In this document: positions 1 through 12,847 of the stretch, piece after piece
Layout: every line of letters starts with the position of its first letter
Position numbering within the stretch: the stretch's first letter is position 1
Source of the DNA: a virus
Reading direction: 5' to 3' (one strand)
DNA length: 12,847 nt
IMG/VR virus record: IMGVR_UViG_3300045988_150412
The notes under the pieces: generated by a model
The model's input: the letters and a program-made list of their open reading frames with translations, nothing else
What the model was told of the DNA's origin: nothing
Databases searched by the model: none
Translations under genes and position numbers: made by a program

Positions 1-189
1 CTCCCCTCCCCCCCCCCTTTTCCAAACACGCATAATTAAAACAACTGTGCACATTTTTAGGATGATGGGTGTATATAAAACAGATGTGCATAGTTTTATG
101 ATAATGGGCGTGTATAATATGATTGTATATATTTTGGGTGTAAGTGTTTTTAATTAAACATTGGTTAGGCGTTGGGGTTGACACGGAAA
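1..189. repeat. Left inverted terminal repeat, 189 bp. Begins with 'CTCCC CTCCC' followed by a C10 homopolymer. Contains three iterated TGGGYGTRTA motifs. Its inner edge carries a TTGACA -35 hexamer.
   Basis: Reverse complement of 12659..12847 matches 1..189 exactly. Identity ends after 'ttgacacggaaa'. Confidence 0.95.
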
Positions 190-206
190 TTGAATGACGA
201 TATAAT
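178..206 (+). promoter_or_regulatory. Sigma-A type promoter, TTGACA-17-TATAAT. It drives the rightward structural and lysis operon.
   Basis: TTGACA at 178-183, a 17-nt spacer, then TATAAT at 201-206. The first ATG is at 224 or 236. The -35 lies inside the ITR and the -10 lies just outside it. Confidence 0.7.
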
Positions 207-223
207 AAAAGTAAATAAATAGG

Positions 224-427
224 ATGGTGTTGATTATGGATCTTACAATTCTATCAACGGTAGTAAGTAATTTAGGATTTCCGATTGCCGCGTGTTGCGC
301 CATGTTCTACATGTTAGAAAAGCAGTCAAAGAGGCACAGCGAAGAAGTCGAGAAATTGACGAAAGCGCTCGATAATAATACAGAGGTGATGGAGGAGATT
401 TTAGCCAAGTTTAAAGAGGTGGTGTAA
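224..427 (+). CDS. Small membrane protein of 67 aa (63 aa if it starts at ATG 236). One N-terminal transmembrane helix plus a charged helical C-terminus. Holin-like, or alternatively a membrane-anchored scaffold-like protein.
   Basis: Hydrophobic segment LTILSTVVSNLGFPIAACCAMFYML, followed by a Lys/Glu-rich tail. It is the first gene after the promoter, and its stop codon abuts the connector ATG. Confidence 0.35.
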   Translation: MVLIMDLTILSTVVSNLGFPIAACCAMFYMLEKQSKRHSEEVEKLTKALDNNTEVMEEILAKFKEVV

Positions 428-1351
428 ATGGCGCGCAAGGATTATGATGTAGGAGCAGGAATGTTTTATCGATTAACAGATTTCACAGACAAACGTCAAC
501 GCGTCGCTGACTACATCATATACATGCTATCAAGAACAGCTCAGATGTTCGAGTATGACGGATTACCTGAAACTATTCCGCGTTTGAATTTAGAGCGTTT
601 AATACAAACGCATGGCCATGTCTGCGTTACAAATGTTAACGGTGAGTTATATGCTCTATTTGGAGGTTTAGGCGGAGAGCCTAGCCCTTATTACATGCCT
701 ACAATCTATACGGTTGCTAATCCGGCTTTAAATTATGACGCCAATTTAGTAATTGGACAAGATTGCGAAATCATTTACAATGATTCGATGTGGTACGGAT
801 TGATGCCCTTGTTCCGCAGGTATGCGTCGTTGCTCGTAGAAAATGACATATCCATGCGCATGGTCAACGTAAATTCCCGCGTGTCGATGCTTATTAAAAC
901 TCAATCGGAGCGCGAAGCATCGTCCGCTAGACAATTCTTATGCGACATAGAAGCCGGAAAGCAGGGTGTTTGCGCTGAAAGCTCTTTCGTGGAAGGTCTT
1001 AACACACTCCCCTATTCAACCCCGTCAAGCGGTCGAGATGTTACAAGTCTGATTGAATATCAACAATATTTAAAAGCGTCGTGGTTTAATGAGTTAGGGC
1101 TTAATGCTAACTACAATATGAAAAGAGAGGCGATTAATAGCGAAGAGGCGCAATTGAATGAGGACGCTTTATTACCCCTCGTTGATGATATGCTATCGTG
1201 TAGACAAGAGTGTTTGGATAAAGTTAACGCAATGTATGGAACCAATATTTCAGTTAAATTTAAATCTGCGTGGAAAATCAATAATGAAGAAATGAATGAA
1301 CCCGTTGAAGATGTAGAAATTAAGGAGGTGGAAAATGATGAAACTGATTGA
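428..1351 (+). CDS. Head-tail connector (portal) protein, phi29 gp10-like, 307 aa.
   Basis: Same length class as phi29 gp10 (309 aa). Recalled similarity: N-terminus MARK..., a Q(L/M)FE(W/Y)..LP.TI.P..LE..I block, and a C-terminal ...C..K(I/V)N..YG.N(V/I).VKF block. Strong RBS 'AAAGAGGTGGTG' upstream. Confidence 0.7.
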   Translation: MARKDYDVGAGMFYRLTDFTDKRQRVADYIIYMLSRTAQMFEYDGLPETIPRLNLERLIQTHGHVCVTNVNGELYALFGGLGGEPSPYYMPTIYTVANPALNYDANLVIGQDCEIIYNDSMWYGLMPLFRRYASLLVENDISMRMVNVNSRVSMLIKTQSEREASSARQFLCDIEAGKQGVCAESSFVEGLNTLPYSTPSSGRDVTSLIEYQQYLKASWFNELGLNANYNMKREAINSEEAQLNEDALLPLVDDMLSCRQECLDKVNAMYGTNISVKFKSAWKINNEEMNEPVEDVEIKEVENDETD

Positions 1352-3134
1352 TCTATTCCCGAACTGGTTGACAGGGGGCGGAATATTCGTTCTCTTTAAT
1401 AACCCCCCTTGGGTAGACGATGTAGAATCTTCGGCGCTCGATGTTGAATATTTCGGCAATCGTTCAGGCGAAAAGCTTATTGCTCCATTATTAAATAAAT
1501 TAATGGTTGATGACCAAATTTCTGATGCCAATCGGCAGAAACTTGTAAATGCTATCTGGGCTCGTTTCGGGAAAAATTGGACAAAATTGTATAATACTCT
1601 TAAAGAGGAATACAATCCGATTGAAAATTATAATATGACTGAGAAGGGTACATATACAGATACCGATACCGGGTCATTAGATCGTAGTGATAAAGTCGAA
1701 TATGGTAAAACGGTAAACAGCACCTCCGGGCAACAGTCTACTTCTCATGATCAATATTATGGTTTTAACGTATCCCAAGCCGGATCAGGCAAAAACACCA
1801 ACGGCACGGATGCGAACATAAGCGGACAGGGGTCTAATACTGAGGGTGGTCAGGATACAAAGACAGGTAGAGATACGCATACTTATAATAAAAGCGGGTC
1901 GACTACACACACCAGAAGCGGGAATATAGGCGTAACTACTACGCAACAGCTTATCGAATCTGAGCGTAATTTATGGCTCTGGAATTATTTTGACGCGGTA
2001 TTTTCTGACGTGGACACCATGCTTGTATTACAAGTGTTCGGTTTTGATTCGTGTTGTTACGAATACGCGCCCGGTTCCGGCGGTTCGTCTTATATCCTTC
2101 CTGTAGCTACAGCCACCACCTTGGGTGGTGTTAAATTACGCGGGGCGTCTTCGGTGGCAAATCATTACGCGGCAATCGACACTGACGGATACGTGAAATA
2201 CCAATATCCGGGCTTGGCTTCATACAGCAACTATGGCCTTGTTCGGCCGGTAAATAAAACCGGCAATATGTCACAGGCCGTTGGCGTTGACGAGTTCGGT
2301 CAGCTATTCACAGCTCCGAGCGGTGAATCTTACGTTCTCCCGGTGGCATCTCCAACCACCTTGGGCGGCGTGATGCCGGTCAATAAAACGTCGGCCATGT
2401 CTCAGCCGGTCGGCGTTGATGCTACAGGTCAGCTATTCACTGCTCCAAGCGGAGAATCTTACGTTCTCCCGGTGGCATCTTCAACCACCTTGGGAGGCGT
2501 GATGCCGGTCAATAAAACGTCGGCCATGTCTCAGCCGGTCGGCGTTGATGCTACAGGTCAGCTATTCACTGCTCCAAGCGGAGAATCTTACGTTCTCCCG
2601 GTGGCATCTTCAACCACCTTGGGAGGCGTGATGCCGGTCAATAAAACGTCGGCCATGTCTCAGCCGGTCGGCGTTGATGCTACAGGCCACTTATACACGG
2701 CTCCGGGCTCAGGCGTTGAAACGGCTCCGTTCTTATCGCAATCGGTTCACATTTCCGGGGTTCAAACAATCACAGAAACAAACGTTAATGTAGATTTAAA
2801 TATAGCTAACGTGTCTGGAAATTGGGATTATGTAGGATATGACGGCACAACTGCAGACATTGCGGACGATGAGCAAACATATGTTTCAGCGGTTCTTATA
2901 TGCTCTGGAGCTGGGAACACCGTGGTGCGTGTGGGAATTATTGACGGCACCAACACCGAGACCCCCTTGATTTCCGGGAATTTAGTTCACACGTCAAATA
3001 CAATTACTATTTTATCGGTTTCTGACATGCCTTTAAATTTAGCCCCCGGCGATTTCAGAGTACAAGTAAACACAGAGGATCAATTAAATGTGTTGATGGG
3101 CACGGTTACATTTAAGAAGAGAATTTTAAATTAG
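1335..3134 (+). CDS. Tail fiber / appendage (receptor-binding) protein, 599 aa, with 43-aa tandem repeats. The N-terminal ~150 aa may be a collar-attachment domain.
   Basis: Three near-identical 43-aa repeats 'SYVLPVAS(S/P)TTLGGVMPVNKTSAMSQPVGVDATGQLFTAPSGE', plus a degenerate upstream copy. The A(S/T)xxTLGGV pattern recalls phage tail-fibre repeat motifs. Ser/Thr/Gly/Asn-rich composition. Located directly after the connector gene. Confidence 0.55.
   Translation: MMKLIDLFPNWLTGGGIFVLFNNPPWVDDVESSALDVEYFGNRSGEKLIAPLLNKLMVDDQISDANRQKLVNAIWARFGKNWTKLYNTLKEEYNPIENYNMTEKGTYTDTDTGSLDRSDKVEYGKTVNSTSGQQSTSHDQYYGFNVSQAGSGKNTNGTDANISGQGSNTEGGQDTKTGRDTHTYNKSGSTTHTRSGNIGVTTTQQLIESERNLWLWNYFDAVFSDVDTMLVLQVFGFDSCCYEYAPGSGGSSYILPVATATTLGGVKLRGASSVANHYAAIDTDGYVKYQYPGLASYSNYGLVRPVNKTGNMSQAVGVDEFGQLFTAPSGESYVLPVASPTTLGGVMPVNKTSAMSQPVGVDATGQLFTAPSGESYVLPVASSTTLGGVMPVNKTSAMSQPVGVDATGQLFTAPSGESYVLPVASSTTLGGVMPVNKTSAMSQPVGVDATGHLYTAPGSGVETAPFLSQSVHISGVQTITETNVNVDLNIANVSGNWDYVGYDGTTADIADDEQTYVSAVLICSGAGNTVVRVGIIDGTNTETPLISGNLVHTSNTITILSVSDMPLNLAPGDFRVQVNTEDQLNVLMGTVTFKKRILN
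2322..2708 (+). repeat. Tandem direct repeat, 129-bp unit in 3 copies. Copies 2 and 3 are essentially identical. It sits inside the fiber gene.
   Basis: 'gaatcttacgttctcccggtggcatc...' recurs at 2325, 2454 and 2583, giving a period of 129 nt (43 codons, in frame). Confidence 0.9.
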
Positions 3135-3147
3135 GGAGAGAATTAAA

Positions 3148-4323
3148 ATGAACGTACAGCAAATTTACACAATTATCAACACTGTAACAAATGAGGAATT
3201 AGGTTTATCCGAAGTGGTGCAGGAGGATTTAAGCAACATTGTAGATGTAGGCACGGCGGTTTTTAATGCCAACGCCCTCGACAATTATGTAAAATCCCTT
3301 GTCGATCACATAGGCCGCGTGGTCTTCGTCAACCGTCCCTATCGCGGTTCCGCCCCATCTGTAATTATGGATGGTTGGGAATACGGTAGCGTCTTAGAAA
3401 AAATCACGTGCGATCTTCCGGAAGCAACGGAAAATGAAAGCTGGGAGCTGACCAACGGTCAATCTTACGATCCTAATGTATTTTATAAACCTACAGTTTC
3501 CGCAAAATTCTATAATAAGCGAGTCACATTTGAAATTCCTATGTCCTTCACTGAAAGACAGGTTAAGGAATCGTTTAGTAGCGCTGAACAGCTTAATGCC
3601 TTCATGTCTATGCTCTATACGGCTATTGAGAACAGCATGACCGTTAAACTTGACGGTCTTGTAATGCGTACAATTAATAATATGATTGGTGAAACATTCA
3701 ACGCTGATTTCACGGGTCAATCCGCTGGCAAGTTTGGAAATAACAGTACCATGCGTTGCGTCAACTTACTTTTCCTTTATAATCAGACCGTTGCAACTAA
3801 GTTAACCTCTGAAAACTGTTTAAGTGATCCTAGTTTCATTCGATTCGCGGCGGCTTTGATGCAGAAATATGTTTATAGATTAGGTAAACTTTCTACCTTA
3901 TTCAATGTAGGTAAAAAAGAGAGATTCACCCCGAAAGACAGATTGCATTTCATTCTTCTTGCTGATTTTATGACCAACGCAGATGTTTATTTACAATCTA
4001 ACACTTTCCACAATGAATTTACCGCACTTCCTAACGCAGAGCTCGTACCCTTCTGGCAAGGCTCCGGCCTCAGTTACGACATGGGCGAGATTTCTGAAAT
4101 CAACATTAAAACCGGCTCTGGTACGATCATTAATCCTACAGGCATTCTTGGTGTGATGTTCGACCGTGACGCTTTAGGCGTGACAAATATGAATCGGCGA
4201 GTTACTTCTAATTATAATCCCAAAGCTGAGTTTTTCAACAATTGGTATAAAATGGACGCTGGTTATTTCAATGATTTAAATGAAAACTTCGTCGTTTGGT
4301 ACGTCGCGGATTCTCAAGCTTAA
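3148..4323 (+). CDS. Putative major capsid protein, 391 aa.
   Basis: Inferred from size and its position in the virion operon. A GC-rich hairpin lies immediately downstream, typical of a highly expressed capsid gene. No other ORF is a plausible capsid candidate. I recognise no sequence motif, so the call is by exclusion. Confidence 0.45.
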   Translation: MNVQQIYTIINTVTNEELGLSEVVQEDLSNIVDVGTAVFNANALDNYVKSLVDHIGRVVFVNRPYRGSAPSVIMDGWEYGSVLEKITCDLPEATENESWELTNGQSYDPNVFYKPTVSAKFYNKRVTFEIPMSFTERQVKESFSSAEQLNAFMSMLYTAIENSMTVKLDGLVMRTINNMIGETFNADFTGQSAGKFGNNSTMRCVNLLFLYNQTVATKLTSENCLSDPSFIRFAAALMQKYVYRLGKLSTLFNVGKKERFTPKDRLHFILLADFMTNADVYLQSNTFHNEFTALPNAELVPFWQGSGLSYDMGEISEINIKTGSGTIINPTGILGVMFDRDALGVTNMNRRVTSNYNPKAEFFNNWYKMDAGYFNDLNENFVVWYVADSQA

Positions 4324-4336
4324 AATTAACCATTTT

Positions 4337-4371
4337 CCCCGCCGTGGCCTTCTCCTTTCTCCACGGCGGGG
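4337..4371 (+). other. GC-rich RNA hairpin with an 11-bp stem and a 13-nt loop, and no U-tract. Candidate attenuator or mRNA-stabilising structure after the capsid gene.
   Basis: 'ccccgccgtgg' at 4337-4347 pairs with 'ccacggcgggg' at 4361-4371. There is no T-run on either side. Confidence 0.5.
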
Positions 4372-4395
4372 AAACATTGAATTGAGGAATTAATT

Positions 4396-4857
4396 ATGGA
4401 CATAACATTATATGCGTCAAACGAAGCGCCAGAATTTGTGACGAAAGCATTAAACAATATTACGACTGTTAGCGGGCAGGCAAACATGCCCCTAGACATA
4501 CTTAACCCTGTTGTTGATCTTGATTTAAGCACCTTAGGAGCTGAGCCGGTAAGCACATATGGCATTAATTATGCATATATTGCGGAATTTAAAAGATATT
4601 ACTTCATCAATAGATTTGAAATTTTAGCTACAGGAATATATAGATTATATTTACATGTAGATGTTTTAATGTCGTATCGCAACGATATTTTGAATAATAT
4701 TGGAATTATACGCAGGCAACAGAATTTATACGACCTGTATTTAAATGATGGGTCATTAAAAGTTGAAAATTATCCAATGTTACAAACTCTTGTTTTTAGT
4801 AACGGGAACATATTTGACAATTGGAAATATATCGTCACCGTTGCCGGAGGTGCTTAA
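4396..4857 (+). CDS. Hypothetical virion protein, 153 aa. Possibly a collar, scaffold or minor tail component.
   Basis: ORF with RBS 'GAGGAA' upstream. It lies in the structural operon between the capsid and tail-knob genes. No recognisable motif. Confidence 0.5.
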   Translation: MDITLYASNEAPEFVTKALNNITTVSGQANMPLDILNPVVDLDLSTLGAEPVSTYGINYAYIAEFKRYYFINRFEILATGIYRLYLHVDVLMSYRNDILNNIGIIRRQQNLYDLYLNDGSLKVENYPMLQTLVFSNGNIFDNWKYIVTVAGGA

Positions 4858-4858
4858 T

Positions 4859-6607
4859 ATGCCAGCTTTTATAACTACAGATATAGGCCGAAAATACTTT
4901 TTCGGCCGAAGATATAACGGAGATGATCAACTATCAACGCCGATATCAGTGCCGCCAGGCAATACTTCAAAAGAAAAATATAGAGCTTCAACATTTCAAC
5001 TCGACACCTCTAAGTTAGATATTCCTGACCCTCCAAATTTTTCCTCTGTTCATATAACTGAAAAATACAGCGGCTTTAAATATGGTTTAAAAGGCGGGGG
5101 TTATTTGCAGTTTGGACTACACAGCGAATATGACCCTTCTAGCACGCGCGGACACTTTACATCATGGGTAAAATGGGCTGTTTTTGATTCTGACGATACG
5201 ATCGTAGGTAGTCACATAATGGGCGTCGCGCGCTCTAATGATATTTGGGCGAAGACAATTGAATTAGTTAAAAAAGATTCATACGCATTATTATTCGTGT
5301 ATAATACTCAAGCCTCGTCTGAATACGGTGGCACCTACAGCTTTGTGGAATTTGATGCAACAAATACTTCTGGCGATTGGGGAACTGAGTTACAAAACAA
5401 ATTCGATAAATTCATAAGCGGCAGAACCAACCCCCAGGGTGAGGTGTTGGGAATCGCTATTAACGATCTGATTATTAAATGCTTCGGAAAAGCTCTGTAT
5501 TTCCGGGCTAACGCGAAAGACACCGGCGGTACCGGTTCAGATAATCAAGTAGGTGGCGGATCGAGTAACCCCACCGGAAACGGCGGCAACACCGGCTTTG
5601 GAGGTGACAGTAAGCCGCAGGGCGGCGGTTCAACTCTCGATTATAAAACCGACATGATTTCTAAAACTCCAAACACCCCCCCATACGCTCAACAGGCCAT
5701 ATCTTCCGGATTCGTGACAACGTATGTGATGAGCGCGTCTAATATGCGAAGTTTAGCGTCATATATGTGGTCAAAGAGCTTCTTGGATAATATACCTAAG
5801 CTTTTACAAAATCCCATGGAAGCATTAATATCAGTGAACCTATCGCCTCTGAACCCACCACACGGAAGCGATATTCAGAAGGTCAAGCTTGGCACACTTA
5901 CAAGTGATGCCAACGGATTTTTACTTGCAAATCAATACGGCACATTTAATTTAGGATCAATAAATTTAGGTGAATACTGGGCGAATTATCTTGACTATGC
6001 ACCATATACGGAGGTAAGCATATTCTTACCATATATAGGGACATTTGATCTTAATGTTGATGACGTCATGAACAGCGTTCTTTCTCTTCAATATGTGGTA
6101 GATTTCTTGAGCGGCACTTGTGTTGCGAGTTTGACCGTACAACGAGGCCAATTAAACAGCGTACTCTATCAATGGGGGGGAAACATATTTACAACCGTAC
6201 CAGCTACAGGGGCAGATTATACAGGTCAGTTAACAGCATTAATTAGCGGGGTAACGGCGACCGCCGGATCACTATTGACCGGAAACGCCGGAACCGTGGC
6301 CACTACAGCAGTCAATGCGGCGGTTTCTACCTTAACCACTAAGAGGCATGTATTAAGAGGTTCCGGAATGACCAAGAACGCCGGTACGCTGGGTGTAGCT
6401 CAACCGTATCTTGTTGTTTCGCGCCCAGTTCAATCTATGCCTTTTAATATGTGGTGTGATAAGGGCTTTCCTTCAAATATCGGCAGACCTCTTTCAGAGC
6501 TTAGCGGTTATACTGAAATTGATTATATTCATTTACAAGGAATCCAAGCAACTCAAGATGAAATTAATGAAATATATGGATTGTTGAATAAGGGGGTCAT
6601 TTTCTGA
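4859..6607 (+). CDS. Tail knob / distal tail tube protein candidate (phi29 gp9-like role), ~582 aa from ATG 4859. Has a Gly-rich linker and a long hydrophobic Ala/Thr/Gly loop.
   Basis: The ORF-track start at 4763 overlaps the upstream gene. The in-frame ATG at 4859 has RBS 'GGAGGTG' and follows the upstream stop. Gly-rich low-complexity segment at about 5515-5635. A ~45-aa hydrophobic segment at about 6213-6345 resembles the membrane-inserting loop of the phi29 tail knob. Size is similar to gp9 (599 aa). Confidence 0.4.
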   Translation: MPAFITTDIGRKYFFGRRYNGDDQLSTPISVPPGNTSKEKYRASTFQLDTSKLDIPDPPNFSSVHITEKYSGFKYGLKGGGYLQFGLHSEYDPSSTRGHFTSWVKWAVFDSDDTIVGSHIMGVARSNDIWAKTIELVKKDSYALLFVYNTQASSEYGGTYSFVEFDATNTSGDWGTELQNKFDKFISGRTNPQGEVLGIAINDLIIKCFGKALYFRANAKDTGGTGSDNQVGGGSSNPTGNGGNTGFGGDSKPQGGGSTLDYKTDMISKTPNTPPYAQQAISSGFVTTYVMSASNMRSLASYMWSKSFLDNIPKLLQNPMEALISVNLSPLNPPHGSDIQKVKLGTLTSDANGFLLANQYGTFNLGSINLGEYWANYLDYAPYTEVSIFLPYIGTFDLNVDDVMNSVLSLQYVVDFLSGTCVASLTVQRGQLNSVLYQWGGNIFTTVPATGADYTGQLTALISGVTATAGSLLTGNAGTVATTAVNAAVSTLTTKRHVLRGSGMTKNAGTLGVAQPYLVVSRPVQSMPFNMWCDKGFPSNIGRPLSELSGYTEIDYIHLQGIQATQDEINEIYGLLNKGVIF

Positions 6608-7377
6608 TGAATATCATCGAATCTTTTTTAACTAAAAACGATTGTTATAAACAAGGAAAAAAGCTAAAACTTGAGGGCTTAATGCTCCACTCAGTCGCAT
6701 GCCCTCAGCCCAAGGCTTCGGTCTTCGTTAAAAGCTGGAACCGCTCCGGCATTAAGAAGTGTGTTCATGCGTTTATTGATGCGAAAAATGGATATGTGTA
6801 TCAAACATTGCCTTGGCTAATGCGAGGCTGGCACGGTGGAAAGAAGTACAGCAACGATCATTATATTGGCGTTGAGATGTGTGAACCTTCATGCATTGAA
6901 TACACTGGAGGATCAACTTTTAAAATGAAAGATCCCGCTCAAGCTCTGGCTCAAATTAAAAACGCTTATAATTCAGCCGTGGAGCTATTTGCGTTTTTAT
7001 GTTTGAAATATAATTTAAAACCTAGCTCAATTTGTTCTCATCGCGAAGGTCATGCCAAAGGTATCGCGAGTGATCACGGCGACCCGGAACACCTATGGAG
7101 GTGTTCCGGCTTCGGAAAAACAATGACCGACTTTCGCGCAGATGTGGCGCGTGAGATCCAACAACAAAAGGGAGGTGATGAAGTGACGCAAGAGGATTTC
7201 AATAAAATGATGAATACTTATTTAGAAGAACGCTCGAAAGAACCAAAATCCGATTGGGTCAACGCTAACGACGCCGCAGGCATCATGCATGGCGACGCAG
7301 ACGGCGCCATGCGCTGGCGTTCCTTTGTGACGCGCGAAGAAGCTGTTACTATGATCGCGCGCGCGATCAAAAAATAA
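6607..7377 (+). CDS. Endolysin: N-acetylmuramoyl-L-alanine amidase (Amidase_2/PGRP fold) with an SLH-like C-terminal motif, 256 aa.
   Basis: N-terminus 'MNIIESF...' parallels B. subtilis XlyA 'MVNIIQDF'. Zn-ligand-type H...H...C spacing (HSVAC, GWHGG, HREGH). C-terminus 'GIMHGDADGAMRWRSFVTREEAVTMIARA' resembles an S-layer-homology half-repeat. TGATG overlap with the upstream stop. Confidence 0.8.
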   Translation: MNIIESFLTKNDCYKQGKKLKLEGLMLHSVACPQPKASVFVKSWNRSGIKKCVHAFIDAKNGYVYQTLPWLMRGWHGGKKYSNDHYIGVEMCEPSCIEYTGGSTFKMKDPAQALAQIKNAYNSAVELFAFLCLKYNLKPSSICSHREGHAKGIASDHGDPEHLWRCSGFGKTMTDFRADVAREIQQQKGGDEVTQEDFNKMMNTYLEERSKEPKSDWVNANDAAGIMHGDADGAMRWRSFVTREEAVTMIARAIKK

Positions 7378-7405
7378 GAGAGGTTTAAACCTCTCTTATT
7401 TTTTT
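7376..7405. terminator. Bidirectional rho-independent terminator between the two convergent operons.
   Basis: Perfect 22-nt palindrome 'aagagaggtttaaacctctctt' at 7376-7397. It is flanked by an A-run upstream (7369-7375) and a T-run downstream (7398-7405), so it reads as stem plus U-tract on both strands. Confidence 0.8.
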
Positions 7406-8490
7406 GATCCGCACCATATGACGTAATTTCTCACAAGATCACCGACTTCGTTGTCTTGGTAGAAAATCTTATCATTAGAAAACAGCGCATGAATCTTTTT
7501 TTCAATTTTAGTTACCGGTCTTAAAATTGATCGTCTCCAATTGGGGCGCGGATCATAATCCGGGCTGTATATGAGGTCACCATCAGGATCTTTCAATTCG
7601 GTTGTTTTTCTATGAATATATATAAATGTACTCTCTTCCACATTGACACACTCACATTGAAGCATTTCGTCGTTAAATAATATGAAAAAGGTGAAATCTA
7701 CGTTTACAGGTGTATACTTGATAGGGCAATGAGGATAAATATCAAGCTCCCAAACACCTGTTTTTATCATTTGCAATTTAGGATTATCAAATGCAAAATA
7801 AGTATCTGAAGCTTTACCACCTTGCCCCGCCGCGGTAGCGCAATATTCAACGGCGACACGAAGATCAGAAGATCCGTATGTGTATAGGTCAATGTCTCCG
7901 GGCTTCATTTGTTTAACGTGTGTTAGCCCCATTTCTGAAAAATAGGGGCAATATTGGTTAACCGTATTGCCGCACATGAAAATCTTCACGTTGCTTCTGT
8001 GCCGAATAATCGTGCTTAAACAATTCATGAATAGCACGAACTCATCTGGAAGATACGCGCGTCGTGTCAAAAATTCATCGAATAAAACAGTTGTAATATT
8101 TGGGAATGACGAACTTTTGTCATGTTCCATTGAAGAAATTGAAAACCCGAAAGCAAAGGGGTCTTCGTCCCTTATTACATTCTTCGGATCGTCAGGATCT
8201 TTAAATTGGAGCCACCAACGTCCCGAATAATAATAAACGCTGTTCCATGCGCCATTTGTCAGCCGCTCCACAGCTCCCGTTTCAATGTGGCCGTCAAAGA
8301 GAGATGCGCCGCGTTTACCTTTCAAGTCATCCTGCCATCTTCTTATTATTGCCGTTTGTTCGTGATACTTGGAGTACCGATCTAATGCGTATTCAAGAAC
8401 GGCGTAGGTCTTGCCGTTCGATCTTTCACCAAAGATCATATTATATTGAGCTTTTTTGCTCAATATCTTTTTTAGTCTGTAAAATTTCAT
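7396..8490 (-). CDS. DNA packaging (encapsidation) ATPase, phi29 gp16-like, 364 aa.
   Basis: Walker A 'GERSNGKTYA' at residues 21-30, matching phi29 gp16 'GARGIGKSYA'. Walker B block 'NITTVLFDEFLTRR' matches 'NVSTIVFDEFIREK'. 'VKIFMCGNTVNQYCPYF' matches 'VRCICLSNAVSVVNPYF'. RBS 'AGGGGT'. Overlaps the polymerase 3' end by 50 nt. Confidence 0.8.
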   Translation of the reverse strand: MKFYRLKKILSKKAQYNMIFGERSNGKTYAVLEYALDRYSKYHEQTAIIRRWQDDLKGKRGASLFDGHIETGAVERLTNGAWNSVYYYSGRWWLQFKDPDDPKNVIRDEDPFAFGFSISSMEHDKSSSFPNITTVLFDEFLTRRAYLPDEFVLFMNCLSTIIRHRSNVKIFMCGNTVNQYCPYFSEMGLTHVKQMKPGDIDLYTYGSSDLRVAVEYCATAAGQGGKASDTYFAFDNPKLQMIKTGVWELDIYPHCPIKYTPVNVDFTFFILFNDEMLQCECVNVEESTFIYIHRKTTELKDPDGDLIYSPDYDPRPNWRRSILRPVTKIEKKIHALFSNDKIFYQDNEVGDLVRNYVIWCGSKK

Positions 8491-10603
8491 TTATACCCCT
8501 TTTTAAATAATCTTTAAACTCGCGCGCAAATGTCATGTCATAAGACGCACCGGAAAGATGCACACTGCTGTACTCATGATAATACCCCTCATTGCCGGCA
8601 TAATCAACAACATGTCCCTCCTGCTCGCGGTCAATATAAGTATGTATATTCTTCCCCGTTGCTTCTTCAGGGAAAAAAAGCCCCTCTTTAAATAGATCGA
8701 ACGGATCGCGATCTTTCGACAATAGCCAAGGCACGGCTTTTTTCTTATTAACGCCAGATACTGTGATAGATAATTCACCGTCAATTTCAGTCATATACCT
8801 TTTAGCCCCCAAGGTTTTAAACCTTGTATACGTACCTTCATATTCCCACACACCCAAAGGCTTGGACTGGCCTTTAATGGTTCGGGGCGCGGCTTTCGTC
8901 TCGTCTATTTTATGATATTTTAACGCATTTTTTACACGCTTTTGTATATCGGCATTATATCGTTCAAAATAATCCATATGCTTTTCCGCGTTTATAAATT
9001 TAACTGAATCCGTATCGCTGTAAACATAATCTTGACCTAATTCGTATATCGCGGAAAAGAGGTTCCGGCGCGCGTATGCCGTTACCCACACCCCCCAAAG
9101 GTAAGACAAGAACCTGCCTTTTGAGTTGTTGTATTTTTCTATTTCCTCTGAAACATCGGCGCTCTTCCTGCACCAGCCATTCACATTATAGATATTTTCA
9201 TCTCGGCAAATGTCTGTTACACACATGCCGTAAGCAGAATTTATATCTTGCTTTGCTAGCAAATAATCCAATTCCGAACCTTCCACCCCCTTGAGTGTGG
9301 TTTTTGATTCGTACAATGTTATAATTTCGTTCACAAAATCAGTCGGTAAATGCCCCCTGCGATATACAAACATCATCCCCACAGCCATGTGTTCCCATTG
9401 GTAGAATTTTTCTAATGTGAAAAAATCTTGTTCAGTTAAAGATGTGTAGACCGTATCAGCCCACACCACACGACCGTTATTGATCTGTCGCGATCCCTCT
9501 ATTTTACATTTCGACGCTGAAAGTGGATTGTCGTGCCAAAGGCGCGGTGTCAAGCCTTCAAACTTAATATTAAACATGCAACAGTATTTTTTCAAATACC
9601 GCCTAAATTCTAACTTATTTTCAGGTTCCACCCTTTGACCCTTTGACATGGGGAAAAGTTCGGACACCATAACCGTTGGATATGATGACGCAAGATCATA
9701 TGACGCAACATCATTGACCGTGACCCCCACATATTTATAATGCGCATGAGTGAATCCGCCTTGAAATGCGGATTTCGCGAGCTCATACTCTTCAGGCTCT
9801 AATGTTAACCTGCTCATTAATTTATGATTGTTCAACCATTTATAAGGCGAATCCTTAGTCTGCCGGGTGCAGGCACGCCTAAACCTGCGGCGCACATATC
9901 CGGTTTTAGTTAGCGGAATCTTCCAAATATATCCACCTTCGGTTTGCATTTTTTCGTAAATACCTGCTTGTACTATTTGAATATCTCTGATGCAATACCC
10001 GATTTCTTTATCGGTCAGTATTGTGTCGGAATGTCTGACTTTTGAATAATCGAGATCCCCGGTCAGCTTCTCCATTTTAACGTGTGTGAAATGTTTACTC
10101 CAATCATCCAGAGAGTATCCTGTCAAAATGTATGAGCAACGGAACTCTACACCGTCCACCGTGCGGGCTTTAATCGGTTTTCGATCATCAAGAGCGAAGA
10201 CATTAGCCCACTCAAATCGTTGACAAATAAACTGAAATTCGTAACTTAAATTATGCACGTATACAACCATTCTAAAAGTGTCGCCAAGATTGAACATCCG
10301 AACCAAACGGCTTATTAAAATGTCGAATTGCTCCCAAGTTCGGCCGTAGATGTTCACGCCGCTTATACCAAACTGCCATACGTACATAAACGCGACCTTT
10401 TCACCGCCTAACGTGTATGTGCTTGTTGTCTCAATGTCAAAAGCCGCGGGCGCGTTCAACCAGCAGACCTTTTTTGTGTCTTTAGAAAATCCCAAATTTA
10501 GAGATTTTATGCGATCTATGAAGATATTCAATTGATTAAAACTGTAAACCTCAGTCAAGAGGTTTGAAGAAGTCGCTAACTGATGCCCGATCTGCATAGC
10601 CAT
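8441..10603 (-). CDS. Protein-primed family-B DNA polymerase with 3'-5' exonuclease, ~720 aa.
   Basis: Exo I 'FDIETTS'. Exo II 'YVHNLSYEF'. Exo III 'YCIRDIQI'. Motif A 'YDLASSYPT' (Dx2SxYP). Motif B 'KQDINSAYG' (Kx3NSxYG). Motif C 'YVYSDTDS'. KxY 'GAKRYM'. The track start at 10606 is GTG, and the first ATG is at 10603. Its 5' end overlaps the upstream ORF. Confidence 0.95.
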   Translation of the reverse strand: MAMQIGHQLATSSNLLTEVYSFNQLNIFIDRIKSLNLGFSKDTKKVCWLNAPAAFDIETTSTYTLGGEKVAFMYVWQFGISGVNIYGRTWEQFDILISRLVRMFNLGDTFRMVVYVHNLSYEFQFICQRFEWANVFALDDRKPIKARTVDGVEFRCSYILTGYSLDDWSKHFTHVKMEKLTGDLDYSKVRHSDTILTDKEIGYCIRDIQIVQAGIYEKMQTEGGYIWKIPLTKTGYVRRRFRRACTRQTKDSPYKWLNNHKLMSRLTLEPEEYELAKSAFQGGFTHAHYKYVGVTVNDVASYDLASSYPTVMVSELFPMSKGQRVEPENKLEFRRYLKKYCCMFNIKFEGLTPRLWHDNPLSASKCKIEGSRQINNGRVVWADTVYTSLTEQDFFTLEKFYQWEHMAVGMMFVYRRGHLPTDFVNEIITLYESKTTLKGVEGSELDYLLAKQDINSAYGMCVTDICRDENIYNVNGWCRKSADVSEEIEKYNNSKGRFLSYLWGVWVTAYARRNLFSAIYELGQDYVYSDTDSVKFINAEKHMDYFERYNADIQKRVKNALKYHKIDETKAAPRTIKGQSKPLGVWEYEGTYTRFKTLGAKRYMTEIDGELSITVSGVNKKKAVPWLLSKDRDPFDLFKEGLFFPEEATGKNIHTYIDREQEGHVVDYAGNEGYYHEYSSVHLSGASYDMTFAREFKDYLKRGINEILQTKKDIEQKSSI

Positions 10604-11126
10604 CACTCAAACTTTCGTATATTTGTTTAACGTAATCCATCACGTCAACATTTTCCAAATCTTCTATTTCACGCAGTTCAGTTTGGAGTTGAGAAGATCC
10701 GTAATCTTTATTTAACTCAACCCCCATTTCAGATTCAATTTTTCGGTACAAATCCCAGTAAGCTTTAGCGCGCGCAAGCTTGTTTTCCTCTGATCCGGAT
10801 ATAGCGCCGGCTGTTTCTTGAACGAACTTCTTATAAGACTTAGCGCCGGCCACTGATGCGGTTTCCTTAGACGCGAACGATTGTATACGATTCAATTCCC
10901 GCAATAATTCATTGCGGTTTTTTCCGCGCGTTCCGAAGTGCGCCCCTCCGCTTCTTTCAAGCCCCTTAACGGCGGGCGCGTAATCAGCATATTTTCCTAA
11001 ATTTTTTATGCGCTTGTTTAGAGGTGCAGCTCCCACTTGAACAACTTTCGCGAGCTCGGCGCGGCTAAGCTTTGAAGCCTGTTCCATATTTAGATTTAAC
11101 ACATCCGCAAGATTCTGAATCCTCAT
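10551..11126 (-). CDS. Candidate terminal (priming) protein, 191 aa from ATG 11126. The track begins it at GTG 11135.
   Basis: Lies immediately upstream of the polymerase and overlaps it, as phi29 gene 3 does with gene 2. Basic, HTH-like N-terminus (LSRAELAKVV, KRIKNLGK) and an acidic Ser/Asp-rich C-terminus. No other ORF of terminal-protein size sits next to the polymerase. Confidence 0.4.
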   Translation of the reverse strand: MRIQNLADVLNLNMEQASKLSRAELAKVVQVGAAPLNKRIKNLGKYADYAPAVKGLERSGGAHFGTRGKNRNELLRELNRIQSFASKETASVAGAKSYKKFVQETAGAISGSEENKLARAKAYWDLYRKIESEMGVELNKDYGSSQLQTELREIEDLENVDVMDYVKQIYESLSDGYADRASVSDFFKPLD

Positions 11127-11310
11127 CTTGAACACCCCACTTATCGATGTATATAAACGCCATAGACGACCTTGGTGTTAAACCCCGTTCAGCTCGGGAT
11201 AATGCCGCGACCGTCACTTTATACTCATAACTTAACTCAGATAAAGAGAGACCCGCATTTCTGCGGGCTTCTCTGCATTTACTCCAAAATTCTGGCGAAC
11301 GTTTAACCAT
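11065..11310 (-). CDS. Small HTH DNA-binding protein, sigma-70 region-4-like, 81 aa. Putative transcriptional regulator.
   Basis: 'AGLSLSELSYEYKVTVAALSRAERG' fits the sigma region 4 / LuxR-type HTH pattern (GLS..EIA...G.S..TV...L.RA). TAATG overlap with the upstream gene. Overlaps the downstream terminal-protein candidate by ~60-70 nt in another frame. Confidence 0.5.
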   Translation of the reverse strand: MVKRSPEFWSKCREARRNAGLSLSELSYEYKVTVAALSRAERGLTPRSSMAFIYIDKWGVQDEDSESCGCVKSKYGTGFKA

Positions 11311-11690
11311 TATCCCACCACCTTCACCGTGGTGATGTTGCGGCCGGCCTTAGTCTTAGTCTCTTCAAGTTGAACCTTAACGCCGCCGGACGATTCGAGA
11401 TCTTCGGACGCGCTGGAAATGTCACCCTCGTACATTTCAACCCACGAAAGAGCGATCTTTGTTAGCACTGTCCCCCCGAAGTAGTACACATGTTCATCTT
11501 CGGCGATGGTGAAGACAGGGAAGGTGTTGCCATTGATATTTAACATATCAAACCGATTTAAGGTGATGCCTTCGGCATATGATGCGATCAAATCTGACGT
11601 GGAAACCTTCTGCCGTCCCTCCATTAAGGGGCTTAACTCTGTCGCCTTCTGCGCTTGTGCTGTGAATTTTGAAATTGCGTTTTGGATCAT
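11310..11690 (-). CDS. Hypothetical early protein, 126 aa. Weak resemblance to the phi29 p5 single-stranded DNA-binding protein in size, position and C-terminus.
   Basis: RBS 'AGAGAGGA'. 126 aa against 124 aa for phi29 p5. C-terminal 'VKVQLEETKTKAGRNITTVKVVG' loosely matches recalled p5 '...FKVKVVQGTSSKGNVFF'. Sits at the position of phi29 gene 5 in the early operon. Confidence 0.25.
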   Translation of the reverse strand: MIQNAISKFTAQAQKATELSPLMEGRQKVSTSDLIASYAEGITLNRFDMLNINGNTFPVFTIAEDEHVYYFGGTVLTKIALSWVEMYEGDISSASEDLESSGGVKVQLEETKTKAGRNITTVKVVG

Positions 11691-11737
11691 TTTTAATCCT
11701 CTCTTTCTCCCCGTTTTGCCGTTAGGTCAGCAATTTA

Positions 11738-12040
11738 TCATTCGAAAATCTGTAAAATTAAATCATGGTAATCATTGTTGTACACTTTGAAAGTCCTTCC
11801 TTTACAATCTCTAGTCATCCTCTCGCCTACGATTTTTAAAGATCTGTCCCAACGCGCCAAAATAGTGAACTCGTCCGGGATGTGGCAATCGCCGTCGACA
11901 ACGGGGATCGTGATCTGATCATCAAGATCTGATAATACAGCAACTTTTAAATTCAAGTATTCATCATCGCGACCGATGAATACCAGCGAGCCGCTCAATG
12001 TGTTGAACTTGACCCTTTTATAATCACATAAAGTCTTCAT
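11738..12040 (-). CDS. Hypothetical early protein, 100 aa.
   Basis: Strong RBS 'TAAGGAGGCGG'. ATGA start/stop overlap with the upstream gene. No recognisable motif. Confidence 0.55.
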   Translation of the reverse strand: MKTLCDYKRVKFNTLSGSLVFIGRDDEYLNLKVAVLSDLDDQITIPVVDGDCHIPDEFTILARWDRSLKIVGERMTRDCKGRTFKVYNNDYHDLILQIFE

Positions 12041-12414
12041 ACTAGTGCCGCCTCCTTAAGGTCAAAATTGGGGATTTCTATGCCGTAAAAACGTTTTTTC
12101 CAGATGAATGCCATAGCTTTCGCCCAAGCATCTGGGCATAGACGCATGACGCTGGGGGTGTGGTGAGGGAATACGTCACCCACCACGCTATTTTCAAAAA
12201 CTCCGTCCATGATCTGAGCATTCGCTCGTTCCTCGGCTGCCTTCCAATCTTCTGCCTCCAATATCAAGAGGCTGTATAAATTCGACCCGGTGACGTCTGC
12301 ATTAAGCACCACCGTCGCCGTGCCGCCCCAGTCAATGAACGCGCGTGACGGGCTGAACGACTCCCTTTGACGGTGCCCTTTTGCGCCGAAAACTGCGAAC
12401 GTATAAAATTTCAT
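12037..12414 (-). CDS. Hypothetical early protein, 125 aa from ATG 12414. The track extends it to 12447.
   Basis: RBS 'AGAGAGGAGGAA' lies directly before ATG 12414, which overlaps the upstream 49-aa ORF stop in an ATGA arrangement. The longer start at 12447 has no RBS. Confidence 0.55.
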   Translation of the reverse strand: MKFYTFAVFGAKGHRQRESFSPSRAFIDWGGTATVVLNADVTGSNLYSLLILEAEDWKAAEERANAQIMDGVFENSVVGDVFPHHTPSVMRLCPDAWAKAMAFIWKKRFYGIEIPNFDLKEAALV

Positions 12415-12563
12415 TTCTGTTCCTCCTCTCTTGCGGCTTCGTGCCAAGAAATCAAATCCTTAATGTGATTCATGGCGCGCCATTCTTCATAGGTGATCTT
12501 CAGGATCTCTGTGCTCATGAGCGCGTCATACAAGGCATCACAAGCTCTTTCAATTTTAGTCAT
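12414..12563 (-). CDS. Hypothetical small early protein, 49 aa (MTKIERACDALYDALMSTEILKITYEEWRAMNHIKDLISWHEAAREEEQK). It is not in the ORF track.
   Basis: Strong RBS 'GAAAGGAGATG' 6 nt before ATG (reverse complement of 12561-12563). It is the first gene after the right-end promoter. Its stop overlaps the next ATG. Confidence 0.5.
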
Positions 12564-12588
12564 GATTAACATCTCCTTTCTATATTAT

Positions 12589-12618
12589 ATTATATCACGA
12601 AAAACAACACTTTTGCAA
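12589..12618 (-). promoter_or_regulatory. Leftward promoter for the replication and early operon: TTGCAA, an 18-nt spacer, then an extended -10 TGaTATAAT.
   Basis: On the minus strand, TTGCAA at 12613-12618, an 18-nt spacer, 'TGa' at 12595-12597 and TATAAT at 12589-12594. The RBS and 49-aa ORF start about 25 nt downstream. Confidence 0.5.
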
Positions 12619-12632
12619 TACTTTTTGCAATG
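12608..12632. promoter_or_regulatory. Tandem 11-12-bp direct repeat 'cttttgcaata' / 'ctttttgcaatg'. Each copy contains the palindromic TTGCAA. Candidate operator that overlaps the -35 of the leftward promoter.
   Basis: Direct reading of 12608-12632. Confidence 0.4.
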
Positions 12633-12658
12633 TTTTTTATGTGTTATTTATATGTACT

Positions 12659-12847
12659 TTTCCGTGTCAACCCCAACGCCTAACCAATGTTTAATTAAAA
12701 ACACTTACACCCAAAATATATACAATCATATTATACACGCCCATTATCATAAAACTATGCACATCTGTTTTATATACACCCATCATCCTAAAAATGTGCA
12801 CAGTTGTTTTAATTATGCGTGTTTGGAAAAGGGGGGGGGGAGGGGAG
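12659..12847. repeat. Right inverted terminal repeat, 189 bp, a mirror copy of 1..189.
   Basis: Direct comparison of the window end with the reverse complement of the window start. The terminal 'ggggggggggaggggag' mirrors the 5' 'ctcccctcccccccccc'. Confidence 0.95.

Follow-up and report, generated by a model that had tools for sequence, protein, structure and literature searches.

A compact, probably complete phi29-lineage podovirus genome with long inverted terminal repeats and convergent operons

Phi29-like genomes of 11-14 kb form a documented group (PMC11476376), and the cultured members of this mini phi29-like group range from 10.4 to 12.3 kb. Astrid, with 11.6 kb, has been given as the known minimum (bioRxiv 10.1101/2025.06.18.659913). 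The Astrithrvirus cluster, which is cluster 23 of the major capsid protein (MCP) clusters of Evseev et al. 2024 (PMC11476376), comprises three phages of Salmonella (Astrid, astrithr and assan), the Acinetobacter phage Phanie and DU_PP_III, a phage of Pectobacterium, and also takes in the Enterobacter phage Entb_47 and the Vibrio phage K58 g2. For this cluster a p3-like terminal protein is given, and gp10 is assigned to the C-terminal part of the tail knob (PMC11476376).

The window, that is the whole 12,847-nt stretch of DNA analysed here, is the genome of a phi29-type tailed phage in a large, known group of 10-14-kb phages. As this group is already recognised, both the size and the layout of the window are ordinary for it. 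Indeed, a preliminary description had placed it near the minimum for tailed phages and had called its layout unusual, but 12.8 kb exceeds the size of Astrid and is typical of the 11-14-kb group, while at least eight relatives (L004, L005, L007, L010-L014) have the convergent two-operon layout too and phi29 also has a bidirectional terminator. Around 8,000 metagenomic polymerases belong to the same family as that of the window, on contigs that reach 11-13 kb at most. The species itself is already public, since the independent assembly L014 is 99.8% identical across window positions 71-12777 and the GenBank entries DAM55046-DAM55058 ('MAG TPA Caudoviricetes sp.') are the proteins of the L014 genome. 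The window is very probably the linear dsDNA genome, complete or short of it by at most about 10 nt at each end, of a virulent mini-podovirus of phi29 descent whose uncultured lineage is sister to the Astrid/astrithr/Phanie cluster. The earlier assignment as phi29/Cp-1-like thus holds for the phi29-lineage, protein-primed podovirus and not for the nearest relatives, which are neither phi29 nor Cp-1 but the 11.5-11.9-kb Astrid/astrithr/Phanie phages, the closest in culture.

Genome organisation and gene content

The features of the window are as follows.

1..189, no strand: left inverted terminal repeat (ITR), exact inverted repeat of 12659-12847
178..206, + strand: predicted promoter of the rightward virion/lysis operon; TTGACA-17-TATAAT, 12/12 sigma-70/sigma-A consensus
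236..427, + strand: small membrane protein, putative holin, 63 aa; PHROG 4898 holin, E 5.6e-6
428..1351, + strand: connector/upper collar (gp10-like), 307 aa; PF05352 E 1.8e-15, PHROG 2038 E 4e-36
1335..3134, + strand: lower-collar/fibre fusion, 599 aa; gp11-like domain, repeat shaft, TNF/C1q-like knob
3148..4323, + strand: MCP, phi29 type, 391 aa; Phi29_MCP PF25622 E 1.2e-56
4396..4857, + strand: tail-knob N-terminal part, 153 aa; astrithr gp09, 29% identity, E 9e-14
4859..6607, + strand: probable tail-knob C-terminal part, 582 aa; similar to astrithr gp10, same position
6607..7377, + strand: endolysin, N-acetylmuramoyl-L-alanine amidase plus C-terminal domain, 256 aa; PF01510 E 1.4e-14, PHROG amidase E 3e-33
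7369..7404, no strand: bidirectional intrinsic terminator; perfect 18+18-nt palindrome overlapping the stop codons of both operons
7396..8490, - strand: DNA encapsidation ATPase (gp16-like), 364 aa; Podovirus_Gp16 PF05894 E 2.2e-19, PHROG 2150 E 2.5e-32
8441..10606, - strand: protein-primed family-B DNA polymerase (PolB), 721-aa ORF; DNA_pol_B_2 PF03175 E 5e-13, PHROG 1907 E 2.4e-62
10551..11135, - strand: candidate terminal protein, 194-aa ORF; directly upstream of PolB, astrithr gp02 homology
11065..11310, - strand: 81-aa protein, weak XRE-type helix-turn-helix; HTH_31 E 7e-4, HTH_3 E 1.4e-3, both below gathering score
11310..11690, - strand: 126-aa conserved early protein; 7-genome family, mean column identity 68%
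11738..12040, - strand: 100-aa early protein; ORF with GGAGG ribosome-binding site
12037..12414, - strand: 125-aa early protein; ATG 12414 with GAGGAGG ribosome-binding site, gene model also in L014
12411..12563, - strand: 50-aa protein, first gene of the leftward operon; gene model also called in L014
12589..12618, - strand: promoter-like site, leftward early/replication operon; TTGCAA-18-TATAAT, extended -10 TG, 10/12 match plus TG
12659..12847, no strand: right ITR, exact reverse complement of 1-189

Seven rightward genes (236-7377) converge with eight leftward genes (7396-12563), and coding density, computed with refined start codons, reaches 95% for the whole window and 98% for the part between the ITRs, with non-coding gaps outside the end regions of only 13, 72, 1, 18 and 47 nt. 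The two operons meet at a perfect 36-nt palindrome (7369-7404) that folds at -30 and -30.7 kcal/mol on the two strands (z -9.9 and -9.4), with runs of A and of U beside it on each of them. The dense coding, the single bidirectional terminator and the phi29-lineage gene set of the preliminary description were all borne out, the last by Pfam and PHROG matches of PolB, the gp16-type ATPase and the gp10-type connector. The site at 178..206, whose -35 box (178-183) lies inside the left ITR and whose ITR/-35 junction recurs in L005 and L004, would drive the rightward operon. In parallel, the site at 12589..12618, which is directly preceded by tandem CATTGCAAAAAG boxes and whose motif L004 and L005 conserve, may promote the leftward one.

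In the rightward operon, the putative holin, for which the start was refined from 224 in the program-made ORF to 236, has a hydrophobic segment (residues 9-27) and a homologue, astrithr gp05, that occupies the same position (28% identity, E 3e-10); the Astrid counterpart is annotated with a transmembrane segment. The connector is 40% identical to astrithr gp06, and the MCP is 58% identical to that of Phanie, 55% to that of astrithr and fully identical to DAM55046.1. The 599-aa protein joins an N-terminal lower-collar domain (nt 1335-2054) to a shaft that contains three near-identical 43-aa repeats (129-nt array, 2298-2704) and a C-terminal knob (about nt 2742-3131). For the tail-knob N-terminal part, the family profile finds the tail-knob proteins of Andhra (8egs_Y) and C1 (4eo2) in their N-terminal region (E 0.002), and there is an in-register alignment with residues 91-131 of phi29 gp9. 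The 582-aa protein, with zero matches in Pfam, PDB and NCBIfam, is probably the C-terminal part of the knob, as it shares 25% identity with astrithr gp10 across residues 290-464 (E 1.5e-6); its program-made ORF begins at TTG 4763, and ATG 4859 agrees with the L004 and L014 gene models.

In the leftward operon, the ATPase carries Walker A (GERSNGKT, residue 21) and Walker B (VLFDE, 135) motifs, and it is 52% identical to astrithr gp04 and fully identical to DAM55049.1. PolB, which likely starts at ATG 10597 (718 aa), retains ExoI, ExoII, ExoIII, motifs A, B and C and KxY, has the phi29 polymerase 1xhx as its sole PDB sequence match and is 46% identical to astrithr PolB. The terminal-protein candidate, likely starting at 11126 (191 aa), adjoins and overlaps the PolB gene in every relative, is homologous to astrithr gp02 (E 1.5e-9) and belongs to a conserved family; neither phi29 p3 nor any chain in the PDB showed detectable similarity to its sequence. 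The 81-aa protein, with its weak helix-turn-helix, is a candidate transcription regulator and a positional analogue of phi29 p4, its gene overlapping that of the terminal protein as phi29 gene 4 does gene 3. For the 126-aa protein, which has no match to phi29 p5, PDB or Pfam, position and size hint at a possible SSB role. Family searches were empty for the 100-aa and 125-aa proteins (the latter refined to ATG 12414 from a program-made ORF extending to 12447) and gave nothing significant for the 50-aa protein.

Completeness, host and lifestyle

The two arms are 100% complementary over 189 nt at both window ends, as first described, and since such a match is too long for chance the ITR is taken as real; it is presumably the replication origin. 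It comprises a C-rich tip (1-17) and two tandem 39-nt units (37-114), each with a TGTGCA(C/T)A near-palindrome. It is very unlikely that the ITR, as a whole or in its outer part, is an artefact of sequencing or assembly (poly-G read-through, or a contig end duplicated in inverted orientation) on an incomplete or circularly permuted contig. The outermost 17 nt or so, CTCCCCTCCCCCCCCCC, and their reverse complement do resemble two-colour poly-G noise, an ITR forms one node of the assembly graph, which yields identical ends by construction, and no other contig contained the outer 70 nt of the ITR. However, the inner 119 nt occur at both ends of L014, the gene content, collinear with that of relatives, is complete, and there are predicted promoters at both ends. 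Moreover, C-tracts lie near the tips of Phanie, DU_PP_III and Entb_47, and similar ones mark the ends of three further, independent contigs from metagenomes (L009, L010, L013); in cultured relatives, whose annotated ITRs measure 171-219 nt, the C-tract begins about 10 nt from the tip. As it stands at the same place in these phages, the C-rich tip can be argued to be real, and its conservation at genome tips across the clade is a new observation. Up to about 5-10 outermost bases may be missing from the window.

The host is most likely among Gram-positive gut Clostridia because the endolysin relatives point there: the nearest are from Blautia/Faecalimonas phages (about 55%), and others occur at 357 loci, mostly in gut Clostridia genomes (47-62%). 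As for lifestyle, a linear phage-plasmid or temperate element kept in the host, a form that the preliminary description had also entertained, is most improbable. Phi29-related phage-plasmids do exist in Enterococcus (PMC11476376, cluster 22) and the 81-aa protein has its weak helix-turn-helix, but the known phage-plasmids measure about 29-30 kb, whereas all related contigs end at 11-13 kb. Besides, searches of every profile library gave no gene for an integrase, for partition (ParA/ParB) or other plasmid functions, for a toxin-antitoxin system or for a CI-type repressor, and a search of 185,579 species genomes (one genome per species) gave no PolB relative. A helper-dependent, satellite-like podophage, with a virion that is non-infectious alone and borrows the tail of an unrelated helper, as in Phanie, is unlikely. 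Phanie has the same core gene set and 58% MCP identity, other members of its cluster were suggested to possibly use the same strategy (PMC11476376), satellite lifestyles are reported to be commoner among very small tailed-phage genomes, and the 582-aa knob protein is uncharacterised. Against this, such dependence has been demonstrated only for a Gram-negative host, and the lower collars of Phanie and astrithr have about 185 aa, with no fibre gene found (PMC11476376), whereas the collar of the window is fused to a fibre of about 360 aa with a receptor-binding-type knob. This fusion, with its repeat shaft and TNF-like knob, is new.

For the favoured virulent phage, the terminal protein of about 191 aa would prime DNA synthesis at both ITR tips and remain linked to the 5' ends, with the C-tract and the two 39-nt repeats as putative origins and replication by strand displacement. 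Host RNA polymerase would transcribe inward, from the right end into the early, replication and packaging genes and from the left end into the virion and lysis genes, and the ATPase would package terminal-protein-bound DNA through the connector. Twelve lower-collar subunits would bear covalently fused fibres whose TNF-like knobs may bind the host surface; with these the phage would be self-sufficient for adsorption, unlike fibre-less, helper-dependent Phanie. The small holin-like protein and the amidase would then lyse the cell.

Comparison with known phages

Phi29 (Salasmaviridae, Picovirinae) shares with the window the PolB motifs, the gp16-type ATPase, connector, lower collar and tail knob, the HK97-type MCP family, linear DNA bounded by ITRs, convergent operons that meet at a bidirectional terminator (in phi29, where late meets early) and the order small protein, regulator, terminal protein, PolB. 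However, phi29 has 19.3 kb and a 6-nt ITR, PolB identity is approximately 17% in the NJ-tree alignment, and the sequence of the terminal-protein candidate shows no relation to p3. Separate genes for scaffold, head fibre, appendage (gp12) and gp13 are lacking from the window, and a phi29-type pRNA was not detected in it, for which there is also no space outside the ITRs. The ATPase gene of the window is transcribed together with PolB and does not stand at the end of the late operon as in phi29. The Amedibacillus phages AD70P2/AD70P3 (Guelinviridae, 12.3 kb) have been cultured from a Gram-positive gut host and are mini phi29-like phages too, of similar size and with a 55-nt ITR. They differ in having nearly all genes on one strand, 27% GC and only 32% PolB and 27-28% MCP identity, and they branch outside the window-plus-Astrid clade (NJ tree).

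The Astrithrvirus cluster, with 10-12-kb genomes and ITRs, shares ten core proteins with the window in conserved local order, that is terminal-protein candidate, PolB and ATPase in one module, and small membrane protein, connector, lower collar, MCP, the two parts of the split knob and lysin in the other. Identities are 54-58% for MCP, 52% for ATPase and 42-46% for PolB, while nucleotide-level similarity is absent. The replication/packaging module is inverted in the window, and thus its operons converge whereas those of the cluster are collinear. The lower collar (599 against about 185 aa) and the lysin (Amidase_2 of gut-Clostridia type against CHAP or peptidase type) also differ, as do the small early genes (five, against four unrelated ones at the other end in astrithr). 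That the endolysin suggests Gram-positive gut Clostridia, whereas the cultured relatives infect Gram-negative hosts, is likewise new.

Among uncultured gut relatives, which carry two fibre repeat units where the window has three, L007 and L013 (PolB 55-57%) resemble it in layout and in the fusion of collar and fibre but have a Peptidase_M15 lysin, a different fibre tip and a knob C-terminal part divided into two genes. The ITR of the window is the fullest, with 189 nt against 119 nt or less in L014, L004, L005, L007 and L013, and L004 (PolB 90%) and L005 (77%) have all genes and the layout in common with it.

Genome ends and transcriptional layout

The terminal 189 nt at the two ends of the window are exact reverse complements of each other, in agreement with the linear genome bounded by inverted terminal repeats (ITRs) that had been proposed from the sequence, and the inner part of the repeat is also seen in an independent assembly. 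This assembly, L014, is a contig of the same species from another sample, which is 99.8% identical over window positions 71-12777 and ends inside the ITR on both sides, at 119 nt, a length equal to the k-mer size in its contig name (k119). The related contig L005 also ends inside the ITR on both sides, at 55 nt, and assembler truncation of the same kind is suspected. No contig runs on past an ITR, and a search of viral and metagenome contigs with two 30-31-nt ITR patterns gave 0 matches. Two tandem 39-nt units lie within the repeat (37-114).

A C-rich tract is found about 10 nt or less from the 5' tips of the window (1-17 and 12831-12847), as well as in L008 (1-20), in L100 (1-20) and at the right end of L101. 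Among the cultured relatives, Phanie starts with GGGTTATCCGCCCCCCTCC and has an annotated ITR of 171 nt, DU_PP_III starts with GGGATATCCGCCCCCCCCCCG and has an annotated ITR of 219 nt, and Entb_47 starts with CTCTCCCCCG; similar tracts close the independent contigs L013, L009 and L010, while none is present in Astrid and AD70P2. Since it recurs at the ends of complete cultured relatives and of independent contigs, the tract appears to be a real, clade-conserved feature, and it may represent an origin element for protein priming. Poly-G read-through was considered as a source of the CTCCCCTCCCCCCCCCC tips and is unlikely, given the C-tracts near the tips of these three phages and three contigs. 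Up to about 5-10 outermost bases may be missing from the window, and a comparison with the relatives predicts that these could read, for instance, GGGxTATCC.

The features to which the text refers are the following:

178-206, left end: perfect promoter TTGACA-17-TATAAT
12618-12589, - strand: right-end promoter TTGCAA-18-TGaTATAAT
7369-7404, both strands: perfect 36-nt palindrome overlapping the stop codons of both operons
1335-3134, + strand: gene of the 599-aa protein
4396-4857, + strand: gene of the 153-aa protein
4859-6607, + strand: gene of the 582-aa protein
6607-7377, + strand: Amidase_2 endolysin gene, from profile searches
10551-11135, - strand: terminal-protein candidate gene
11310-11690, - strand: gene of the 126-aa early protein

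The -35 box of the left promoter (178-183) stands at the inner edge of the ITR, a junction also found in L005 and L004 at their contig ends. Both genome ends thereby carry a common promoter-upstream sequence, and at the left end the ITR-borne box is part of a promoter of the structural operon that matches the consensus perfectly. Tandem CATTGCAAAAAG boxes at and upstream of the right-end promoter (12589-12640, - strand), kept in L004 and L005, may act as an operator or as alternative -35 elements.

With refined start codons, coding sequence takes up 95% of the window and 98% of the stretch between the repeats, leaving internal gaps of only 13, 72, 1, 18 and 47 nt. Seven rightward genes (236-7377) and eight leftward genes (7396-12563) converge on the palindrome, which folds at about -30 kcal/mol on each strand (z -9.9 and -9.4). 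Because it can fold on either strand and has A and U runs at its flanks, it is predicted to be a textbook bidirectional intrinsic terminator. The dense coding and the two operons meeting at a single terminator were thus described correctly, but the layout is not unusual, as the same convergent plan is found in eight related contigs (L004, L005, L007, L010, L011, L012, L013 and L014). Its recurrence in relatives, together with the similar terminator and gene order of phi29, makes it a clade trait rather than an oddity.

Further details of the layout concern gene junctions. Nearly every gene is preceded by a GGAGG-type ribosome-binding site. The 3' end of the DNA polymerase (PolB) gene overlaps the start of the ATPase gene by 50 nt (8441-8490), an overlap kept in L004, L005 and L014 but not in L007, and a helix-turn-helix (HTH) gene overlaps the terminal-protein candidate by 62-71 nt (11065-11135); translational coupling is possible at both sites. 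Directly 3' of the capsid stop codon lies a GC-rich 14-bp hairpin (4334-4374) without a U-tract, in an 83-nt segment folding at -29.5 kcal/mol (z -3.9), which could be an attenuator or RNA-stability element setting the ratio of capsid to tail proteins; a gap just after the capsid gene is present in all relatives. L009 (13,290 nt) carries all its genes on one strand in another order, with an imperfect, offset terminal repeat (88.6% over 88 nt, C-tract start); its genome may have undergone rearrangement or been assembled wrongly.

Replication, packaging and virion proteins

The phi29-like hallmark set comprises p8, p9, p10, p11, p2 and p16 (Evseev et al. 2024). Profile searches against Pfam and PHROG upheld every identity that had been assigned to the window's phi29-lineage genes. 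In particular, PolB matches the family-B 'organellar and viral' profile PF03175 (49.1 bits versus a cut-off of 25.8; PHROG E 2.4e-62), finds phi29 DNA polymerase as its sole PDB sequence match, and contains all of the motifs ExoI (D57xE), ExoII, ExoIII (Y204x3D), A (D304), B (K452x3NSxYG), C (YSDTDS) and KxY. The gp16-type ATPase matches PF05894 (E 2.2e-19, 70.5 bits versus 25) and has Walker A (GERSNGKT) and Walker B (VLFDE) motifs, while the connector or upper collar protein (p10) matches PF05352 (E 1.8e-15, 57.6 bits versus 25.6) and PHROG 2038 (E 4e-36). The major capsid protein (MCP) is of the phi29 p8 type (PF25622, E 1.2e-56, 193 bits versus 27). Pfam matches to HCV_capsid, HTH_18, ORF6C and HTH_6 were dismissed as being below the gathering scores.

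The terminal protein, which would be attached covalently to the 5' ends, has a candidate gene, whose product is a homologue of astrithr gp02 (E 1.5e-9); the family has no similarity to phi29 p3 by hhalign or to the PDB by profile search. No small protein of the clade is more conserved than the 126-aa early protein (68% mean column identity in 7 genomes). It resembles the single-stranded DNA-binding protein (SSB) p5 of phi29 in position and size but not in sequence, and its family has no match to p5, the PDB or Pfam. A packaging RNA (pRNA) was not matched in Rfam at E values up to 1, and non-coding gaps outside the end regions do not exceed 72 nt; a divergent packaging RNA overlapping the ITR is possible. 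The window contains no tRNA genes.

The tail knob appears to be split between two proteins. The family of the 153-aa protein, assigned to the N-part, matches the tail knobs of Andhra and C1 in their N-terminal regions (E 0.002), as well as residues 91-131 of phi29 gp9, while the 582-aa protein is tied to the C-part only via gp10 of astrithr (E 1.5e-6), assigned in the astrithr cluster to the C-part of a split knob (PMC11476376). The C-part is one gene in the window, L004 and L014, and two genes (207-211 aa and 280-380 aa) in L005 (6080-7825), L007 (5887-7698) and L013 (5769-7580). No scaffold-sized ORF lies between the collar and capsid genes in the window (3135-3147), astrithr or Phanie; an extra ORF of 86-141 aa is found there in L009 (2777-3037), L010 (10770-11195) and L011 (10625-10921).

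A collar protein with a predicted fibre

The main difference from the cultured relatives is the 599-aa protein, which corresponds to the lower collar or tail tube protein (p11). Its first ~240 aa align with gp07 of astrithr and Phanie (~185 aa) and with hundreds of metagenomic proteins of 238-280 aa, and its gene follows next after the connector gene, as does that of phi29 gp11. In an alignment-based model, the collar domain is predicted as a helical core with a very long beta-hairpin, confident at residues 1-90 and 210-235 (block-mean pLDDT ~89-98). The ~360 C-terminal aa are found only in the window's subclade and consist of YxLPxAxxxLGGV...VGVDxxGxL repeats followed by an end domain that differs among lineages. 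The repeats include three 43-aa units, almost identical to one another, that come from a 129-nt array (2298-2704, 96% matches), whereas L014 has two units (2176-2505) and a protein of 556 aa; the copy number of the fibre repeat therefore varies within the species.

In the full-length model the end domain (residues 470-599, pLDDT ~80) adopts a TNF/C1q-like jelly-roll fold, whose structural matches (E ~5e-6, target-normalised TM ~0.6) include ExsFA, BclA, TNF-like lectins, a Bdellovibrio fibre tip, the binding domain of a cyanophage short tail fibre and a phage spike knob. The collar and the knob were resolved only by structure prediction; sequence searches of the PDB with the collar N-domain, the fibre part and also the 582-aa protein gave no matches. 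Taken together, the gp07 alignment, the gene position, the repeat shaft and the predicted jelly-roll knob lead us to interpret the protein as a fusion in which a lower collar carries a fibre bearing a receptor-binding knob of trimeric type. The literature searched did not describe any comparable fusion, which is an absence of evidence only. The fibre-shaft region (2001-3000) has 50-53% GC as compared with a genome mean of 42.6%, which suggests horizontal acquisition of the fibre module.

Relatives, host and comparison with known phages

By protein comparison, the best cultured relatives are the Salmonella phages astrithr, Astrid and assan, Acinetobacter Phanie, Pectobacterium DU_PP_III, Enterobacter Entb_47 and Vibrio K58 g2, all of 10.4-11.9 kb and 42-46% (PolB) and 54-58% (MCP) identical to the window. 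Protein-by-protein BLAST finds counterparts of ten window proteins in astrithr in the same local order, at 25-55% identity. More distant are human-gut 'Bacteriophage sp.' contigs (12-14 kb) and Amedibacillus phages (12.3 kb). In neighbour-joining (NJ) trees of PolB and MCP, the window's subclade adjoins other uncultured lineages, which together are sister to the proteobacterial Astrid cluster, with phi29 very distant. At the nucleotide level, a megablast search of 50,697 phage records with the whole window as query gave just one 154-nt match, at 76%. The species is already public, its MCP being deposited in identical form as GenBank DAM55046.1 and its ATPase as DAM55049.1 ('MAG TPA ... Caudoviricetes sp.').

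While the structural reading of the preliminary description was right, its claim of an exceptionally small genome fared no better than that of an unusual layout. Besides the cultured relatives, many of the more than 2,000 phi29-like entries are 12-14 kb long, and an 11-14-kb 'cluster 23' has been defined (PMC11476376). Nearly all of 8,000 scored candidates in a 5.8-billion-protein database match PolB at E <1e-20, and the longest contigs of these candidates concentrate at 11-13 kb.

The same description had allowed for a linear phage-plasmid or prophage form. However, Pfam, PHROGs and NCBIfam searches of the window returned no integrase, partition, toxin-antitoxin or repressor-type proteins, and no PolB relatives were found in GTDB species genomes; exact-peptide scans with PolB gave no close relatives in IMG/VR or GTDB genomes. 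The Enterococcus phage-plasmids pBE32_2 and EF62phi, of ~30 kb, carry ParA plus adapter and toxin-antitoxin genes, families that these searches did not return for the 12.8-kb window. As neither maintenance and integration genes nor polymerase kin in host genomes were found, a lytic lifestyle is the best reading. The endolysin shares ~55% identity with lysins from phages of Blautia and Faecalimonas and has 357 confirmed relatives in bacterial genomes (47-62% identity), almost all of them in gut Clostridia, including Lachnospiraceae and Oscillospiraceae. These relatives, together with the GGAGG-type ribosome-binding sites, make a Gram-positive host among gut Clostridia likely, an assignment that rests on a mobile gene. 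The amidase catalytic domain also shares 37-39% identity with ORFs of Microviridae from human and pig guts, which implies that lysins have been exchanged between widely different phage groups in the gut.

In the life cycle that these genes suggest, replication would be protein-primed from both ITR tips with the ~191-aa protein encoded upstream of PolB, and host polymerase would transcribe inward from both ends. Packaging would be driven by gp16, apparently without a phi29-type pRNA, adsorption would occur via the collar fibres, and lysis through a holin-like 63-aa membrane protein, found by profile searches, and the amidase. We give slightly less than an even chance to a broader proposal, namely that the window represents a previously undescribed solution for a minimal tailed phage: a gut-Clostridia branch of the Astrid type in which receptor-binding fibres, built of a shaft of copy-number-variable 43-aa repeats and a TNF-like knob, are joined covalently to a dodecameric lower collar, a fusion that would replace the separate phi29 appendage genes and remove the need for Phanie's helper tail, and in which the conserved C-tract is a clade-specific priming origin.

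Nothing in the window overturns current understanding. To the group setting the lower size limit of tailed phages it contributes a well-resolved genome, whose ITR is the fullest available for its species, and it indicates that the Astrid-type lineage, cultured so far on Proteobacteria only, has abundant uncultured relatives, probably of gut Clostridia. The collar-fibre fusion suggests how a single gene can provide a phage of ~12 kb with an adsorption device of its own and bears on why Phanie and some others need a helper phage while others may not, whereas the terminal C-tract and the partly ITR-borne promoter provide testable origin and promoter features in protein-primed phages. The fusion, the probable Gram-positive host and the C-tract are worth following.

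As compared with phi29, the window shares a bidirectional terminator where the late operon meets an early operon, a regulator gene overlapping the terminal-protein gene, and a gene order (p100-p126-p81(HTH)-p194-PolB, the small proteins being named by length) resembling p6-p5-p4-p3-p2. Unlike the activator-dependent late promoter of phi29, its structural-operon promoter is a perfect consensus. PolB and MCP identity to phi29 is ~17%, an approximate value from the NJ-tree alignment, in which identities are inflated by gap treatment, so that BLAST values are preferred wherever obtained. Pfam and PHROGs reveal no separate scaffold, head-fibre, appendage or gp13 homologs (phi29 gp7, gp8.5, gp12 and gp13), and Rfam no pRNA gene as in Salasmaviridae and Picovirinae. 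Judged by this distance and gene content, the window would be phi29-like in a broad sense and not a member of Salasmaviridae or Picovirinae in the strict sense. The ICTV threshold for a genus is 70% nucleotide similarity, and the single 154-nt match falls short of genus Astrithrvirus genome-wide. In Astrithrvirus, the genes for terminal protein, PolB, ATPase and structural proteins are collinear on one strand, whereas in the window the genes for the terminal-protein candidate, PolB and ATPase form a block that is inverted relative to astrithr and lies at the other end. Finally, no fibre genes are reported for the Phanie cluster in PMC11476376, through which the facts on Phanie are taken at second hand; in contrast to such a satellite without a fibre or receptor-binding gene of its own, the window encodes a collar protein with a repeat shaft and a predicted TNF-like knob.

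Follow-up and report, generated by a model that had tools for sequence, protein, structure and literature searches.

A T-interrupted C-tract at the tips of an uncultured phi29-like podophage genome as a candidate subterminal origin element

The C-rich sequence at both tips of the IMG/VR record IMGVR_UViG_3300045988_150412 (12,847 nt, analyzed over its whole length and called the window here) appears to be a real subterminal element of a protein-primed replication origin, carried by a contig whose tip lacks a few bases. We regard this reading, drawn from sequence comparison, as moderately probable. The missing part is most likely about three terminal bases, most parsimoniously 5'-GGG. A suspected artifact at the contig ends thereby becomes a usable comparative signal.

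Gene content and terminal repeats of the window

The window is the complete-looking 12.8-kb genome of a phi29-like podophage with a protein-primed polymerase and inverted terminal repeats (ITR). Genes on the plus strand encode a holin, a connector (PF05352), a head-fiber-like protein, the Phi29-type capsid protein (PF25622, E=1e-56), tail proteins and an amidase, and those on the minus strand the gp16 packaging ATPase, the protein-primed family-B polymerase and small early genes. The phi29-type morphogenesis and packaging module was present (PF05352, PF25622 and PF05894; PHROGs 2038, 2006, and 2150), and the polymerase matched PF03175 (DNA_pol_B_2; E=5e-13), PHROG 1907 (E=2e-62) and the phi29 polymerase (PDB 1XHX; E=1e-4). 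The first-pass annotation had called the window a protein-primed replicon, which is borne out by the ITR, the polymerase (pPolB), the connector, the Phi29-type capsid protein and the gp16 ATPase. No packaging pRNA family was found in an Rfam E-value scan of the whole window, a scan that could miss a divergent pRNA.

The polymerase was 43-51% identical to those of Astrithrvirus-like phages. The nearest cultured relatives are the Astrithrvirus-like phages of Gram-negative bacteria, namely Salmonella Astrid/astrithr, Pectobacterium DU_PP_III, Acinetobacter Phanie, Vibrio K58 g2, and Enterobacter Entb_47 (capsid protein, MCP, 54-58% and polymerase 43-46% identical), and the closest relatives in IMG/VR had values of 65-68% and 48-51%, respectively. 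An MCP profile search of IMG/VR detected about 490 relatives, 130 of which were retrieved. Megablast and blastn searches of the genome and of the ITR against phage records gave no close relative, and MCP scans of metagenomes and GTDB gave relatives at 52-63% identity only, mostly with incomplete ends. Hadza gut assemblies contained the same phage. The window is a new, uncultured member of the protein-primed phi29-like/Astrithrvirus-like phages with long ITRs.

Two features lie outside the terminal regions. Three tandem 129-nt (43-aa) repeats, 89-92% identical, were found at 2268-2704 within the head-fiber-like gene (ORF 1335-3134); its product is 556, 599, 610, or 611 aa long depending on the strain, a variation that suggests changes of copy number in a surface-exposed protein. 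The amidase and gp16 ATPase genes converge on a 36-nt perfect palindrome at 7369-7404 (AAAAAATAAGAGAGGTTT / AAACCTCTCTTATTTTTT), which lies exactly in between and probably terminates transcription from both directions at the meeting point of the two units.

Table 1. Terminal and replication features of the window.
Feature	Position	Strand	Basis or remark
Left inverted terminal repeat (ITR-L)	1..189	+	100% complementary to 12659-12847
Right inverted terminal repeat (ITR-R)	12659..12847	-	
C-rich tract CTCCCCTCCCCCCCCCC, C10 at 8-17	1..17	+	Proposed subterminal core-origin element; within the window only at the two tips
Mirror copy of the C-rich tract	12831..12847	-	G-rich 3' end of the plus strand
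Conserved ITR core TTTTCCAAACACGCATAATTAAAACAACTGT	18..48	+	Matches the beginning of independent contig L270 almost exactly
Two 39-nt tandem direct repeats, 79% identity, inside the ITR	37..114	+	
Protein-primed family-B DNA polymerase	8441..10597	-	Pfam, PHROG and PDB matches
Terminal-protein candidate, 191 aa, GenBank DAM55055.1	10551..11126	-	Synteny

The first 27 nucleotides of the window (CTCCCCTCCCCCCCCCCTTTTCCAAAC) are identical to the reverse complement of 12821-12847, as had been reported, and this mirror is the outer edge of an ITR of 189 nt with 100% identity between its copies. The template 3' end, ...GGGGGGGGGGAGGGGAG, likewise agrees with its earlier description. The same description gave the tip as CTCCC twice followed by ten C; the pentamer does occur twice at 1-10, but it is CTCCCCTCCC followed by seven C, since the C10 run begins within the second unit and takes in its final three C. 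The pentamer "repeat" is just a C tract broken by T at two positions 5 nt apart, and the unit occurs only twice. A search for C10 with at most one mismatch gave 14 overlapping matches, all at the two termini (0.23 expected; none of 200 shuffles reached 14), and the 23-nt all-pyrimidine run at 1-23 was the single occurrence in the window (0.01 expected). The C run could be a base or two longer or shorter than deposited. Since graph assemblers merge both copies of an ITR into a single node and use it twice, the identity of the two ends is not independent evidence; in a MEGAHIT k119 contig of the same phage, the ITR was exactly 119 nt long.

An independent contig of a related strain (L270; MEGAHIT k141; terminal-protein candidate 62% identical) starts C-TTTCCAAACACGCATAATTAAAACAACTGT, almost the same as window 17-48. 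The outer 50 nt or so of the ITR is nearly identical in this contig, and the tract junction C-TTTCCAAAC is kept. In alignment A3, the motif TTTCC(C/A)AAC..GCAT..TTAAC of the ITR core was common to the window and a clade of relatives whose ends read AAAGGTA. Each of the 39-nt repeats ends in ATGGG(T/C)GTGTATA, and a third, partial copy lies at 119-131; a DNA-binding protein associated with the origin may recognize these repeats as iterated sites. A hairpin formed by the template 3' end was rejected on its DNA fold score (z=+0.84). A perfect sigma-70 consensus promoter (TTGACA-17-TATAAT, 12/12) at 178-206 spans the left ITR boundary, with its -35 box inside the ITR and its -10 box in unique DNA, and faces the holin and structural operon; the right end has the same -35 box with different sequence downstream.

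C-tracts and termini across the family

Homologous C-tracts, likewise interrupted by T, were internal to the ITR, with unique sequence on both sides, in three independently sequenced isolates. The end of DU_PP_III (219-nt ITR) reads GGGATATCCG-CCCCCCCCCC-GTTCG, with C10 before GTTCG; that of Phanie (171-nt ITR) reads GGGTTATCCG-CCCCCCTCCT-ATCC, with a C6TCCT tract; and that of K58 g2 reads GGGCTATCCT-CCCCCCTCCCCCT-ACTCG, with a C6TC5T tract that exemplifies a position behind a terminal GGG (GGGCTATCCT-CCCCCCTCCCCC). Metagenomic relatives had the same kind of end (L158, GGGTATAT-C8-TCC; L167, GGATACCCCG-C9-TCCCC), homologous tracts also were detected in L152, L229, and L235, and the tip of PRD1 reads GGGGATACGTG-CCCCTCCCC-ACC. 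The spacing of the T residues was 7 and 6 in K58 g2 and 3 in Phanie, and PRD1 has a single T. The double CTCCC is not conserved: the T spacings differ, and the ends of relatives lack any pentamer repeat. Compared across these genomes, the C-tract itself is genuine and conserved. Exact ITR patterns had no match within the phage family in IMG/VR, and the pattern GGGNTATCCNCCCCCC had 91 matches there, 80 of which were inspected and were all unrelated or internal. The Vibrio K58 g2 record (OZ195715.1; L036) is permuted, its real termini being joined by 100 N at 7213-7312, and its deposited start and end are therefore not genome ends. A 132-nt ITR copy flanks the N's on each side; an inverted-repeat tool gives 232-nt arms since the N's pair.

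A survey of 257 distinct family contig ends, from which adapters had been stripped, showed where such tracts lie. The commonest start triplets were AAA (26 ends), GGG (13) and CCC (11). A run of at least six C began at nt 9-11 in all GGG- or GGA-starting ends that had a C-tract; starts at nt 1-6 were confined to ends that lack GGG (L152, GT-C10; L229, G-C10; L235, C10; L172; L194). The start GGGATAG was shared by four independent contigs among the closest IMG/VR relatives of the window (L135, L140, L145, and L146). A terminal G-run was present in these four, in L158 and in DU_PP_III, Phanie, and K58 g2, and is absent from the window as deposited, which starts CTCCCC; judged against these ends, its absence may reflect truncation. 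The termini of relatives were heterogeneous (GGGATAG..., AAAGGTA..., GGGNTATCC...). All six TruSeq-adapter-fused ends read AAAGGTA, showing that exact family termini carry homotrimers. Retained Illumina adapters (TruSeq or Nextera) are contamination in public IMG/VR records, although TruSeq fusions mark exact termini; the sites were 1-49 in L007, the 5' ends of L169, L170, L179, L180, L206, L224, L259, L262, and L264, and the 3' ends of L197 and L204.

Assemblies of the family often stop within or beside the C-tract, and the first base of the window is therefore probably not the terminus. Truncation at the tract was seen directly in L172, which is L167 minus 6 nt, and the two ends of the Entb_47 isolate differ by 5 nt and both begin inside the tract. 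Three contigs (L152, L229, and L235) start 0-2 nt ahead of a C10, and L270 starts at the inner edge of its tract. Contigs of the same or related phages, found by exact-protein look-ups with the connector, the holin, a 100-aa ORF, the terminal-protein candidate and its variants, stop around the ITR boundary or 30 nt into it (Logan, k=31), exactly k nt into it (MEGAHIT k119) or at the tract's inner border (L270). ITR-only contigs were found neither by way of the ORF running off the tip (51-aa and 31-aa versions) nor by homology search.

The C10 of the window starts at nt 8, and three more bases would place it at nt 11, as in DU_PP_III, Phanie, K58 g2, and L167. Window 1-7 (CTCCCCT) matches K58 g2 nt 4-10 (CTATCCT) at five of seven positions. 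MAFFT placed the window 2 nt (alignment A2) or 11 nt (A3) inside the ends of its relatives, the low-complexity tips making the placement ambiguous, so that the exact count of missing bases is uncertain. The relatives behind the proposed truncation are distant, with polymerases at most 51% and terminal-protein candidates about 30% identical.

Initiation at the genome ends and its alternatives

Protein-primed replication starts in different ways in the systems characterized to date. In PRD1, initiation occurs with dGMP at the fourth C of 3'-CCCC and is followed by stepwise sliding-back; in phi29, it occurs at the second T of 3'-TTT, again with sliding-back; and in adenovirus, pTP-CAT is made on 3'-GTAGTA before jumping-back, a mechanism established for terminal reiterations in adenovirus and Bam35 (PMC5175343). 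The PRD1 origin requires the terminal 20 bp of the ITR, and adenovirus pTP/pol recognizes positions 8-17 (PMC4150772). By analogy with PRD1 and adenovirus, the C-tract of the window would be the subterminal core origin recognized by the heterodimer of terminal protein (TP) and polymerase, and it probably marks where replication proteins bind. The true genome end would be 5'-GGGCTCCCCT-C10-TTTTCC, and would be expected as 5'-GGGCTCCCC. With such an end, dGMP would be the initiating nucleotide, paired with an internal C of the template's 3'-CCC, and stepwise sliding-back would follow as in PRD1; a 3'-CCCGAGGGGAGGGGGGGGGG template would give dGMP-TP. The GGG and AAA triplets conserved at complete family ends are, by their sequence, a classical sliding-back substrate.

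The TP candidate is encoded directly upstream of the polymerase gene, which its gene overlaps, and homologs occupy the same place in relatives. AlphaFold predicts an all-alpha fold (pLDDT 77) whose C-terminal tail is disordered; the near-invariant Tyr177 in this tail is a plausible priming site. No match to known TPs was detected by sequence or fold in Pfam, PDB or Foldseek, and the assignment is therefore one of synteny only. The candidate scored 55-66 bits against the TPs of GGG-ended relatives and about 41 bits against those of AAA-ended relatives, a difference that weakly supports dGMP priming on 3'-CCC. The protein is annotated as an "uncharacterized Zn finger protein" in IMG and as hypothetical ("MAG TPA ... 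Caudoviricetes sp.") in GenBank; no obvious zinc-binding motif was seen in the model or the alignment.

It is unlikely, in our judgment, that the contig is complete and the C-rich tract truly terminal, with dCMP placed on the TP opposite a G near the 3' end and sliding in the G-rich template without a 5-nt jump. Such an arrangement would imply a lineage-specific change of both the terminus and the initiating nucleotide, and simple homopolymer sliding would not get past the T residues at nt 2 and nt 7. Termini do vary widely across the family, and L152, L229, and L235, which begin at or 0-2 nt from C10, could be read as having real termini of this kind; however, the number of bases before C10 (0, 1, 2, or 7) resembles random truncation, and every GGG-start end has its tract 9-11 nt inside. 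The identical ends of the window and an ITR that, at 189 nt, is longer than common k values speak for completeness, while the L167/L172 pair and Entb_47 show truncation directly.

The first-pass annotation had proposed that the genome terminates exactly at 5'-CTCCC CTCCC, that synthesis starts with dCMP opposite an internal G of the G-rich 3' template end and that TP-CTCCC jumps back 5 nt as in adenovirus; under this model, dCMP-TP and TP-CTCCC would be expected on a 3'-GAGGGGAGGGGGGGGGG template. A doubled pentamer is indeed present at 1-10, and jumping-back is an established mechanism in adenovirus and Bam35 (PMC5175343), but the two copies arise from a pair of T residues within a C tract, T spacing varies among the homologous tracts of K58 g2, Phanie, and PRD1, the tract is subterminal in complete-looking relatives, whose ends are GGG or AAA, and a conserved terminal reiteration of a pentamer was seen in no relative. 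Given also that assemblies stop at the tract, the 5-nt jump-back is unsupported and we consider it very improbable. If true, with the deposited ends real, the jump-back unit would be the longest known and the phage would be the first dCMP-primed tailed phage; dCMP rather than dGMP priming would mean dCTP-dependent TP labeling on a 3'-GAGGGGAGGG template. We give the least credence of all to a technical origin, that is, two-colour Illumina no-signal poly-G, a worry that had also been raised earlier, or an enzymatic tail, assembled onto the ends. The T interruptions lie at fixed positions, no adapter sequence separates the genome from the tract, the homologous tracts of three cultured isolates and PRD1 are internal and flanked by unique sequence, and the junction is kept in L270; these observations outweigh the location at contig ends, where homopolymers are error-prone, and the technical end sequence (TruSeq and Nextera adapters) that contigs of relatives do bear. 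The reading that we favor remains a subterminal C-tract behind a few missing bases.

Comparison with known protein-primed systems

The Astrithrvirus-like phages (DU_PP_III, MF979562; Phanie, OX458330; K58 g2, OZ195715; Salmonella Astrid/astrithr) resemble the window in genome size (10.4-11.9 kb vs. 12.8 kb) and in having perfect ITRs (171-219 nt vs. 189 nt), a C-rich tract of about 9-12 nt near the ITR tip and a shared set of modules comprising a replication block of small ORFs plus polymerase, the gp16 ATPase, the connector, the Phi29-type MCP and a lysin. Gene order differs, as does the way the replication block is oriented with respect to the structural block, and the isolates have GGG(N)TATCC(G/T) ahead of the tract where the window has CTCCCCT. 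The isolates infect Gram-negative bacteria, whereas the window is a human gut phage. The group includes helper-dependent satellites such as Phanie, a podophage described as needing attachment to the tail of a helper myophage to be infectious (PMC11476376, citing Pourcel et al. 2024). The recurring origin layout, in which GGG or AAA precedes a T-interrupted C-tract at roughly nt 11-22 of the ITR, occurs in this large, mostly uncultured family of 11-13-kb protein-primed podophages (about 490 IMG/VR relatives). Because metagenomic contigs of these phages commonly break off inside the tract or close to it, contig ends should not be used to deduce initiation mechanisms.

Phi29 shares with the window a related polymerase (1XHX) and the phi29-type connector, MCP and packaging ATPase. 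It differs in its 6-nt ITR, A/T ends and pRNA, compared with a 189-nt ITR, a C-rich tip and no pRNA found by Rfam in the window. A subclade of the relatives of the window has exact termini of 5'-AAAGGTA, close to the AAAGTA of phi29 (PMC11476376). The C/G-rich ends had been described as unusual, and this holds in comparison with the Bacillus phi29-like phages but not for the clade of the window or for PRD1 (5'-GGGGATACGTGCCCCTCCCC).

PRD1 (Alphatectivirus) is a tectivirus with an internal membrane and belongs to a different virus realm, yet it shares with the window a protein-primed linear genome with an ITR, and its tip has the layout of the Astrithrvirus-like ends: a G-run, about 7 nt and a T-interrupted C-tract at about nt 12-20. 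The C-tract falls within the first 20-22 nt or so of the ITR in each case (1-17 in the window, nt 12-20 in PRD1 and nt 11-22 in the isolates), and the recurring podophage layout mirrors that of PRD1, although PRD1 has a terminal G-run and the window as deposited does not. Comparison of the window with PRD1 proteins revealed no TP similarity and a polymerase alike at motif level only (BLASTP E=0.01); the analogy is accordingly one of DNA. No discussion of the likeness in layout was found in PMC11476376 or PMC13097653. If the PRD1-like layout is functional, dGMP priming is predicted, and the layout supplies defined oligonucleotide templates for origin recognition.

In adenovirus, the terminal reiteration is 3'-GTAGTA, dCMP is the initiating nucleotide and the core origin at 8-17 is bound by pTP/pol (PMC5175343; PMC4150772). 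Adenovirus has a reiteration, whereas the putative pentamer repeat of the window is not conserved in relatives; its subterminal recognition element, on the other hand, is a good analog of the C-tract. The arrangement of GGG, about 7 nt and a C-tract that is common to PRD1 (Varidnaviria) and the Astrithrvirus-like podophages (Duplodnaviria) points to either cross-realm exchange or convergence of protein-primed origin design, a proposal that the sequences support better than they do a 5-nt CTCCC jump-back.

Follow-up and report, generated by a model that had tools for sequence, protein, structure and literature searches.

Why should the DNA packaging ATPase of a phi29-like phage be encoded at the end of the replication genes, overlapping the polymerase gene and facing the structural genes? 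The locus lies within a complete linear genome of 12,847 bp from an uncultivated phi29-like podophage (the whole of this stretch is termed the window here), and the completeness of the genome is shown by its perfect 189-bp inverted terminal repeats. The plus strand carries all of the structural genes, running from the connector (positions 428-1351) through the major capsid protein (3148-4323) and tail genes to the endolysin. Small early genes occupy the minus strand together with a terminal-protein candidate, a protein-primed polymerase and, as the last gene, the packaging ATPase, which places the latter on the strand opposite the structural genes as the initial annotation had described. The endolysin and ATPase genes are convergent, the two gene strings meet at a single bidirectional terminator, and cumulative GC skew reaches a turning point at ~7000-7500 (Table 1). 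The arrangement very probably combines an inherited adjacency of polymerase and ATPase genes, an inversion of the structural block and a recent overlap produced by stop-codon loss, leaving a gp16-type ATPase at the end of the replication string.

Table 1. Coordinates of the principal features of the window.
Feature	Position	Strand	Basis
Left inverted terminal repeat (189 bp)	1..189		100% complementary to 12659-12847
Predicted sigma-70 promoter, TTGACA-17-TATAAT, head of plus-strand structural operon	178..206	+	consensus scan 12/12
Endolysin (Amidase_2), final gene of plus-strand structural/lysis operon	6607..7377	+	PF01510 1.4e-14; phrog_1794 3.2e-33
Bidirectional intrinsic terminator of both convergent operons	7369..7404		inverted repeat, RNA fold
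gp16-type DNA encapsidation (packaging) ATPase, 364 aa, ATG start	7396..8490	-	PF05894, phrog_2150, 5HD9/7JQQ
Overlap of polymerase 3' end and ATPase 5' end, 50 nt	8441..8490	-	ORF coordinates
Protein-primed family B DNA polymerase, 718-721 aa by start	8441..10606	-	PF03175, phrog_1907, motifs
Shine-Dalgarno-like AAGGGG, 5 nt upstream of ATPase ATG, within polymerase coding sequence	8496..8501	-	sequence
Terminal-protein candidate, 191-194 aa	10551..11135	-	position only
Predicted promoter, TTGCAA-18-TATAAT with upstream TG, head of minus-strand string	12589..12618	-	consensus scan 10/12
Right inverted terminal repeat	12659..12847		pairs with 1..189, inverted-repeat search

The gp16-like identity first proposed for the 364-residue product was borne out by profile and structure searches. 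The Pfam family PF05894 (Podovirus_Gp16) matched the ORF with 70.5 bits against a gathering cut-off of 25, phrog_2150 ('terminase') matched at 2.5e-32, and the phi29 gp16 structures PDB 5HD9/7JQQ were matched with E ~1e-17. The same Pfam family was present in 120/120 of the listed homologues. The pattern GxxxxGK[ST] located Walker A at G21-T28 (G21-ERSNGK27-T28, including K27), and the pattern hhhhDE located Walker B at D138-E139 (V135-LFD138-E139). In alignment A1, which covers phi29, Cp-1, P68, Astrithrvirus and metagenomic homologues, these motifs align with G24-K30-S31 and D118-E119, respectively, of phi29 gp16 (phi29 numbering here follows our own residue count). The residues that are invariant in this alignment include K27, K125, D138, E139, R163 and N175, whose phi29 counterparts are K30, K105, D118, E119, R146 and N158. 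The alignment with gp16 that had been suggested as a check therefore finds Walker A, Walker B and the arginine-finger candidates all present, the last being K125 and R163 as equivalents of the trans-acting basic residues K105 and R146, the roles of which have been described in phi29 gp16 (PMC8104870).

An AF2 model of the ATPase (mean pLDDT 78.9, with low confidence in the inter-domain linker at residues 220-251) points to a two-domain fold that comprises an N-terminal ATPase domain and a small C-terminal domain, as in the solved gp16/gp11 structures. The best Foldseek matches of the model were to phi28 gp11 (7JQ6; E 1.9e-14, ~405 columns), with full-length phi29 gp16 (7JQQ) at 7e-11 over 381 columns and 5HD9 at a TM(target) of 0.72. 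Large terminases ranked next, and no replication initiators were among the Foldseek matches. On sequence and modelled fold, the protein is a packaging ATPase of the ASCE class that belongs to the gp16 family at orthologue grade, and not to another ATPase family. From its homology, it would assemble into a ring motor at the portal vertex and would translocate unit-length, terminal-protein-capped DNA using K27 of Walker A, D138/E139 of Walker B, and K125 and R163 in trans.

The genome context of the ATPase comprises the 189-bp terminal repeats, a polymerase of family PF03175 and a terminal-protein candidate assigned by position. The polymerase matches PF03175 (DNA_pol_B_2) with 49 bits and phrog_1907 at 2.4e-62, and its translation contains DIETTS, NLSYEF, DLASSYP, KQDINSAYG and YSDTDS, which we read as the Exo I/II and Pol A/B/C motifs. 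Its start options are GTG 10606 (721 aa), ATG 10603 and ATG 10597, and gene callers picked the 718-aa form in the relative L090. The 3' end of the terminal-protein candidate gene overlaps the polymerase start by 47-56 nt, depending on the start. The candidate had no family match in Pfam and PHROG profile searches; it lies directly upstream of the polymerase in the same place as phi29 gene 3 and Cp-1 orf4, and weak homologues (26-39% identity) occupy this position in relatives. Protein priming is implied by the combination of inverted terminal repeats and a PF03175 polymerase.

The ATPase gene lies directly downstream of the polymerase gene, and both the 50-nt overlap and the location of the ATPase ribosome-binding site within polymerase coding sequence were confirmed from the ORF coordinates and the sequence. 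Purine-rich equivalents of this site (AAGGAG, AGAGGTG) precede the ATPase ATG in the relatives L087 and L088 by our own reading. The polymerase tail NEILQTKKDIEQKSSI corresponds to the N-terminal codons of the ATPase read out of frame. The ATG at 8490 is favored as the ATPase start because the first 17 residues are conserved, aligning with phi29 gp16 from residue 3 (given also as residues 6-20) and with the N-termini of 80/80 IMG/VR relatives. An alternative ATG at 8439 (M18) is situated one nucleotide after the polymerase stop codon TAA (8443-8441), a spacing that is typical of termination-reinitiation junctions, and could mark the true start; equally, a sequencing or assembly frameshift at the polymerase end might have produced a spurious overlap. 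Such an artefact is scarcely credible. Initiation at M18 would remove an N-terminal segment that is kept in all relatives, and inspection of the sequence before ATG 8439 revealed no Shine-Dalgarno element comparable to the AAGGGG that precedes ATG 8490. Moreover, the identical 50-nt overlap in the independent assemblies L090 (ENA ERZ27296286) and L091 (SRR1930136), which come from other samples, rules out an assembly error, and a shorter version recurs in two further runs.

The 50-nt overlap is specific to the immediate lineage of the window. Among junction lengths at 105 loci, an overlap of at least 20 nt was found in the window only. The polymerase of L087, a 70% relative, stops at a TAA located 1 nt before the ATPase ATG, and the latent frame beyond reads NEILQPQKDSEQKCAI followed by a stop; in L088 and L089, the 97% relatives from the two further runs, the polymerase stops after a 35-nt overlap. 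The stop ahead of the ATG in L087 and the 35-nt overlap at 97% identity mark the polymerase tail as read-through. An indel immediately ahead of the ATPase ATG took the ancestral stop codon out of the polymerase frame, and the polymerase now continues through the initial 16 codons of the ATPase in a different frame, up to a chance stop. The overlap is a recent by-product of stop-codon loss and not a conserved coupling device. The junction contains a 9-bp hairpin (8443-8466) and a second hairpin after M18 (junction fold z-score -3.7), and an A_AAA_AAG heptamer adjoins the overlap hairpin. The hairpin was considered as a translational-coupling or frameshift signal but was not accepted as conserved, since the 97% relative has only a degraded stem and the 70% relative has none; a -1 shift at the heptamer would give a short peptide only. 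A further proposal, which we regard as very unlikely, is that loss of the spacer made the ATPase gene an obligatory distal part of an early transcript for terminal protein and polymerase, entangled with polymerase translation. Within the 50-nt overlap, ribosome occlusion or coupling could bring about the entanglement, as could, more exotically, a +1 shift on the A-rich run that yields a polymerase-ATPase fusion; if the proposal were true, phages of ~12 kb would couple the supply of replication and packaging proteins without a phi29-style early/late switch. For annotation of the wider group to which the genome belongs, the ATPase start and polymerase end should be called mindful of the overlap.

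The bidirectional terminator is a perfect 18+18 nt palindrome (AAAAAATAAGAGAGGTTT/AAACCTCTCTTATTTTTT) that takes in the TAA stop codon of each gene and the Lys-Lys codons at the C-terminus of each protein, and its RNA folds at -34 kcal/mol (z = -7.85). Each gene string is headed by a predicted promoter, that of the structural operon lying across the inner boundary of the left inverted terminal repeat. As had been noted initially, the ATPase gene belongs to the same tightly packed minus-strand string as the polymerase and terminal-protein candidate; the three genes leave no space in which a terminator could lie, and thus co-transcription is the simplest reading of the layout. ATPase expression would most likely arise by read-through transcription from the predicted right-end promoter, with translation initiating independently at its own Shine-Dalgarno sequence; the timing of this expression is something that we infer. 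Alternatively, a promoter located within the 3'-terminal part of the polymerase gene might chiefly drive the ATPase, conferring late-gene behavior on the replication strand, as might suit a packaging enzyme that is required only late in infection. Sigma-70-like matches are located there on the minus strand (8607-8579 and 8536-8507). However, these score only 9/12, a class that is common by chance (47 promoter-like matches observed vs. 31.6 +/- 5.5 expected, near background), and are too weak to count as internal promoters. Moreover, the intergenic space between the polymerase and ATPase genes is nil, and the short spacer in relatives consists of a ribosome-binding site, and sometimes a parS palindrome, without a promoter-sized element. 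A dedicated ATPase promoter is therefore considered unlikely, and transcription of the gene as part of the replication string is preferred.

The origin of the arrangement was traced in a synteny survey of the window and 112 related loci. Among these, 70 were colinear, 31 including the window were convergent, and three had the ATPase gene flipped to the structural strand, which is the phi29 arrangement. Most relatives are colinear on one strand, in the order terminal-protein candidate, polymerase, ATPase and structural genes, and the adjacency of polymerase and downstream ATPase is usual in the Astrithrvirus-like clade. The convergent layout, with polymerase and then ATPase facing the structural genes, recurs in 30 further metagenomic loci. 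The flipped loci (L019, L020 and L111; ~58-60% ATPase identity) encode the ATPase on the same strand as the structural genes, so that it converges on the polymerase gene, and for L020 the genome is complete and bounded by inverted terminal repeats. At 51-70% ATPase identity, relatives accordingly show three orientations or contexts of the gene, one of which is phi29-like. Convergent and flipped genomes group as one clade in neighbor-joining trees of the ATPase and major capsid protein; these two trees were used, as the convergent clade was not recovered in a midpoint-rooted neighbor-joining tree of the polymerase. The position of the ATPase gene next to the polymerase gene appears to be inherited, and in the sub-clade of the window the structural block would have been inverted, leaving the ATPase as the final gene of the replication string. 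The midpoint-rooted neighbor-joining trees suggest that the colinear state is ancestral and the convergent state derived.

The initial annotation had proposed that the layout reflects recognition of terminal-protein-capped DNA by the ATPase. On this proposal the gene order is adaptive: the ATPase is co-expressed and translationally coupled with terminal protein and polymerase, and the motor recognizes terminal-protein-capped replication products. The physical overlap of the two genes in the window fits this idea, as does the adjoining of ATPase and polymerase genes in three groups, namely the Astrithrvirus-like clade, Guelinviridae (phiZP2) and Rountreeviridae (P68). Nevertheless, the proposal is improbable. 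The ATPase gene is on the structural strand in the three flipped loci, stands just as much at the head of the structural block in colinear relatives, and is kept among the late genes in phi29, Cp-1, Ayka and BadAargau2, whereas the overlap is confined to the immediate lineage of the window and differs between 97%-identical relatives (35 vs. 50 nt). Because the gene occurs in three contexts among relatives of 51-70% identity, linkage to the polymerase is no functional requirement. Furthermore, the phi29 packaging motor acts on terminal-protein-linked DNA although gene 16 is a late gene, and gene position therefore is uninformative on substrate recognition. Inheritance of the adjacency followed by inversion remains the preferred account. 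Among the smallest tailed phages, the window offers a clear instance of module inversion, albeit of little weight as a discovery: within one clade, the ATPase gene can sit in the replication string, or lead or close the structural string, and this variable position argues against strict positional or temporal constraints on ATPase expression. The group that includes this genome is gut-associated, mostly uncultivated and very large, with >7,000 ATPase homologues found.

In many relatives a 16-bp palindrome, TGTTTCACGTGAAACA, lies between the polymerase and ATPase genes. The element was considered as a late promoter or operator for separate transcription of the ATPase, an interpretation that was discarded when it was identified as the canonical parS centromere sequence. 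The palindrome was not found when searched for in the window. Many relatives possess perfect host-type parS centromere sites at the junctions of gene modules, and these sites may be more interesting than the original ATPase finding. Assignment of a host from bacterial genome bins was rejected, as the matches were whole phage contigs in MAGs of inconsistent taxa (Acutalibacteraceae x5, other Clostridia, Bacteroidales, Spirochaetia and others).

Comparison with Bacillus phage phi29 (Salasmaviridae) reveals a common protein family and common catalytic residues, with a ~30-residue insertion after the RRW motif in the window ATPase relative to gp16. A bidirectional terminator directly follows the ATPase gene in both genomes. 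However, phi29 gene 16 comes last in the late operon on the structural strand, as stated initially and confirmed by the phi29 annotation, whereas the ATPase gene of the window is on the opposite strand. The phi29 motor requires pRNA as a hallmark cofactor. Outside phi29 and allied Bacillus phages, pRNA is not known (PMC11476376). No counterpart was found in the window: an Rfam scan of its whole length (E ≤ 1) returned two weak unrelated matches and no pRNA family, and a possible outward transcript from the right-end non-coding region folded without excess structure (z = -0.72).

The closest cultured relatives are Astrithrvirus (Salmonella phages astrithr, Astrid and assan; Acinetobacter phage Phanie and Pectobacterium phage DU_PP_III), to which the window is distantly related. 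Identities are ~50-53% for the ATPase, ~46% for the polymerase, ~55-58% for the major capsid protein and ~40% for the connector, and homologues of the core proteins (these four together with g67 and g153) span 27-58%. The Astrithrvirus genomes are 11-12 kb with terminal repeats, and the window has a homologous core gene set in a genome of comparable size (~11-13 kb) that likewise bears terminal repeats. The order gp02, polymerase, ATPase is common to both, with the ATPase start overlapping the polymerase stop by 4 nt in Astrithrvirus. There, replication, packaging and structural genes are all on one strand and the ATPase leads into the connector and capsid genes; compared with astrithr, Astrid and Phanie, the structural block of the window is inverted. 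Megablast of the whole window yielded only a 154-nt match of 76% identity, below genus-level similarity, and nucleotide similarity and colinearity would place the window outside the genus.

The layout is not special to this genome and is already known in other small phages, and the polymerase-to-ATPase order itself is that of the Astrithrvirus-like clade. In Staphylococcus phage P68/44AHJD (Rountreeviridae) the ATPase adjoins the polymerase in the left early-strand string, with the structural genes running towards this early string from the other strand, as in the window. The order is swapped, with the ORF9 terminase preceding the ORF10 polymerase, the two genes are separated by a 33-nt gap instead of overlapping, and the P68 and window ATPases are 20% identical in alignment A1. 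Clostridium phage phiZP2 and its relatives (Guelinviridae, Brucesealvirus; NC_018084) have the same layout as the window: a hypothetical protein, the polymerase (3013-5196) and a Podovirus_Gp16 ATPase (5235-6278) are encoded successively on one strand, and the structural and lysis genes follow immediately on the minus strand, converging on the ATPase. The ATPase identity is ~24%, and a 38-nt spacer containing the parS palindrome separates polymerase and ATPase in place of the overlap. The phiZP2 genome is linear with inverted terminal repeats like the window but, unlike it, extends to 18 kb.

The window is a complete linear phage genome of 12,847 bp with two gene strings that converge in the ORF map, and the cumulative GC skew changes sign at ~7000-7500, the position of the strand switch. 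Each terminal repeat opens with a C-rich run (CTCCCCTCCCCCCCCCCTTTTCC) and includes 2.1 tandem copies of a 39-bp unit (37-117). Of the predicted left-end promoter, the -35 hexamer falls within the terminal repeat, whereas the -10 hexamer is just beyond it. A 129-nt tandem repeat within the gene for the 599-aa protein (2298-2704; 3.2 copies, 96% identity) encodes the 43-aa unit SGESYVLPVAS.TTLGGVMPVNKTSAMSQPVGVDATGQLFTAP, and GC content reaches up to 0.52 around it. The repeat is present in 2.2 copies in an otherwise near-identical assembly, L090, which specifies a 556-aa protein; thus, copy number differs between strains.

Features of the window, listed from the left to the right terminus
Feature	Position	Strand	Remarks
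Inverted terminal repeats	1-189 and 12659-12847		perfectly complementary, 189 bp each
Predicted promoter	178-206	plus	sigma-70 consensus 12/12; head of plus-strand string
Small protein, 67 aa	224-427	plus	
Connector	428-1351	plus	PF05352 on identical protein of L090
Repeat-containing protein, 599 aa	1335-3134 (ORF)	plus	between connector and major capsid protein
Major capsid protein	3148-4323	plus	PF25622 Phi29_MCP
Two tail proteins		plus	between major capsid protein and endolysin
Endolysin	6607-7377	plus	Amidase_2
Palindrome, perfect 18+18 nt	7369-7404		meeting point of both gene strings
ATPase ORF, 364 aa	7396-8490	minus	last gene of minus-strand string
Protein-primed family B polymerase	8441-10606	minus	PF03175; phrog_1907 at 2.4e-62
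Terminal-protein candidate, 191-194 aa	10551-11135	minus	no family match
Several small ORFs and 81-aa helix-turn-helix protein		minus	
Predicted promoter	12618-12589	minus	10/12 match and extended -10; head of minus-strand string

The 364-aa ORF encodes an encapsidation ATPase of the gp16 type. The protein scored 70.5 bits against Pfam PF05894 (cut-off 25) and 2.5e-32 against PHROG 2150 ('terminase'), and its best matches among solved structures were phi29 gp16 (5HD9, 2e-17; 7JQQ, 1e-16) and phi28 gp11 (7JQ6). An AlphaFold2 model built with 42 homologues had a mean pLDDT of 78.9 with a weak linker at residues 220-251. Foldseek placed phi28 gp11 first (E 1.9e-14, ~405 aligned columns), followed by full-length phi29 gp16 (7e-11) and the N-terminal domain in 5HD9 (target-normalised TM 0.72); large terminases (P74-26, D6E and Sf6) ranked below these. 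As no replication-initiator fold was among the Foldseek matches of the model, the gp16-type identity proposed in the initial annotation was retained in preference to a grouping with replication initiators. The alignment with gp16 that had been suggested was performed with proteins from the window, phi29, Cp-1 and P68, together with two Astrithrvirus-type and two metagenomic proteins. Invariant columns included R23, G26, K27 (Walker A), K125, D138 and E139 (Walker B), R163 and N175, for which the phi29 counterparts by manual residue count comprise K30, K105, D118/E119, R146 and N158. The paper on the phi29 motor structure (PMC8104870) discusses K105 and R146 as candidate arginine fingers that act in trans, and their equivalents in the window are K125 and R163. 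By homology, the ATPase would assemble as a ring on the portal vertex and would use the aligned catalytic residues to pump unit-length terminal-protein-capped DNA into proheads. A pRNA candidate was not found in the window, where an Rfam scan (E <= 1) gave just two hits, both weak and unrelated, and the non-coding RNA of the right end (12598-12847) folds no better than shuffles (z = -0.72). A promoter-like site on the plus strand (12566-12593) faces the right terminus, and the RNA that would arise from it is without excess structure.

With the ATPase ATG at 8490 and the end of the polymerase ORF at 8441, the two genes have 50 nt in common. The ATG is preceded at a distance of 5 nt by the motif AAGGGG (8501-8496), which falls within the polymerase coding sequence. 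The initial annotation, which placed the ATPase opposite the structural genes with a 50-nt overlap and a ribosome binding site inside the polymerase gene, was accurate in each of these elements. The start at ATG 8490 is not in doubt because residues 3-57 of the ATPase align with residues 6-60 of phi29 gp16 (7JQQ chain) and the N-terminal segment (K/Q)(F/Y)Y..L..IL.K.A.YN.I.GERSNGKT is kept in all 80 of 80 IMG/VR relatives. Initiation instead at ATG 8439 (M18), 1 nt past the polymerase stop, was rejected as it would delete this segment; no Shine-Dalgarno sequence was seen before that codon when the sequence was read by eye. Independent assemblies with an identical ATPase, L090 (ENA ERZ27296286) and L091 (SRR1930136), share the 50-nt overlap and the junction therefore is not an assembly error. 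A 9-bp hairpin with an A_AAA_AAG heptamer in the overlap (junction fold z = -3.7) also was discounted as a conserved element, the hairpin not being retained in the relatives L088 or L087.

The origin of the overlap can be traced by comparison with L087, a 70% relative with the convergent layout, in which a single nucleotide separates the polymerase stop (...EFLKDKGVI-TAA) from the ATPase ATG. Out-of-frame reading past this stop yields NEILQPQKDSEQKCAI and then a stop, which is essentially the same as the polymerase tail of the window, NEILQTKKDIEQKSSI and a stop. The window differs from L087 by an indel just before the ATPase ATG, and consequently the TAA of the window has moved into the ATPase frame, leaving the polymerase frame open as far as a chance TAA 50 nt on. 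A substitution in L088 and L089, relatives at 97% identity that derive from two other runs, generates a stop after 35 nt. Among 105 loci with polymerase and ATPase on the same strand, the window was the only one with an overlap of at least 20 nt; overlaps of 8, 4 and 1 nt were present in 8, 31 and 3 loci, respectively, and 62 possessed a gap. As the junctions of relatives differ and junction lengths are distributed in this way, the comparison identifies the polymerase tail as unconstrained read-through set by the ATPase codons, not as a conserved coupling device, and the 50-nt overlap as a neutral-looking, recent accident. Overlaps of similar length are common in such compact genomes: polymerase and orf6 of Cp-1 overlap by 44 nt, and phi29 genes 3 and 4 by 112 nt. 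The terminal-protein candidate and polymerase genes of the window overlap on the same strand by 47-56 nt (10551-10606), and the helix-turn-helix and terminal-protein candidate genes by 62-71 nt (11065-11135), according to start codon. The terminal protein/polymerase overlap in L087 is 41 nt.

The palindrome between the two gene strings is predicted to form an RNA stem of -34 kcal/mol (z = -7.85) with A and T runs on its flanks, and looks like a bidirectional intrinsic terminator, much as a terminator is annotated after gene 16 in phi29. Each of the two convergent genes ends in a TAA stop directly adjacent to the stem, and the U-tract in each direction is the complement of the terminal Lys-Lys codons of the other gene (AAAAAA; protein ends …GSKK and …AIKK). 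Since the minus-strand genes abut or overlap from ~12570 to 7396 and this shared element is their sole strong terminator, the ATPase mRNA most likely is the distal part of the right-end transcript. Translation of the ATPase would start from the Shine-Dalgarno sequence in front of its gene, a site crossed meanwhile by ribosomes that complete the polymerase. As the last gene, ~5 kb from the promoter, it would be expressed latest and probably at the lowest level in the string.

ATPase homologues in public data exceed 7,000 (E <= 1e-5), many of them on 12-13-kb contigs. Gene order was compared in the window and 112 related loci drawn from IMG/VR, a Logan assembly, three isolate phage records and genome bins. 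Seventy were colinear with polymerase, ATPase and structural genes on one strand (Astrithrvirus type), 31 including the window were convergent, and nine were left unassigned. In three loci (L019, L020 and L111; ATPase identity 58-60%) the ATPase gene is flipped to the structural strand in a phi29-like layout, so that it stands last in the structural operon and is convergent with the polymerase gene. The L020 genome is complete with 55-bp inverted terminal repeats and its ATPase gene at 7784-8887. Convergent and flipped genomes formed one clade without colinear members in neighbour-joining trees of the ATPase and the major capsid protein, with the flipped genomes nested within it; the midpoint-rooted polymerase tree did not resolve the convergent/flipped clade. 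In the simplest history, the ancestor would have been colinear (terminal protein, polymerase, ATPase, structural genes) and a single inversion of the block from small membrane protein to endolysin would have produced the window type. This inversion matches the window exactly since the endolysin gene abuts the ATPase gene and the 67-aa and connector genes are at the far end. The phi29-like type would have arisen afterwards, when only the ATPase gene was flipped.

The exact 16-bp palindrome TGTTTCACGTGAAACA was present in 33 of 122 related loci, and single genomes of ~12.8 kb carried as many as 5 copies. The literature identifies it as the canonical parS centromere of chromosomes, to which ParB/Spo0J binds. 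Copies are situated directly after stop codons at module junctions, namely in the polymerase-ATPase spacer, immediately behind the ATPase gene and close to either genome end. The related locus L005 has copies at 180, 1293, 4235, 5578 and 12722, and Clostridium phage phiZP2 at 5202 and 10328, with one copy in its polymerase-ATPase spacer. No parS site was found in the window with up to 3 mismatches allowed. Five parS sites in phi29 help to trap the genome in spores (PMC2731898); no report of parS in Guelinviridae or these gut phages was found in the literature. Speculatively, the copies, being palindromic, could double as inversion break points. Whole phage contigs of 12-14 kb (L095-L122) were binned in gut MAGs labeled inconsistently as Acutalibacteraceae (five), Clostridia, Oscillospiraceae, Bacteroidales, Spirochaetia, Bifidobacteriaceae and others. 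Such placements probably are binning artefacts, and host assignment via genome bins therefore was set aside as unreliable and of little use.

The proposal that linkage of the ATPase to the replication genes reflects recognition of terminal-protein-capped DNA finds no support because the gp16 family serves such genomes wherever its gene lies, and all three ATPase positions are tolerated among close relatives. Gene 16 is last in the late operon of phi29, as originally stated, and the ATPase is kept among late genes in Cp-1, Curtobacterium phage Ayka and Bifidobacterium phage BadAargau2, unlike in the window. The layout of phiZP2 (Guelinviridae), however, is exactly that of the window: gp08, polymerase (3013-5196) and Gp16 ATPase (5235-6278) are on one strand, and structural and lysis genes on the other converge on the ATPase. 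In Staphylococcus phage P68, the early strand carries the ATPase gene (ORF9) directly upstream of the polymerase gene (ORF10), and every structural gene lies on the other strand. The nearest cultured relatives are the Astrithrvirus-type phages of Gram-negative hosts (astrithr, Astrid, assan, Phanie, DU_PP_III and Entb_47; ATPase identity 50-53%), which have gp01, gp02, polymerase, ATPase, small membrane protein, connector, major capsid protein, tail genes and endolysin in this order on one strand, and in which polymerase and ATPase genes share a 4-nt ATGA overlap. Frequent rearrangements accompany the evolution of phi29-like phages (2024 review, PMC11476376). The polymerase-ATPase arrangement of the window is real but, given phiZP2, P68 and the Astrithrvirus-type adjacency, not unusual: it is a commonplace variant of phi29-like genome organisation that has been described before.
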